From positions 3,942 to 67,941 of the forward strand of contig WQSH01000001.1 in the NCBI GenBank assembly GCA_009787995.1: a stretch of DNA of 64,000 nt. Direction: 5' to 3'. Below the pieces are notes generated by a model that saw only the letters and a program-made list of their open reading frames with translations, made no database searches and had not been told where the DNA came from. The translations under genes were made by a program, and so were the position numbers. The stretch is from Oscillospiraceae bacterium (GTDB taxonomy: Bacteria > Bacillota > Clostridia > Oscillospirales > Oscillospiraceae). Shown one piece after another: positions 1 to 64,000 of this stretch (positions are counted from its first letter, which is position 1; each line of letters begins with the position of its first letter).

Positions 1-136
1 CAGTTTGAAAGACCAGAACGGTAAATCCCTGCACGAATGGAGCAAATATTAGGCCCATTTTTTTATTTGACATTTGCCCGGCGGCTTTCCGCAACCAGAA
101 TTGCCCCCGCTCCAGGCGCTTTTCTGTGATAAAAAT

Positions 137-225
137 TTCGTTTTCGAAGCACCCTCCGCCCCTTGCCACAACAAGCTTTCCACAAGTTGTTGTGGCAATT
201 GTTTCACGTGAAACAATATCTATGG
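137..225. repeat. Direct repeat copy A (~85 bp) carrying a parS site
   Basis: Core 173..225 (aagctttccacaagttgttgtGgcaattgtttcacgtgaaacaatatCtatgg) matches 3319..3371 at 51 of 53 positions in the same orientation. Patchier similarity (cgaagcac, cccttgc) extends ~35 bp further left in both copies. Copy A also holds a 12-bp inverted repeat, ttgccacaacaa (163..174) / ttgttgtggcaa (187..198). Confidence 0.85.
200..215. promoter_or_regulatory. parS: parS (ParB/Spo0J binding site), perfect palindrome TGTTTCACGTGAAACA
   Basis: Exact match to the Firmicute parS consensus TGTTNCACGTGAAACA. It is intergenic and origin-proximal (~38 kb from the dnaA-dnaN spacer). Confidence 0.85.
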
Positions 226-301
226 CGAAACTGCGCCCACTCTGCACTCCGGGGCTTGGAGCATTCCTAGGAGGTGCGAGGCCGATGCTGTCGCAGATAG
301 G

Positions 302-997
302 CTAATCCCTAAGACCTTTTCGGGCATATGCAATCACAAACAAGACGGTAAGCACGGCAATGTTGATCCATATTACTGAAAGGGGATATGCAATCCCTGC
401 GGAGAAGTCGTTTACAACCACATTAATCTGCTGTGTGTAGAAAATGCCGACTACGCTTTCCACTCGCTCGTTAAACTGCGCCACCATTGGGCCAAACCCC
501 AAGACCACGGCAACAGGCATGCTCAAGCCCGTAGCGGCCTGTTGGTTCTTTGCATATATCCCGATGGTCGCCCCAAGGATTATAGATGCCACAGCGCCAG
601 ATATCATAACCGCCATAAAAGCCACAAACTCACCTTGGCCGAACCCGCCGATGTAGCCAAAAGCAAACGAGGAAATTACGCTGGCAGTTAAGATTACTCC
701 GCCAATTCCCAGTAAGTACGCCAAGGGCTTGACGCCGGCTATCACCAAAAAGCGCAAACTTTTCTTTTCCCTGTCCTCTGCGATGACGGTACACGCCGAC
801 TGTATCAATGCCATCCCCACAAAAATGCTCGCCATCATTGTGGTAAACATAGTGTCGGAAATATCGTCGTTGCCACGCGCTACAAAATGTGTCATGCCAA
901 ATGCCACAACCGGAAAGAGTACGAACATTATCAGTACCGAAAAATTCTTAGTCATATCTTTCGCTTGCTTAATAAAAATTGCTTTTACGCCCCTCAT
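302..997 (-). CDS. ABC-2 type transporter permease
   Basis: 231-aa polytopic membrane ORF. Its start overlaps the stop of the upstream ATPase gene. Paralogous to the ORF at 49471..50268 (shared FYTQQ(I/L)NV and FGP(M/I)(V/F)AQ(F/M)NER segments). Confidence 0.8.
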   Translation of the reverse strand: MRGVKAIFIKQAKDMTKNFSVLIMFVLFPVVAFGMTHFVARGNDDISDTMFTTMMASIFVGMALIQSACTVIAEDREKKSLRFLVIAGVKPLAYLLGIGGVILTASVISSFAFGYIGGFGQGEFVAFMAVMISGAVASIILGATIGIYAKNQQAATGLSMPVAVVLGFGPMVAQFNERVESVVGIFYTQQINVVVNDFSAGIAYPLSVIWINIAVLTVLFVIAYARKGLRD

Positions 998-1692
998 GAT
1001 AAACCCTCCCCAGTCATTTTAATAAATACCGCTTCTAAGTCCGGCACCGTTTTAATTGCACCATGCCGCTGGCAAATTTCCGCTGGCACACCTTGCTCCA
1101 CAATTCTGCCTTTGTGCAAAAGCAGCACATGGTCGCATAGTTTGACCGCTTCATCCATGTTATGGGTTGTCAAAAATATGGTTGTGCCTCGCTTTTGCAA
1201 ACCTTGGATAAGTTGATGAATCCCTTGTGCTGTCGAGGGGTCAAGGCCGCTTGTTGGCTCATCGAGAAACAGCACCTTAGGGTTATGCAAAATCGCTCGG
1301 GCGAGCGCAAGCCGCTGGCGCATGCCTTTTGAAAGTTGGCCGACCGCCTTTTTTGCGGAGCTGCCCAGCCCAACTCTTTCAAGCGCCTCGCTCGATTTTT
1401 TGTGCGAAATCCCATATATGTCAGCAAAAACGTTGAGATTATCGAGGCAGTTGAGCCTGTCGTACAGCCCGTCTTCATCTAGCATAAGCCCTGTTTCATG
1501 CAGACTTACGCTAATCCTATGGCTGCCGTTGTCTGGGCTTAACTGGTTGGTCAAAATGTTTATTATTGTGGTTTTGCCTGCGCCGGAACGTCCCAAAAGC
1601 CCAAATATTTCTCCTTGCTTAGCTTCAAAGGACACGTTTGAAAGTACAGTTTGTGCACCAAAGGATTTTACAATGTTGTTCATTTTAATCAT
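994..1692 (-). CDS. ABC transporter ATP-binding protein
   Basis: Walker A GRSGAGKTT, ABC signature LSKGMRQR, Walker B LFLDEPTSGLD. ATG at 1692. Confidence 0.9.
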   Translation of the reverse strand: MIKMNNIVKSFGAQTVLSNVSFEAKQGEIFGLLGRSGAGKTTIINILTNQLSPDNGSHRISVSLHETGLMLDEDGLYDRLNCLDNLNVFADIYGISHKKSSEALERVGLGSSAKKAVGQLSKGMRQRLALARAILHNPKVLFLDEPTSGLDPSTAQGIHQLIQGLQKRGTTIFLTTHNMDEAVKLCDHVLLLHKGRIVEQGVPAEICQRHGAIKTVPDLEAVFIKMTGEGLS

Positions 1693-2185
1693 CTTTACTT
1701 CCCTCCCGTTTTAATTTATGATTAGACAGAGCCTTGTTGTAGCGCTTGTCCTCTATCTTTGTTTTTGCAATCATGCCTAGCGACCCAAGCCCAAAACCTC
1801 CTACGAAGAACCCTAAAAATGCAGCCCACGCTTCCCACATGTTGAGAGGGAACCACCGGAATACAATTGCAAAAATAATGCAAGATACAACCCCAAGAAA
1901 TAAGAGCGACACCATGCGCCATAGCAGCATCACTTTTCTGAAGAGCAAATCCGATGTCAGAAGTGTGTTCAAAACACCAAGGGCGAGGGACAGTGCAAAA
2001 ATTTGCGCTATGCTCTGAAATGACAGCCCCGCACTGCCTAACCGGAATATTCCGCCAAACTCGATTTGCGAATCCCCAAGCATCCATCCTGTGGCGCTTA
2101 TCGCCAATATCGAAAGTGCAAACGAAGTTATTGTGTTTTGATAAATTAAATTGACTATTCTCTTTTTTTCCTCCATTATCATCAC
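1685..2185 (-). CDS. DUF3021-like integral membrane protein
   Basis: 166-aa protein with about 4 TM segments. Translationally coupled (4-nt ATGA overlap) to the upstream LytTR gene, the usual LytTR/DUF3021 pairing in Firmicutes. Confidence 0.65.
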   Translation of the reverse strand: MMIMEEKKRIVNLIYQNTITSFALSILAISATGWMLGDSQIEFGGIFRLGSAGLSFQSIAQIFALSLALGVLNTLLTSDLLFRKVMLLWRMVSLLFLGVVSCIIFAIVFRWFPLNMWEAWAAFLGFFVGGFGLGSLGMIAKTKIEDKRYNKALSNHKLKREGSKDD

Positions 2186-2622
2186 GCCCTTCCTAATTTA
2201 TTTTTGATAAACTCGGCATATTGCCTTGATACTATCAATTTCTCGTTATTTTCCATGACTACGACAATCTTTCCGTCAAGGTCTGATTTTAATGACTTTA
2301 TTTTGTTGAAATTTATGATGCTGGACTTTCCAGCTCGGAAGAAGTCGCTTGTGGATAGGTTTTCCTCTAACTCATAAAGCCGCAGGCTTGTTTCGTATAC
2401 AGCCGATTCCGTGTATAAGAACGTCTTTTTGTCCACGGTGTCTATATATAGGATTTTGCTTGTGCTCAGTATGTGCGTCTGCCCGTCCTTTGTGCCTGTC
2501 AGCTTGAAATCCAGAGCACGAAGGCTGGCGATAACTTTTTCGAGTTCCTCACTCATGACGGCGCAGTTTATTGTAATTTCTGTTTCCGCATAATTTTTAT
2601 CTATATTTATGTTTATTTTCAC
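2182..2622 (-). CDS. LytTR-family DNA-binding protein
   Basis: C-terminal LytTR-type sequence (ILYIDTVDKKTFLYT...FFRAGKSSIINFNKIKS). Likely start is the GTG at 2622, preceded by GGAGGTG. The open frame extends to 2655. Confidence 0.8.
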   Translation of the reverse strand: MKININIDKNYAETEITINCAVMSEELEKVIASLRALDFKLTGTKDGQTHILSTSKILYIDTVDKKTFLYTESAVYETSLRLYELEENLSTSDFFRAGKSSIINFNKIKSLKSDLDGKIVVVMENNEKLIVSRQYAEFIKNKLGRA

Positions 2623-2875
2623 GAATTCACCTCCCCGGGGCAAAGTAGGTTGCAAACAGAGCTTGCGGACAGCCAGTAGGCAATGCCTGTTTAAGATAGT
2701 ATATACCTAACGCTTCACTTGCAAGCGATTTTTCCTAAGATACAAAAAAATGCCCCTAAGTTACGCTTAAGGGCCGCTAAGCACGCTGCCTGGCTGCTGC
2801 TGCGGCCAGAAGGATTAGCTACTACAAAGAAAAGCACGCTTCATGCTTTTCAGTGCGAAAGGACGAGTCATAAAT

Positions 2876-3247
2876 ATGGAATTACAAAAAATAGAGGGAG
2901 ACTTTTGTGTGTGCAAGATAGAAAGCATAGCGCAAATAGACTTCACAAGGGAACTGCTGTTTGTTGCAAAAGCCCCTGATGAAATTTCCTTAGTTTGCGA
3001 ATCTGCGCATGTGCCTTCAAATGCCGTGGAAATTGAAAAGGGCTGGAAGGCATTGAGAATATCAGGAACATTAGATTTCGGGTTAGTTGGGGTAGTGGCA
3101 AAGATTTCAAGCATCTTAGCTGATGCGCAAATCAGCATATTCGTCGTATCAACATACAACACAGACTACATCCTTATGAAAGAAGAACGCCTCTGCAAAG
3201 GACTTCAAACCCTTATTAATAATGGCTATGTCGTAAACGAAGTATAA
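2876..3247 (+). CDS. ACT-domain protein
   Basis: The pattern ...WKALRISGTLDFGLVGVVAKISSILADAQISIFVVSTYNTDYILM is typical of small ACT-domain proteins. The ATG at 2876 is the first ATG after the open-frame start at 2843. Confidence 0.65.
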   Translation: MELQKIEGDFCVCKIESIAQIDFTRELLFVAKAPDEISLVCESAHVPSNAVEIEKGWKALRISGTLDFGLVGVVAKISSILADAQISIFVVSTYNTDYILMKEERLCKGLQTLINNGYVVNEV

Positions 3248-3284
3248 TTGCTCACATTTGAGGCGTTTCTCTGCAACTAGTGCC

Positions 3285-3371
3285 TCGTTCCCGAAGCACT
3301 AGAAACCCCTTGCGAAGCAAGCTTTCCACAAGTTGTTGTAGCAATTGTTTCACGTGAAACAATATATATGG
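3285..3371. repeat. Direct repeat copy B (~85 bp) carrying a parS site
   Basis: See copy A; core 3319..3371. Preceded by a 7-bp stem, ctagtgc/gcactag. Confidence 0.85.
3346..3361. promoter_or_regulatory. parS: parS, perfect palindrome TGTTTCACGTGAAACA
   Basis: Exact 16-mer identical to the site at 200..215; intergenic. Confidence 0.85.
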
Positions 3372-3541
3372 AGTACGTATCTCATGGCTCATTTTGGATA
3401 AGAAATCGCTTTTGGCTTTTGATGCGGCTTCGGCATGAAGTTGAGACTGTATAACCCATAGTGTTAAATAAATTTAATAACTGCCATTCTATGTCGTAGC
3501 TCTCATCCGTAAGCCCTCGACGGGCGTGGTTTGTAGCCGCA

Positions 3542-3763
3542 TCAAGCATCCACCAAGTATAAAGTACCCACCGTTTCAAAAATGCCGAAGGTCATGTTGG
3601 CATTGCCCTTCAGCCGTTCTTCAAGCAGCGCATTCATTTGGTTGGTTATCTGAGCGGCCCTAACTAACGTAACAGCCCCGGTCGCCAAGATTACCACTAT
3701 AATCAGTACCAGCACAATCCGCGATTTTACCGTGAGGTTGTTAATTAGTTTTTTTATCATCAT
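3542..3763 (-). CDS. Small single-pass membrane protein, possibly the N-terminal remnant of a sensor protein
   Basis: 73-aa ORF whose ATG overlaps the stop of the REC-HD-GYP gene (ATGA). N-terminal TM segment (IVLVLIIVVILATGAVTLV) like the start of MCP or kinase sensors. An overlapping out-of-frame ORF (3382..3579) hints at a frameshifted longer gene. Confidence 0.3.
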   Translation of the reverse strand: MMIKKLINNLTVKSRIVLVLIIVVILATGAVTLVRAAQITNQMNALLEERLKGNANMTFGIFETVGTLYLVDA

Positions 3764-4860
3764 CTTTTAACCTCCGTTGCTATGCGCTCAAATTCATGGT
3801 GAACTTTTTGAAATACATCCGTTAAAACGGGGTCGAAATGCCCTCCGCGTCCTTCTATGATTATTTTCATTGCTTTTTCGTGGGCAAAAGCATCTTTGTA
3901 TGGACGCGGTTCCACAAGGGCATCATACACATCGCCAATGGCCATCATCCTGCCGAGCAGGGGGATGTTTTCCCCTGCAAATTTGTGAGGGTAGCCGCTA
4001 CCGTCCCATTTTTCGTGGTGGGATATGGCAAAAATTCTGGCATACTCTAAAAAATCGCTGTCCATTGTCTTTTCTTTAAGCCGCTCTATTACCTCACCGC
4101 CAAATAGGGTATGGTTTTTGATAGTTTCAAATTCTTCTGCCGTAAGTTTGCCGGGTTTGTTAAGAATGGCATCACTTACGGCAATTTTGCCCACATCATG
4201 AAGTTGGCAAGATTGAAGCACAAGCTCTTCGTCAAGCCTATTCACTTCTTCGGCATATACTCCCTGACTACGCATGACATCCAATAACGCTTTCATATAC
4301 CTTTGTGTGCGTACAATGTGCCCACCTGTAATTTCATCCCTGTATTCCACCAACTCTGCCATAGTTGAAATGATGGCGTTTTTAAGCTCTACAACCATTT
4401 CTGTTTTTTCGTCTACCAATTGTTCCAGATTATTATTAAGGAACAGCAATTCGCGCTTTTGGGTGACGAGTTCGCGCTTTTGCGCTTCAACTAAAAGGTG
4501 AACCTCCAACCGCTTTAGAAGCAAAGGGGCAGAAAATGGTTTTGTGATATAGTCTATAGCCCCCAAGGTCAGACCTTTTAGCTCCATGGCTTCATCTGTT
4601 AGGGCGGTCAGAAAAATAACAGGAATGTTAGCTGTTTTATCGTCGGCTTTAAGCCGCTGTATTGCCTCATGACCGTCCATTTCTGGCATGTTCACATCCA
4701 GTAAAATTAAATCCGGGTGCAAATTTTCCAGCATTTCAAGCATATCCGCACCTGAATCCAAGGTAAACACATTATATACGCCGGATAATGCCTTTTTTCC
4801 GATTGTCAGGTTCGTCATATCATCGTCAACTAAAAATACCGTTTTGCGTTTTTTGTCCAT
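3760..4860 (-). CDS. Response regulator with HD-GYP domain (c-di-GMP phosphodiesterase type, RpfG-like)
   Basis: REC motifs (VFLVDDD, LILLDVNMPEMDG, TKP) plus HD-GYP motifs (QLHDVGK, HHEKWDGSGYP). ATG at 4860 (MDKKRK); an upstream in-frame GTG lies at 4890. Confidence 0.9.
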   Translation of the reverse strand: MDKKRKTVFLVDDDMTNLTIGKKALSGVYNVFTLDSGADMLEMLENLHPDLILLDVNMPEMDGHEAIQRLKADDKTANIPVIFLTALTDEAMELKGLTLGAIDYITKPFSAPLLLKRLEVHLLVEAQKRELVTQKRELLFLNNNLEQLVDEKTEMVVELKNAIISTMAELVEYRDEITGGHIVRTQRYMKALLDVMRSQGVYAEEVNRLDEELVLQSCQLHDVGKIAVSDAILNKPGKLTAEEFETIKNHTLFGGEVIERLKEKTMDSDFLEYARIFAISHHEKWDGSGYPHKFAGENIPLLGRMMAIGDVYDALVEPRPYKDAFAHEKAMKIIIEGRGGHFDPVLTDVFQKVHHEFERIATEVKR

Positions 4861-5205
4861 GAAGCTGCCCTCCGATTTTCTTTCTGCCACTATAAAAAAC
4901 CAATATTTGGGAAATACTATTTATGAGATTTGCAAGCGGGGTCAGTACATGCCTTCTCATTACGATGGAACTAATAAGCATATATAAAATAAGCGCAAAA
5001 ACCAAAATTGCCACAAAATAAAACATATCCCTTACACTAAATAACTGTAGCGATTATGGTAATCGTAACTAGTATTAACGCCATAATAGTAAAATTTATG
5101 GAAAAAACACGCAGTGCAATTCTGCTACGGCATGAACGCTTTGGCACCATCGTTATTATCGCTCCCTAGCAAATTTTAATTTTTCTATTTAATCATAACA
5201 TCCTC

Positions 5206-5248
5206 AATATATTAAAAAGCTTCGGTTAGTGAATTTTAACCGAAGCCT
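5206..5248. repeat. Left copy of the 43-bp inverted repeat bracketing the kinase/regulator pair
   Basis: aatatattaaaaagcttcggttagtgaattttaaccgaagcct. The reverse complement of 8093..8135 matches at 38 of 43 positions (hand alignment). Contains a 10-bp stem, gcttcggtta/taaccgaagc. Confidence 0.8.
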
Positions 5249-5263
5249 GTCTTGACCGAAGTC

Positions 5264-5292
5264 TTGACTGATTGCGATAAAACGAATATAAT
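5264..5292 (+). promoter_or_regulatory. Sigma-A-type promoter of the kinase/regulator operon
   Basis: TTGACT (5264..5269), 17-nt spacer, TATAAT (5287..5292), ~45 nt upstream of the ATG at 5336. Confidence 0.6.
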
Positions 5293-5335
5293 TAAATTAG
5301 TCGACAAAATTACGGAGGGAGGTGGGCGATACACA

Positions 5336-7306
5336 ATGAATAAAGCACTGTATGCAAGCATGAAACGATATATCACCTTTTCTGCCCTGCTCTTAATAAT
5401 AGTGACGGTCTCTTGGCTGTGGGCTAACCTCCCGGAGGAACATGTTATTCGTGTTTACAGCAACAACGCAACTTGGGATTTACGCGATTTCAATTTTGAA
5501 AGTGCTAACCCAGGCATTCTTGGCCGGGTGGAATTTATACCGATTTCTTTCCTTTCGCCGGATGAATTTGCCGAACGAACGGATGAAATATCCCTGAGAT
5601 ACCCCACAATCAGAGGCGCTGGGGGAACGGTACGTTTACGGTTTTTGCTTCCAGGTGATGCGTACTATGTATTCACACGCACCAGCTCCGGATATTCGGA
5701 CAGCATTTTTGTTAATGGTGAATGGCTTCGTGACTTGGGCAACCCGGGGGGAAATGATAGAGAAACTCGCTTTGCACCACGCATCACTTTTGCGGTGCGG
5801 CCTGTAAACGGTGTTGTTGAAATCGTGCATCAGCAATCCAATTTCACCTATGTTATACACGGTGTTTATAGGGGTGGCGGATTGGATATGTATAATTACA
5901 ATATGCGGATTCGGCAAACAGAGTATACAACCAATATAATGCTTGGAATTCTGCTTGCTTTGACGATAATTTCGCTGTTATTGTATCTGCTTTTATATCA
6001 ACACGCACCTGCGTTACTGTTTGCACTGTTTTGCTTTTTATGGTTTTTGGCTATAGGAGCCAGAGGCGTAATCGTGTTTACAACGACATTCCCTTGGCTT
6101 GATGAACCAATACGATTTCGCTTTTGGTCAACCATCATTACTTCAACCAGCGTTATGATATACGCAATAATTCATTCTATGTTCCCGCAGGCATATAACA
6201 AATATGCTTTCCGCTTTATATTTGGCATGGGACTGGCATGGACGATTTATCTTTTATTTGCCGATATGGAAGCGGTAATGAATCATGGGACTTCGGTAGG
6301 TTTGGCGATTACGGGCATCGCTGTTTTTTATTCAGCATTCGCTACGCTTAGAAAAATGCACCTGTCAAACCCTCATCAGTTTATGTTGGTTGTGGGCACA
6401 ATTATCCTAGGCTATACAGCACTTAGGGAAGCCTTTTTCGATTTTAACAACAATGTACCTTGGTTCAATTTTATGCTTCCGCCTTTTGAAGGTACAAACT
6501 TTACCCGCATTGGCGCAATAACATTATTGCTGTGTTTGGCTTCTGCCGTGTTTATGGCAATTATGGAGGAAATGAAAAAATCAAAAGAAGCCGAGCAACA
6601 CTTGGCCGTCGAAAATGCTGCCCTTGAAAGCCTATCCCGCATGAAAACAGAATTTATGGCAAATTTGAGCCATGAAATTAAAACACCGCTGACGGTGGTT
6701 TTGAATGATATACAGCGAATAGGCAGGGAATCTCGCAAACAAGGCTTAGAAAGTGAAAAAATCAACGAATCTATCAGCCGAGCGAAAGATGAAATTATGC
6801 GCATGGCTCGCCTTACTGAGAGTGCAATCAAAATGGCAGCATTGCAGGAGAATCGTGAAAAGGCAGCTGCGCTTGACCCAACCTCTCTTTTTATAACGGC
6901 TGCGGAAGGATACTTCGGTATTATCGAAAAGCAGAATAATGCGCTAATCATTAACGCAGAAGAAAATTTGCCCCATATATATGGCAATGCCGACCAACTA
7001 ATCGGAGTGCTGTTAAATTTATTGGCCAACTCTAATAAGCACACATCCAAGGGAGAACTCATAGTAAGTATAGAAGCGAAAGAACAGTTTGTATTCGTCA
7101 CAGTCAAAGACAACGGCATGGGCATCCCAACTGATATACTACCCCATGTTTTTGAGCGGGGTGTATCCGGTTCGGGCAGCACAGGTATGGGGCTGGCGAT
7201 ATGCAAAAATACCGTAGAATCCCACGGCGGGACGATTCGGGTTAATAGCGAAATAGACAAAGGCACAGAGGTTGTATTCACGATACCGATAACCGATATT
7301 TTATAG
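5336..7306 (+). CDS. Sensor histidine kinase: extracellular domain, 7 TM segments, HisKA and HATPase (7TMR-DISM-like)
   Basis: ATG at 5336 preceded by GGAGGGAGGTGG. H-box LSHEIKTPLT; N, G1 and G2 boxes (LLANSNKHT, DNGMGI, GSTGMGLAI). The long hydrophobic central region has about 7 TM segments. Confidence 0.9.
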   Translation: MNKALYASMKRYITFSALLLIIVTVSWLWANLPEEHVIRVYSNNATWDLRDFNFESANPGILGRVEFIPISFLSPDEFAERTDEISLRYPTIRGAGGTVRLRFLLPGDAYYVFTRTSSGYSDSIFVNGEWLRDLGNPGGNDRETRFAPRITFAVRPVNGVVEIVHQQSNFTYVIHGVYRGGGLDMYNYNMRIRQTEYTTNIMLGILLALTIISLLLYLLLYQHAPALLFALFCFLWFLAIGARGVIVFTTTFPWLDEPIRFRFWSTIITSTSVMIYAIIHSMFPQAYNKYAFRFIFGMGLAWTIYLLFADMEAVMNHGTSVGLAITGIAVFYSAFATLRKMHLSNPHQFMLVVGTIILGYTALREAFFDFNNNVPWFNFMLPPFEGTNFTRIGAITLLLCLASAVFMAIMEEMKKSKEAEQHLAVENAALESLSRMKTEFMANLSHEIKTPLTVVLNDIQRIGRESRKQGLESEKINESISRAKDEIMRMARLTESAIKMAALQENREKAAALDPTSLFITAAEGYFGIIEKQNNALIINAEENLPHIYGNADQLIGVLLNLLANSNKHTSKGELIVSIEAKEQFVFVTVKDNGMGIPTDILPHVFERGVSGSGSTGMGLAICKNTVESHGGTIRVNSEIDKGTEVVFTIPITDIL

Positions 7307-7326
7307 GGAAAGGTTGGTTGAGGCTG

Positions 7327-8058
7327 ATGTTTAATATTCTACTTGTTGAGGACAATGAGACTATACAAAAACTCAACAAAGAGATGCTGGAAGAAGAAAG
7401 CGGCTACAAGGTTCGTACTGCCATGAATCTTGCCGAGGCGCGGGAAAGTATTAAGCAGTCTACGCCCAACCTTATTGTCCTTGACATTATGCTGCCGGAC
7501 GGAAGCGGGCTGGACTTTCTAAAGGAACTTAGGCAAACGGGGGCGGATGTTCCCATTCTACTGCTAACAGCACTTTCAGAATCCAGCGATGAGGTAAAGG
7601 GCATAAGAGAGGGCGGCGATGATTATGTGGCAAAGCCTTATGACAGCGAGGTTCTTCTTGTGCGCATTGAAAAATTACTAAATCAGAAGCAAAGAGCAGA
7701 CGAACGGGTTAAGGATGCGGTTGCGCAAACGAAAACCGCCGCCGATGTTGCGGAGTATGGTAAACTAACTGTCAACAACATAACACAACGGGCAAAACTG
7801 AACGGTGAAGATGCTAACTTCACCCCCAAGGAGTTTTCCGTATTGGCTTACTTCCTAAAGAACATGGACAAGAAAATAACCCCAGTGGAAATATATGAGG
7901 GCGTATGGGGGCAAGATTCAATTAATAATGCAGGGGCAATTAAGGTGCACATCAGCGGCATCCGCAAAAAGCTGAAAATGGAGGATGAAACTTCTGTGGT
8001 GATAGAGACGGTGGAACGGAAATATTATATATGCCGCTTCCCTCATAACGAAGGCTAG
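7327..8058 (+). CDS. OmpR/PhoB-family response regulator
   Basis: REC domain (ILLVEDNE, LIVLDIMLPDGSG, AKP) plus a winged-helix C-terminus (FTPKEFSVLAYFLKN...IRKKL). An alternative TTG start lies at 7318. Confidence 0.9.
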   Translation: MFNILLVEDNETIQKLNKEMLEEESGYKVRTAMNLAEARESIKQSTPNLIVLDIMLPDGSGLDFLKELRQTGADVPILLLTALSESSDEVKGIREGGDDYVAKPYDSEVLLVRIEKLLNQKQRADERVKDAVAQTKTAADVAEYGKLTVNNITQRAKLNGEDANFTPKEFSVLAYFLKNMDKKITPVEIYEGVWGQDSINNAGAIKVHISGIRKKLKMEDETSVVIETVERKYYICRFPHNEG

Positions 8059-8092
8059 CTCCTATATTACAATAAAACATAAAAATAATCCA

Positions 8093-8135
8093 AGGCTTCG
8101 GTTAAGATTTGCTAACCCAAGCCTTTTAATATATT
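8093..8135 (+). terminator. Right copy of the 43-bp inverted repeat; stem-loop plus T-tract after the regulator gene
   Basis: aggcttcggttaagatttgctaacccaagcc followed by ttttaatatatt. The stem is aaggcttcggtta/taacccaagcctt with 1 mismatch. It ends 3 nt before the MCP start codon. Confidence 0.5.
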
Positions 8136-8138
8136 AAA

Positions 8139-10184
8139 GTGAAAGATATAAAAAACGGTGGGTTAATCACTCCACTCTTATTGCTGATGGTGGCTTGCTT
8201 TGTGGTGCTTGTCACTGTTGCTGGGGTTATATCATACGGCACGGTGCTAAACCAGAGCATGAATACCCTCCAGCAGCAAAATTCATCGCTCAGCTATAGG
8301 ATTGACGGATGGGTTGACGGGAAAATGACCTTGGTGGAGCAAGTCGCCATGATTATGGGCAACCCGGGTGTCAGCTCGGACGTAGCGCACACTCATCTTG
8401 CCTCTACGCTCCGCGCCCACGACAGCCTCACTGAGGTTTACGCAGGCTTCGCCGACGGAACAGGACTCTTCGGCGGCGGTTTTATTCCGCCGGACTGGTG
8501 GATTGCGTACGAACGCCCGTGGTATGTGCTTGCGGCGCAAAATCCCGGACGGCCAATGCTAACAGCGCCTTTTGTCGATGCCGGTACGGGCAACCTTGCC
8601 CTTGCCGCCGTGCGCACAATTAATGACTTAAACGCTGACGCAGGCGTTGCGTCGATTGATATACCGCTGACCACCGTGGCGGACTTTATCGATGAAGCGA
8701 ACATCGGAACACACGCTTTCTCGTTTTTGCTTAACGCAGACGGTTATATCCTAATGCACCGCGACCCGGATTTCGGACCCGATTCTGAAGGTGTCTTCCG
8801 CAGCATCCGCGCCGCTTCCGGCGGGCGGTTCGCAGACATGTTCGATGCGGTTTTGCGTGATGGGTATCACATCGGCGGCGGGTTCGTCCATATTGGCAGC
8901 CAGCTTGAAACCTCCGGTTGGTACGTTGTCACCCAAGTACCGCTTTCGTACGCAATCGGGCAGGTTTTCTTCAACGTCGGAAGTATTGCTGTTGCGCTTA
9001 TCGCTGCGTCGATTGTTTTTACGCTGTATGTATCCCGGCGGCTTAAATATCACTTAACCCGCATGGCGAGGGCGTTTGGAGGACTCGGCAAAACAGGCAG
9101 TCTTGAATTTGAGGCGGATGTAATGGCATCGGCAATGAACTGCAGCACATGGCGAAATGAAATCGGAGACAGCGCGCGCGGTTTTGGCGGAATTGTTCAG
9201 CACCTGAGCACAGTTGAGCAGAATTTGTCGCATATGGCGGACGGCGATTTTTCGATTGAGATAACGCCACTGTCAGAGAAAGACCACATCAGCATTTCGA
9301 TGCTGAAGATGAGGGATAACCTGAATGCGATGTTCGGCGAGATACAAACAACCACGGCACAAGTCGCCACCGGGTCGAAGCAGATTGCGGACGGTGCTCA
9401 AGTCCTTGCGCAAGGCAGTACCGAGCAGGCGGCGGCGGTTAAAGAGCTATTTGACGCAATGAGCGGCATTGACAAGATGGTAAACGAGGACAAGATCAGC
9501 ACTGGGCGCGCAATATCAAACGCCGATATAATCATGAAAAACGTGGAAGTCAGCGGTGAGCAGATGACCGGCATGATTGCTGCCGTGCGCGAGATTGAAC
9601 AGGCATCGCAGAGTATAAGCAAGGTCATCAAGGTCATCGACGATATTGCGTTCCAGACGAACATCCTCGCTCTCAACGCCGCAGTTGAAGCTGCGCGCGC
9701 CGGTCAGCACGGTAAAGGCTTTGCCGTTGTGGCTGAGGAGGTTCGCAGCCTTGCGGCGAAGAGTGCGGAAGCCGCAAAAGATACCAACGAGCTTATCTCC
9801 AACACTATCGAAAAGGCGGAACTTGGCGCAAAAATCGCCGGAGAAACCGCTGCAAGTCTTGAGGCAATTACGTCAAACCTCGGCGAAAACAAGCAAATCA
9901 TCCACGAAATCGGCAGCTCTGTGGATGGTCAGCTTGCTGTGTTCAAGGGCATAAACGCCGGCATAGAGCAAGTGTCCCACGTCGTTTCACAAAACTCTGC
10001 GACGGCACAAGAATCGGCCGCCGCATCGCAGGAGATGAGCGGACAGTCGATAATGTTGGAGCAATTGATTTCGCAGTTCAAGCTAAAAGATTCCGACGGA
10101 TTGGGAAACCGCATATCCGCACCGCCAGCGATTGGTTTGCCTGCGCATGAGAAAGGTGCGCCCAACGATACGCACAGGAAATAA
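8139..10184 (+). CDS. Methyl-accepting chemotaxis protein (Cache-like sensor, HAMP, MA domain)
   Basis: N-terminal TM segment, periplasmic domain, second TM segment and HAMP-like region. The conserved signalling hairpin is present ([37 protein letters not shown]). The GTG at 8139 is the only in-frame start after the stop at 8127..8129. Confidence 0.9.
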
Positions 10185-10230
10185 TAAGGGCTTGCCAAGG
10201 CAATTTTTTGGATACCTCCCTGTGACCGGG

Positions 10231-11223
10231 TTACAGCTCCAGTTTTCCGCCTGTTCCCGGCTCTGCTGGCAAGCCGTATTCTTGCTTTAGCATTGCAGCG
10301 AGCCGCTTAAGCTCCTGCTCCCACTGGTTTCGACCGGTTGGCTCATAGGCTTCCATCGGGTATTTTATCATCAGCGATTCGTACTTCTCTGTCCCTAACT
10401 TCCGAAACGGCAGCAGCTGCCATGAGATTATTTCACTTCGCAACTCGTCTTTAATAAACTGCCCGATTGCACGGATTTCTTGCTCTCCTCCATTATACCC
10501 GGGCACGATGGGGGTGCGGAGCACGAGCTTTTTCCCAAGCCCCACCGTTTTTTTGAGATTGCCGAGCACAAGCTCATTGCCAACGCCCGTGCACTTTTTG
10601 TGGGCTTCGCTGTCCATGTGCTTAATGTCTGCAATCACAAGGTCGGCGTACCTGAAAACGGCCTCCATATGCTCAGCCGGGCAATGGAGTGCCGTCTCGA
10701 TGCAGGTGTTTATCCCTGTTTCTTTGCAGGCCTTGAGCAGCATTTCGGCAAATTCCCATTGTGCCATGACCTCGCCGCCGCTCAACGTGACCCCGCCGCC
10801 GCTCTTGTCATAAAAATTGCGGTCGCCTTCGACTGCTTTCATAAGCGCAGGGAGGGTCAGTTGCTTCCCCCAGAGCTTTATCGCCCTGGGGGGGCAGGCT
10901 TCTGCGCATTTTAAGCAACTTTTGCACTCTTCCGCCATTTTAAGCCTCGCAAGCGTTCCGCTTTCGTCAAATTCAATCGGTGCGCCTTTCATGGGGCAAA
11001 CTTTTGCGCAGTATCCACATTTGTGCTTTGTCAGGCACCTTGCCGGATATATTCCCAGCCTCTGGTATGGCTTGATTGTTTCCGGGTTTGAGCACCATAT
11101 ACAGTTCATCGTGCATCCGGAAAAAAAGATTGCCGTCCTTATCCCGGGCCCATCGTGTATTGTGTAGTGTTGGATGTTGCTGACAAGCGCACAAGGCTCG
11201 CCGCACAGTGTCTTATGAAGCAT
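10231..11223 (-). CDS. Glycyl-radical enzyme activating protein (radical SAM)
   Basis: DGPGIRTAIFFSGCTMNCIWCSNPE (CxxxCxxC cluster) plus two ferredoxin-like Cys clusters (CGYCAKVCP, CKSCLKCAEACP). ATG at 11223 has an AGGA Shine-Dalgarno; the open frame extends to 11271. Confidence 0.85.
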   Translation of the reverse strand: MLHKTLCGEPCALVSNIQHYTIHDGPGIRTAIFFSGCTMNCIWCSNPETIKPYQRLGIYPARCLTKHKCGYCAKVCPMKGAPIEFDESGTLARLKMAEECKSCLKCAEACPPRAIKLWGKQLTLPALMKAVEGDRNFYDKSGGGVTLSGGEVMAQWEFAEMLLKACKETGINTCIETALHCPAEHMEAVFRYADLVIADIKHMDSEAHKKCTGVGNELVLGNLKKTVGLGKKLVLRTPIVPGYNGGEQEIRAIGQFIKDELRSEIISWQLLPFRKLGTEKYESLMIKYPMEAYEPTGRNQWEQELKRLAAMLKQEYGLPAEPGTGGKLEL

Positions 11224-11407
11224 TTGCCGTCCTTTCTCCGCTACCACCCCTAGACCGCCTTTATCCGACATTTCAACGCCTCATTTGTATGTTCCGGCGC
11301 TTTTGCCTTGTCGGGCTGCCCGGCTTTTGCTAAACTAAATGCAGCTCGATACTGCGGCTATATAAAAACAGTATCGGCAATAACATGTATTCTGGGAGGT
11401 GCTTCTT

Positions 11408-12265
11408 ATGAAGTTTAAAGCTAAGGTTGATTGGTGGATTCATTTAACATTTGCCGTTTTAGTAGCAGTAAACATTTGGGCTTTGGTCAACATTGTAAAC
11501 TGGGGTGTCACCGGCATCATACTTGCTGCGACCTTCACCCCGATCAATGTGTTTACCTTGCCTATTTGGCTCAACTCGTATTATCTAGTGGAGAGGGGAG
11601 AGCTGATTGTGCGCAGCGGTTTTTTAACTATGGGAAGGATTGAGGTCGGACAAATCACTAGCATCGGCAGAACCTGGAACCCCATAAGCTCCCCGGCGCT
11701 GTCGCTCGACCGAACAGAAGTCCGTTACAAGTATAAGAGCGGGAATTATCACGACACGCTTTTAATTGCGCCTAAGGATAGGGATGGTTTTATCGCACAT
11801 CTCAAAAGCATAAACGAAAGTATTGAAGTCGCCGAAGGCAGGACGCCCGTATCAAAGGGAACCAAAATGCTCTTAATCGTTGTCGGGGGCATTTCGGCGA
11901 TAACGCTCCTTGGGGTTGGCGTGATGTTCCTTGTCGGGGAGGCCGAGCCGGCAGTCACCATCCACAGCGACCACATACAGATTCGCTCCATGTATGGGAC
12001 AAGCGTCCCCTTCGGCAACATCACCGAAATCACATTGATTGACCAAAGCATGAGGGAAATCGGCGCAGGGCGCAGGACTAATGGCTATGCTGCAGCCGCT
12101 TGGAAGGGCCATTTCTCGGTGGGATTGCTGTTTGTCCGGCCGGATTCAAGCCCTACCATCCGAATCGAGCGAAGCTTAGGGAGCGCTATTTTCATAAGCT
12201 TCAGGGATAACGCTAGGACGGTGGATGTATATGGGGAATTGACTTTGGCGTTGTCTGCACCATAA
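11408..12265 (+). CDS. Membrane protein with bacterial PH-like (YdbS/YdbT-type) domains
   Basis: Two N-terminal TM segments followed by ...YYLVERGELIVRSGFLTMGRIEVGQITSI...LSLDRTEVRY, typical of bPH domains. A further TM segment and a second similar module follow. Confidence 0.6.
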   Translation: MKFKAKVDWWIHLTFAVLVAVNIWALVNIVNWGVTGIILAATFTPINVFTLPIWLNSYYLVERGELIVRSGFLTMGRIEVGQITSIGRTWNPISSPALSLDRTEVRYKYKSGNYHDTLLIAPKDRDGFIAHLKSINESIEVAEGRTPVSKGTKMLLIVVGGISAITLLGVGVMFLVGEAEPAVTIHSDHIQIRSMYGTSVPFGNITEITLIDQSMREIGAGRRTNGYAAAAWKGHFSVGLLFVRPDSSPTIRIERSLGSAIFISFRDNARTVDVYGELTLALSAP

Positions 12266-12302
12266 GCAGGGCAGTCTTTATTCAAGCAATAATAGCACAA
12301 GA

Positions 12303-12332
12303 GGGTATGGTTCGGCAAGGTGTACCATACCC
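12303..12332 (+). terminator. Stem-loop downstream of the PH-domain gene
   Basis: Perfect 9-bp stem gggtatggt/accataccc with a 12-nt loop; only a weak T-tract follows. Confidence 0.3.
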
Positions 12333-12463
12333 CCTTGGCATCTTAAAAATTGAGCTTTTCAGCTCTTTCCCATTATGGTATATTGGTATGGGAATGTGCC
12401 GATCGGCAGTGGCAGCTGCCGATTGTCTCCCACATCGTGACGTGAGCTCAGTGGGCAAAAAAC

Positions 12464-12492
12464 TTGCGCCGCAGTCACATTTGTGGTATATT
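12464..12492 (+). promoter_or_regulatory. Candidate promoter of the TerB/ATPase/helicase operon
   Basis: TTGCGC, 17-nt spacer, TATATT with extended -10 (TGgTATATT), ~40 nt upstream of the ATG at 12531. A second TGgTATATT lies at 12376..12384. Confidence 0.4.
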
Positions 12493-12530
12493 CACTCAAA
12501 AAAAGTTGCATGTTGTGTTAAGAGGGAAGT

Positions 12531-14273
12531 ATGGGCAAGCATAGTGCAGACAAAATATATGAAGCATCCAAAATCCCCTTCCGGCAATCTGTGCGGGAAG
12601 CCGGAGGTGTTGAGCAACCAGTCTTAGCGAAACCGCTGCCCACCATATCCCCAACTAGCGATGTTTATTATGAAATCGAATATGACTCCTGCCCAATCCC
12701 GGGCGTTGGCAAATTCGTACCAAAGCCGCAAAAAATCGCAGAGCCTGAGAAAGATGAAATCCGCGACTTATTTTTGAAGATGAGGGAAATTTCCAGGACT
12801 CATCAGTCCCCAAGCTCATATGTAAAGTTTTTTGGCAGAAACTCCTCTCGCGACAACAGCTATGTCTTTTATAGGCAGGGCATGTTTATGAAGGATTTTA
12901 CCGACGACTATACAGGCAACGCCCCATTCTCACATTATTTCCCATATTATCAGATTATGGGGTACGAGCAGCTCAGGACGTACTTTACTTGGCGCACGCA
13001 GATCCGGGAGGGCATAATATCCGAAACGCCTTTATCCTACGCATTTTTGTACATTTACGAATTGTTGAGCAACATCGGGGTAAGCGGCCCTCAGGACGGA
13101 CTTGACCGGCTGATGGCTTTTTGGAGAGCTTTTGGCGCTCACACCAAAATCATCGATAGGTACATGATTCGATGGCTGAAGGATTATCATATCTATTACC
13201 AGCTCCCAAGGTCATTTCAGGAATTCATCGCAGAAAACAGCCTCGCCGCACATTATCCAAGCATAGCGGCACCGGATGATATTTTCAACTTATTCTGCGT
13301 TATTTCAAAATACGATATCAAGAGGTCTGCTTTCTTTGCCGATGGCAACGCAACGCTCATTGAGGATTGTTTTGTCTATGTTATAAGCAGACTCAAGCAA
13401 ATCTGCACAGACCGAAGTATCGACTTTGATAGATCCATATTTCAACCGCCAATAAAGAGGCTAGCATGGACACCATTCAGGGATGCGCTATTTTATCAGT
13501 GGGCGCCTCAAGCGGATAGGCGGATTGTGCTATCGACCACTGAAATCTACATATGCGAACAAGGCAAATGGACATATAGCACTGCAATCACAACCGATGG
13601 CGGGAGACTGCTGGTCGGCTATATTATGAAGCAAATGGAGTCTGTCCTTAGACAAGTCACCCAGCATAAATTCAAGCTCTCTGCCAGCATAAGCAACGCC
13701 TCCAGCCCCATTGTCGAGGAGTTGCGCATCTCAGGGAAGCCACTTGAAAGTATAGTGAGCGACGCAACTCTTGAATTTTATAGGGAGGCGACAAAAACAA
13801 TCGTCAAGGTGGATTTGAGCGCATTGTCATTAATCAGGAAGGAAGCCCTTGCCACACAGGAGAAATTGATTGTGCCGGAACAGGGTGTTCAGCCTGTTGG
13901 CGCAAAATCACGCACTCCCCACCTGACGGACTTGCAAAATTTGCCACAAGCGGCACTGCAGGATATATTGCCATCCGAACCTGAGCCTAGGCCTAGGCCG
14001 ACGCCAACATTCGATTCTGCTGCTCCAGCCGCCTCGGAAGACGCCGAAAGCGTCAAAAGCATTTTTACGGAATCTGAGCTAGGGGCTTTGTGCGCAGCGC
14101 TGCGCGGCGAGCCGGATATACAGGCGTTCGCCGACGGGTGCGGCGTCATGCCTGAGGTTTTGGTTGATGGGATTAACGTGAAAGCGATGGATTATATCGG
14201 CGATAACCTGCTTGATGAGGATTTCGTTTTGTACGATGATTATAAGGAATTGGTAAGGGGTTGGGTATTATGA
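12531..14273 (+). CDS. TerB-N / TerB-C domain protein (SngA-like)
   Basis: TerB-N hallmark (FSHYFPYYQIMGYEQLRTYFTWRTQIREG...LSYAFLYIYELLSN). A Pro-rich linker (PSEPEPRPRPTP) follows, then a TerB-C-like C-terminus (GVMPEVLVDGINVKAMDYIGDNLLDEDF). Shine-Dalgarno AGAGGGAAG. Confidence 0.75.
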   Translation: MGKHSADKIYEASKIPFRQSVREAGGVEQPVLAKPLPTISPTSDVYYEIEYDSCPIPGVGKFVPKPQKIAEPEKDEIRDLFLKMREISRTHQSPSSYVKFFGRNSSRDNSYVFYRQGMFMKDFTDDYTGNAPFSHYFPYYQIMGYEQLRTYFTWRTQIREGIISETPLSYAFLYIYELLSNIGVSGPQDGLDRLMAFWRAFGAHTKIIDRYMIRWLKDYHIYYQLPRSFQEFIAENSLAAHYPSIAAPDDIFNLFCVISKYDIKRSAFFADGNATLIEDCFVYVISRLKQICTDRSIDFDRSIFQPPIKRLAWTPFRDALFYQWAPQADRRIVLSTTEIYICEQGKWTYSTAITTDGGRLLVGYIMKQMESVLRQVTQHKFKLSASISNASSPIVEELRISGKPLESIVSDATLEFYREATKTIVKVDLSALSLIRKEALATQEKLIVPEQGVQPVGAKSRTPHLTDLQNLPQAALQDILPSEPEPRPRPTPTFDSAAPAASEDAESVKSIFTESELGALCAALRGEPDIQAFADGCGVMPEVLVDGINVKAMDYIGDNLLDEDFVLYDDYKELVRGWVL

Positions 14274-14277
14274 AGGA

Positions 14278-15612
14278 ATGGTCGCTAATATGAGCACAGC
14301 AAGCAGAGTGCCGGGCCGCATTGCAAATATTCTGGTGAATGCCTTGAAGGGCGGCGTCGTGCCTCGTGTGGGGCTTGAATATATAACGGTTGGCAGGGCA
14401 CAGGAGATTTCCGCTATTTTGCACGATATCGAGATGATTGAGGCAGGCGGCGCCACATTCCGCTTCATCGTCGGCAAGTATGGAAGTGGAAAGAGCTTCT
14501 TGCTCCAGACCCTTCGCAACTACGCCACGGCAAAGGGTTTTGCGGTAGTGGATGCAGACCTCTCGCCCGAACGCCGCTTTGCGGGCACAAAGGGGCAGGG
14601 GCTTGCCACTTATAAGGAATTAATCAAAAACCTTTCCACAAAATCAAAGCCTGACGGCGGCGCTCTTGCGCTTATTTTAGAAAAATGGATTTCCGGCATT
14701 CAGGCGGAGGTCAAAATAGAAACAGGAGCGGATGGCGAAGAGTTTGACAAGTTGGTTGAGGCACGGATATTTGCGGTCGCAAGCTCGCTTGAGGGAATGG
14801 TCAATGGTTTTGAATTCGCCAAGGCTGTCGCCGCCTATTGGAGCGCATATCGGCAGGACAATGCGGCGCTAAAGTCCAATGTGCTAAAGTGGTTCAGGGG
14901 TGAGTATGCCTCTCGCAAAGAGGCAAAATCCGATTTAGGCATCAATTTCATAGTCACGGACGAGACCTGGTATGATTTTTTGAAAATATTCGCTGCTTTT
15001 CTGGTTGGCGCCGGATATAAAGGCTTGCTAGTCGTCATTGATGAATTGGTCAATATATTTAAGATTTCGAACTCCATCACAAGGTCGAACAATTACGAAA
15101 AAATCCTCACGATGTATAACGACGTGCTCCAGGGCAAGGCTAGCCACGTTGGTTTTCTCATGGGCGCCACGCCGCAGTGCGTCGAAGATAAATACAAGGG
15201 CTTGTTTAGCTATGAGGCGCTGCGCTCGCGGCTTGCCGAAGGGCATTTCGCCAACGCCGATTTCAAAGACCTCTCGGCTCCCATCATCCGGTTGCAGATG
15301 CTTTCGCAGGAGGAGATGTACGTCCTCGTCGAGAAGCTTCTGCACATCCATGCACAGCTGTACAATTATGCGCCCACTTTATCGCATGACGAACTGGTGT
15401 ACTTTTTAGGTGTGGAATACAACCGAGTCGGCGCCCAGACGCACATAACGCCGCGCGAGATTATCCGTGATTTCATCGAGCTTATAAATATCCTACACCA
15501 AAATCCAAGCAAAAGCATTTCTGAAATCTTGGGCGACAACAGCTTCGAGCTGGCAAAGGGCGGTTTGCCAGACGAAGAGATTCACAGCGAATTTCAGGAG
15601 TTTGAAGTGTAG
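14278..15612 (+). CDS. DUF2791 / BrxC-BrxD-like P-loop ATPase (SngB-like)
   Basis: Begins 4 nt after the previous stop. Walker A FIVGKYGSGKSFLL, Walker B LLVVIDEL. The N-terminal GGVVPRVGLEYITVGR segment is typical of this family. An alternative ATG lies at 14290. Confidence 0.75.
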   Translation: MVANMSTASRVPGRIANILVNALKGGVVPRVGLEYITVGRAQEISAILHDIEMIEAGGATFRFIVGKYGSGKSFLLQTLRNYATAKGFAVVDADLSPERRFAGTKGQGLATYKELIKNLSTKSKPDGGALALILEKWISGIQAEVKIETGADGEEFDKLVEARIFAVASSLEGMVNGFEFAKAVAAYWSAYRQDNAALKSNVLKWFRGEYASRKEAKSDLGINFIVTDETWYDFLKIFAAFLVGAGYKGLLVVIDELVNIFKISNSITRSNNYEKILTMYNDVLQGKASHVGFLMGATPQCVEDKYKGLFSYEALRSRLAEGHFANADFKDLSAPIIRLQMLSQEEMYVLVEKLLHIHAQLYNYAPTLSHDELVYFLGVEYNRVGAQTHITPREIIRDFIELINILHQNPSKSISEILGDNSFELAKGGLPDEEIHSEFQEFEV

Positions 15613-15637
15613 ACAAATAGGAGCGGAGCAATAAAAC

Positions 15638-17848
15638 ATGGATATATTCAACAGGCTTGCGCCGTTTATTCAAGACTTTATTTATCAGAACAAATGGGAA
15701 GAGCTCAGGGGCAACCAAGTGGCTGCCTGTGAGGCGATTTTAGATAGCGACGACAACCTCCTGCTCTCCTCCGGAACTGCTTCCGGCAAGACTGAAGCGG
15801 CTTTTTTGCCCGTACTTACCGAACTATACAACAGACCCTCCGCCTCCGTCGGCGTTTTGTACATATCGCCGCTCAAGGCGCTCATCAACGACCAATTCAA
15901 ACGCTTGGAACAAATGCTCCTGGATTCCAACATCCCCGTCACAAAGTGGCATGGCGACGCATCGCAGACACAAAAAAATAGACTCGTAAAAAACCCCGAA
16001 GGTCTGCTGCAAATTACACCGGAATCGCTGGAAAGCCTGATTACGAACAAGCGGGGCGCCGTCTTGTCGATGTTTTCCGACTTGCGCTTTGTAATTATCG
16101 ACGAAGTCCACTATTTCATGCGCGACGTCCGCGGACTTCAGTTGCTATGCATTTTGGAACGGATTAACCGTCTAACAGGCTCAAACCCGCGCCGGGTCGG
16201 CCTATCCGCAACCCTGGGCGATATTTCACTGGCGCAAAATTGGCTGAATACCAACACAGGCAGGGAGTGTGCTGCCCCTATTGTGGAAGAGGGCAAAAAG
16301 CGGGTCAGGCTGCATGTAGAGCGATTTGTAAATTATGCCGACAAGCGGGATTTTGAAGAGCGGGACGGCAGCGGCAATGTCGTCAATGTCAGCGCCGGGG
16401 ACATCGGCGACCGCGAGCATTATGAATACCTGTTCAAACAAACCCTGGACAAGAAAACCATCGTCTTCACCAACAGCCGAGAGGAAACTGAGCTTGTGAT
16501 GGCACATTTGCGTGAAATCGCCTTAAAAAATAAAGCCCCCGACGTATACAGGGTTCACCACGGCAATGTGTCCGCACTCTTGCGGGAAAGCACTGAAGAC
16601 GAAATGAAGTCTGCCGATGAAAAAATCGTCACCGGAGCCACTGTCACGCTGGAATTAGGCATCGACATAGGCTCGCTTGACCAAGCTGTTCAAATCGGCG
16701 CCCCGCTCAACGTAGCCAGCTTTGCGCAGCGCTTGGGCAGGTGCGGACGGCGCGGGCAAGTTCCGCAATTGCTGTTCACATTTGTAGAAAGCATAAAGAT
16801 TAACTCCGACGATATCCTAGGCCCTATCAACTGGGGTTTTATCCGAACCATCGGCATCATTGAGCTATATCTAAAAGAGCATTGGATTGAGCCGATACCC
16901 CCGCAAAACTACGCCTACAACCTCTTATACCACCAGACTATGAGCTGCTTGAAAAGCAACGGCGAAATGTCTGCGGCAGGACTGGCGCAGTCTGTACTAT
17001 CGTTGGGCTGCTTCAAAAGCATTCCTCAAGAGGATTACAAGAGGCTGCTCACGCATATGCTTGATATCGACCAATTGCAGCGTACCGAGCATGGAGGGCT
17101 CATGATTGGCCGCGAAGGTGAGAGGGTGGTAAATAGCCACAAGTTCCTTACAGTTTTTGTTGCCCCGGAATACTTGCTGGTAAAAGACGAAAGTCGCACC
17201 ATCGGCACGGTTGACAAAATCTATCCTGTCGGCATCCGTTTTGCGCTGGCAGGCCTGGCGTGGGAGACAGTTGACGTAAACGAAAAATCAAAGGTACTCT
17301 TTGTAAAACGAGTTCCGGGCATCTCGCTTGTGGATTGGGATGTTGATTTTCTCGCAGAGCTGCATACGACCCTTGTCCAGAAAGTTCGCAGTGTCCTAAA
17401 AGGCAGCGAGCCTTATCCTTATTTGAGCGACCGCTGCAAAGAGCGGCTTGCCGAAATTCAGTATATTGCCCGGGGCAACGGCATATTGGATAACTTAGTG
17501 ACGCAACTATCTGACAAAAAGTTCGCCATTTTCCCATGGGTCGGCACCAGGCAGCTGATGACCTTAAATTACGCCCTGCGCCAAAGGGGAGTAAAGAGCA
17601 AGATGCCTTTTATCACCTGCGTTTATCTCGAGGCAACTTTTGATGGGACGAAAGACGCCTTGGAGAACATAATAAGCGACATACTCCACAGCAACTTAAA
17701 CCTATATTATCTGCCTCTGCCGGACAAGGTGCAAGTGCCGGGGAAATACAATGAATTCATCCCGCTAAACTTGCTGCGAAAGCAGTTTATCGAGGATTAT
17801 CTTGATTTCGAGGGGCTTAGAGAGGCAATGGGGCTTCAAAAAAGTTAG
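15638..17848 (+). CDS. Superfamily-2 DEAD/DEAH-box helicase (Lhr-like; SngC-like)
   Basis: Motif I SSGTASGKTEA, motif II IIDEVH, motif III-like SATL, motif VI QRLGRCGRRG. The ~330-aa C-terminal region has no motif I recognise. Shine-Dalgarno AGGAGCGGAG. Confidence 0.8.
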   Translation: MDIFNRLAPFIQDFIYQNKWEELRGNQVAACEAILDSDDNLLLSSGTASGKTEAAFLPVLTELYNRPSASVGVLYISPLKALINDQFKRLEQMLLDSNIPVTKWHGDASQTQKNRLVKNPEGLLQITPESLESLITNKRGAVLSMFSDLRFVIIDEVHYFMRDVRGLQLLCILERINRLTGSNPRRVGLSATLGDISLAQNWLNTNTGRECAAPIVEEGKKRVRLHVERFVNYADKRDFEERDGSGNVVNVSAGDIGDREHYEYLFKQTLDKKTIVFTNSREETELVMAHLREIALKNKAPDVYRVHHGNVSALLRESTEDEMKSADEKIVTGATVTLELGIDIGSLDQAVQIGAPLNVASFAQRLGRCGRRGQVPQLLFTFVESIKINSDDILGPINWGFIRTIGIIELYLKEHWIEPIPPQNYAYNLLYHQTMSCLKSNGEMSAAGLAQSVLSLGCFKSIPQEDYKRLLTHMLDIDQLQRTEHGGLMIGREGERVVNSHKFLTVFVAPEYLLVKDESRTIGTVDKIYPVGIRFALAGLAWETVDVNEKSKVLFVKRVPGISLVDWDVDFLAELHTTLVQKVRSVLKGSEPYPYLSDRCKERLAEIQYIARGNGILDNLVTQLSDKKFAIFPWVGTRQLMTLNYALRQRGVKSKMPFITCVYLEATFDGTKDALENIISDILHSNLNLYYLPLPDKVQVPGKYNEFIPLNLLRKQFIEDYLDFEGLREAMGLQKS

Positions 17849-17863
17849 TCTGTTGCCACGCTT

Positions 17864-18400
17864 TTATACCAAAAAGCAGGCGGTGAAAGCAATTTTGTCC
17901 TGGCCGTAGTTGTAGGCTAGGCCGTTGTCAGTGCAGACTTTGCTTACGAATAAGCCGCAAGCCTCCATGGACACCTCCATTCTATCAGGGAAGCGGCAAG
18001 GCTCGTCGGGGTATGTGCAAGACTCGCATATCCTGCAAACGCCCGTGCCCATTGCCAGAATCTCGCCATATTCCTTTTTCAGCTCGCCCCAAAGCTTGGC
18101 AAAAGCCTCCTTCTGACGCATTCCAGCCTCCATAATGCCTTCCCAGTCATAGCTGTCCTCCAGTTCGCCGACTGTCTGAACAAGGATTCCCCCCTCGAAG
18201 CTCTCGACACGCTTTTGCATATCCTCAAGCGAGGCGCAGGCAGGTGGGCAAGACCATGACTTGTTGAAGTTCTCGCACTGGTCTGCATTGCACATATCGC
18301 GGACATCCTGCATGAACTCCAAAGTGGAAACCTTGAGGGGCGAGGAATGGGTAAACCCGCACTCTTCTGCGATTGCAGCAAGTTTGTCGTATTTTGACAT
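17864..18400 (-). CDS. DUF2284-type Cys-rich metal-binding protein
   Basis: Cys-rich pattern (CNADQCENFNKSWSCPPAC...CRICESCTYPDEPCRFP), as in the DUF2284 family. Confidence 0.7.
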   Translation of the reverse strand: MSKYDKLAAIAEECGFTHSSPLKVSTLEFMQDVRDMCNADQCENFNKSWSCPPACASLEDMQKRVESFEGGILVQTVGELEDSYDWEGIMEAGMRQKEAFAKLWGELKKEYGEILAMGTGVCRICESCTYPDEPCRFPDRMEVSMEACGLFVSKVCTDNGLAYNYGQDKIAFTACFLV

Positions 18401-18404
18401 AATT

Positions 18405-19955
18405 TTAATCCTCCGAAAACATAATATGTTCTATAAACGCATCGTTAAAAACTTTGCTCGTCGAAAGCTCTATATACTCGCACCTATTGCGCATATCCTC
18501 AAGCGTCTTGCGGGCGTCGTCTGAGCACAGGGCAAGCGTTGCCCCTTCGCCCGCCGTGTTGCCCATCGTCTGCGTTATTGGCAAGAAGCTTTCCGGAAAA
18601 AGCCCTACCCGTGCGGCGCTTACATGGTCCATAAAGCTGCCAAAGCCCCCAGCAAGAACGAACAGCTTTACCTCACGCTCAGTGATTCCTGCGTGTTGCA
18701 GCAGTGTCTCAATGCCTGCGGCAATAGCCGATTTTGCCAATTGAAGCTTCCTTATGTCAGTCGCTGACATATAGACACCTTTTTCGCTCCTTGACAGCCA
18801 AAACACATTGCTGCCGCCAACTTTCCCGATGTGCGACGCAATATCGTGTTCAACCTCATCCGGATCCAGCAGCCTTCCGGTTTCATCGACAGCTCCCGTT
18901 TCAAGAAGGACGGCAAGCGAATCAAGCAGTCCCGAGCCGCAAAGCCCAAGTGGGCTCTTTCCGCCTATGACCGACAGCTTCAGGCCATCTTCCCAGTTCA
19001 CGTGGTTTATAGCCCCGCTAATCGCCGCCATGCCCATCGTTATCTCCGCCCCCTCGAAAGCCGGGCCTGCGGCAGTCGCGCAGCAGTAAAACGTGTCTCC
19101 CACCTTCATGACAATCTCGCCGTTCGTGCCGATGTCAAGAAAAACGGCCGGACCTTCAACTGCATCCATATTCGCCGCAAGCATTCCTGCCGTAATATCC
19201 CCTCCAACGTAGGAAGAAATGGCAGGGGCATAGTAAAGCTTGCAGTTCCTGCCCACCGGGAGGTTTTCCCACGTTGGGTGCTCGTCGCCAAAAAGGCTGA
19301 TAGGCTCAAACGGCGCAACGCCCATGCCTACCGGAGAATATCCGGCGCAAAGATGCTGCATAATCGTGTTTGCGGCAATCGAAATGTACCCTATGTCCCG
19401 GGCCCTTTCGCCGGAGATTGTGCAGGTGTGTCGTATAAGCGATTCAATCTGCTCCCTTACAAGGGTAGTCAATCTCATATGCCCATGGTCTGAGCAGTAT
19501 TGGATACGGCTGATGACATCAGCTCCGTACGGCCTCTGCGCATTGACTCCGCTGGCTGTAGCAATGCGGATGCCGCTTCCAATGTCCGTCAGATGCGCAA
19601 CGACAGATGTTGTCCCGATGTCTATGGCAACGCCAAGCCTTTTGTTTTTAGCAGGCGGATACGGCCTGTCGGCAAATTTCAAATCCTTTGTGCCCCCTGC
19701 GCTGGCTATTTTCATGTCCATTTCTTCTGGTAAGTAAACTTCCATGTCTCCCTCAACGTGAGTACGACACGCAAGAATCTCTTCCCCTTGCGGGCTGAGG
19801 CGCACACGGCATTTTCCACATCTGCCTTTTCCGCCGCACGGTGCATCAACAAACACCCCTGCGGCACTGATTCGCTCGAGCAATGTCTCGCCAACAATGC
19901 CCGTCGTTTCACAAACAAGCTCACCTGAGCGGAATATTTTGATTATTGGGGTCAT
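18405..19955 (-). CDS. 2Fe-2S ferredoxin plus ASKHA-fold ATPase protein (corrinoid reductive-activase RACo-like, DUF4445)
   Basis: N-terminal plant-type ferredoxin Cys motif (CGGKGRCGKCRV) followed by ASKHA-like segments (VAIDIGTTSV, FLDIGTNGE). The ATG at 19955 has a GGAGGAG Shine-Dalgarno and overlaps the miaB stop (ATGA). Confidence 0.8.
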   Translation of the reverse strand: MTPIIKIFRSGELVCETTGIVGETLLERISAAGVFVDAPCGGKGRCGKCRVRLSPQGEEILACRTHVEGDMEVYLPEEMDMKIASAGGTKDLKFADRPYPPAKNKRLGVAIDIGTTSVVAHLTDIGSGIRIATASGVNAQRPYGADVISRIQYCSDHGHMRLTTLVREQIESLIRHTCTISGERARDIGYISIAANTIMQHLCAGYSPVGMGVAPFEPISLFGDEHPTWENLPVGRNCKLYYAPAISSYVGGDITAGMLAANMDAVEGPAVFLDIGTNGEIVMKVGDTFYCCATAAGPAFEGAEITMGMAAISGAINHVNWEDGLKLSVIGGKSPLGLCGSGLLDSLAVLLETGAVDETGRLLDPDEVEHDIASHIGKVGGSNVFWLSRSEKGVYMSATDIRKLQLAKSAIAAGIETLLQHAGITEREVKLFVLAGGFGSFMDHVSAARVGLFPESFLPITQTMGNTAGEGATLALCSDDARKTLEDMRNRCEYIELSTSKVFNDAFIEHIMFSED

Positions 19956-21373
19956 ATGTGCTCTCCTCCACATTCTCCAAATAATGACCATGAGTTGCAG
20001 TGCGTTATTTTTGCTTGGACAAAATGACCCACCAGCTCGCCTGCGCCGCACAGATGCACAAGCCTGCCTCCGTTCGTGCGGGCTTTGAGAGGGTAACGCT
20101 CGTCGTGCGACTCCCCATCAACCAGCACGCTTATGGATTTGCCTATGTATTTTGTGTGTTTTTTCTCCGAAATCGCATTTTGAAGCTCTAGCAGCCTGTC
20201 AAACCTGATTTGCTTTTCTTCCCGGGTAGTTGTATCTTCAAGCTCTGCGGCTGGCGTGCCTGGCCGCTTTGAGTATATGAATGTGAACATGGCGTCGAAC
20301 TGCGCCTTTTCGACAAGCCTCAGAGTGTCTTCAAATTCTGATTCTGTTTCTCCGGGGAAGCCAACTATAACATCGCTCGTTATAGTGATGTCCGGCATCT
20401 GCTGCCTGGCTTCTGCGATTTTTTCCATATATTCTTCATGTGTATACCCCCGGTTCATAAGGCTCAGTATACGGTCGCCCCCCGCCTGAAATGGCAGATG
20501 TATATGCCTTGCGGCTTTCTCGCTCTCTGCCATAGCTTTAAATAGCTCTGTGCTGGCGTCCTTAGGATGGCTGGTCATGAACCTTATTAAGAACGCTCCG
20601 TCGATATCGTTTATTTTGCGAATGAGCGTTGCAAAATCTGTTTTGCACGGAAGCCCCATTCCATATGAATTGACATTCTGGCCTAGTAAAGTTATGTCTT
20701 TGAATCCGTCTTTCACAAGCTGCTTTGCTTCTTTTAGGATTGCTTCCGGTTCGCGGCTTCTCTCCTGCCCGCGCACGTATGGCACGATGCAATATGAGCA
20801 ATGGTTGTCGCAGCCGTACATGATGGGCAGCCATGCTTTTACCGTTCCGTCGCGGTGCGCGGGAATCCCTTCTGCTATGGCTCCTTCGTTTGCGTCGGTT
20901 TCGAATATGCGGCCTTTGGCCGTGAGCGTGCGGTGCAGCAGTTCAGGGAAGCGCCATAACACGTTTGGCGAAAACATGAGGTCGACGTGTTTGTACGACT
21001 GCCGCACCTTTTCGACTGTCTCAGGTACCGCAGCCATGCATCCGCAGAACACAATTGTCTGCGTCGGCTTTGCTTTTTTTGTGTGGACGAGCGCACCGAC
21101 GTTGCCGAAAACTCGGTTTTCAGCATTTTCGCGGATTGCGCACGTGTTTATAATGACTATGTCTGCTTGGAATTCGTCGCCCGTAAAGCCATAGCCCATC
21201 TCGGCAAGCATCCCGCGCAGTTTTTCGCTATCAGATTCGTTTTGCTGGCACCCATATGTATCTACATACGCAAGCGGCTGCACCGGCCTTGCTTGCGATG
21301 ATTCGAGGATTTGCTGCATCACTTTTTTCTGATTTTCTATTTCGTTTGTCGGTATTTCGGCTCTCTCGTTCAA
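19952..21373 (-). CDS. miaB: tRNA-i6A37 methylthiotransferase MiaB
   Basis: UPF0004 N-domain (TYGCQQNESDSE), radical-SAM CDNHCSYCIVP, and a C-terminal TRAM domain. The TTG at 21373 is preceded by GGAGG; the open frame extends to 21403. Confidence 0.9.
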   Translation of the reverse strand: MNERAEIPTNEIENQKKVMQQILESSQARPVQPLAYVDTYGCQQNESDSEKLRGMLAEMGYGFTGDEFQADIVIINTCAIRENAENRVFGNVGALVHTKKAKPTQTIVFCGCMAAVPETVEKVRQSYKHVDLMFSPNVLWRFPELLHRTLTAKGRIFETDANEGAIAEGIPAHRDGTVKAWLPIMYGCDNHCSYCIVPYVRGQERSREPEAILKEAKQLVKDGFKDITLLGQNVNSYGMGLPCKTDFATLIRKINDIDGAFLIRFMTSHPKDASTELFKAMAESEKAARHIHLPFQAGGDRILSLMNRGYTHEEYMEKIAEARQQMPDITITSDVIVGFPGETESEFEDTLRLVEKAQFDAMFTFIYSKRPGTPAAELEDTTTREEKQIRFDRLLELQNAISEKKHTKYIGKSISVLVDGESHDERYPLKARTNGGRLVHLCGAGELVGHFVQAKITHCNSWSLFGECGGEHI

Positions 21374-21671
21374 GGTGTCCTCCGCGGCAGCGCTGCTGCA
21401 CAATGACTGTATTTCTACTATACTCTGTTTTCACTAATTTTTCAAGATGTTTTATAAGATTGTTGTGCATATTGATAGACGGCGCTATACTTCACGGCCA
21501 TCTTGGGCGTATACCGTGCAACATGCGTACAGTAACTTTAACACATTCTGCGACAGATTTTAATGGCAAGTTTTGGTTATAGTTTTCCTTGAAAAAATCA
21601 CCTGAATATGGTACGGTATGTTGAATAGTTGTACAGCGTGCCTAGATGGACATTATGAGGGGTGAGACTGG

Positions 21672-22736
21672 ATGAAAAACCTTGTTATCGACCTGCGTGT
21701 GGTCAGAAATAACCTTCGTGCTATTAAAGACCGCGCCGAGGGCGTTACGGTCATAGCCGATTTAAGCGCAAATGCGGGCGGAATGGGGCTGCTTCCTGTG
21801 GCACAGTTCCTTCGCGACGAGGGCATACGCAGCTTTGCCGTGTCCGATACGGAAGATGCAAAGCTTCTTCGCCAGAATGGCTTCCAGAAAGAACAAATAA
21901 TGATGCTTCGCAGCACGGCTGACCCGAACGAGATTTCCGAGCTTTTGTCGCACGGAGTTGTGTGCACTGTGGGGTCTTATGATGCCGCTGTGGCCATTAA
22001 CGGCATTGCCGAATCGCGCAAGGTCATCGCAGATGTCCAGGTGATAATAGACACGGGGCTCGGCGTTTATGGGTTTCAGCCAACGGAGCTTGATAAAGTT
22101 GCAGCCATATATAAATACATGTCCAGCTTGAAGGTTGTTGGGACTTTTACGACGTTTTCTGCTTCTTGGCGCAACAAAAAGCTCACCATATCTCAGCTTG
22201 ACAAACTAAATAGTGTTCTGGACAGGATTATTGACATGGGCTATGAGCCGGGCGCAGCGCACGCTTGTGATTCTGCGGCGCTATTTAAGTACAATTTTGA
22301 GCTTATGGATGCCGTGCGAGTCGATACGGCGCTTTCGGGCAGGATTCCCGGAAAGACCATTCAGGGACTCGCGCGCGTCGGTTATATCGAGGCGGGACTT
22401 GAGGAGGTAGGCTGGCACCCAAAGGGGCACACCATAGGCTCGGAGCGTGGCTTCGTGACGAAAGCGGCGACAAAAATTGGAATCTTATCGGTCGGCTACT
22501 ATCACGGCTTCGGCGTTGACCGCTACATTGTCGAGCGAAGTTTATTCGACATTGTGCGGTGGCGGCGCAAGACAACCTATGTCAGGATAAATGGGCACAA
22601 AGCTAATGTGCTTGGCAGCGTCGGGCTCATGCACACGATAGTGGACGTGACAAGCATCGACTGCACCGTTGGGGACATTGCCGTGATGGACGTTGACCCT
22701 GTGAATGTAAAGGGGCTGCCGATAGTTTATAGATAA
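21672..22736 (+). CDS. Alanine-racemase-fold protein apparently lacking the catalytic residues
   Basis: Collinear by eye with Alr (IIDTGLGVYG, HACDSAA, SVGYYHG). The PLP-lysine motif VVKANAYGHG is replaced by DLSANAGGMG. Confidence 0.7.
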   Translation: MKNLVIDLRVVRNNLRAIKDRAEGVTVIADLSANAGGMGLLPVAQFLRDEGIRSFAVSDTEDAKLLRQNGFQKEQIMMLRSTADPNEISELLSHGVVCTVGSYDAAVAINGIAESRKVIADVQVIIDTGLGVYGFQPTELDKVAAIYKYMSSLKVVGTFTTFSASWRNKKLTISQLDKLNSVLDRIIDMGYEPGAAHACDSAALFKYNFELMDAVRVDTALSGRIPGKTIQGLARVGYIEAGLEEVGWHPKGHTIGSERGFVTKAATKIGILSVGYYHGFGVDRYIVERSLFDIVRWRRKTTYVRINGHKANVLGSVGLMHTIVDVTSIDCTVGDIAVMDVDPVNVKGLPIVYR

Positions 22737-22747
22737 TTTGGAGAGCT

Positions 22748-24655
22748 ATGCCAAAGATTATTGAGCTTGATTCGCATGTGGCGGATTTAATAGCGGCGGG
22801 CGAGGTTGTTGAGCGGCCTGCGTCCGTCTTGAAGGAACTGATTGAAAATTCCATAGATGCCGGGGCAGGTGTCGTCACCGTCGAGATATCTGCCGGCGGC
22901 ATGACTTATATGCGAATCACCGACAATGGCTGCGGTATAGCGCCGGAAGATGTGAAAACCGCTTTTTTGCGCCATGCCACAAGCAAGCTAAGAAATGCCG
23001 AGGGGCTTGAGTCCATTGGAACTTTGGGCTTCCGGGGCGAGGCACTTGCTGCGATTGCGGCGGTGTCGCGCATTGAACTTCTTACTAGGGAGCATGGTGC
23101 GAAAGAAGGCGTACGTCTCTTGCTTGAGGCAGGCGAGGTCGTGGATTTGTCCCCTGTGGGCTGCCCGGAGGGAACGACCATTATCGTGCGCGACTTGTTT
23201 TTCAACACGCCTGCACGGCTGAAATTTATGAAATCCGACCGTGCGGAGAGCTCCGCAGCTGCATCTACCGTGACTCGCTCGGCGCTTGCGCACCCTGATG
23301 TGTCTGTCCGGTTTTTGAGGGACGGCAAAACGGATTGCCACACGCCGGGCGATTCCCGTACGGACTCCTGTATATACAGCCTGCTCGGCCGCGAGTTTTC
23401 CGCAGGGCTTTTGAGTGCGGAATCCTCTGATGAGGCGGTTTCAGTCACCGGATTTGTCTCTTCACCTGATGCCGCTCGCAGCAACAGGGGCTATCAGTTC
23501 TTTTTTGTCAATGGCAGGCCAATACGCTCGGCTACGCTCCAGGCGGCATTGGAGCAAGCTTATGTTAACCTGCTCCCCTCGGGGCGCTTTCCATCCTGCG
23601 TGCTGTATATTGCTGTAAAGCCCAGCGACGTTGACGTAAATGTCCACCCGGCTAAAACTGAGGTCAAGTTTGTTTCAGACAAGCAGGTTTTTGAGAGTGT
23701 CCGTTATGCGGCGCTCGGCGCACTTGAACGCGCCCGAGCAAGCGCTAGTTTAGAACTGGATGCGCCCCACGTATCGGAAGGTGTCGATTTTTCAGCGCCT
23801 ACCCGAGCAAAATCCCTTCCAAAGGCCTATTCGCCAAAAGGTGGCGGCGGCTTTAAATCCATGAGTGCCGATGAGTTCCGAAGCACACATGTTTCAGAGG
23901 GCTCAAATCCTTATATTGGCACGCAAGACAATAATGGCACACAGTGCGATAATAGCGCATTGCATACCGGAGCCGCCACTCCCTACAATGGTGAAAAAAT
24001 ACGGCAAGCGCAACTCGCCCCTAGCGCCCAGCTGTCGATTGTCAACTGTCAAGCACCAATCGTCAACTGCCCATCTCCCCCTGTGCCGCGAGTCATCGGA
24101 GAGGCTCTCCATACATACATTATCGTTGAATACGATGATAGCGTGTGGTTCATTGATAAACATGCTGCACATGAGAGGCTGCACTTCAACGCTTTGAAAA
24201 GCGAGAATTTCGAGCCAATGTCTCAGTCCCTCATAACTCCGGTCGTCTGTCGGCATGGCTTTGAAGATGTTTCACTCCTGCTGGAAAATGCTGGTTTGCT
24301 TGATGACTTGGGATTTGAGGCAGAGAGCTTTGGAACCGATGCGGTCGCAGTCCGCCGCATTCCCGCTGAGATTGAAATCGGCGACACCGAAGCTGTCTTA
24401 TCCGATATTTGCGCATTGCTGCGGCTTGGCGGAACTGCGGAGTCCGCCAACGCCGCCAACGCCAAGTTAGACGATATATATAAGACCGTTGCGTGCAAAG
24501 CTGCGATAAAGGCAGGGCGCGATTCCGGAACGCGCGAGCTTGAAGCGCTTGCCGCAAAGGTCATGTCAGGCGAGGTGTCGCACTGCCCGCACGGCCGCCC
24601 AGTGGCTTTTGAAATTGCGAAAGCAACGCTTGATAAGGGGTTTAAGCGAAGTTGA
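22748..24655 (+). CDS. mutL: DNA mismatch repair protein MutL (endonuclease type)
   Basis: GHKL ATPase N-terminus (AAGEVVERPASVLKELIENSIDAG, DNGCGI, GFRGEAL). C-terminal endonuclease motifs DKHAAHERLHF and CPHGRP. Confidence 0.95.
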   Translation: MPKIIELDSHVADLIAAGEVVERPASVLKELIENSIDAGAGVVTVEISAGGMTYMRITDNGCGIAPEDVKTAFLRHATSKLRNAEGLESIGTLGFRGEALAAIAAVSRIELLTREHGAKEGVRLLLEAGEVVDLSPVGCPEGTTIIVRDLFFNTPARLKFMKSDRAESSAAASTVTRSALAHPDVSVRFLRDGKTDCHTPGDSRTDSCIYSLLGREFSAGLLSAESSDEAVSVTGFVSSPDAARSNRGYQFFFVNGRPIRSATLQAALEQAYVNLLPSGRFPSCVLYIAVKPSDVDVNVHPAKTEVKFVSDKQVFESVRYAALGALERARASASLELDAPHVSEGVDFSAPTRAKSLPKAYSPKGGGGFKSMSADEFRSTHVSEGSNPYIGTQDNNGTQCDNSALHTGAATPYNGEKIRQAQLAPSAQLSIVNCQAPIVNCPSPPVPRVIGEALHTYIIVEYDDSVWFIDKHAAHERLHFNALKSENFEPMSQSLITPVVCRHGFEDVSLLLENAGLLDDLGFEAESFGTDAVAVRRIPAEIEIGDTEAVLSDICALLRLGGTAESANAANAKLDDIYKTVACKAAIKAGRDSGTRELEALAAKVMSGEVSHCPHGRPVAFEIAKATLDKGFKRS

Positions 24656-25614
24656 GCGATAAAGCTGACAAGAGAGCCCCCCCCCAGCCAGGCCTGATTG
24701 TTATCACGGGCCCAACTGCTACCGGAAAGACTGCGCTTGGGGCGCTGCTTGCCAAAAGCATAGGTGGCGAGGTTGTGTCTGCTGACTCTATGCAGGTTTA
24801 TGAGCACATGGACATCGGCACTGCAAAACCTAGCAAGGCTGAAATGCTCGGCATAACGCACCACCTACTCAGCATTGTCCCACCTTGGGAGGATTATTCC
24901 GTGGCTCGTTACATTTCGGATGCCACAGAATGCATAGACGATATCCTTAGTCGCAATATCGTCCCCATTCTCGTGGGTGGCACGGGTTTATATATTGACT
25001 CATTACTTTCCGGGCGTGAGTTTTTGGCGCGAGGCGACACTCCGTTGCGCAGGAGCCTCGAAGAGGAATATGACGACACCGGGGGCGAGGCGATGCTGCG
25101 AAGGCTCAGCGAGATTGACTCAGGACGCGCTCAACGGCTTCATGCAAATGACAAAAAGCGTATTGTACGCGCATTTGAGGTGTACGAGGCAACCGGTAAG
25201 ACCATTTCACAACATGACTTGGAAACCCAAGCCCTCCCCCCCAGATATAGCGCCCTTAAGGCTGCGCTGACTTTCTCTGATAGGGGCGTGCTTTACGCAA
25301 GGATAGACAAGCGCGTGGATGCTATGGTTTCAGAAGGGCTTGAACAGGAGGTGCGCTCACTTCTGGGCATGGGCGTAAAACCAAGCACCACAGCAATGCA
25401 GGCCATCGGATACAAGGAAATGGCAAGTGCAATCTTGGGGGAGTGCAGCATGGGCGAAGCTGTCGAAAAGATAAAGATGGAGTCGCGTAGGTATGCAAAG
25501 CGCCAGCTTTCCTGGTTGCGGCGCGATCAGAGCGTAAACTGGATTATATTTGAGAAAGCGCCCGACATAGAGGGTGCCGCAAGGAGGCTGGCGGAAGAGT
25601 ATGAAAAGAAGTGA
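24652..25614 (+). CDS. miaA: tRNA dimethylallyltransferase MiaA
   Basis: P-loop GPTATGKT and SADSMQVY. TTG start overlaps the mutL stop. Confidence 0.93.
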   Translation: MSDKADKRAPPQPGLIVITGPTATGKTALGALLAKSIGGEVVSADSMQVYEHMDIGTAKPSKAEMLGITHHLLSIVPPWEDYSVARYISDATECIDDILSRNIVPILVGGTGLYIDSLLSGREFLARGDTPLRRSLEEEYDDTGGEAMLRRLSEIDSGRAQRLHANDKKRIVRAFEVYEATGKTISQHDLETQALPPRYSALKAALTFSDRGVLYARIDKRVDAMVSEGLEQEVRSLLGMGVKPSTTAMQAIGYKEMASAILGECSMGEAVEKIKMESRRYAKRQLSWLRRDQSVNWIIFEKAPDIEGAARRLAEEYEKK

Positions 25615-26773
25615 TTTTTTTATCAGGCTGACAACAGGTGTGTTGTTTCTCGCCGTTGTGAGCTATATTGGCATTTACATTTACAATGCTGTGGCAAACA
25701 CATTTGTGACCACTCCGGCAATTAGCTACTCCATCGAAGAGACCTTTCCCGCCGAGGGCTTTATTATCCGTACGGAAGCCGTTCTTGCGGACTTTTCCGG
25801 CAATACCGTTTTGCCTATTGTGGGAGAGGGCGAAAGGGTCGCAAACGGCCAAGCTGTTGCTGTCGAGTATTTAACTAGGGAGGCTCTTGAAGCTGCTGGC
25901 GAGATTCGTTCGCTCCAAATGAGAATCGCGCAGCTTGAGGCGGCGGGCAGCGGCAGGGCATCTGATACCGCACGGCTCGAAAGCGTAATGAACCTTTCGT
26001 GGGCCGTTCGGAATGGCGATATGAGCAGATTGGACGAAATGGCGCTTAATATCGAAACACTTGTTTTCGACATCGGCGGCTCATCAGAAGCAGGATTGGA
26101 TACATTGCGGGCTAACCTTGAGGCGCTGCAGCGCCGGAATACGGGGGTGCGGACTTTGTTTGCACCGTTTAGCGGCACTTTTTCCCAAGTGGTAGACGGC
26201 TTTGAGCACGTCGAGCCGCGCACACTAAACGACATCTCACCCACAGGGCTCGGCGAATTGTTTGAATCCCCATCGCGGGTAACAGGCGTTGGCAAGCTTG
26301 TAACTTCATTCAAATGGTACTTTGCTGCTGTTATGGACGCAGAAGACGCCAGGCGTCTCCGCATCGGCAACCAGGTGACTTTGCAACTCTCCGACGCCTT
26401 TCACGCAGACAAAAGCATGCTGGTCGAAAGCATTAGCAGGCGAGACGATGACGGAATGAGCGTTGTGGTGTTCTCAAGCGATAGGGGCATACACGATGTT
26501 GTGGGCTTGCGCCGGATGAGCGCTGAAATAGTTTTTGATGTTATTTCCGGCATTCGCGTACCGAAGGAGGCGCTGCATCTCGACGACGATGGGACTTTGT
26601 TCATCTTCTTGCAAACAGGAGCGCGCGCCGAACGGGTCAATATAGAGGTTATTCGCGAGTACGGAGATGTTTTTCTCGTGCGCGACGGCATAGAAACAGG
26701 CTCACCGCTGCGGTCAGGGTCTACAATAATAGTTAGAGCAAATAATCTGTATCACGGCAAGGTTGTAGGATAA
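25601..26773 (+). CDS. HlyD-family / membrane-fusion-like protein
   Basis: N-terminal TM anchor, then a coiled-coil-rich middle and a beta-barrel-like C-terminus. ATG at 25601 overlaps the miaA 3' end. Confidence 0.55.
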   Translation: MKRSDFFIRLTTGVLFLAVVSYIGIYIYNAVANTFVTTPAISYSIEETFPAEGFIIRTEAVLADFSGNTVLPIVGEGERVANGQAVAVEYLTREALEAAGEIRSLQMRIAQLEAAGSGRASDTARLESVMNLSWAVRNGDMSRLDEMALNIETLVFDIGGSSEAGLDTLRANLEALQRRNTGVRTLFAPFSGTFSQVVDGFEHVEPRTLNDISPTGLGELFESPSRVTGVGKLVTSFKWYFAAVMDAEDARRLRIGNQVTLQLSDAFHADKSMLVESISRRDDDGMSVVVFSSDRGIHDVVGLRRMSAEIVFDVISGIRVPKEALHLDDDGTLFIFLQTGARAERVNIEVIREYGDVFLVRDGIETGSPLRSGSTIIVRANNLYHGKVVG

Positions 26774-26805
26774 ATATTTTTATTGACTATGGAGTACGAG
26801 CGTAC

Positions 26806-27495
26806 ATGATGGACATTACAGAAAACATAAAACGCATCCTTGCAGAAATCTCCGAGCTTGCTGCATTGTCTGGGCGCACGCCTGACGATATTACGCTTGT
26901 TGCGGCGGCAAAGACTAGGACTGCACGTGAGGTGCGGCAGGCTATTGAAGCTGGGGTCGATGCCATTGGCGAAAACCGCGTTCAAGAGATGCTGGCCAAA
27001 AATTCCGAGGGCGCTTATGTAGGCTCGCCCTTACACTTTATCGGCACATTGCAATCGAACAAAGTCCGGCAAATCGTCGGCGTTTGCGACCTTATCGAAT
27101 CAGTTGACTCCCCCGCCCTGATAGAGCTTATTGGCAAAAAAGCAGTGTCGCTTGGAGTCGTGCAGAACATCCTGATTGAGGTCAACATAGGCAGAGAACC
27201 GCAAAAGTCCGGCATATTGCCTGAAAAGATGGATGAAACGCTAGGACTTATTTCACAAACTGAGGGTATAAATATGCTCGGTTTGATGGCAATTCCGCCA
27301 ATTTATGAAAAAAATGAAAGAAATTGTTACTATTTTGACGCAATGTTGAAGCTTTTTATTGACATTAGGGCAAAGAAATATGATAATATCTCTGTGCAAT
27401 TTCTGTCAATGGGTATGAGCGACAGCTATGCTGATGCTATTCGAGCCGGATCAAACATGGTGAGGATAGGCTCTGCTATCTTTGGCGTGCGCTGA
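26806..27495 (+). CDS. yggS: YggS/YlmE-family PLP-binding protein
   Basis: LVAAAKTRT (PLP lysine), HFIGTLQSNK, and the SMGMSDSYADAIRAGSNMVRIGSAIFG tail. Confidence 0.9.
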   Translation: MMDITENIKRILAEISELAALSGRTPDDITLVAAAKTRTAREVRQAIEAGVDAIGENRVQEMLAKNSEGAYVGSPLHFIGTLQSNKVRQIVGVCDLIESVDSPALIELIGKKAVSLGVVQNILIEVNIGREPQKSGILPEKMDETLGLISQTEGINMLGLMAIPPIYEKNERNCYYFDAMLKLFIDIRAKKYDNISVQFLSMGMSDSYADAIRAGSNMVRIGSAIFGVR

Positions 27496-27528
27496 GCAAA
27501 AACGAAGGATTTAAGGAGGATTCCTAAA

Positions 27529-28002
27529 TTGGGAATATTTAACGAACTAAAAAAACTGACCAAGCCTTATGATGACGAGGACGATTTCGAGGATTTTCAA
27601 CCAAGAAAGTCAGATGACCTGCCGCCGCCTCCAAAAACAACTGCGCAGGCCAGGAGCACCTATGGGGATTTTGGAGAACCAAGGAGCTCCGGAAACAACA
27701 ACAAGGTGGTGAACATCCACGCTACTGCACAGTTGCAAGTAGTGCTTGTTAAACCTGAGAAGTTTGAGACCGCCGCGGAAATCGCAGACCACCTGCGCGA
27801 AAGATGCACCGTTGTGCTAAACCTCGAGCAGACAAACAAAGACATAGCCCGTCGCCTGGTTGACTTCCTAAGCGGCGTTGCGTATGCACAAGATGGCAAG
27901 ATAAAAAAAGTTGCCGTCAACGCATACCTTATAACACCGTACAATGTTGACCTGTTGGGCGACTTGATAGACGAACTCGAAAGCAACGGTCTTTATTTTT
28001 AG
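27529..28002 (+). CDS. sepF: Cell division protein SepF
   Basis: C-terminal SepF domain (VVLVKPEKFETAAEIADHLRERCTVVLNLEQ...RLVDFLSGVAYA). TTG start. Confidence 0.88.
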   Translation: MGIFNELKKLTKPYDDEDDFEDFQPRKSDDLPPPPKTTAQARSTYGDFGEPRSSGNNNKVVNIHATAQLQVVLVKPEKFETAAEIADHLRERCTVVLNLEQTNKDIARRLVDFLSGVAYAQDGKIKKVAVNAYLITPYNVDLLGDLIDELESNGLYF

Positions 28003-28090
28003 GGACTAGGGATTTAAAAAGGCGCAGGATACGTGTCGACTTACTCCTAAAGTACTAATTAAAGCTAGAAGCCGAAAGGATAGTGGATAA

Positions 28091-28885
28091 ATGCTGACTC
28101 CTCGGGAAATTACTGATAAGGTATTTGTTAAAGCCGTGTTTGGCGGGTATGACATGACTGGGGTCGACGACTTCCTTGAGTCTGTTTCCACAGACTACAA
28201 AGCGCTGTACGATGAAAATGCAATTTTAAAGGGCAAGCTCAAAATTCTTGTCGAAAAGGTCGAAGAATACCGTTCAACAGAGGACGCCATGAGAATGGCT
28301 CTCTTGACCGCCCAGCGCATGGGCGAAGAGATAACTGTCGAAGCAAACAAGCAAAAGGAAGAGACCTTAAAGAGCGCAGATGAGGAAGCAAAATCCAGAC
28401 TTGCAGAAATTTCACAGCGTGTCGCCGACGAGGAGCTGCGCCTTACCGTTGCCGCAAAGGAGACTGCGAAGTTTATTCAGCTCTCTCAGGCTGTAATGCA
28501 GAAGCATTCTGAATTTCTGACTAAGCTTGAAACGGCGCGCCGCGCTGTTAGGCCTGACCCACCGCCGATACCGCCGACGCAGGAGGAGCAGATTGCGGAT
28601 GTTGCGGAGCAGATAGACAGCGCTGTCGGAAAATTGACCGCTTCCGGCGCGCCGGCTCCACCACCAAACGTTCCTGCGCCGCTTCGCGAGCAGCCCCAGG
28701 AGGATGAGGAAGTGCCGCAAGAATCCCCGAATGAATCTCCACCATCCCAATATGACGATGAAGGCGAGCCGACAAGGCTTTTTGGCGAAGAAGGCGAAAG
28801 CGCACCCTCCATAACACCTAGGCCAAGATTTGATTTCGACGACCTGAAATTCGGCGCAAACTTCGACAAGGGTAACAACGATTAG
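28091..28885 (+). CDS. divIVA: DivIVA-domain protein
   Basis: N-terminus MLTPREITDKVFVKAVFGGYDMTGVDDFLE, then a coiled coil and a Pro/acidic-rich tail. Confidence 0.9.
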   Translation: MLTPREITDKVFVKAVFGGYDMTGVDDFLESVSTDYKALYDENAILKGKLKILVEKVEEYRSTEDAMRMALLTAQRMGEEITVEANKQKEETLKSADEEAKSRLAEISQRVADEELRLTVAAKETAKFIQLSQAVMQKHSEFLTKLETARRAVRPDPPPIPPTQEEQIADVAEQIDSAVGKLTASGAPAPPPNVPAPLREQPQEDEEVPQESPNESPPSQYDDEGEPTRLFGEEGESAPSITPRPRFDFDDLKFGANFDKGNND

Positions 28886-28947
28886 GAGATATTTAGGCGG
28901 TTGCGGCTTTCGCAATCGCCTATAACAGAAGAATTAGGAGTAACCAA

Positions 28948-31752
28948 ATGCCCCAAGACTACAATGCCACAATAAATTTGCCTAAAACCGAATTCCCCAT
29001 GCGGGCAGGGCTCCCCAAGCGCGAGCCTGAGATGCTTAAAGGATTTGGTGAAAATAAAGTCTATGAAACGCTGATTGAAAAAAACAAGGGAAAGCCCGCA
29101 TTTATCCTGCATGACGGGCCTCCGTTTTCCAATGGCGATATACATATTGGCACAGCTATGAACAAAATCCTCAAGGATATTATAGTCCGCGAAAAAAACA
29201 TGTCCGGTTATTGCGCCCCTTATGTGCCCGGATGGGACAACCATGGAATGCCTATTGAGAGCGCAATAATCAAAAAGAACAAGCTCGACCGGAAAAAAAT
29301 GTCGATACCGGAATTTCGCAACGCTTGCCATGCCTTTGCAGCCGAGTATGTAGACAGGCAGCGCGAGCAGTTTAAGCGCCTTGGCGTTATAGGCGCCTGG
29401 GACAATCCATACTTGACTATGGCTCCCTCGTTCGAAGCCGAGGAAGTCCGCGTTTTCGGCAAGATGTATGAAAAAGGCTATATCTACAAGGGCCTCAAGC
29501 CTGTTTATTGGTGCTCACACGATGAGACGGCGCTTGCGGAAGCGGAGATAGAGTATGACGATACCCCCTGTACTGCGATTTTTGTAAAATTCAAGATAAA
29601 GGACGCCAGAGGCGTTTTGGACAGCATTCCCGGAGCGGAAGGTGCAAGCATCTTGATTTGGACGACGACAGCTTGGACATTGCCAGGCAACCTTGCAATT
29701 TGCCTCGGTCCGAAAATCGAATACGCTGTCTGCAAAGCCGGCGGAGAGATTTATATAGTTGCGGCAGGGCTTGCGGAAAGCGTTTTTAAGCAGGCGGGAA
29801 TTGAGAAGTTCGAAGTGCTGAAAAAGTTGCCCGGCTCTGCGCTTGAGCTTGTGACTGCTCACCACCCGTTTTATGACCGCGAATCGCTTGTAATACTTGG
29901 AGACCATGTCACTGTCGAAGCTGGCACGGGCTGCGTCCACACAGCACCCGGCCATGGCGTCGACGACTTCAATGTTTGCCGTAAATACAAGCAGCTCCCA
30001 ATGCTGACCCCTGTGGACGACCGCGGCATTATGACTACCGAAGCGCTGCAATACGCAGGGATGCATTTTTCAAAGGCGATTGCCGCAATTATCGAAGATT
30101 TGAAAGAGAGCGGGGCGCTGTTTGCCGCAGAAGAAATTGTCCACTCATACCCACACTGTTGGCGCTGCAAGAACCCTGTGATTTTCCGCGCCACCGAACA
30201 ATGGTTTGCCTCCGTTGACGCCATGAAAAAGGCGGCTGTCAAGGCTTGCGAGGAGATAAAATGGATACCTGAGTGGGGCAAGGATCGCATGATCGCTATG
30301 ATTGCCGAGCGCTCAGACTGGTGCATATCCCGCCAGCGACACTGGGGCTTGCCCATACCTGTGTTTTATTGCGATGATTGCGATAAGCCTGTCTGCACCC
30401 CCGATACCATCGAGGCGGCTGCCCAACTATTTGCTAAAGAGGGTTCGAATGCATGGTATGAAAAAAGCCCGGGTGAAATTTTGCCCGGCGACTTTGCCTG
30501 CCCTCACTGCGGCGCAAAAAGCTTTACTGCCGGCTCCGATTCGCTTGACTGCTGGTTCGATTCCGGCTCGACACATGCCGACGTGCTCAGCTCCGGCAAT
30601 TTCCCGGGCCTGCAATTTCCGTCAGATATCTATCTTGAAGGCGGAGACCAGTACCGCGGCTGGTTTCAATCATCTATGCTCACAAGCATTGCGACCAACG
30701 GGGTCGCTCCATATAAGAGAATCATCACTCATGGCTGGACAGTCGACGGCGATGGCAAGGCGATGCATAAGTCGCTGGGCAATGGCATTGCGCCGGAGGC
30801 CGTCATCAAGGACTATGGTGCCGACGTCCTGCGTTTGTGGGTCGCATCCTCCGACTATAGGGTCGACTCCCGGATTTCAAACGACATTTTGAAGCAAATT
30901 TCCGACATCTACCTCAAAATCCGCAATACGGCGCGCTTCGTCCTCGGAAACCTAGACGGCTTTGACCCCGATGGGCTCGTCGATACCGGGGATATGCCGG
31001 AACTGGATTTATGGGCGCTTGCCCGGCTTAACAAATTGGTAGCTAGTGTCAGGGCGTCCTATGAGAAGTATGAGTATCACACCATATATCATGCGATACA
31101 CAATTTCTGCACGGTAGATATGTCAAATTTTTATCTCGACATAATAAAGGATAGGCTCTACTGCGATGTCACGGACGGGCTTTTGCGCAGGAGTGCACAA
31201 ACCGTAATTTATCTTGTCCTTGATGCCTTGGTGCGCATGCTTGCGCCTATTTTAGCTTTCACTACAGAGGAAATCTGGTCAGCTATGCCTCATCATCAAT
31301 CGGCCGAGCGGGGGAGCGTTCTGTATAATGCCATGCCGGAGCCCGATGCACGCCGCAACTTTAGCCCCGAGCAAGAGGCTACGTGGGACATGTTGCTGCG
31401 CCTGCGCACTGACGTGAACAAAGCCCTTGAGCTGGCTCGTTCCGAAAAAATGATTGGCAAGCCATTGGACGCCGAGGTAACGCTGCACCTCGACGATTCT
31501 GCCGCTTCCGCTTTTGACAAAATAGCAGGGCATGACCTCAAAGCGTTATTTATTGTCTCAGGTGTCGAAACTGTCAGGGGCAGCGGTAGCGGGTACGAGG
31601 GGACGGAGTTTAAAGGCATCACCGTAACGGTTAGGGCAAGCACAGAGCCAAAATGCGCCCGTTGTTGGATTCACGACAAAGATGTTGGGGGCAGTGCGGA
31701 GCATCCGGAGCTTTGCCCGCGTTGCCTTGACGCAGTCACGCAGGGGAGGTAA
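28948..31752 (+). CDS. ileS: Isoleucine--tRNA ligase
   Basis: Class-I HIGH motif (PFSNGDIHIGTAMNK) and KMSKS variant (KAMHKSLGN). Editing domain present; C-terminal Zn-binding CxxC pairs. Confidence 0.97.
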   Translation: MPQDYNATINLPKTEFPMRAGLPKREPEMLKGFGENKVYETLIEKNKGKPAFILHDGPPFSNGDIHIGTAMNKILKDIIVREKNMSGYCAPYVPGWDNHGMPIESAIIKKNKLDRKKMSIPEFRNACHAFAAEYVDRQREQFKRLGVIGAWDNPYLTMAPSFEAEEVRVFGKMYEKGYIYKGLKPVYWCSHDETALAEAEIEYDDTPCTAIFVKFKIKDARGVLDSIPGAEGASILIWTTTAWTLPGNLAICLGPKIEYAVCKAGGEIYIVAAGLAESVFKQAGIEKFEVLKKLPGSALELVTAHHPFYDRESLVILGDHVTVEAGTGCVHTAPGHGVDDFNVCRKYKQLPMLTPVDDRGIMTTEALQYAGMHFSKAIAAIIEDLKESGALFAAEEIVHSYPHCWRCKNPVIFRATEQWFASVDAMKKAAVKACEEIKWIPEWGKDRMIAMIAERSDWCISRQRHWGLPIPVFYCDDCDKPVCTPDTIEAAAQLFAKEGSNAWYEKSPGEILPGDFACPHCGAKSFTAGSDSLDCWFDSGSTHADVLSSGNFPGLQFPSDIYLEGGDQYRGWFQSSMLTSIATNGVAPYKRIITHGWTVDGDGKAMHKSLGNGIAPEAVIKDYGADVLRLWVASSDYRVDSRISNDILKQISDIYLKIRNTARFVLGNLDGFDPDGLVDTGDMPELDLWALARLNKLVASVRASYEKYEYHTIYHAIHNFCTVDMSNFYLDIIKDRLYCDVTDGLLRRSAQTVIYLVLDALVRMLAPILAFTTEEIWSAMPHHQSAERGSVLYNAMPEPDARRNFSPEQEATWDMLLRLRTDVNKALELARSEKMIGKPLDAEVTLHLDDSAASAFDKIAGHDLKALFIVSGVETVRGSGSGYEGTEFKGITVTVRASTEPKCARCWIHDKDVGGSAEHPELCPRCLDAVTQGR

Positions 31753-31757
31753 CCGGA

Positions 31758-32669
31758 ATGCTATGCTTTGCATTTGCGGCGCTTATAGTTCTGCTCGATC
31801 AGTTTTTTAAGAGATGGATTGTGCGCGTGCTTGACGTATCTGAACAAATGGATTTGATTCCAGGGGTCATTGGCCTAACGCACATCCATAACCATGGTGC
31901 CGCTTTTGGCATATTCCCCGGCAACCGCTGGTTCTTGGCTGTAGTTGCCTTTATCATCTGCATTGCGCTGGTTTTTATTTTGCTGAGGTACACTGAGGGC
32001 TTTTGGGGCACATTGGGCCTTTCCGCCGTGCTCGGAGGCGCAGTAGGCAACCTGCTCGACCGTATCCTGCTGGGTTATGTTGTCGACATGTTCCAGACTC
32101 TGTTTGTCAGATTTGCTATTTTCAATATAGCTGACATCTTCATTACCTTGGGCGTCGTCACCTTTTTAGTGCATTTCATCTTAGTGTCAATCAAGCAAGC
32201 AAAGGACGATAAGCTGGCACTTGAAAATGCCAGGGTAGATTTGGACTATGATACTTATGACGAGCAGTATGAGGAGCAATACGACGAACAATATGATGAG
32301 CAATATGAACAGCAGCACGAATATGATGATTCCCATGATGAAGGAGTGCCTGATTTTGACGAGTTTCCCGATCCGCAGGCAGGCGCACCCGACATAAATC
32401 CCGAGCCGGACTTTGATGATATCCAGGAATATGTTGCGCCCACACAAGACTTACAATATCATGGCGAGCCGGAGCCTATATCTGCACCTAAAGCAGATAC
32501 GCCGAATTCTTGGCAGGAGTATTACGAACCTGAAAAGTCCGAAAACAGCACCGGTACTCTCGATGCGCTCAATGCACTTGAGCTGGAGCTTGATGCTGTG
32601 GATGATTATGACGTAGATGCAATGCTTCGCGAATATGGATTTGAAGACGAAAACGCACCTAGGGAATAG
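31758..32669 (+). CDS. lspA: Lipoprotein signal peptidase II with a ~150-aa acidic C-terminal extension
   Basis: A complete LspA core in the first ~150 aa (IHNHGAAFGIF, FNIADIFITLG). A long D/E/Y/Q-rich tail follows. Confidence 0.85.
   Translation: MLCFAFAALIVLLDQFFKRWIVRVLDVSEQMDLIPGVIGLTHIHNHGAAFGIFPGNRWFLAVVAFIICIALVFILLRYTEGFWGTLGLSAVLGGAVGNLLDRILLGYVVDMFQTLFVRFAIFNIADIFITLGVVTFLVHFILVSIKQAKDDKLALENARVDLDYDTYDEQYEEQYDEQYDEQYEQQHEYDDSHDEGVPDFDEFPDPQAGAPDINPEPDFDDIQEYVAPTQDLQYHGEPEPISAPKADTPNSWQEYYEPEKSENSTGTLDALNALELELDAVDDYDVDAMLREYGFEDENAPRE
32259..32318 (+). repeat. Five tandem 12-bp units inside the lspA tail
   Basis: gacgagcagtat gaggagcaatac gacgaacaatat gatgagcaatat gaacagcagcac, encoding DEQY EEQY DEQY DEQY EQQH. 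Confidence 0.85.
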
Positions 32670-32687
32670 GGAGACGAGTGGCGCATT

Positions 32688-33617
32688 TTGAAAACGGTGA
32701 CATTAGAATCAAACAGCGGCGGGGAACGGCTTGATTTGTTCCTCGCTTCGAATATTCCTGAGCTTTCCAGAAATGCAGCGCAAAAACTCCTAACATCGGG
32801 GCGCGTCACCCTTGGCGGCAAGCCTTTGCCCAAAAGCCACAAGACCTCGCCCGGGGAGCTGTATGTTATCCTGCAAGATGAGCCTGAAAACCCAATTGCC
32901 GCTCCGCAGGACATCCCGCTCGATATAGTCTTTGAGGATGCTGATGTCATCGTCGTAAACAAACCGCGCGGCATGGTCGTCCACCCCGCACCGGGCCATC
33001 CGGACGGCACCTTGGTCAATGCGTTGCTCAACCATTGCGGCGACAGCCTTTCAGGCATTGGCGGCGTGAAGCGCCCAGGTATCGTCCACCGAATTGATAA
33101 AGATACTTCAGGGCTGGTAATTGCGGCAAAAAACGACCGCGCCCATCTCTCGCTTGCAGAGCAGTTGAGTTCGCGAACGCTCACAAGAGAATATGACGCA
33201 ATCGTGCGCGGGAGCTTAAAAAATGACTCAGGCTCAATAAACGCACCCATTGGACGCCACCCAATCGAAAGGAAGAGGCAGGCTGTCACCGAACTGAATT
33301 CCCGCTCCGCAGTCACGCACTATGAAGTGCTGGCAAGGTACACAGGCTTTACCCATGTGCGTTGCCGTCTCGAAACCGGGCGCACACATCAGATTAGAGT
33401 CCACATGGCGCATATTGGGCATCCTGTGCTGGGAGATACCGTCTATGGGCGCAAAAAGCCGGAGCTTGGTTTGTCGAGCCAGTGCCTGCACGCCAGACTG
33501 TTGCGATTTGAGCACCCGGCAACCAATGAGCATGTTGTGCTTAGCGTAGAGTTGCCCGAGTATTTTACTAAGGCGCTGAATAAGCTGGGAAAGCAGGGTG
33601 ACTATTGTGGAACATGA
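32688..33617 (+). CDS. rluD: RluA/RluD-family 23S rRNA pseudouridine synthase
   Basis: N-terminal S4 domain and catalytic HRIDKDTSGL motif. TTG start. Confidence 0.9.
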   Translation: MKTVTLESNSGGERLDLFLASNIPELSRNAAQKLLTSGRVTLGGKPLPKSHKTSPGELYVILQDEPENPIAAPQDIPLDIVFEDADVIVVNKPRGMVVHPAPGHPDGTLVNALLNHCGDSLSGIGGVKRPGIVHRIDKDTSGLVIAAKNDRAHLSLAEQLSSRTLTREYDAIVRGSLKNDSGSINAPIGRHPIERKRQAVTELNSRSAVTHYEVLARYTGFTHVRCRLETGRTHQIRVHMAHIGHPVLGDTVYGRKKPELGLSSQCLHARLLRFEHPATNEHVVLSVELPEYFTKALNKLGKQGDYCGT

Positions 33618-34053
33618 AGAATATATGCAGTTAGCCCTCGATATGGCTCGGGAAGCTGAAAGTGACGGAGAGGCTCCGGTAGGGTGCGTTATCGTTGATT
33701 CTGCCGGAACTGTAATCGGCCGCGGAAGAAACCGCAGGGAAAGGGAACGGACTGCGACCGCCCATGCGGAGCTTGAGGCAATCCATGATGCCTGCAAAAC
33801 CCTCTCCGATTGGCGTTTGAGGGGGTGCGCCCTTTATGTCACACTTGAACCATGCCCAATGTGTGCGGGGGCTATCATTATGGCGCGCATTGATAAGCTG
33901 TTTTACGGCGCGCGCGATGAGCTGACAGGCTCTTGCGGAAGCGTTGTCAATCTTTTTATGGAGCCATATGGCCAGTCGACACAGGTCACGGGAGGCATAC
34001 TCGCCGATGAGTGTTCTCTAATCATCACAGAATTTTTCCGCAAGCTGCGGTAA
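33598..34053 (+). CDS. tadA: tRNA adenosine(34) deaminase TadA
   Basis: HAELEAI and LEPCPMCAGA zinc motifs. Confidence 0.9.
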   Translation: MTIVEHEEYMQLALDMAREAESDGEAPVGCVIVDSAGTVIGRGRNRRERERTATAHAELEAIHDACKTLSDWRLRGCALYVTLEPCPMCAGAIIMARIDKLFYGARDELTGSCGSVVNLFMEPYGQSTQVTGGILADECSLIITEFFRKLR

Positions 34054-34081
34054 CTGTGCCTATCACAAGGAGGGCCCGCTG

Positions 34082-34831
34082 ATGGAAAATTTCCATGCGC
34101 CCAGTTTTCTTGAAAACCCGCAATCTGACAGCATCGTGGTTTTTATTCATGGATTCATGGGAAGTCCGCGCCAGTTCGATGGCCTTGCCAAAGCAGTTCA
34201 TATGAACGGCTTTAATGCAGCCATACTGCTCCTTCCCGGGCATGGCGGCAGCTTGAGGGATTTCTCTTCAAGCAAATTTAAACAGTGGCAAAACCATGTT
34301 TGGTCAGAAATCAAGCGCTTCTCCCGCAATTATGAAAATATATGGCTGGTCGGACATTCAATGGGCGGGCTCTTGGCCCTATGTGCCGCCGAAAATCCCA
34401 ATAACAAAGTCCGGGGCGTTTTCCCAATAGCGAGCCCATTTAAGTTGACAGCACTTTCAAAGAGGGACATACACATAAGACTTATTCAAGTTCTATGCGC
34501 CGATGCAAATTTCATAAAAGCCGCATATATCGGCCATAGCAGCGTCCCCCACACGCTCACAATGCTTTTTAGCGCTTTGGGTCCAATGGTGCAGGTGAAG
34601 AAACTCATGCATAGGACAAAGGCAATTCTTCATAATATCCACTTGCCTGTTATGGCCGTGTATTCGGCTTTTGATGAAATTATTTCGATAAAGAGCTTAG
34701 ATATCCTGAAACAGGGGCTGACCCGCGCCCCTTTTGAGCATGTGATTTTAAACAAGTCCCTTCATGCATACTATACAAAAAAAGAGCGGGCCATTATAGA
34801 GAAGACCTTGTTGGGGTTTATTCAGAAATAG
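34082..34831 (+). CDS. Alpha/beta hydrolase (esterase/lipase-like)
   Basis: Nucleophile elbow GHSMGG and HG oxyanion motif (VVFIHGFMGS). Confidence 0.75.
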   Translation: MENFHAPSFLENPQSDSIVVFIHGFMGSPRQFDGLAKAVHMNGFNAAILLLPGHGGSLRDFSSSKFKQWQNHVWSEIKRFSRNYENIWLVGHSMGGLLALCAAENPNNKVRGVFPIASPFKLTALSKRDIHIRLIQVLCADANFIKAAYIGHSSVPHTLTMLFSALGPMVQVKKLMHRTKAILHNIHLPVMAVYSAFDEIISIKSLDILKQGLTRAPFEHVILNKSLHAYYTKKERAIIEKTLLGFIQK

Positions 34832-34847
34832 GGATGGCCAGGGCAAT

Positions 34848-35534
34848 ATGAGAATGCGAAGAAAACCTAATTTGGATGCGCGCATGGACAGGTGCGCCAA
34901 TTTGCTGATTTCCACCCCTGAATCTTTGCGCGGCCGGTGGCTGGAGCTAAGTGAGCTTCCGTATGGGGAGCTTCATATAGAGCTGGGGTGTGGAAAGGGG
35001 CTCTTTACCGCCGAAATGGCGAAACAGTCGCCGGAGGCGCTTTTTATCGGGCTCGAAAAAGTTAAAAATGTCATTGTAATCGCTCTTGAGCGGGTCGAGC
35101 GAGAGTGTCTGCAGAATGTGCGTTTTATAAACAATCTAGCCGACGACCTCACTTCGTTTTTTGCTCCCGGCGAGGTCTCCAGGATATATTTGAATTTCAG
35201 CGACCCTTGGCCCTCACAGAGGCACGCAAAGCGCCGCCTTACTTCGCAAAGTTTTTTGGAGTCGTATAAAAATGTCTTGTCCCGGGACGGTGAGATTCAT
35301 TTCAAAACAGATAATATCCCGCTTTTCGAGTTTTCGCTCCGCGAATTTCAGAGAGCCGGGCTTACCGTACTGCAAGAGAACCGCAACTTGCATAGAAATG
35401 GGCCTGCCGGTGTCATGACTGATTATGAAATGAAATTCCACGGCGAGGGGATTGCTATAAATATGTGCATTGTGGGCAGGCCACTCGCCCCCATGCCTTC
35501 GCTTCCGGGAGTAAATTTGCATGGATTATTTTGA
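34848..35534 (+). CDS. trmB: tRNA (guanine46-N7)-methyltransferase TrmB
   Basis: ELGCGKG SAM motif and FSDPWP motif. Confidence 0.9.
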   Translation: MRMRRKPNLDARMDRCANLLISTPESLRGRWLELSELPYGELHIELGCGKGLFTAEMAKQSPEALFIGLEKVKNVIVIALERVERECLQNVRFINNLADDLTSFFAPGEVSRIYLNFSDPWPSQRHAKRRLTSQSFLESYKNVLSRDGEIHFKTDNIPLFEFSLREFQRAGLTVLQENRNLHRNGPAGVMTDYEMKFHGEGIAINMCIVGRPLAPMPSLPGVNLHGLF

Positions 35535-36390
35535 GAGGGAAGGCGAGGTTGAGATTACCGGGGTTTCTGATTTTGACCTTTCCAAGATATTTGAGTGTGG
35601 GCAGTGCTTCCGTTGGAGCTCTGACGAGAGCGGTGCCTATGTCGGCGTCGCCCACGGCATCGCAGCCCGCGTTCGCAAGAACGGCGAGAGCATTTTTATT
35701 TCCGGCACGGCTTGCGATTTTGAATCTGTCTGGCACGATTATTTTGATCTCGAGCGTGACTATCTGTACATCCGGCGACAGCTTTGCATTGACGATTTCA
35801 TGAGCGAGGCCACCAAGTACGGCGCAGGCATCAGAATACTGCGGCAAGATAAATGGGAGACGCTCTGTTCGTTCATAATTTCGCAGTGCAATAATATTCC
35901 AAGAATAAAAAAAATAATCGCCACGCTCTGCAACGAGTTTGGAGACAAGCTTATCTTTGAAGGCGTGGAGCTCTATACTTTTCCCTCCGCTGAAAAAATC
36001 GCTAAGCTTAACGAGGCTGACCTTGCGCCGTTGCGCTGTGGGTATAGGTCTGCCTATTTAATCGGCGCTGCTCAGGCTATTGCAAATGGCGGCATTGACC
36101 TTGACTTATTATCTCTCGCCCCACAGGATGAAGCTCGGAAAGAGCTTAAAAAGCTGCGGGGGGTAGGGGACAAGGTAGCGGACTGCGTGATGCTTTTCGG
36201 ACTTCACATGCTGGACGCTTTCCCGCTTGATGTGTGGATGAAGAGGGCCGTATCGCAGCATTTAGGCCCGGAATTTAACCAGGGCATCTTTAGCCCATAC
36301 GCCGGTATAGCGCAGCAGTACATTTTCCATTACGTCCGGAATGCGAGGGGCAGCTCGCTCAATCCCGGACTGATAGCAGGCACTGGATAG
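35521..36390 (+). CDS. ogg: 8-oxoguanine DNA glycosylase / HhH-GPD family (Ogg)
   Basis: HhH-GPD segment LKKLRGVGDKVADCVMLFGL...FPLDVW. Confidence 0.85.
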   Translation: MDYFEREGEVEITGVSDFDLSKIFECGQCFRWSSDESGAYVGVAHGIAARVRKNGESIFISGTACDFESVWHDYFDLERDYLYIRRQLCIDDFMSEATKYGAGIRILRQDKWETLCSFIISQCNNIPRIKKIIATLCNEFGDKLIFEGVELYTFPSAEKIAKLNEADLAPLRCGYRSAYLIGAAQAIANGGIDLDLLSLAPQDEARKELKKLRGVGDKVADCVMLFGLHMLDAFPLDVWMKRAVSQHLGPEFNQGIFSPYAGIAQQYIFHYVRNARGSSLNPGLIAGTG

Positions 36391-36433
36391 TAACAAGCGT
36401 AACAAGTGATTCGTGGTAAAATTCAAAAAAAGC

Positions 36434-36462
36434 TTGCATTTGTAGCCTTGAGGTGGTAAAAT
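36434..36462 (+). promoter_or_regulatory. Candidate rpsT promoter
   Basis: TTGCAT, 17-nt spacer, TAAAAT with upstream TGg. Confidence 0.55.
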
Positions 36463-36551
36463 GACTTTCCGCTCGTCATTTGGCCAAGTTTGTCAGCGCC
36501 GATTGTCAGCTGTTTATCGCAATTGCTAAGGAGAGGAGGTGGCTAGAGCAA

Positions 36552-36821
36552 ATGGCTAATATTAAATCCTCGGAAAAAAGAGTCCTGCTTTCTAGGAAAG
36601 CGGCCGCACGGAACAAGGCGGCGAAATCTCTCATGAAAACAAATATCAAAAAATTTGACACCGCAATGTCCGAAGGCGATCGCGTGGCGGCCGAAGGCGC
36701 ATATAAAATTGCCGTAAAGACCGTCGACCGTGCGGCAACTAGGGGTCTTATCCATAAAAACAAAGCTGCTCGCAGGAAAAGTGCGCTTACTAGGCAGCTT
36801 AATGCAATGTCAGGGCAGTAA
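36552..36821 (+). CDS. rpsT: 30S ribosomal protein S20
   Basis: MANIKSSEKRVLLSRKAAARNKA..., a typical S20 N-terminus. The ATG at 36552 is preceded by AAGGAGAGGAGGTGG. Confidence 0.95.
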   Translation: MANIKSSEKRVLLSRKAAARNKAAKSLMKTNIKKFDTAMSEGDRVAAEGAYKIAVKTVDRAATRGLIHKNKAARRKSALTRQLNAMSGQ

Positions 36822-36840
36822 TAATTGTTTATTAGAGAAT

Positions 36841-36879
36841 GCGCTTCGTGCCAGCCAAAATGGTGCGGGGCGTCTTTTC
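36841..36879 (+). terminator. Candidate intrinsic terminator after rpsT
   Basis: 11-bp stem 36842..36852 / 36862..36872 (includes 4 G-U pairs) followed by tcttttcattcgttttt. Confidence 0.45.
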
Positions 36880-36955
36880 ATTCGTTTTTGCACTGAGTCG
36901 ACTCGATTTCTATATCCTTTTACACCTAGAGTGGGGGGCAAATACACAAAATTGC

Positions 36956-36984
36956 TTGATTTTTTCATGTTTTTTTGATAGAAT
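36956..36984 (+). promoter_or_regulatory. Candidate dnaA promoter
   Basis: TTGATT, 17-nt spacer, TAGAAT, ~60 nt upstream of the dnaA ATG. Confidence 0.45.
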
Positions 36985-37044
36985 GTGTTTATGTGAGGCT
37001 TGACTGTTTTGTGTCTGATTGAAGCGAAGGGATGGTCATAAAAT

Positions 37045-38358
37045 ATGAATTCCGCCAGCGATGTTTGGGACAAAGTGCTTACAATACTTAGGAACGACCT
37101 GAGCGAAACAGCACTCTCAACTTGGTTCGATGACTGCCGCGCCGTCCAAATTGAAAACAACCGTTTTTTCATACATACACCTTCTGTGTATAAAAAGAGC
37201 ATTCTCGATGGCCGCTTTATCGGGACGATTAAAGGTGCGCTCGGAGAACTATTTTCTAGTGACTTTGAAGTTATCGTTCTTGACGACGATGGACTCAAGG
37301 TAATGACAGAAGCTGCTGACAAGTCCGAATATTCCCTCTCCGATGAATATACATTTGAGAATTTTGTTGTCGGAAACTCAAATAAATTCGCCCATGCAGC
37401 CGCCCTTGCTGTCAGCGATGGAAATTCTAAAAAAGGCTACAACCCACTTTTCATATACGGCGAATCTGGCTTAGGAAAAACTCACCTATTGCACGCCATA
37501 CGCCACTCTATTTCAAAAAAATTCCCCCATTACAAAATTGTGTATGTAAAAAGCGAGGATTTTTTAAACGAGCTTGTCGCAGCCATCCGAAAAGGCTGGA
37601 TGACTGAGTTTCGCGAGAAGTACCGCGGCGCAGACCTGCTTCTGATGGACGACATACAGTTTATAGCAGGCAAAATGGAAACCCAAGAGGAATTTTTTAA
37701 CACATTCAATGCGCTGTATGAAGTTGGCAAACAAATTGTGTTCACCTCTGATAGACCCCCTAGTGAAATACATCGTTTGGAAGATAGGATAAGAACAAGA
37801 TTTGAATCAGGGCTACCTGCAGATATTCAGCCACCCGACGAAGCGTTGCGCGTCGCTATTATCAGAAATAAAGCAGAGCAGCTTGGTGTTATTATGCCCG
37901 ACGACGTCGTAGACTATATTGCAGAAAATCTTGACTCAAACGTAAGGCAACTCGAGGGCGCCGTAAAAATGATTATCGCATACCGAGACATAATGAACGA
38001 AAACATAACCGTAGCAACTGTAACACAGCGACTCAAAGATATGTTCAAAGGCTCTAAAGACTCACTGCCCACCACAGACACTATAATTGAAGAAACTGCA
38101 AGATACTACGCCCTTACATCTGACGACCTCAGAAGCCAAAGCCGAAAGCGCGATACCACGCTCGCCAGGCAAATCGCAATGTACCTCATACGCAAACTGA
38201 CAAACCTATCCCTAAAGGAAACCGGAGCGGTATTTGAAGGCCGTGACCACACGACTGTCATGTCTTCTATCAGCAAAGTTGAATCTTTCCTAAAGGACTC
38301 TCCAGATTTTTCCAACATTATTCGGGATATAACATCAAACATAAACTCAAAAAGCTGA
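37045..38358 (+). CDS. dnaA: Chromosomal replication initiator DnaA
   Basis: AAA+ Walker A YGESGLGKTHLL, Walker B LLLMDDIQF, and the domain IV DNA-binding helix (RDHTTVMSSISKV). Confidence 0.98.
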   Translation: MNSASDVWDKVLTILRNDLSETALSTWFDDCRAVQIENNRFFIHTPSVYKKSILDGRFIGTIKGALGELFSSDFEVIVLDDDGLKVMTEAADKSEYSLSDEYTFENFVVGNSNKFAHAAALAVSDGNSKKGYNPLFIYGESGLGKTHLLHAIRHSISKKFPHYKIVYVKSEDFLNELVAAIRKGWMTEFREKYRGADLLLMDDIQFIAGKMETQEEFFNTFNALYEVGKQIVFTSDRPPSEIHRLEDRIRTRFESGLPADIQPPDEALRVAIIRNKAEQLGVIMPDDVVDYIAENLDSNVRQLEGAVKMIIAYRDIMNENITVATVTQRLKDMFKGSKDSLPTTDTIIEETARYYALTSDDLRSQSRKRDTTLARQIAMYLIRKLTNLSLKETGAVFEGRDHTTVMSSISKVESFLKDSPDFSNIIRDITSNINSKS

Positions 38359-38414
38359 CCTAATCACCCCGTCACATCCTTCAACATTTACACACACATT
38401 TGCTGTTAGCACAC

Positions 38415-38423
38415 TGTGGATAA
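38415..38423. promoter_or_regulatory. Consensus DnaA box (TGTGGATAA)
   Basis: Exact reverse complement of TTATCCACA. Confidence 0.8.
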
Positions 38424-38548
38424 TTTTTACTCACATTTCAAAAAGAAAAATCCTCATTTTTTTCCACATTTTTGTGAGTGACGAAATATAGCATTTACAA
38501 CAGTTTTTTACTGTTTTCCACATAAATCTCTACTACTACTGATACTTC

Positions 38549-38579
38549 TATTATTATTATATATATAATAATATATTTT
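38549..38579. other. AT-only tract, DNA unwinding element candidate
   Basis: tattattattatatatataataatatatttt: 31 consecutive A/T, preceded by tac/tat trinucleotide iterations. Confidence 0.6.
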
Positions 38580-38656
38580 CGGGGTAATTTATCGTCACTT
38601 CTAAAGGCAAGAGGTTTCACCAAAACCTCACATCGTCAAAATGAAAGGAAAGTTAT

Positions 38657-39778
38657 ATGAAGTTTTCTTGCGAAAAGCTACTGCTGCTCGCTGCAATCCT
38701 CACTGCGTCACGAGGGGCGGCGACTAAAAGCCCGGTGCCCCTACTCGAAGGATTGTTGCTTGAAGCAGAGGATGGAAATGTTAGAATCTCCGGCTATGAT
38801 CTCAAGACGGGTATTGTGACCACTGTGCCTGCAGACGTGGATGTTCCAGGCGGAATAGTCTTAAACGCACGGCTATTTGGTGAAATAATTAGAAAAATGC
38901 CGGGGCAGTATGTTACTATCTCGGTCGATTCAGGTCATGTGGCCGAAATAAGCAGTGAAATGAGTGAATTTGAAATATTGGGATCCCCAACCTCAGATTA
39001 TCCAGAGCTCCCATCAGTTGACGGGCAGGACTCCTTGGAAATTAGTGAATCACTTCTTAAAAAAATGATTTCACAAACAAATTTTGCTGTAAGCGACAAT
39101 GAGTCCAGACCTATCCATACAGGTGCATTATTTGAAACCGGGGATGGCGAGCTTACTATAGTTGCAGTCGATGGATACAGGCTTGCGTTGCGCAGAGAAC
39201 CGTTGGAAAGCGGCGATGATGCTTCAGAGCTAAACTTTGTAGTCCCAGGTACAGCCTTGATAGAGGTAGAGAGAATCGTCTCAGACGGAGACGGCATAGT
39301 TAAGATAACGCTCGGTTCGAAGCATATTATGTTTTCGATTGGCGATACACTGCTAATTTCTCGCAGGCTTGAGGGCGAGTTTTTAAGCTATAAAAATTCG
39401 ATTCCGCAGTCGGCTAACTTTCAAATCAAGGTTGATAAAGAGGCTTTTATTTCGGCAGTTGAACGTGTATCGCTTATAATTAGCGACAAACTCAAAACCC
39501 CTGTGAGATGCGTGTTTGGAGATGGGGTAGTCAACCTATTTTCAGCATCATCCCTAGGCAAGGCGAGCGATGAATGTGAAACGGACGGAAATGGAGAAGA
39601 CCTTGAGATAGCTTTTAACGACAAATATTTGCTTGAAGCTTTGAAAGCGGCACCTGCTGATAAAGTAAACATTGAGCTTAATACCGGAGTGCTGCCGTGC
39701 ATAATTTCTCCAGCAGGAGAAGAAAATAATTTCCTCTACATGATACTTCCAATCAGGCTAAAGGCATATGAAGGGTAG
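38657..39778 (+). CDS. dnaN: DNA polymerase III beta sliding clamp
   Basis: 373-aa protein with a typical DnaN N-terminus ([10 protein letters not shown]...) and canonical position after dnaA. Confidence 0.97.
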
Positions 39779-40070
39779 CAGCTCCAATAGTGGCGGTAAT
39801 AACCGTATCTTGCTCAGCGGTGTGAGACGAATTTCCATATCAAGCGAGTTCATAAAGCTTGACGCACTCCTAAAATTTGCATCAATTGCGTCGACAGGCG
39901 GGGAAGCTAAGGTTCTTATCCAAAACGGTGATATCTTTGTCGGAGGCGAGCTGTGTACTCAGAGAGGCAAGAAAATACGCCATGGGGACACAGTACGGCA
40001 TGGAAGCACGACATTGATTGTAAAATCCGTTAAGGTACCCCAAAGGGAGAAAGTTAGCGATAACATATGA
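39768..40070 (+). CDS. yaaA: S4-domain RNA-binding protein YaaA
   Basis: [46 protein letters not shown]. Conserved dnaN-yaaA-recF position. The true start may be the internal GTG at 39822. Confidence 0.8.
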
Positions 40071-41203
40071 TTGTCAATGAGATAAGCCTCGATGCATTTC
40101 GTAACTACAGTGCTGAGACGGTGAGGTTTGAAGAAGGCGTAAACGTTATAGTGGGCAAAAATGCTCAAGGGAAAACAAATCTTATCGAAGCGATTTACTA
40201 CATAACGGCAGGAAAATCATTTCGCCCCGCAACAGATAAGGATTTAATTTCCTTTAAATGTGAGACAGCAAGCGTTAAAGCAAGCGTAGAATCTATAGGG
40301 AGGCAGCAGTCGCTTGAAATTCGCCTTTTTCGTAGGCGACGGCGGGAATTATATGCCAATGGCGCCAAGCTTAAAAAAACGATTGAACTTACCGGACGGT
40401 TAACATCGGTAATGTTCGGGCCAGATGATTTGAACATGATTAAGGATGGCGCTGTGGTCAGAAGAAAACTAATGGATCATAGCCTGTCGCAGCTGCGCCC
40501 CGGGTATCTTGCGGCTTTAACGGAATTTAACAAGCTCCATGAGCATAAAACGCGTATACTAAAACATTACCGCGAAAAGCCTTCGTTATTGGAGCTGCTT
40601 GACGACTATGACTTGCGGCTTGCAGAGCAAAGTGCGCGGCTAATATATTATAGAACAGCATTTGCTGCGGGCATATCTCGCAGGGCTGCGAGTATTCACA
40701 GGGACTTTTCCGATGGTACTGAGGAACTAAGTATCCGCTACAAAACAGTTGGCTCGAACGATTTTTCAGGAAAAAAACCAGATCAAATATTGCCTGAGCT
40801 TATAAAGCATCAGCAAGAGCACCGTCAAGCCGAGCTGCATTCGGGCTATTGCCTTTCTGGTGCACATAAGGACGATTTGGAGATATATATAAATGGAATC
40901 CCTGCAAGAAAATACGCTTCACAAGGCCAGGCAAGGACGGCGGCTGTTTCAGTCAAGCTTGCCGAGCGGGATATCCACTACGATGACAAGGGCGAATATC
41001 CTATCCTCCTGCTTGACGATGTTCTGTCTGAACTGGATCAGAAGCGGCAAAGCTTTATTCTAGACAAGATTACTGACGGACAGGTTTTAATTACTTGTTG
41101 TGATGAAAATGAAGCTTTGAGCGCATTTGGCGGTTCAGTGCTCAGGATAGAAAATGGGAAGTTGAAAGAAAAAAATCCGGTGCGTAACGTCGGATCCCTT
41201 TGA
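40067..41203 (+). CDS. recF: DNA replication and repair protein RecF
   Basis: Walker [14 protein letters not shown], signature [16 protein letters not shown], Walker [12 protein letters not shown]. Confidence 0.95.
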
Positions 41204-41243
41204 GAATGGGGCAAAGAAAGATGATTAGGAGATTTAGAAAAAA

Positions 41244-41555
41244 GTGTATCTGCATCTTGGGCAAAGCATAGTTGTTCCGGAATCGACGGTTATAGGCATT
41301 TTCGATTTGGATAATACAACAAGCTCGCATATTACTCGCAAATTCCTTAGCGATGCGGAAAAGTCCGGATGCGTTGTAAGCGTGTCCGACGAGTTGCCGA
41401 GGTCGTTTGTTGTTTGCTGTGAAGAAGAAAAATCCCCGGCGCTTCGCACCACACATTTTGGAAAATGGAGTGAAGAGGAACGTAATTATGAAATGACAAT
41501 TTATTTATCGCAGCTTTCATCTCAGACATTGATGAAGCGGTCCAACTGGTTATAA
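41244..41555 (+). CDS. remB: DUF370 protein (RemB/YaaB-like)
   Basis: The N-terminus ...GQSIVVPESTVIGIFDLD... is typical of DUF370. Canonical recF-remB-gyrB position. GTG start. Confidence 0.8.
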   Translation: MYLHLGQSIVVPESTVIGIFDLDNTTSSHITRKFLSDAEKSGCVVSVSDELPRSFVVCCEEEKSPALRTTHFGKWSEEERNYEMTIYLSQLSSQTLMKRSNWL

Positions 41556-41595
41556 AAAAGCGGTTGCCGGGCAGGCAATGGGATAAAATAAGTGA

Positions 41596-43557
<1,962 letters not shown>

Positions 43558-43568
43558 GAAGGAGATTT

Positions 43569-46085
43569 ATGCCTAAGAAGGAAAAAACGGGAGATATTTC
43601 ATTCCCCGAACAAAAAATAGTTCTGTCGCCGCTTGAGGAGGAAATGGAGCACTCCTTTCTGACTTATGCCATGTCGGTTATTATTGACAGGGCTTTGCCC
43701 GATGTGCGTGACGGATTAAAACCTATCCATCGGCGGATACTATATACGATGTATGAGAGCAATTTGACCATCGACAAACCATTTAGAAAAGCCGCTACCG
43801 CTGTCGGCGATATCATGGGCCGTTATCATCCGCATGGCGATGCGTCAATTTATGATGCGCTCGTCCGTATGGCGCAGGACTTTTCAATGCGGTATATGCT
43901 CATCTCAGGGCATGGCAACTTTGGCTCTGTTGACGGAGACCCTCCGGCAGCCATGCGTTATACCGAGGCGAGGTTATCGAAAATTTCCGATGAGATGCTT
44001 CGGGACATCGACAAGGAAACCGTTGACTGGAAGCCAAACTATGACGAAACGCGCAAACAGCCGCACGTGCTTCCAAGCAGATTTCCAAACTTGTTGTGCA
44101 ATGGCTCGAGCGGCATTGCGGTTGGAATGACGACTAACATCCCCCCGCATAATCTGACAGAGGTTATTAATGCCGTGATTTGCGTTATGAACAACCCCGA
44201 GGCTGAACTGGACGACATCATGGAGCATATTTCCGGGCCGGATTTCCCGACTAGGGGAATTATAATGGGCAGGGCGGGCATAAGGGCGGCATATGCCACC
44301 GGCCGCGGGCGCATACGTGTCCGCGCGCGGACGGAGATGGAAGAGTTCTCTAATGGACGCACACGCATAATTGTGAGCGAACTACCATATCAGGTAAATA
44401 AGACGCGCCTGCTTGAGGCAATTGCCGAGAATGTGAAAAATAAGCGGATTGAAGGCATTTCCGCAATGCGCGACGAATCTGACAGGGATGGAATGCGCAT
44501 AGTCATTGAGCTAAAGCGTGACGCAAACGCTCAAGTCGTGCTCAACCGCCTGTACACGCAGACTCAGTTGCAGACGACGTTTGCAATTGTCATGCTTGCG
44601 CTTGTTGACGACCAATCACAGCCGCGCATCCTGTCGCTCAGGCAGATGCTCGACGAGTATATTGCATTTCAACGGGGGATTTTGCGCCGCCGTACGGAGT
44701 ACGAACTGAAAAAAGCGCGTGAGCGCGCACATATCCTCGAGGGGCTGCGCATCGCCTGCGACAACATTGATGAAGTTATCCGCATCATCCGCACGAGCTA
44801 CAACGACGCCAAGGAGCGTTTGATGGAGCGATTCGAACTCTCTGAAATTCAGGCTCAGGCTATATTGGAGATGCGGCTAAGAAGTTTGCAGGGGCTTGAG
44901 ATTGAAAAAATAGAGAAAGAATACGCAGAGCTTCAAGAGAAGATAGCATATTATCTAAAGCTATTGGGCGACCAGAAGCTGCTCGACGAGGTTTTCATTG
45001 AGGAAATAATAGAGATTAGGGACAGATACGGAGATGAGCGCCGGACTGAGATTGCCATTGTCGAAGATGAGATAGACATTGAAGATCTAATAGATGAAGA
45101 AGAGTGTGTTTACACCCTGACCCACGCAGGGTATATTAAGCGTCAGCCCGCCAGCACCTATAGGTCTCAAAGGCGCGGCGGACGTGGTATAATGGCCATG
45201 ACCACCCGGGAGGAGGACTACGTTGAGACGCTGTTTACCGCCTCTACGCATGACTATATCCTGTTTTTTTCCAATTATGGCAGGGTATACCGTAAAAAAG
45301 GGTATCTAATACCTGAAGCCGGGCGGCAGGCGAGGGGAACGAATATCGTAAACATCCTGCCGATGGAGCAAGGAGAAAAAGTGACCGCAATGATTCGCAT
45401 GAGAGAGCTTGACGAGGACGCATACCTAGTCATGGTGACGCGAGGCGGGACAGTCAAACGGATGAGGGCGAAGGAATTGCGCAATGTGAAAAATGTCGGC
45501 ATTCGCGCGCTGACCCTCGCTGAGGACGATGAACTGATTTCCGTGCGCGACACTGACGGAAAGCAGAAAATACTAATTGCTACACACAATGGCATGGCGA
45601 TATTCTTCAATGAAACCGACGTCAGGCCTACAGGCAGGGCCGCAGCGGGCGTGCGGGGGATACGTCTGCGCAAGGGCGATTATTGCATAGGCGCAGCTCG
45701 TGCCAGAGAGGGCGGAACGCTCTTGACTGTGACGAGAAACGGATATGGAAAGAGGACGGAGATTAGCGAGTACTTGCGCGGCGAAGAAGGCGGGGTGCAG
45801 AGCCGAGGCGGATATGGGAAGAAGAATTATCTAATAACCGAAAAGACAGGCAAGGTCGTGGACGTCAAGGTAGTAGATGAGCAGGATGACGTGCTGATAA
45901 TCTCTGACGACGGAACCATCATACGCATGGCGGCATCTGATATAAACATTATAAGCCGGGCCACGCAGGGGGTAAGGTTGATGCGGACTTCTGAAGACGC
46001 AAACGTAATCTCGATTGCGCGCACGGAAAAAGAAGAGGACACAGAGGATGCTGTTGAAGAGCCCATTACCGAAGATAAAACATAA
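43569..46085 (+). CDS. gyrA: DNA gyrase subunit A
   Basis: Quinolone-resistance-region context ([17 protein letters not shown]) and active-site AAMRYTE. C-terminal beta-pinwheel repeats. Confidence 0.98.
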
Positions 46086-46102
46086 TTATCGGAGGTACCC
46101 TA

Positions 46103-46549
46103 ATGAAAAAAGTCACAATTTACACAGATGGCGCATGCAGCGGCAATCCCGGCCCGGGAGGCTGGGGCGCAGTGCTAATGTATGGCGAAGCAAAAAGGGA
46201 ACTCAGTGGCGGAGAGCCGAGCACAACAAATAACCGCATGGAGCTGATGTCGGTCATATCGGCGCTTCAAGCCCTGAAGGAACCTTGCGAAGTCAAGCTG
46301 TTTACCGATTCGCAGTATGTTTCAAACGCCATAAACCTAGGCTGGTTGGATTCCTGGCGCAGGAAGGGGTGGAAGCGCAAGGGTGGCGACGTAAAAAACC
46401 CCGATCTTTGGATAAAGCTGGTTCCGCTCATAGAAAAGCACGATGTCAAGTTCAACTGGGTCAAGGGGCATGCAGACAACGAACACAACAACCGCTGCGA
46501 TGAATTAGCAGTAGCCGAGGCGCAACGATTGAAAAACGAATTAAGATGA
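46103..46549 (+). CDS. rnhA: Ribonuclease HI
   Basis: [22 protein letters not shown], and DSQYV...[14 protein letters not shown]. Confidence 0.9.
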
Positions 46550-46568
46550 ATCGAGCGGGGGAATCATA

Positions 46569-46937
46569 ATGACAGCCGGTATAATGGACATCTTAGGTGC
46601 GGTGGGCGAAATTGAAGTGATTATAATCAGGGTTGCAATAATCCTCTGCGACATGATTGGTGTACTGGTTCTCATGGTCACTGTGGGCAAGAGCATCTGG
46701 AATTATTTTCACCGCGACCGCCACGTCAAGCTGATGCTCGCCCAAGGAATCGCCCTAGCCCTTGAATTCAAGCTAGCCGGAGAGGTTTTGCGCACGGTGA
46801 CGGTGCGCGACTGGAACGAGCTTGTAATATTAGGAACAATCATAGCATTGCGCGGAGCTATAACATTGCTGATTCACTGGGAAATCAAGGCAGAAAAAGC
46901 CGAGCAGAAAAAAGAGCAAAAAAAGGGGCTGGAATAG
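46569..46937 (+). CDS. DUF1622 membrane protein
   Basis: The small membrane protein pattern (...GIALALEFKLAGEVLRTV...) recalls DUF1622. Confidence 0.6.
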   Translation: MTAGIMDILGAVGEIEVIIIRVAIILCDMIGVLVLMVTVGKSIWNYFHRDRHVKLMLAQGIALALEFKLAGEVLRTVTVRDWNELVILGTIIALRGAITLLIHWEIKAEKAEQKKEQKKGLE

Positions 46938-46988
46938 AGCGATCCTCAAGCCCCCTTGTCGATAAATTAATTTATGCAACTCATGCAA

Positions 46989-48410
46989 TCATGCAAAAAG
47001 CGCCCTTGCTATATGCACCCCGGCGGCGCCCGCTTGGGCCAGCCCCCGGGTTATTCCTGCGCCATCGCCCGCACAGTATAGGTTTGGGATGGAGGTTTGC
47101 AGATTTTCGTTTAGGTCTGGGCGGGCGGAGTAGAATTTTGCTTCAACGCCGTAGAAAAGCGTGTGCTCCGACGCAAATCCCGGGGTCACTTTGTCAAGTG
47201 CCCTTGTCATTTCGACTAAGCTTATCATTGTATTATAGGGCAGAACCAGCCCCAAATCCCCCGGCACAGCCTCTTTTAGCGTGGGCTCCAAAAAACCTTC
47301 GGCTATGCGCTTTTCAGTGGAGCGCCTGCCGCGTAAGATGTCTCCGAATTTTTGGATGATGAGGCCGCCACTGGACAAATCGTTGGCCCGCTTGCACACT
47401 TCGCGGGCATATTCATTGGGCTTGTTAAAGGGCTTTGTAAATATATGGGACACGAGGAGGGCGAAATTGGTATTTGTGGAGCCTAGCGCCGGGTCAAAGT
47501 AGGCGTGTCCATTTGCAGCAATAACGCCGCTGTGGTTTTCCACGACGACATAACCTGAGGGGTTGGCGCAGAACGTGCGCACAACCGAGCCAGTAGATGA
47601 GTTGAAAATGAGCTTTGCTTCATATAAATGGCGGTTGATGTCCTGCATTATCACGTTGGACGTTTCAGCACGCACGCCAATGTCCACTTGATTGCATATG
47701 ACGGGAATGCCCCGCTTTTCAAGGAGGCCTGCAAGCCATGCCGACCCATCTCTGCCGGGCGCAAGGATGATTTTTTTTCCAAGATACTCTTGCCCCATTT
47801 TAGTGGCCACACCTACAGCATGCTCTTGGCCGTCCTTTTCCGAGGTCAGGATATCTTCGACCTCTGTTTCGAAAAGCATCTCGATTCGCGTGCTCAAATC
47901 GTCGAATATTGACTGCATGACCTTGAGGTTCATCTCAGTGCCAAGATGTCGCACCTTGGCGCGCAGGAGCTTCAGTCCCGCCCCGTAAACCTTTTGCTCA
48001 ATACGGTTTACCTCGGGACTGTCAGGGTCCGTTATCTGCGGCGGTGCGCCGTGTGCTAGGTTTATTTCATCTACGTAATTAATCAGCTCGAGGAGCTTTG
48101 ATGCGGGCATATAGTCGCCCAACCAGCCGCCAAATTCAGATGTAATATTAAATTTGCCATCGGAATATGCCCCTGCGCCACCGAAGCCGCAGGTTATGGA
48201 ACAGGCGGGCTTGCATCCGGCTTTTCCCTGCTCGCCCGATGATGTGGGGCAGAGCCGGGCTTTTTTGCTTAGTATAGGGCATTTTCTGTTATAGATGTCG
48301 TTGCCTCTGTCGATAAGGAGGATTTTTGCAGACGGGGATAGCTTTGCAGCTTCCCATGCGGCAAAAATGCCGCATGGCCCGGCACCTACGATAATAAGAT
48401 CATATGCCAT
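46989..48410 (-). CDS. FAD-dependent oxidoreductase (COG2509-like)
   Basis: Rossmann motif DLIIVGAGPCG directly after the ATG at 48410 (Shine-Dalgarno GGGAAGGTGG); C-terminal GDGAGITRG. The open frame extends to 48530. Confidence 0.8.
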   Translation of the reverse strand: MAYDLIIVGAGPCGIFAAWEAAKLSPSAKILLIDRGNDIYNRKCPILSKKARLCPTSSGEQGKAGCKPACSITCGFGGAGAYSDGKFNITSEFGGWLGDYMPASKLLELINYVDEINLAHGAPPQITDPDSPEVNRIEQKVYGAGLKLLRAKVRHLGTEMNLKVMQSIFDDLSTRIEMLFETEVEDILTSEKDGQEHAVGVATKMGQEYLGKKIILAPGRDGSAWLAGLLEKRGIPVICNQVDIGVRAETSNVIMQDINRHLYEAKLIFNSSTGSVVRTFCANPSGYVVVENHSGVIAANGHAYFDPALGSTNTNFALLVSHIFTKPFNKPNEYAREVCKRANDLSSGGLIIQKFGDILRGRRSTEKRIAEGFLEPTLKEAVPGDLGLVLPYNTMISLVEMTRALDKVTPGFASEHTLFYGVEAKFYSARPDLNENLQTSIPNLYCAGDGAGITRGLAQAGAAGVHIARALFA

Positions 48411-48430
48411 GATGATGTTTCCACCTTCCC

Positions 48431-48907
48431 CTATATGAATTCTATCTCCAGTTTTTTGCCGCTGTCTCTCCAGTCTTGCTTCCACGGTATGAAGGCTTCG
48501 TTGTAGTCCTTGCCGAGAAACAGGTGGCAATAGCTTATGAGGTCACTTGAAAATTTCTCTTGCGGTGTGTCAAGCAGCACATCTATTTCACACCAGAAGT
48601 GGTCCCCTTCCGGCGAATCTTCAATGAGTTGTCCACTGTACTGCCGGGTTTTATATAGGAACACCAGGTATCTGTCATTTGTATCTACGTCGCACCAATG
48701 CACCAGGCCGCAAGGTTTAAGCTCTTTTATATCCAGCCCGGTTTCTTCCTTTATTTCACGTACGGCACAAGCATGAAAGTTTTCGCCATGCTCAACTTTC
48801 CCGCCCGGGAAGCTCCATCCCGGCCATTTCCTCTTCCGATTTTGTACCAACACTTCAAGTGTTTGGGGATTTTGAATCATTACCATCGTCGTTAGCTCAA
48901 CTGTCAT
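48431..48907 (-). CDS. NUDIX hydrolase
   Basis: Nudix box [24 protein letters not shown]. Likely ATG at 48907; the open frame extends to 49033. Confidence 0.85.
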
Positions 48908-49244
48908 ACTCACCTCGGAATATAGAATATTTTGGCTTGCAAGTGTCAAAATGAGCAAAAACCAAGGCATCCACTGCATTTTCTTACAGGGCAGTGCATG
49001 AAAACACCCATGTACGGTGGCCTGTAACGCCACTTTGCCAGTATACCTATTGCGCCGTTTTTTTTCAAGCTAATTTTGGCTAGTGGCGGTGAAAAAGTGA
49101 AGCCGGCATTGAAATAAGCAATTAGAAGATGCATGAAGCCGCATGCGGGCGGAGCTGGCTGAGAGATGAGGCCATGTTGGCACACTAAGGAAGCTAGGCA
49201 AAGGGAAATGCGTTTGCATTTGGGGAAAGGAAAGGTTGGACATC

Positions 49245-49346
49245 ATGAAAAACAGGAGTCTGAAATTAGCTATTTTACTTCCCTCGCTCGCTGTATTGAT
49301 TATCGGAATCGCTATTCCGGGAAATACTAAGGCAGAGCGCCCGTAA
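49245..49346 (+). CDS. Possible 33-aa small membrane/secreted peptide
   Basis: MKNRSLKLAILLPSLAVLIIGIAIPGNTKAERP. A purine-rich stretch (ggaaaggaaaggttgg) lies upstream. There is no other support. Confidence 0.2.
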   Translation: MKNRSLKLAILLPSLAVLIIGIAIPGNTKAERP

Positions 49347-49396
49347 ATGGTCAAAGTGACCCTTGTTGTCCATTAAAAGCCGCACGCCATAAGCAA

Positions 49397-49434
49397 ATGC
49401 AGCCTGATTCGGGATATCCCCGATCAGGCTGCAT
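49397..49434 (-). terminator. Strong hairpin downstream of the minus-strand ABC-2 operon
   Basis: atgcagcctgattcggg / ccccgatcaggctgcat (~16 bp with a 1-nt bulge). On the minus strand it is followed by tttgctt. Confidence 0.5.
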
Positions 49435-49470
49435 TGCAAAGCCGGGAGCTGCAGATATAAGGGCGGACAG

Positions 49471-50268
49471 TTACTCCACAATGCCTTTTTTTCGGTATAC
49501 CAAGGCGAATAAAATACCCAGAACTGCAACATTTGCCCACATTATGGAGAAGGACTGCCAGAGGGGTGTGCCGCTGACTCCGTAGTTGAGGTAATCTGCG
49601 ATTACGTTAAGTTGTTGCGTGTAGAATATGTGGTAGATGTTTGCAATGCGCTCGTTCATTTGGGCGAAGATGGGGCCGAAGCCGAGCGCAATTGCGATGG
49701 GCATGGACAGCCCGGCTGCGGCCTGCACATTGCTGCTTAGGATTCCAATGGCAGCGCCCAGCACGATAGACCCTGCTACCGCAGACATCATTGCGCCCAT
49801 GAATATCAGCATTTCCACGCCGAAGAACGAACCCACCACCGAAAAGAGCATCGATGAAAAGAAGCTAAGGAAAAACACCACGCCGCCCACGCCGATGAGG
49901 TATGTGCTCGGCTTAACTCCCGCCATTGACAAAAACCGCAGGCTTTTGCGTTCGATGTCATCGGATATGATTGCCGCCACGACAGGGATAAGCCCCATTC
50001 CAGCGAAAATCGTCGCCTGCATAGTAACCATGTTTGGCATCGCCATTGCCATTTGCCCCGTGACTCCACTTATCATTTCGTCCAATATATATTGCGGCAA
50101 GGGCAACTGCGCAAAATATCCAGCCAAACTATCAATCATGCCATCTTGATCCATCATTGCACCAAGCGCAAGCGCTAAAAGCGGATATATCAGAAATTGT
50201 ATGAGAGACTCAGGGTTTGCCCCGGTAGCCTTCAGTTGTTTTTTGAAAATAGCTTTGGTTGCATTCAT
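49471..50268 (-). CDS. ABC-2 type transporter permease (paralog of 302..997)
   Basis: 265-aa polytopic membrane protein overlapping the ATPase stop. Confidence 0.8.
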   Translation of the reverse strand: MNATKAIFKKQLKATGANPESLIQFLIYPLLALALGAMMDQDGMIDSLAGYFAQLPLPQYILDEMISGVTGQMAMAMPNMVTMQATIFAGMGLIPVVAAIISDDIERKSLRFLSMAGVKPSTYLIGVGGVVFFLSFFSSMLFSVVGSFFGVEMLIFMGAMMSAVAGSIVLGAAIGILSSNVQAAAGLSMPIAIALGFGPIFAQMNERIANIYHIFYTQQLNVIADYLNYGVSGTPLWQSFSIMWANVAVLGILFALVYRKKGIVE

Positions 50269-50969
50269 TGCAGCCCGCCTCCTGTTAGTTTTACAAATAC
50301 GCCTTCTAGGTCTTGCGTGGTTTTTATTGCGCCATGCCTCTCGCAGATGTCCTTAGGAGGGCCTTCTTCTATGATTTTCCCTTCATGCAGCATAACGACG
50401 CGGTCGCAGAGGTTTGTGGCTTCCTCCATGTTGTGGGTTGTGAGGAAAATTGTGCTGCCTGCTTTGCGCAGGTCTCGGATTAGCCAGTAGATGCCGCGCG
50501 CAGTGACGGGGTCCAGAGCACTGGTCGGCTCGTCAAGGAAGAGCACTTTTGGCTTGTGAAGAAGTGCGCGCGCCAGCACCAGCCGTTGGCGCATCCCTTT
50601 CGACAGGTCGTTTACTTTTGTTTTTGCGGCCTTTTCCAGCCCTACCTTTTTCAGCACATCCGTCGTGTGAGCGCGGGGGATTCCATATATTTCCTCAAAG
50701 ACGATGAGGTTGTCCAGCGCCGAAAGTTGTACGAATAGGCCATCGTGTTCGAGCATCAGGCCGATTTCACTGCTGCTTGCGGCAACATGCCACTGCCCGC
50801 TGTCGGCAGTAATTTGCCTAGTCAGTATGTTGATTATTGTCGTTTTGCCGGCGCCCGACGGACCAAGCATCCCGAAAATTTCGCCTTCGTAGGTTTCAAA
50901 TGTGACATCTTCCAGCACCTTGTTCCCACCGAAGGATTTCTCCACGTTTTTCATGCTTACGCTAATCAT
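50265..50969 (-). CDS. ABC transporter ATP-binding protein (paralog of 994..1692)
   Basis: Walker A GPSGAGKTT, signature LSKGMRQR, Walker B LFLDEPTSALD. The ATG at 50969 is preceded by AAGGAGGAGGTG. Confidence 0.9.
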   Translation of the reverse strand: MISVSMKNVEKSFGGNKVLEDVTFETYEGEIFGMLGPSGAGKTTIINILTRQITADSGQWHVAASSSEIGLMLEHDGLFVQLSALDNLIVFEEIYGIPRAHTTDVLKKVGLEKAAKTKVNDLSKGMRQRLVLARALLHKPKVLFLDEPTSALDPVTARGIYWLIRDLRKAGSTIFLTTHNMEEATNLCDRVVMLHEGKIIEEGPPKDICERHGAIKTTQDLEGVFVKLTGGGLQ

Positions 50970-51194
50970 GCGACGTACACCTCCTCCTTGGCAATAAGCA
51001 TACACCCTCACGTATACGTCACAGTCAAGACATTTTTGAAAAATTTTTTACCCTAGGTTGAAATACGAATGCCCACGGCGATTATTCCAGTATGCCGAGC
51101 CAAGCAAAAGTGGACGTTCAGATTTTAGTATATATACACAACCACAGGTATCTAATATTATGGATATATATTATTTTTATTTTCACACTATCAC

Positions 51195-51223
51195 TTGACC
51201 TTAATTGATTTTATTGTTATAAT
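51195..51223 (+). promoter_or_regulatory. Near-consensus sigma-A promoter
   Basis: TTGACC, 17-nt spacer, TATAAT; AGGGAG Shine-Dalgarno, then the ATG at 51248. Confidence 0.65.
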
Positions 51224-51247
51224 AACATTTATTAGGGAGTTGATACT

Positions 51248-51703
51248 ATGATTGCAAAACAACTTGAAAGTTCATTGATTTCAATAATTCAAAGCGTGAT
51301 TGAGGAAAGTACTATAAAATTGGAGTCATTACCGATCGAGGCTCACATCGCAGTCAAGGCGCAGCGAATTCGCCGGAATATGGCTTTACATTGCAAGGCT
51401 ATTGCATTTATGGAGTATGGTGCTCATGATCCAATATATGCGAGGCAGGCAGTTTTAACAGCCGAGGGGCTAGATAGTAAAATGCTGGAAAATTGCCCGA
51501 ATGAGGAAATAACGTATCTTCATGCACTTTGGTGCATTGAGAGATTAATGCAGCATTATTCTGCTGAGCTGATAAAAGCCAATAATTTCAACGATGATGA
51601 AAAAATTTTTGTACTTGAAACGCAACTCGAAGTGCTTAGCGAGATTGTCTGTAAAATCCGCGATTTTGGAAAGCTAGAGAGGTATAACTTATATGAATGT
51701 TGA
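51248..51703 (+). CDS. Hypothetical protein (all-alpha by appearance, no motif recognised)
   Basis: 151-aa ORF with good promoter and Shine-Dalgarno. Its 3' end overlaps the next gene by 11 nt. Confidence 0.5.
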   Translation: MIAKQLESSLISIIQSVIEESTIKLESLPIEAHIAVKAQRIRRNMALHCKAIAFMEYGAHDPIYARQAVLTAEGLDSKMLENCPNEEITYLHALWCIERLMQHYSAELIKANNFNDDEKIFVLETQLEVLSEIVCKIRDFGKLERYNLYEC

Positions 51704-52238
51704 CATCGCTAATTTTTTCAAATGCTTTGCAGACCAGTCAAGGATTGATATAATCAACATACTGTCATCTGGCGAAAGTTACACGGAATTGATTTCGGAT
51801 ATTCTTTCATTGACAATGGCAACTGTCTCTTTTCATTTGAAAAAATTGGAAGCCGCAGGTATTGTTAGTTCTCGACGAGAGCAATACTATTTAATATACA
51901 CGTTGAATAATGATTTGCTTGACAAAAAGTTATCAGACATTGTGATAACCACAAAATCAGAGCGAGCGAATTCCATTACGGAATCTGAGTATGCGAAAAA
52001 AGTTATCTCAACATTTTTTCAGCACGGCAAATTGAATAAAATCCCCGCACAATTAAAAAAAAGAGAGATAGTTTTACGCGAGATACTCAAGGCTTTTGAG
52101 CTGGAACGCGAATACACAGAAAGAGAAGTCAATATTATTATCGCTGATTTTAATGATGACTTTTGCGCACTACGTCGCGCGATGATAGAATTTAAGCTGA
52201 TGGAGCGGGAAAATATGATTTACAAACGTCTTGAGTAG
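51693..52238 (+). CDS. ArsR-type HTH regulator with a C-terminal DUF2087-like domain
   Basis: The N-terminus (FKCFADQSRIDIINILSSGE...VSFHLKKLEAAGIV) is an ArsR/SmtB wHTH. The C-terminus (REYTEREVNIIIADFNDDFCALRRAMIE) resembles DUF2087. Confidence 0.7.
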   Translation: MNVDIANFFKCFADQSRIDIINILSSGESYTELISDILSLTMATVSFHLKKLEAAGIVSSRREQYYLIYTLNNDLLDKKLSDIVITTKSERANSITESEYAKKVISTFFQHGKLNKIPAQLKKREIVLREILKAFELEREYTEREVNIIIADFNDDFCALRRAMIEFKLMERENMIYKRLE

Positions 52239-52352
52239 CTGTTAATACTTGCAAACCATTAGACTATCAAAAATGTTTGTCAGACTCCGATAGCAAATTT
52301 TCTTCCAACCATTTTGCCAATCCGCCTCAGTAGGTACGAACTGCTTTCCAAA

Positions 52353-52808
52353 TTAAAAGCTGCCTGTTGCCCCTTCTTCTTCAATGTCAACCCACAGGTT
52401 ATAGCGTTTTGTGCTAAATTTTAGGACGCAATAATTAGGGTCGTCTGCCCCATTGGGGAAATGTTCTTCCAGCCCCTGATACCATGTGTCCTTTTTCGTT
52501 TCGGCATCTGTTACTACTTCAATATCCCCTACAAGGGTAATGTTGTAGTATGCGCCACCTTCATAGTTGTCATCGAATATGCACACAGATGCACGGCTGT
52601 TCTCTTTCGCACGTTTTGCCTTGTTTGAGTCAAGGGCAACACCAAATGTAATTTGACGGATACCATCGGCTTTAGAAATAGAAACAGTAGACGTAGTGGG
52701 ATACCCTTCGTGGTCTAACAGCGACAAAGCAACGCCCTCTCCCATACCTAACTCTGCCGTCTTGTTTTTGATAATTTCTTCTGCTCTTGTAATTGTTTTT
52801 TTACTCAT
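52353..52808 (-). CDS. Pyridoxamine 5'-phosphate oxidase-like (FMN-binding split-barrel) protein
   Basis: 151 aa; the pattern resembles general-stress-protein-26/PNPOx-family proteins. Confidence 0.65.
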   Translation of the reverse strand: MSKKTITRAEEIIKNKTAELGMGEGVALSLLDHEGYPTTSTVSISKADGIRQITFGVALDSNKAKRAKENSRASVCIFDDNYEGGAYYNITLVGDIEVVTDAETKKDTWYQGLEEHFPNGADDPNYCVLKFSTKRYNLWVDIEEEGATGSF

Positions 52809-53155
52809 GTTTCACCCATCCTTTATTTTTGCAGATAGCACAGCTGACCGGACTCTGCTGCACACTTAAACGGCTCAAGCACCGCTCATTATATAGTAAA
52901 ATATGACGCAGCGCAAGCAACATCACACTGGTAGCTTTGGAAAAAGTGTACATTGGTTACTAGTTCAGGGCCAGCCAAGAAAACCTAGTAGTAGGCACTT
53001 GATAGTAACATACATTGCTACCGAAAGCAAAATATCAAACAAACTCAATTCGCCCGTGGATTGAAATTATCTCACCTAATGGGATATGGAGTATTGGTGC
53101 GCTGGCTTTTATAATAAATGCAAGCGCGCTAATATTTTTCTTGGAGGAATTTTCA

Positions 53156-54076
53156 ATGTATGTAGCCGAAAACTTGAAAGCCCTGCGCAAAGGTAAGGAA
53201 TGGACGCAGGAAGAAATGTCAGAGGCAATTGGTGTTTCGCCGCAAAGCATCAGTAAATGGGAACGGGGGGACACCTTCCCCGACATCACGCTCCTACCCG
53301 CCCTTGCTAATTTGTTCAAGGTCAGCGTGGATGCCATTATCGGGATGGATAAAATTAATGAGGAAGAGGCAAAAACTGCGGTATTCAAGTCCGGGCATGA
53401 GTATTTACGCCAAGGCGATGGTAAAGCCGCTTCAAAGGTCTTTTCAGATGCGCTGAAAACCTATCCCAACGATGAAAGTCTGATGTGCGAACTGGCTTTG
53501 GTTTTATCTCTCGAAAGCGACCCGGCAAAGTTGCAACAGGCGGCTTCGTTGTGCGAACGGGTGCTTTCTGGCAATCCCACCGAAAAAGTGCGCCATACCA
53601 CCTGCGCCGCTGTATGTTTCGTCTACTTCAAGCTGGGGGAAAAAGACAAAGCCCTGGCCGCCGCGCGTAATTTGCCGCATCTTCGTGAAAGCCGTGAGAA
53701 TATTTTAGCGGAATTCCGAGACGAACCGGATGTTGCCGACATCAACTCGTACCTAAGATTTATCGCCTTGGGTGAGGAAGACAACCAAGATAAGGTGCTG
53801 GTTGATTTTGGCATGGACATGGTTGTTATGTTTACTAGTGAGTATGATTTACTGGAGCGGATAAAAATACTCCGCAAAGAAATCGGTGTAGACTCAAGCC
53901 TCAAAGGACAGCGAAAGCTTCCGCATATCCGTGTCCGTGATAATATTGACCTGCCCCCCAGCCGAGTTCGGGTTTGCTATTATGCGGATTTATTGCTGGA
54001 TAAAGATTTTTTAAACCCTGATGATGCTGTTGAAGAAGTGATTATGGCTTTAAGTAAGATAGCGAAAAATATTTGA
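53156..54076 (+). CDS. XRE-family HTH regulator with TPR-like middle and FlhA-like C-terminal segment
   Basis: HTH: LRKGKEWTQEEMSEAIGVSPQSISKWERG. The ATG at 53156 is preceded by GGAGG. The C-terminus is LLERIKILRKEIG...LPHIRVRDNIDLPPSRVRV. Confidence 0.8.
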   Translation: MYVAENLKALRKGKEWTQEEMSEAIGVSPQSISKWERGDTFPDITLLPALANLFKVSVDAIIGMDKINEEEAKTAVFKSGHEYLRQGDGKAASKVFSDALKTYPNDESLMCELALVLSLESDPAKLQQAASLCERVLSGNPTEKVRHTTCAAVCFVYFKLGEKDKALAAARNLPHLRESRENILAEFRDEPDVADINSYLRFIALGEEDNQDKVLVDFGMDMVVMFTSEYDLLERIKILRKEIGVDSSLKGQRKLPHIRVRDNIDLPPSRVRVCYYADLLLDKDFLNPDDAVEEVIMALSKIAKNI

Positions 54077-54165
54077 AACCTTACGAATTTGCGACCTTTT
54101 GCTAGGCAACTAAAAAAGTTGGGTATAAATTTTCAATGGAAGAAGTAGTGCTGGTAAGGGTGCTT

Positions 54166-55077
54166 TCACTTCATTAATACATACATAATGGCCTTCTGGC
54201 AGTGCAGGCGGTTTTCGGCTTCGTCGAAAATCTCCTGCGCATGTTTTTCGAAGATTTGTTCGGTGATTTCCTCTCCTTTGTGCGCAGGTAGGCAGTGCTG
54301 GATCATACAGCCGGGATTCGCCAAAGCCATTAGTGTATCGTTGACCTGATAGCCTTTAAACGCCATTTTGCGCTTCTCAGATTCGCCCTCTTGACCCATG
54401 GATGCCCACACATCGGTGAATATGACATCCGCCTTCGCTGCGGCGATTTCTGGCTTGTCCGTCAGCTCGAACTTGCAATCTTTGACCGAGCTTGCAAAAT
54501 CAAGCACCTGCTTGTCCGGCCTGTACCCTTCAGGGCATGCGGCAGACACGTCCATGCCACATTTCAGGCAACCGGTTATCACCGAGTTAGCAACATTATT
54601 GCCATCCCCAATCCAGCATGCCTTTAAGCCTTCGAGCCTCCCCTTGTGCTCCCGTATCGTCATCAAGTCGGAGAGCGCTTGGCAGGGGTGCTCAAAATCG
54701 GTCAAGCCATTTATGACCGGGATGGCCGAGTGGAGGGCGAGCTCCTCTACCTCTTCTTGCTCGAAAGTGCGTATCATAATGCAGTCGCAATAGCGGCTAA
54801 GCACCCTCGCCGTGTCCGCAATTGGCTCGCCTCGCCCAAGCTGGCTGTCCGCATTTGACAAAAAGATGCCATGGCCTCCCAGCTGAAAGATGCCTACTTC
54901 AAACGAGACGCGCGTGCGGGTTGAGTTTTTTGCAAAAATCATGGCAAGGGTTTTTCCGGATGGAAAATCATGCTTTTTCCCCGATTTCTGCTCAGCCTTG
55001 AGCCTGTCTGCCGTATCGAGTATAAGCGTTATATCGTCGCGGCTTAGGTCAAGTAACTTTAATAGGTCTTTGTTCAT
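54166..55077 (-). CDS. argF: Ornithine carbamoyltransferase
   Basis: STRTRVSFE, HPCQAL and HCLPAHKGEE motifs. Confidence 0.9.
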   Translation of the reverse strand: MNKDLLKLLDLSRDDITLILDTADRLKAEQKSGKKHDFPSGKTLAMIFAKNSTRTRVSFEVGIFQLGGHGIFLSNADSQLGRGEPIADTARVLSRYCDCIMIRTFEQEEVEELALHSAIPVINGLTDFEHPCQALSDLMTIREHKGRLEGLKACWIGDGNNVANSVITGCLKCGMDVSAACPEGYRPDKQVLDFASSVKDCKFELTDKPEIAAAKADVIFTDVWASMGQEGESEKRKMAFKGYQVNDTLMALANPGCMIQHCLPAHKGEEITEQIFEKHAQEIFDEAENRLHCQKAIMYVLMK

Positions 55078-55249
55078 AACATTTCCTCATATTGTATAGT
55101 AGTAGTTTTTATTGTCCCTCTCCAAGGACGTTATGCTGCACTGTTAGGGATACTGTGGTTTGGTTATCACGTCAAACTTAAATTTTGCATTTGCATCTCC
55201 ATATGCTATAATTGTCACTACCAAAAAAATATTGAAAGGATATGCATCA

Positions 55250-56935
55250 ATGAAATTTCCACAAATGCCGTACGCAAGGCCCGATTATGATGAGACGAGG
55301 GCAAAACTGGAGGCTCTTTTAACCAAATTCAAAGACGCTAAAACCAAGGAAGAGTGTTTTGCGGTTTGCGAGGAAATCGACGAATACTCCAAGGACATAG
55401 GCACTATGTTCAATTTGGCCTATATCCGGAATACCTTGGACACCACGGACGAATTTTATGACAAGGAGAAGGCGTATTCTGATGAGGTAAGCCCCAAACT
55501 CACAGAAGTTCAGCAGGAACTGGTAATGGCAAAACTACAATCCCCATTCAGGAAAGACATGGAGGAGGCATGGGGCACCCTCATGTTTGACAATGCTGAA
55601 ATACAGCTAAAAACCTTCACGCCCGCAATCGTGCCCGACAAGCAGGAGGAAAACAGGCTGCAAAGCGAATACTCCAAGCTCATAGCTTCCGCACAAATCG
55701 AGTTTGACGGCAAAACCCTGACATTGGCGCAAATCAGACCCTACTTTGAAAAGCCCGACCGCGGTGTGCGCAAAGCCGCCACAGAAGCCGCCGCCGCCTG
55801 GTATATGCAAAACAAGGATAAGCTTGATGAAATATTCGATGAGCTTGTAAAGGTGCGCCAGCGTATAGGCGAGAAGCTTGGCCACCCCAATTTTATCCAA
55901 GTGGGCTACTATCGCATGCAGCGCAACTGCTACGATGAAAAAATGGTGGCAAAGTTCCGGGAAGGCGTTGTGAAATACATCGTCCCCATCGCCAAAAGGC
56001 TCAAAGACGCACAAGCAAAGCGCATAGGCGTAGATACGCTAACGGTTTATGACGACCCCTTTGAGTATCCGGAAGGGAACGCCAATCCCAAAGGCACTCC
56101 CGACGAGATTTTTGCCCATGGCAAGAAAATGTATCATGAACTCTCGAAGGAGACGGGAGAGTTTATCGACTTTATGATGGATAATGAGCTGTTTGACGTG
56201 CTGACCCGCCCGGGCAAGGCGGCGGGGGGTTATTGCTCATTTATTTCAAAATTCAAATCCCCATTTATTTTCGCCAACTTCAATGGCACGGCGGGGGATA
56301 TTGACGTGCTGACCCATGAGGCGGGCCATGCCTACGCCGGATATGTTAGCAAGGATATTTATCCCTCTGAACTTAGGAGGTATTCCAGTGAAACGGCCGA
56401 AATCCATTCTATGGCGATGGAATTTTTCGCATGGCCTTGGATGGAAGGCTTCTTTGGGGACGAAACTAAGAAATACTACTACAGCCACCTGGCAAGCGCC
56501 CTCACATTTATTCCCTACGGCACAATGGTGGATGAGTTCCAGCATCATGTTTATGAGAAGCCCAATATGACGCTCAAAGAGCGCAACGACCTTTGGCTTG
56601 AACTGGAGGGCAAGTACCGCCCATGGCTCGATTTAAAAGGTGTGCCATTCTTCGATGAAGGCCGCCGCTGGCAATCTCAGCTGCACTTATATCAATATCC
56701 GTTCTACTACATAGATTACTGCTTGGCTCAAATCATGGCGCTCTCCTTCTGGGCGGAGGATCAAGTAGATCACGACTCCGCTTGGGGGAAATACCGCCGC
56801 CTAGTGGGCTTTGCGGGGACAAAGACCTTTGTGGACTTAATAAAAGACGCTGGACTCCCAAGCCCCTTTGTGCCCGATAACTTGAAAACCGTGGCAGATG
56901 CGGCTGCAAAATGGCTTGACGAGAACTCCTACTAA
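55250..56935 (+). CDS. M3-family oligoendopeptidase (PepF-like)
   Basis: Zinc motif HEAGHAY. Length and pattern fit M3B. ATG at 55250; the open frame begins at 55160. Confidence 0.85.
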   Translation: MKFPQMPYARPDYDETRAKLEALLTKFKDAKTKEECFAVCEEIDEYSKDIGTMFNLAYIRNTLDTTDEFYDKEKAYSDEVSPKLTEVQQELVMAKLQSPFRKDMEEAWGTLMFDNAEIQLKTFTPAIVPDKQEENRLQSEYSKLIASAQIEFDGKTLTLAQIRPYFEKPDRGVRKAATEAAAAWYMQNKDKLDEIFDELVKVRQRIGEKLGHPNFIQVGYYRMQRNCYDEKMVAKFREGVVKYIVPIAKRLKDAQAKRIGVDTLTVYDDPFEYPEGNANPKGTPDEIFAHGKKMYHELSKETGEFIDFMMDNELFDVLTRPGKAAGGYCSFISKFKSPFIFANFNGTAGDIDVLTHEAGHAYAGYVSKDIYPSELRRYSSETAEIHSMAMEFFAWPWMEGFFGDETKKYYYSHLASALTFIPYGTMVDEFQHHVYEKPNMTLKERNDLWLELEGKYRPWLDLKGVPFFDEGRRWQSQLHLYQYPFYYIDYCLAQIMALSFWAEDQVDHDSAWGKYRRLVGFAGTKTFVDLIKDAGLPSPFVPDNLKTVADAAAKWLDENSY

Positions 56936-56976
56936 GCGGCTGGGTTGGTGGCTATTTTGAAGTAGCGCTGTGTTTT

Positions 56977-58224
56977 CTATAGATGCTTCTTCAAAATGGC
57001 CAAACCCTTGTCTATTTCCTCGTAGGTTATTGTCAGTGGAGGGAGCATTCTCAGGGCGTCGGCGCCGGCTGTCAGTATCAGGAGTCCGTCGTCCACGCAA
57101 GCTTGTGCCACGTCCTTGGGCGCCACCCCCTTCATCGAAATGCCCAGCATAAGACCTTTGCCACGGATTTCGCCTACTGACTGCAAACCCCAGCTTTTTA
57201 TCGTCTCAGCGATGTGCTGGCCTTTTTTTGTGACTTCCGCCAGTGCGCCGTCGTCCAATTGATTCAGAACTTCCAGCGCACCCGCCGCCGATATGGGATT
57301 TCCGCCGAAGGTCGTCGCATGTGTCCCTGCTGTCAGGACTGCGGCGCACTTTTCATTTGCCATGATGCCTCCCATCGGCAATCCCCCTGCGATGCCCTTT
57401 GCGAAGCTCACAACATCAGGCACTATGCCATAGTGCTGAAATGCAAACAGCGCACCCGTCCTGCCGACCCCTGTCTGCACCTCGTCGATCAGCAGCAGCA
57501 AATCCCGGTCGGTGCATAGTTTTGCTACGGCTTTTACATACCCCGGGTCGAGCGGCAGGACGCCGCCCTCGCCCTGTATGAGTTCTAGCAGGATGGCGCA
57601 CACACCGCCACTGGTTGGCGCGGCCGGCATTGGTTTCAGCGCCGATGTGCCATCGATGCTTGCAGCGGCTGTTGCGCCTGCGTCCAATAATGTTTCCAGC
57701 GCCTTGATGTCGTTTGCGGCGACATGCTCAAAGCCCTCAGTGAATGGGAAAAAATAATTGTGAAACGATTCCTGCCCCGTTGCGGCCAGGGTCGTAATCG
57801 TCCTGCCGTGAAAGCTCTGCATGAGGCTGATTATCGTGCTCCTGCCTTTGCCGTATTTGTCGAATGAATATTTTCGAGCGAGCTTAATCATGCCCTCGTT
57901 GGCCTCGCCGCCCGCATTCGCAAAGAACACATTTTTCATCCCCGTGCGCGCCGTAAGCCGCTCGGCAAGTTTGGCGTATGGCTCAGAGTAATATAGGTTT
58001 GATACGTGCTGGAGCTTCATAGCCTGCGTATACACCGCATCCGCCCATTTCTTATTTCCGTATCCAATGGAATTGACGCCGATGCCGCTTGTAAAGTCGA
58101 TATACTCTTTTCCCTCAGGGCTGTAGAGCCTTGCGCCTTCGCCTCGTTCGATTACAGCGTCGAACCGTCCGTAAGTTTGCATAACATTTTGTGAATCAAT
58201 GGTTTTTATTTCATTGCTGGTCAT
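56977..58224 (-). CDS. argD: Acetylornithine aminotransferase
   Basis: Class-III aminotransferase motifs (ELIQGEGG, LIDEVQTGVGRTG, SFAKGIAGG). Confidence 0.9.
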   Translation of the reverse strand: MTSNEIKTIDSQNVMQTYGRFDAVIERGEGARLYSPEGKEYIDFTSGIGVNSIGYGNKKWADAVYTQAMKLQHVSNLYYSEPYAKLAERLTARTGMKNVFFANAGGEANEGMIKLARKYSFDKYGKGRSTIISLMQSFHGRTITTLAATGQESFHNYFFPFTEGFEHVAANDIKALETLLDAGATAAASIDGTSALKPMPAAPTSGGVCAILLELIQGEGGVLPLDPGYVKAVAKLCTDRDLLLLIDEVQTGVGRTGALFAFQHYGIVPDVVSFAKGIAGGLPMGGIMANEKCAAVLTAGTHATTFGGNPISAAGALEVLNQLDDGALAEVTKKGQHIAETIKSWGLQSVGEIRGKGLMLGISMKGVAPKDVAQACVDDGLLILTAGADALRMLPPLTITYEEIDKGLAILKKHL

Positions 58225-58370
58225 ATTGTGCCCTCCTTAGTTTGTATAGGGGATTGCCCCTAAGAGCCTGTTTATAATCTTTTTGTACTTTACTACTCAG
58301 CAGCAGTTCCCGAGAAAACCTAGCAGTAGGCTTCTTAATGCCGGGTCGTTTGCACCCATCATATCAGGCT

Positions 58371-59237
58371 CTAATATATCATAGTGCCGGCGCCTTCGTC
58401 GGTTAGCATCTCTATTAGTATTGAGTGCCTTATCCGCCCATCTAGGATGTGCGTCCGCTTTACTCCACCCGCTATTGCAGTAGCGCAGCACTCTACTTTT
58501 GGAATCATGCCGCCTGCCACAATCTTTTTTTCCTTAAGGCTCTCAATTTCATCTACTCTAATCACCTTTATCAGCGTTTCTTCGGCATCCGGAACACGCA
58601 GCACCCCACGTGTGTTCGTCAGCAAAATCAGCTTTTCCGCACCTAGCGCCGCCGCCAGCTTTGCCGCTGCGGGGTCAGCGTTGACATTGTACGAAGCGTC
58701 CTTATCCACCCCAAATGCTACCGTGGCAATGACCGGAATATGCCCATCGTCAATTGCTTGCCGCACTATCCCCGGATTGACATTAACTATATCCCCGACA
58801 AATCCATAATCATCGCCGTCGCCCTTATCCATCTTTTTTGCTTCGAAAAGCTTTCCGTCCAGCCCGCACAGGCCTATGGCGCTTCCACCTTTTCTCTGGA
58901 TTGTCGCTACGAGGTCTTTGTTGACCTTTCCGCACAAAATCCCCTGCACGACTTCCATTGTTTCGCTGTCGGTATAGCGCAGCCCATTGATGAACCGGGG
59001 CTCTATACCCAATCGGTCTAGCATCTCATTTATTTCAGGCCCGCCGCCATGGACAAGCACGGCATGTATGCCGACAAGCTGCAATAATATTATATCCTCA
59101 ATGACTGCATCAAATAATTCAGGGCTTATCATTGCGTTTCCGCCATATTTTATAACAACGACTTTGCCTGTGAATTTTTGTATGTAAGGCAGTGCTTCTA
59201 CAAGCGTATGCGCACGTTCGTGGTTGCTGTTAATCAT
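58371..59237 (-). CDS. argB: Acetylglutamate kinase
   Basis: VVIKYGGNAM and VLVHGGGPEI motifs. Confidence 0.93.
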   Translation of the reverse strand: MINSNHERAHTLVEALPYIQKFTGKVVVIKYGGNAMISPELFDAVIEDIILLQLVGIHAVLVHGGGPEINEMLDRLGIEPRFINGLRYTDSETMEVVQGILCGKVNKDLVATIQRKGGSAIGLCGLDGKLFEAKKMDKGDGDDYGFVGDIVNVNPGIVRQAIDDGHIPVIATVAFGVDKDASYNVNADPAAAKLAAALGAEKLILLTNTRGVLRVPDAEETLIKVIRVDEIESLKEKKIVAGGMIPKVECCATAIAGGVKRTHILDGRIRHSILIEMLTDEGAGTMIY

Positions 59238-59249
59238 TTGCCCCCCTGC

Positions 59250-60467
59250 CTACGACCTATAGTCGCCGTTGATTTTTACGTAATCATATGTTAGGTCGCA
59301 CCCCCAGCATGTGCATCCGGCGTTGCCTTCGCTGAGCGTTATGTCTATAGTTACATCGCGCTCTGTCAGGATTTTTTTCGCAAATGCCTCGTCGAATGGC
59401 AGCCCGCGCCCATTTTCGCAGACAGATATCCGCCCTGCTGTCGACTCAAACGCAACGCAAACGCTGCCGGGGTCGAATTCGACGCCTGAATACCCCATTG
59501 CGCACAGCACCCTGCCCCAGTTTGCATCTGCGCCAAAAACCGCTGCTTTGGTTAGGGATGACGATATCACTGATTTCGACAGAGCTTCCGCCTCTTGCTC
59601 GTTCCTTGCGCCGCTGACGTGGCAGGTTATGAGATGGGTTGCGCCCTCTCCGTCCGCAGCTATCATTTTCGCAAGCTCGATGCATAGTGCGTCAAGAGCC
59701 TGTGCGAATAATTTATAGCCGTCGCCAATGTCCGTTATTTCTGCGTTGCCCGCAAGCCCGCTTGCAAGCAGGGATAGCATGTCGTTTGTTGATGTGTCGC
59801 CATCAACCGACACTCTGTTGAAACTAACATTTGTTGCGTTTTCCAGAGCCTTCTGCATCATTTCGGAGCTTATGGCGCAATCCGTCGTCAGGAATGCGAG
59901 CATCGTCCCCATATTGGGGTGGATCATGCCGCTTCCCTTTGCAATGCCTCCGATTCTGACAGGTTTTCCATCAATGGTTATTTCGGCGGCAAGCTCCTTC
60001 ATGGTGAGGTCGGTCGTCATTATCGCCGCCGCCGCATCATTTGATCCGTCGTATGTCAGCTTTGACGCAAGCTCGGCGACGCCGCCTTCTATGACCTCTA
60101 CGGGCAGGGTTTGGCCTATTACTCCGGTAGAGGCGACTATTACGTCGTCCTCGCTCAGCCCCAGCTCTGCGGCTATGGCGCGGCACATTCTATGGGCGTT
60201 TTCTTCGCCGTTTGGCGCACATGCGTTTGCGTTGCCGCTATTTGCTATGACCACGCATGCTTTGCCGTTTTTTAAGTGCTCCTTAGTTACATGGATTGGT
60301 GCAGCTTTCACCACGTTTTTCGTATAGACCGCCGCCGCCGAGCATTCGCAGTCTGCCACAATCAGCGCTAGGTCTTTTTTTCCGATGATATTTGTTTTGA
60401 CTCCCACGTGCATCCCCGATGCCCTAAAGCCTTTTGCGGCGCAGGCGCCGCCTTCGATGAAGTTCAT
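59250..60467 (-). CDS. argJ: Bifunctional ornithine acetyltransferase / N-acetylglutamate synthase
   Basis: Autoprocessing region IHPNMGTMLAFLTTD; length 405 aa. Confidence 0.93.
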   Translation of the reverse strand: MNFIEGGACAAKGFRASGMHVGVKTNIIGKKDLALIVADCECSAAAVYTKNVVKAAPIHVTKEHLKNGKACVVIANSGNANACAPNGEENAHRMCRAIAAELGLSEDDVIVASTGVIGQTLPVEVIEGGVAELASKLTYDGSNDAAAAIMTTDLTMKELAAEITIDGKPVRIGGIAKGSGMIHPNMGTMLAFLTTDCAISSEMMQKALENATNVSFNRVSVDGDTSTNDMLSLLASGLAGNAEITDIGDGYKLFAQALDALCIELAKMIAADGEGATHLITCHVSGARNEQEAEALSKSVISSSLTKAAVFGADANWGRVLCAMGYSGVEFDPGSVCVAFESTAGRISVCENGRGLPFDEAFAKKILTERDVTIDITLSEGNAGCTCWGCDLTYDYVKINGDYRS

Positions 60468-60508
60468 AAGTGTGTTCGTTCCTTTCAGCTCGTTTTGGGG
60501 CCTTGGCG

Positions 60509-61438
60509 CTATTCCAGCCCTTTTCCCTCGTCCATTCCGAGCATTATGTTCATATTCTGCACTGCGGCTCCTGAAGCTCCCTTGCCTAAATTATCAAGAC
60601 GCGCTGTGACAATTGTCAGCTCGGCATTCCCACTTACGGTCAGCTCCAGCATGTTCGTCCCTGCGCCCCAACTGCTTTCAAGCATTCCGCTTCCAAGTTC
60701 GGGCGCAACGGTCACAAATCGCTCCTCGGCGTAGTAGTTTGATAGCTCCCTGAGTATATCTGACGCCGAGGGGATTCCGTCCAACAGGTCATTGTGCAGT
60801 GCTATCGTGGCTGCGATTCCGCAATAGTAGTCGTCCACAATTGGGCAAAATACGGGCGGCCTCGACAGTCCGGTCACAGAGATTATTTCGGGAAGGTGCT
60901 TATGCCGGAGTTCCAGCCCATATATCCTCGGGGCGGACATTTCGGGCGTTTTGCTGCTTTCGTAGGCGTGAATCATTGTCTTTCCGCCGCCCGAATATCC
61001 AGTCAGCGATGTGCATGTCAGGGGGTAATCGCAGGGCATTATGCCAAGTTCTATGAGCGGATATGCCGCCGCTATGATGCCTGTTGAGTGGCAGCCCGGG
61101 TTTGCGACCCATCGCGCTTTTGCAATTTCTTCCCGCCTTTTTTTTGAGAGTTCGGGGAACCCATATGCCCAATCGGGGTCTGTCCTATGTGCCGTTGATG
61201 CGTCGATTACTCTTGTTTTCTCGTTTTCAATAAGCGAAACAGACTCTTTTGACGCTTCGTCCGGTAGGCACAGGAATACTATGTCTGCTTCATTTATCAT
61301 TTTTTTCCGCGCAGAGGCGTCTTTACGCTTTTGTTCTTCTATCAGCAGCATCTCTATGTCGCTGCGGCGGCCAAGGCGGTCGAATAATTGCAATCCAGTC
61401 GTGCCTTCCCGGCCGTCTATAAATATCTTTGGCTTCAT
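60509..61438 (-). CDS. argC: N-acetyl-gamma-glutamyl-phosphate reductase (short ~310-aa form)
   Basis: Active-site NPGCHSTG; N-terminal GREGTTG NAD motif. Confidence 0.9.
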   Translation of the reverse strand: MKPKIFIDGREGTTGLQLFDRLGRRSDIEMLLIEEQKRKDASARKKMINEADIVFLCLPDEASKESVSLIENEKTRVIDASTAHRTDPDWAYGFPELSKKRREEIAKARWVANPGCHSTGIIAAAYPLIELGIMPCDYPLTCTSLTGYSGGGKTMIHAYESSKTPEMSAPRIYGLELRHKHLPEIISVTGLSRPPVFCPIVDDYYCGIAATIALHNDLLDGIPSASDILRELSNYYAEERFVTVAPELGSGMLESSWGAGTNMLELTVSGNAELTIVTARLDNLGKGASGAAVQNMNIMLGMDEGKGLE

Positions 61439-61472
61439 ACGCTTCCCCAGCCTTTCAGCTTGTTGCTAGGAA

Positions 61473-61501
61473 AGTATAGCAGAGATTGTATAATTATGCA
61501 A
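61473..61501 (-). promoter_or_regulatory. Candidate argCJBD promoter
   Basis: On the minus strand: TTGCAT (61501..61496), 17-nt spacer, TATACT (61478..61473). Confidence 0.45.
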
Positions 61502-61517
61502 CAACTTTTAGAAATTT

Positions 61518-61555
61518 ATTGAATAATATGCGCTATTTTATGAATATTATTCAAT
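61518..61555. promoter_or_regulatory. ARG-box-like inverted repeat (candidate ArgR/AhrC operator)
   Basis: Perfect 12-bp inverted repeat attgaataatat (61518..61529) / atattattcaat (61544..61555). It contains TGAATA/TATTCA half-sites like the ARG-box TNTGAATWWWWATTCANW. Confidence 0.35.
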
Positions 61556-61751
61556 CAACGAGGGTTGCCCGGAGTGGGACCCAAGGGAGGATTCAAACAT
61601 TGACTATGCGCTTAAATCTGATATAATCGACCTAGGCGGCGAAAAAACAGCTGTGCTGCCTGGAGCGGATGAGATTCCGGTTATACCGATAAAGTAAGAA
61701 CGTTTGACGAATGTGCATGTGGGCGAAGCAGGAGGGCAGGGTTGTGTTGGT

Positions 61752-64000
61752 TTGAAACTCTTAACCATAGATGGCAACAGTATTATTAACCGCGCTTTTT
61801 ACGGAATTCGACAGCTTACGGCAGGGGATGGGACACCTACCAATGCCGTTTATGGATTTATATCCATACTGCAAAAGCTTATCAGCGACGAATCGCCGGA
61901 TGCGTTGTGCGTGACATTTGACACACCTGCGCCGACCTTCCGCCATGAGCGTTATGGCGAATACAAGGCGCACCGCACGGGCATGCCGGACGAGCTGGCG
62001 GTTCAGATGCCTATTTTGAAAGAAGTCCTGGATGCGATGAACATCCGTCGGTATGAGCTTGTCGGCTGGGAAGCCGATGATTTGCTTGGCACGTTGGCAA
62101 AAAACTGCGAAGCCCTGAATTGGGAATGCGTCATTGTCACAGGAGACAAGGACAGTTTGCAGCTGGTAACGGAGCACACGCGCGTGCGGAATGTCAAAAC
62201 ACGCAAAGGGCAGACGGAAACGAAGAACTATACCCCCTCTGTGTTTTTTGAAGAATACGGTTTTGAACCCGAAAAGATGGTTGACCTAAAAGCGCTGATG
62301 GGCGATTCATCCGACAACATACCGGGTGTCGCCGGAGTGGGCGAAAAGACTGCGCTCGATTTAGTCCGCAGGTTCGGCGGGATTGACAGAATTTTCTCCG
62401 ACTTGGACACGCTTGACATCAAAGACTCCGTGCGTAAGAAACTAGACGCAGGGCGTGAGCGTGCGGAACTATCCTATGAGCTTGCAACCATAAATTGCAG
62501 TGCGCCGCTCGAAATCAACCCCAATGACAGCCTGCGCTGCGAAGTGGACAACGATAGGCTGTTTGAAATTTTTAAGAGGCTTGGGTTTACTCGCTACATC
62601 AAAGAGTTTGCCCTAGCGCTCCCCACCGTTTCCGCTACCGTTGTGGAAAGGCCTACGATTATTGAAATATCTTCGGCAGAGGACTGCGCTGAGCTCCTCA
62701 GGGCTGCAAAAGGCGCCGAATGCGTTGCGGTCCGGGTGGACACGCTGCACTTTGACAGCATTGTGGTTGCGATATGCCCGAGCGAGGGGGGTGGCTCGCC
62801 CGGCACCTTCGCTCACAGCAAATCCGCCATTCTGCGGCGGGGCGCTACCGAAGGGTTTGACGAGGCGCTCAGGGTGCTCTTGAGCGGCGGCATCCGAAAG
62901 GTCGGGCATGATGTCAAGGATATCCTGCGTGCTTGCCTTGAGCGAGGAATTCCGTGCGGAGGCTGGGTCTTTGATACTGCGCTGGCGGCATATTTTATCT
63001 CTCCAACGGATAGCAGCTATGCAATTGGGCGGATTTCTGAGCGATATTGTGGGTATGCTCCGGGTGGGGGTGACGAGCCGGGTGGCCAGTTGACAATGCT
63101 CTCTGATTCAAGAAATGTGCTTGCCGAGGAAGCTCATGCGATTAGGTTGCTTCATGGAGCTTTGAGCGATAAGCTCAAGGAGTTCGATTTGGAGTCTGCG
63201 GGGGCGGATATTTGTCGGCGGGCAAGCGGGGGCGAGGCCCCTTACAGGGGGCTCTACTATGATGTTGAACTTCCACTTTGCAATGTCCTTGCGGACATGG
63301 AATTTGCGGGCTTTCTTGTGGACAAGGCCGCACTTGAACAATTTGGGAAAACCCTTGCCGAGAGCATAGGTGTAATAGAAGCGCAGATTTACGAGCAAGC
63401 CGAAGAGCCGTTTAACATCAACTCTCCAAAACAGCTAGGCTCCGTTTTATTTGACAAGCTGATGCTGCCCGCCCCGAAAAAGACCAAAACAGGATATTCA
63501 ACAAATATAGAAGTGCTCGACAGCTTGACAGGCAAGCATCCGATAATTTCGCTCATCAAGGATTATCGCGAGCTGGCAAAGCTGAAATCCACGTACGCTG
63601 ACGGGCTTTTGAAAGTGATAAAACCGGATGGGCGAATCCACACTCATTTCGGAATGACCGTTACCGCAACAGGCAGGCTATCCTCAACAGAGCCGAATTT
63701 GCAAAACATCCCCGTCAGGAAAGCGATGGGGGGCGAGCTTCGCAAGATGTTTGTGGCAAGGGAAGGGATGGTTTTGGTCGATGCGGACTACTCCCAGATA
63801 GAATTGCGTCTGCTTGCCCACATCTCAGAAGACCCGGTAATGATTGCCGCATTCGAGCGTGCCGATGATATTCATGCTGTGACGGCTTCGCAGGTGTTCG
63901 GGGTGCAGCTGGAGTCGGTGACGCCGGAGCAGCGTTTTCGGGCAAAGGCTGTAAATTTCGGCATTGTTTATGGAATCTCGGCGTTTTCTTTAGCAAACGA
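61752..64000 (+). CDS. polA: DNA polymerase I (5' part; runs off the window end)
   Basis: My own translation from the TTG at 61752 (Shine-Dalgarno GGAGGGCAGGG) gives MKLLTIDGNSIINRAFYG...GWEADDLLGT...GDSSDNIPGVAGVGEKTA (5'-nuclease domain). Later come ...LLPAPKKTKTGYSTNIEVL...DYSQIELRLLAH...RAKAVNFGIVYG (pol motifs A and B). There is no stop before position 64000. Confidence 0.93.
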   Translation, partial: MKLLTIDGNSIINRAFYGIRQLTAGDGTPTNAVYGFISILQKLISDESPDALCVTFDTPAPTFRHERYGEYKAHRTGMPDELAVQMPILKEVLDAMNIRRYELVGWEADDLLGTLAKNCEALNWECVIVTGDKDSLQLVTEHTRVRNVKTRKGQTETKNYTPSVFFEEYGFEPEKMVDLKALMGDSSDNIPGVAGVGEKTALDLVRRFGGIDRIFSDLDTLDIKDSVRKKLDAGRERAELSYELATINCSAPLEINPNDSLRCEVDNDRLFEIFKRLGFTRYIKEFALALPTVSATVVERPTIIEISSAEDCAELLRAAKGAECVAVRVDTLHFDSIVVAICPSEGGGSPGTFAHSKSAILRRGATEGFDEALRVLLSGGIRKVGHDVKDILRACLERGIPCGGWVFDTALAAYFISPTDSSYAIGRISERYCGYAPGGGDEPGGQLTMLSDSRNVLAEEAHAIRLLHGALSDKLKEFDLESAGADICRRASGGEAPYRGLYYDVELPLCNVLADMEFAGFLVDKAALEQFGKTLAESIGVIEAQIYEQAEEPFNINSPKQLGSVLFDKLMLPAPKKTKTGYSTNIEVLDSLTGKHPIISLIKDYRELAKLKSTYADGLLKVIKPDGRIHTHFGMTVTATGRLSSTEPNLQNIPVRKAMGGELRKMFVAREGMVLVDADYSQIELRLLAHISEDPVMIAAFERADDIHAVTASQVFGVQLESVTPEQRFRAKAVNFGIVYGISAFSLAN

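Follow-up and report, generated by a model that had tools for sequence, protein, structure and literature searches.

The sngA-sngB-sngC triad of an uncultured termite-gut Oscillospiraceae bacterium is, judged from its encoded proteins, clearly homologous to Shango, a previously named anti-phage system. It lies in the 64,000-nucleotide stretch of contig WQSH01000001.1 analyzed here (the window), and our best explanation, which we consider probable, is a solitary three-gene Shango system on the chromosome, set among housekeeping genes some 19 kb from dnaA. All three proteins are already covered by PADLOC models, and nothing at the locus is categorically new. The name Shango comes from Millman et al. 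(10.1101/2022.05.11.491447), and the protection reported amounts to 10-100-fold in P. aeruginosa and about 10-fold in E. coli (PMC10250203). Anti-phage activity has been shown for the E. coli and P. aeruginosa systems only (10.1101/2022.05.11.491447; PMC10250203), and the mechanism was still termed unclear in 2025 (10.1101/2025.09.30.679545). Searches of the literature and the PDB turned up neither a mechanism nor a solved structure for Shango, and the literature yielded no experimentally tested Clostridia representative. A first-pass annotation of the same DNA had stated the naming, the protection of both hosts, the unsolved mechanism and the lack of a characterized Clostridia system, and the literature agrees with it on each; its statement that the domain triad had been predicted by Anantharaman and colleagues in 2012 is borne out through later citations of that work only.

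Organization and identity of the locus

Table 1. Features at and around the Shango locus, in window coordinates.
Feature	Position (nt)	Strand	Description
bPH_4 membrane protein gene	11399..12265	+	Pfam bPH_4 (1.1e-15); TM segments (KD 2.43); no PADLOC match
Upstream region, 265 nt	12266..12530	+	Hairpin, promoter-like site and second TGGTATATT; consensus-level predictions only
Hairpin	12298-12337		Possible bPH_4 terminator (predicted)
Promoter-like site	12356-12384		TG-extended -10 type (predicted, consensus level)
Second TGGTATATT	about 12484-12492		Upstream of sngA
sngA	12531..14273	+	580 aa; TerB_N, unassigned alpha/beta middle, disordered Pro-rich linker, TerB_C
sngB	14290..15612	+	440-aa BrxD-like ORC/Cdc6-type AAA+ ATPase; alternative ATG at 14278 gives 444 aa
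sngC	15638..17848	+	736-aa SF2 DExH helicase; Lhr/MrfA-like motor (aa ~20-380) and ~350-aa C-terminal module
dnaA	37045		Origin-proximal gene
dnaN	38657		Origin-proximal gene
gyrB	41611		Origin-proximal gene
gyrA	43569		Origin-proximal gene

Membership in Shango was judged by PADLOC model matches, with three co-located genes as the assumed rule. Homologues of SngA, SngB and SngC are encoded by adjacent, co-directional genes in the canonical A-B-C order, and the Shango models are the best PADLOC matches of all three proteins, each over nearly the full model length (SngA 5e-64, SngB 4.1e-178, SngC 3e-217). With HMM E-values of 1e-31 to 1e-217, chance is excluded as an explanation. The same order, with sngA linked to the other two genes, is kept in 10/10 other triad loci examined, among them plasmid-borne ones from E. 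coli and Clostridium. The sngABC operon codes for no nuclease, toxin or membrane domain.

The Shango interpretation given by the first-pass annotation holds on these grounds, and the profile searches that it had proposed came out in its favor: the Pfam models TerB_N, TerB_C, BrxC_BrxD, DEAD and Helicase_C were all matched, as were the PADLOC Shango models. Its three tightly packed, co-directional ORFs are present exactly as described (580, 444 and 736 aa). The 25-nt gap that it gave between sngB and sngC stands, as does the 4-nt gap between sngA and sngB for the ORFs taken as they are, but the latter widens to 16 nt with the SngB start at 14290, which we favor because gene callers and homologues of 438-440 aa point to it.

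The three proteins

SngA is aligned to the PADLOC SngA model over aa 83-578 (215.8 bits; model positions 73-526 of 528), and in Pfam both TerB_N (1.1e-31, 110.7 bits, aa 103-236) and TerB_C (1.5e-8, 35.4 bits, aa 418-573) score above cut-off, in keeping with the TerB-N hallmark and TerB-C-like end first read from the letters. No further Pfam family was matched at E<=5, and Pfam revealed no enzymatic domain. The TerB core (PF05099) gave no match at E<=5 in either the whole protein or aa 231-450 and was likewise missing from the 120 closest homologues (0/120). The nearest homologue is only 60% identical, and when SngA is compared with its E. coli plasmid counterpart by hhalign, the TerB_N core alone aligns. 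The locus marks a putative SngA subtype in which the TerB core is missing but the SngA profile is still matched. The Pro-rich linker noted earlier is real; it spans aa ~451-505, is 17% Pro, hypervariable and gappy among homologues, and is predicted to be disordered, also in the AF2 model of the protein (mean pLDDT 71.7). No TM segment was found in SngA (maximum KD19 hydropathy 1.11), and the protein is predicted to be soluble and non-enzymatic, with a long disordered linker. An RBS-like run (AGAGGGAAG) lies 5' of the sngA ATG.

In SngB, the Walker A (GKYGSGKS, K68) and Walker B (LLVVIDE, D251/E252) motifs are intact in the numbering of the 440-aa protein. The PADLOC SngB match is full length, with BrxD as the runner-up (1.6e-45), and Pfam assigns BrxC_BrxD (PF10923, formerly DUF2791) at 4e-158, in line with the P-loop NTPase of DUF2791/BrxC-BrxD likeness originally described. 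The NCBIfam BrxD equivalog reaches 157 bits, under its 350-bit cut-off.

The SF2 helicase motifs first read in the third ORF (an SGTASGKT-type motif, DEVH and QRLGRCGR) are all there, with motifs I, II, III and VI intact in SngC (GTASGKT with K51, DEVH at 155-158, SAT at 190 and QRLGRCGR at 364) and with Pfam matches to DEAD (4e-29) and Helicase_C (1.5e-15). The PADLOC SngC match covers aa 3-729 (model positions 5-715 of 720), and BrxHI, at 1.9e-117, is likewise matched over its full length. The closest PDB structures, Lhr (5v9x, 6e-31) and MrfA (6znp, 8e-25), extend over aa 30-377 only, and the best NCBIfam match, the ligase-associated DNA-damage DEXH helicase TIGR04121, is confined to aa 11-376, its 200 bits falling far short of the cut-off of 850. 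Beyond the motor there is a weak WH_Lhr match (E=0.011, aa 412-475, 15.5 bits against a cut-off of 27). No full-length, above-cut-off match with the Lhr WH, domain 4 and CTD was found that would place SngC among the Lhr or ligase-associated DEXH helicases. The first-pass annotation had been unable to assign the helicase C-terminus; the region is a conserved module that BrxHI also has, predicted to consist of a winged helix plus further domains and present in about 1,100 (1089) representative clusters. A profile search found no PDB relative of this module. The structure predictions gave no significant fold matches, and the domain-level mechanism is therefore derived from the homology with BrxHI, BrxD and Lhr.

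Conservation and selection

Across Clostridia, the SngB and SngC proteins are each conserved at 85-88% identity, and SngA at only 53-58%. At a dS of about 1.5, dN/dS is 0.10 for SngA versus 0.026 for SngB and 0.024 for SngC, and the dN of SngB and SngC between bacterial families (0.07-0.10) is lower than that of the flanking housekeeping genes within a family (0.145-0.186). SngA thus changes about fourfold faster than its two partners, both of which are under very strong purifying selection. Such conservation is unusual for defense genes, and a DNA-maintenance role would also fit. Most of the sequence variation falls in SngA, making it a candidate specificity subunit, and the extreme conservation of SngB-SngC makes this pair suitable for biochemistry and structural work.

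Flanks and distribution

The flanks had been described as a bPH_4 membrane protein gene and a convergent DUF2284 gene, and this is what we found, with the DUF2284 stop 15 nt past the sngC stop; the window neighbors further include a radical-SAM activase and RACo. The dnaA, dnaN, gyrB and gyrA genes (Table 1) confirm that the DNA is origin-proximal. In a related Oscillospiraceae MAG (L004), only 42 nt lie between the orthologues of the DUF2284 and radical-SAM genes (76% and 74% identical), and in the window they are separated by a 6.6-kb block made up of bPH_4 and sngABC. This block is missing at the syntenic site of both L003 and L004, and the triad is patchily distributed in varying genomic contexts, with flanks that differ among most sampled loci (those of L006 and L013 are alike). 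No neighbor matches a PADLOC defense model, which places the locus outside any defense island, and no integrase or flanking repeats were seen around the block. The insertion or deletion relative to the related MAG and the neighbors without defense matches agree with the earlier description of a self-contained islet. No SngA-like genes were found in phage records, and hardly any in plasmid records. The bPH_4 gene is not a conserved Shango partner, as it was found in none of the 8 other clostridial-type loci sampled (0/8). For genome annotation, the locus offers a clean example of a lone defense system placed between housekeeping genes close to the origin.

In 6/8 sister loci, the DNA directly upstream holds a gene for a LexA-like HTH-S24 protein together with conserved operator boxes. 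Both are absent from the window copy, and no LexA-type (SOS) box or S24-type operator was found in the 265-nt region upstream of sngA. The presence of an autocleavable LexA-like repressor before most sister loci suggests that the clade is deployed on ssDNA/RecA-type signals, and this repressor and its recognizable operators point to DNA damage or ssDNA as the inducer. The clostridial triads might even form a distinct Shango subtype, with a fast-evolving, TerB-core-less SngA joined to an exceptionally constrained SngB-SngC pair in an ancestrally four-gene operon autoregulated by the LexA-like HTH-S24 protein. Such a subtype would be a RecA/ssDNA-switched defense coupled to genome integrity, of which the window copy, after loss of the repressor as well as of its operators, would be a naturally deregulated member. 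We regard this scenario as rather doubtful.

Possible mechanism and alternative explanations

We tentatively propose a loader-motor-adaptor mechanism for SngABC, which as a whole is possible rather than likely. SngB, as an ORC/Cdc6-type AAA+ protein homologous to BrxD, would load or activate SngC, an Lhr/BrxHI-like DNA translocase whose C-terminus would carry a winged helix and other DNA-binding domains. The pair would work as a dyad, as proposed for BrxD-BrxHI in type 2 BREX. SngA may be the fast-evolving sensor or adaptor that links a phage cue or aberrant DNA structure to the motor. By translocating along replication or recombination intermediates of the phage at the expense of ATP, the motor could then block phage DNA replication without a dedicated nuclease, which would fit the modest 10-100-fold protection of the tested Shango systems. 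The hints that we counted for this mechanism are the motor near Lhr and MrfA, BrxHI and BrxD as second-best models (with the loader-helicase role proposed for that pair), the published placement of SngC in a clade of defense helicases, the dN/dS contrast, the hypervariable SngA linker and the LexA-like genes.

Lhr and MrfA/YprA are DNA-damage helicases. The nearness of the SngC core to both, together with the top NCBIfam match to a ligase-associated DNA-damage helicase, raises the question of whether the clostridial triad serves mainly in the DNA-damage response or in repair, and not in anti-phage defense. A helicase of Lhr/MrfA type, joined by an AAA+ partner and an adaptor, would then be induced in an SOS-like manner and process damaged or stalled replication intermediates. 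We judge this to be unlikely. The LexA-like S24 repressor gene and operators of the sister loci, the very low dN/dS of SngB and SngC (about 0.025), the solitary, housekeeping-like setting without defense genes nearby, and the scarcity of SngA-like genes in phage and plasmid records would all suit such a module. However, a defense role is compatible with LexA-like control too, the NCBIfam Lhr-type models remain far under their cut-offs (200 versus 850 bits), and the Shango models, built from defense systems, are by a wide margin the best profiles. The patchy distribution, the variable context and the block's absence from the L003 and L004 site also argue against a repair module, as do the proteobacterial homologues, which are experimentally anti-phage and carried on IS-flanked segments of conjugative plasmids.

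TerB proteins have been speculated, by Millman et al. and in reviews, to act in membrane surveillance (10.1101/2022.05.11.491447; 10.1101/2025.09.30.679545). By extension, a TerB-type protein and the adjacent bPH_4 protein, encoded just upstream within the same indel block, might sense envelope perturbation in an abortive-infection system, a prospect that we consider very improbable. The two genes are separated by 265 nt with a hairpin and promoter-like sites, bPH_4 does not recur at the other sampled loci, both enzymatic partners are DNA-motor proteins, and there is no pore-forming or lipid-acting effector. SngA has neither a TM segment nor a detectable TerB core, and for this reason the label "TerB protein" and the idea of membrane surveillance are unfit for the subtype. 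The chance is slighter still that SngB-SngC was left behind by a type 2 BREX (Pgl) system as its BrxD-BrxHI remnant, with an unrelated TerB-N/C gene as neighbor. BrxD and BrxHI are indeed the second-best PADLOC models and the Pfam label is BrxC_BrxD, but the SngB and SngC models lead them by 437 and 330 bits, and the BrxD equivalog stays below its cut-off. These bit-score margins, the absence of PglX, PglZ, BrxC and PglW within +/-10 kb and the constant linkage of sngA effectively refute a BREX remnant. A chromosomal Shango system remains our preferred reading; counted against it were a SngA barely alignable to that of the E. coli plasmid and devoid of its TerB core, the lack of a defense island, the scarcity of SngA-like genes in phage and plasmid records, the unusual conservation of SngB and SngC and the structure predictions without significant fold matches.

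Comparison with known systems

SngA shares the "Ter" domain vocabulary with Bunzi, Dionysus and the terZABCDE cluster, TerB_N and TerB_C having been defined from TerB-linked proteins. A TerB core, TM segments or pore-forming effectors are found in those systems; all are missing from the window SngA, which is partnered by DNA motors. With no TerB core and no TerD, TerC or TerZ among the neighbors, the locus does not belong to a Ter (tellurite-resistance/stress) cluster. Lhr and MrfA (YprA) resemble SngC in the motor only and, unlike it, are not encoded with an AAA+ and a TerB-N/C partner.

The Shango system of the E. coli plasmid agrees with the window triad in gene order and in the lengths of SngB and SngC, with SngB about 43% identical and SngC 30% identical end to end (E 2e-104). 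Neither the E. coli and P. aeruginosa PA14 systems (Millman et al. 2022; Johnson et al. 2023) nor the window locus includes a nuclease or toxin gene. In contrast, the E. coli SngA is 769 aa long and aligns pairwise to the 580-aa window protein at an E-value of 0.005 over just 43 aa. It also carries the PF05099 TerB core (31.8 bits) that the window SngA lacks, a domain listed for Shango in PMC10952713. The window locus is solitary and chromosomal, beside housekeeping genes, and the E. coli one sits on an IS-flanked plasmid segment. The LexA-like regulator is a feature of the sister loci that is not mentioned in those parts of the Shango literature that we consulted.

The BrxD-BrxHI dyad of type 2 BREX/Pgl is, like SngB-SngC, a tightly linked ATPase-helicase pair. 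SngB is homologous to the ORC/Cdc6-type AAA+ protein BrxD, and SngC to BrxHI from end to end, with the C-terminal region of wHTH, beta-barrel and Lhr-CTD-like domains (PMC12839542) included. Type 2 BREX also has the PglX methyltransferase, PglZ, BrxC and PglW, whereas the window locus has none of these and pairs its dyad with a TerB-N/C protein, and so would have no modification-based self/non-self logic. BrxD and BrxHI have been proposed to act as loader and helicase (PMC12839542), and Tuck et al. place SngC in a defense-helicase clade with BrxHI, DruE and DpdJ (PMC12278908).

Identity and layout of the operon

The first-pass annotation had read the three ORFs as a Shango-type triad and proposed searches with the Pfam models TerB_N, TerB_C, DUF2791, DEAD and Helicase_C. 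All five matched: TerB_N (1.1e-31) and TerB_C (1.5e-8) in ORF1, DUF2791 as BrxC_BrxD/PF10923 (4e-158) in ORF2, and DEAD and Helicase_C in ORF3. These domains, together with PADLOC matches that cover nearly the whole model each time (SngA 5e-64, SngB 4.1e-178, SngC 3e-217), uphold the reading and establish the homology of all three proteins. The second-best PADLOC models are distant (BrxD 1.6e-45, BrxHI 1.9e-117), and no NCBIfam equivalog scored above its cut-off for any of the three proteins, with BrxD and Lhr-type models falling far short. Judged by sequence, the triad is very probably a bona fide Shango homologue. The system was named by Millman et al. (10.1101/2022.05.11.491447). A second report describes its validation, in which EOP changed 10-100-fold in Pseudomonas aeruginosa PA14 and ~10-fold in Escherichia coli (PMC10250203); this agrees with the protection of these two species stated in the first-pass annotation. 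We consider it reasonably likely, with less confidence than the homology itself, that the triad is also anti-phage in its own host.

All three ORFs lie exactly where they had been placed, on the plus strand (see table). The gaps of 4 and 25 nt between them are correct for the ORFs as such; the first is more probably 16 nt, since in two public copies of the window contig the gene calls start sngB at ATG 14290, and the alignment with SngB homologues of 438-440 aa starts at the residue encoded by that ATG. Every ATPase and helicase motif quoted earlier was found, and the catalytic motifs are intact. The flanks are likewise as described: a bPH_4 membrane-protein gene precedes the operon, and the DUF2284 gene 15 nt after it is convergent. 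The locus was correctly called origin-proximal, as dnaA, dnaN, gyrB and gyrA lie within the window ~19-28 kb further on. The bPH_4 gene was considered as a fourth Shango component and ruled out, because it adjoins no other triad and is absent from all 8 other loci sampled.

Coordinates of the operon, of SngA regions and of features in related loci
Feature	Sequence	Position	Strand	Details
sngA (ORF1)	window	12531-14273	+	580 aa
sngB (ORF2)	window	14278-15612	+	444 aa from first ATG; 440 aa from ATG at 14290
sngC (ORF3)	window	15638-17848	+	736 aa
TerB_N domain	window SngA	aa ~110-245		helical (AF2 model)
Middle region	window SngA	aa ~250-450		alpha/beta (AF2 model)
Linker	window SngA	aa 451-505		disordered (AF2 model)
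C-terminal domain	window SngA			small, helical (AF2 model)
Palindrome TTCCCAT-N12-ATGGGAA	window	12370-12400		
Palindrome ATCGGCAG-N6-CTGCCGAT	window	12404-12428		
MiaB / RACo-like / DUF2284 cluster	window	17864-21403		
'mad3'-matching gene	window	994-1692	-	232 aa
S24 gene	L006	7396-7956		
S24 gene	L008	7403-7963		
S24 gene	L012	4404-4964		
S24 gene	L013	4397-4957		
S24 gene	L014	4413-4973		
S24 gene	L016	4324-4884		
Shango triad	L010, E. coli IncF plasmid NZ_CP054225.1	70438-76259		
ABC-ATPase-domain gene	L011, plasmid pCF002-344	9596-12142		~848 aa
Phage-integrase fragment and WYL-domain HTH regulator	L012	1334-3328		

Unequal constraint on the three proteins

The rates of evolution within the operon are asymmetric. 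In three sister clostridial-type loci (L005, L006 and L008), identity to the window proteins is 53-58% for SngA, 86-88% for SngB and 85-88% for SngC, and SngC stays at 82-86% throughout Oscillospiraceae, Anaerocolumna, Saccharofermentanales and Paenibacillus. The one unsaturated pair, with dS about 1.5 in all three genes, gave dN/dS values of 0.10 for SngA, 0.026 for SngB and 0.024 for SngC. Between families, dN for SngB and SngC together (0.07-0.10) is lower than dN for the housekeeping flanks within one family (0.145-0.186). Recent horizontal transfer was ruled out as the source of the 85-88% SngB/SngC identity, which instead reflects constraint, because synonymous sites are saturated. Within SngA, conservation is seen in the TerB_N core and at the extreme C-terminus, and the linker is hypervariable. 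The pattern fits a division of labor in which SngA would be a specificity or sensor subunit and SngB-SngC a tightly co-adapted motor.

Domain architecture of SngA and SngC

The AF2 model of SngA (mean pLDDT 71.7) resolves into four parts (see table). Window SngA showed no transmembrane segments and, at E<=5, no Pfam families besides TerB_N and TerB_C; a Foldseek search of the PDB with its model returned no significant match and no TerB fold. Neither SngA nor SngB has sequence relatives in the PDB. Nuclease, toxin and membrane components are all missing from the triad.

The C-terminus of the helicase, which the first-pass annotation could not assign, can now be placed by homology. Sequence matches to the solved structures of Lhr (5v9x, 7lhl) and MrfA (6znp) are limited to SngC residues 30-377, and the remaining ~350 residues are alignable to the PADLOC BrxHI model over the whole length, with a sub-threshold WH_Lhr match at aa 412-475. 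This region turns up again in 1,089 clusters at the 50% identity level, 614 of them with E<=1e-10, and almost always occupies positions ~370-730 of proteins of ~700-770 residues. AF2 modeling of the C-terminal 357 aa gave a mean pLDDT of just 56.6 from a shallow 41-sequence alignment (~80% identity), a low value explained by an alignment made of near-identical sequences only. With this poor model, Foldseek found nothing in the PDB at E<=0.001, the non-significant matches being winged-helix look-alikes of ~68 residues, and a diverse profile of the module had no match among PDB sequences. A winged-helix domain in this region is probable from the model. Given the BrxHI-model alignment, and no significant fold from Foldseek or the PDB profile, the region is best described, by homology, as a predicted BrxHI-type C-terminal module. 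According to a 2026 BREX survey (PMC12839542), BrxHI carries a wHTH, a HAS-type beta-barrel and an Lhr-CTD-like domain behind its SF2 motor.

Islet behavior and distribution

NCBI assigns the proteins to an Oscillospiraceae MAG, and contigs identical to that of the window occur in two metagenome assemblies. Anchoring the comparison on the flanking RACo-like gene, we located related loci in two Oscillospiraceae MAGs, 75-77% identical (L003 and L004). In the window, 6.6 kb carrying bPH_4 and sngABC separates the DUF2284 gene from a radical-SAM activase gene. In L004, 42 nt lie between the DUF2284 orthologue (76%) and the activase orthologue (74%) that comes after it, and L003 has other genes at this position. 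The presence/absence comparison proposed earlier therefore finds the block missing here from both relatives, an insertion/deletion difference. Its description as a self-contained islet is borne out by the absence in L004 and by the lack of any defence-model (PADLOC) match among the neighbours. Searches for marks of an islet boundary (flanking direct repeats, integrases, tRNA genes and Rfam elements) found none, and GC content is unremarkable.

JGI24694J35173_10000686, a copy of the window contig, and JGI24694J35173_10004296, the Shango-less L003, come from one metagenome, so a single sample holds Oscillospiraceae relatives that have the block at this locus and others that lack it. The MiaB / RACo-like / DUF2284 cluster is conserved in both L003 and L004, and in L004 it runs straight into the glycyl-radical-type radical-SAM activase gene, suggesting that DUF2284 and the RACo-like reductive activase are functionally linked. 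Near the start of the window, one protein matches PADLOC 'mad3' (2.2e-31) along with several other ATPase components; this is most probably the similarity that ABC-type ATPases share in general rather than the mark of a defence gene.

A search of 50,697 phage records found no SngA-like gene, and 72,556 plasmids gave only three weak partial matches. SngB-like ATPases (~42% identity) are present in 697 PLSDB plasmids, of which 449 are from Klebsiella and 144 from Salmonella; 542 of the 697 are conjugative. The full triad was inspected in one of these 697 plasmid loci, the E. coli plasmid, where it sits between IS5 and IS66. A Clostridium estertheticum megaplasmid (L011) carries the triad too, near a relaxase gene and IS110; an ABC-ATPase-domain gene begins 17 nt after its sngC on the same strand and is a possible accessory fourth component of the plasmid-borne version. 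On the 6.6-Mb contig of L012, the operon and its S24 gene have a phage-integrase fragment and a WYL-domain regulator a few kb upstream, surroundings that hint at mobile or defence-type contexts for some Shango copies.

A LexA-like regulator in sister loci

In six of the eight non-window clostridial-type loci sampled, sngA is preceded on its own strand, at a distance of 28-117 nt, by the gene for a 186-aa HTH + Peptidase_S24 (LexA/CI-like) protein. The six proteins closely resemble one another and keep a LexA-like Ala-Gly site (VSAG/LGN), the Ser motif (G[DN]SMMP) and the Lys motif. Two conserved inverted-repeat, operator-like boxes, ATGCATATTCTGCAT and TTGCAGAANCTGCRAT, lie 5' of the gene, the second (16 nt) exactly once in each S24 locus and in none of the others. 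S24-sngABC may represent a DNA-damage-derepressed four-gene Shango operon.

The regulator is lost from the window copy, where tblastn detected neither an S24 gene nor a remnant. Upstream of window sngA, matches to the S24-locus operator boxes and to the Firmicutes SOS box are at chance level, with none in 12266-12530. This 265-nt region has one hairpin and two TG-extended -10-like sites, all predicted; a -10-like element is also the only regulatory motif common to the three S24-less upstream regions. Of two palindromes in the region (see table), the first overlaps the distal -10-like element and the second lies just downstream of it; either may act as an operator or form an RNA hairpin.

Possible mechanism and comparison with known systems

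Our literature search turned up no paper on the mechanism or structure of Shango, consistent with the earlier statement that its mechanism is unknown, and a late 2025 preprint still calls the role of TerB-type proteins in defence unclear (10.1101/2025.09.30.679545). Tuck et al. place SngC in a defence-helicase clade with BrxHI, DruE and DpdJ (PMC12278908), and the BREX survey describes BrxD as an ORC/Cdc6 AAA+ protein that may load or activate BrxHI (PMC12839542). By this analogy SngB might load or activate SngC. SngA might couple the SngB-SngC motor to a phage or DNA cue, and the motor, translocating on replication or recombination intermediates, would in turn disturb phage DNA replication; control of the LexA type in relatives would point to ssDNA/RecA signals. 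Loader, cue link and translocation taken together, this sketch is tentative and may well be wrong.

The main rival is that the triad serves in DNA-damage repair, as the Lhr/MrfA similarity of the helicase, the LexA-like neighbour gene in sister loci and the strong constraint on SngB/SngC could all indicate. However, the triad has a patchy, context-free distribution and its proteobacterial homologues have a defence phenotype, and we regard a repair role as improbable. Features specific to the clade, namely the SngA without a TerB core, the highly constrained SngB-SngC pair, and a LexA-like regulator found in relatives but not in the window, offer leads toward the Shango mechanism.

The Shango operon of the E. 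coli plasmid runs in the A-B-C order of the window operon, and its B and C components match those of the window in size. Its SngC is 30% identical to the window protein end to end (E 2e-104) and its SngB ~43%. In contrast, its SngA (769 aa) has an extra TerB core (PF05099, 31.8 bits) that was not detected in window SngA, and the two are alignable over 43 residues of TerB_N only; hhalign of a clostridial SngA profile against the E. coli protein also aligned the TerB_N core alone. PF05099 was found in 0 of the 120 closest SngA homologues, yet one PADLOC SngA model matches both types (E. coli plasmid 348.7 bits, window 215.8 bits), and for these reasons we treat window SngA as a TerB-core-less subtype within the Shango family. 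On sequence grounds, the window system belongs to a family already matched by existing PADLOC models.
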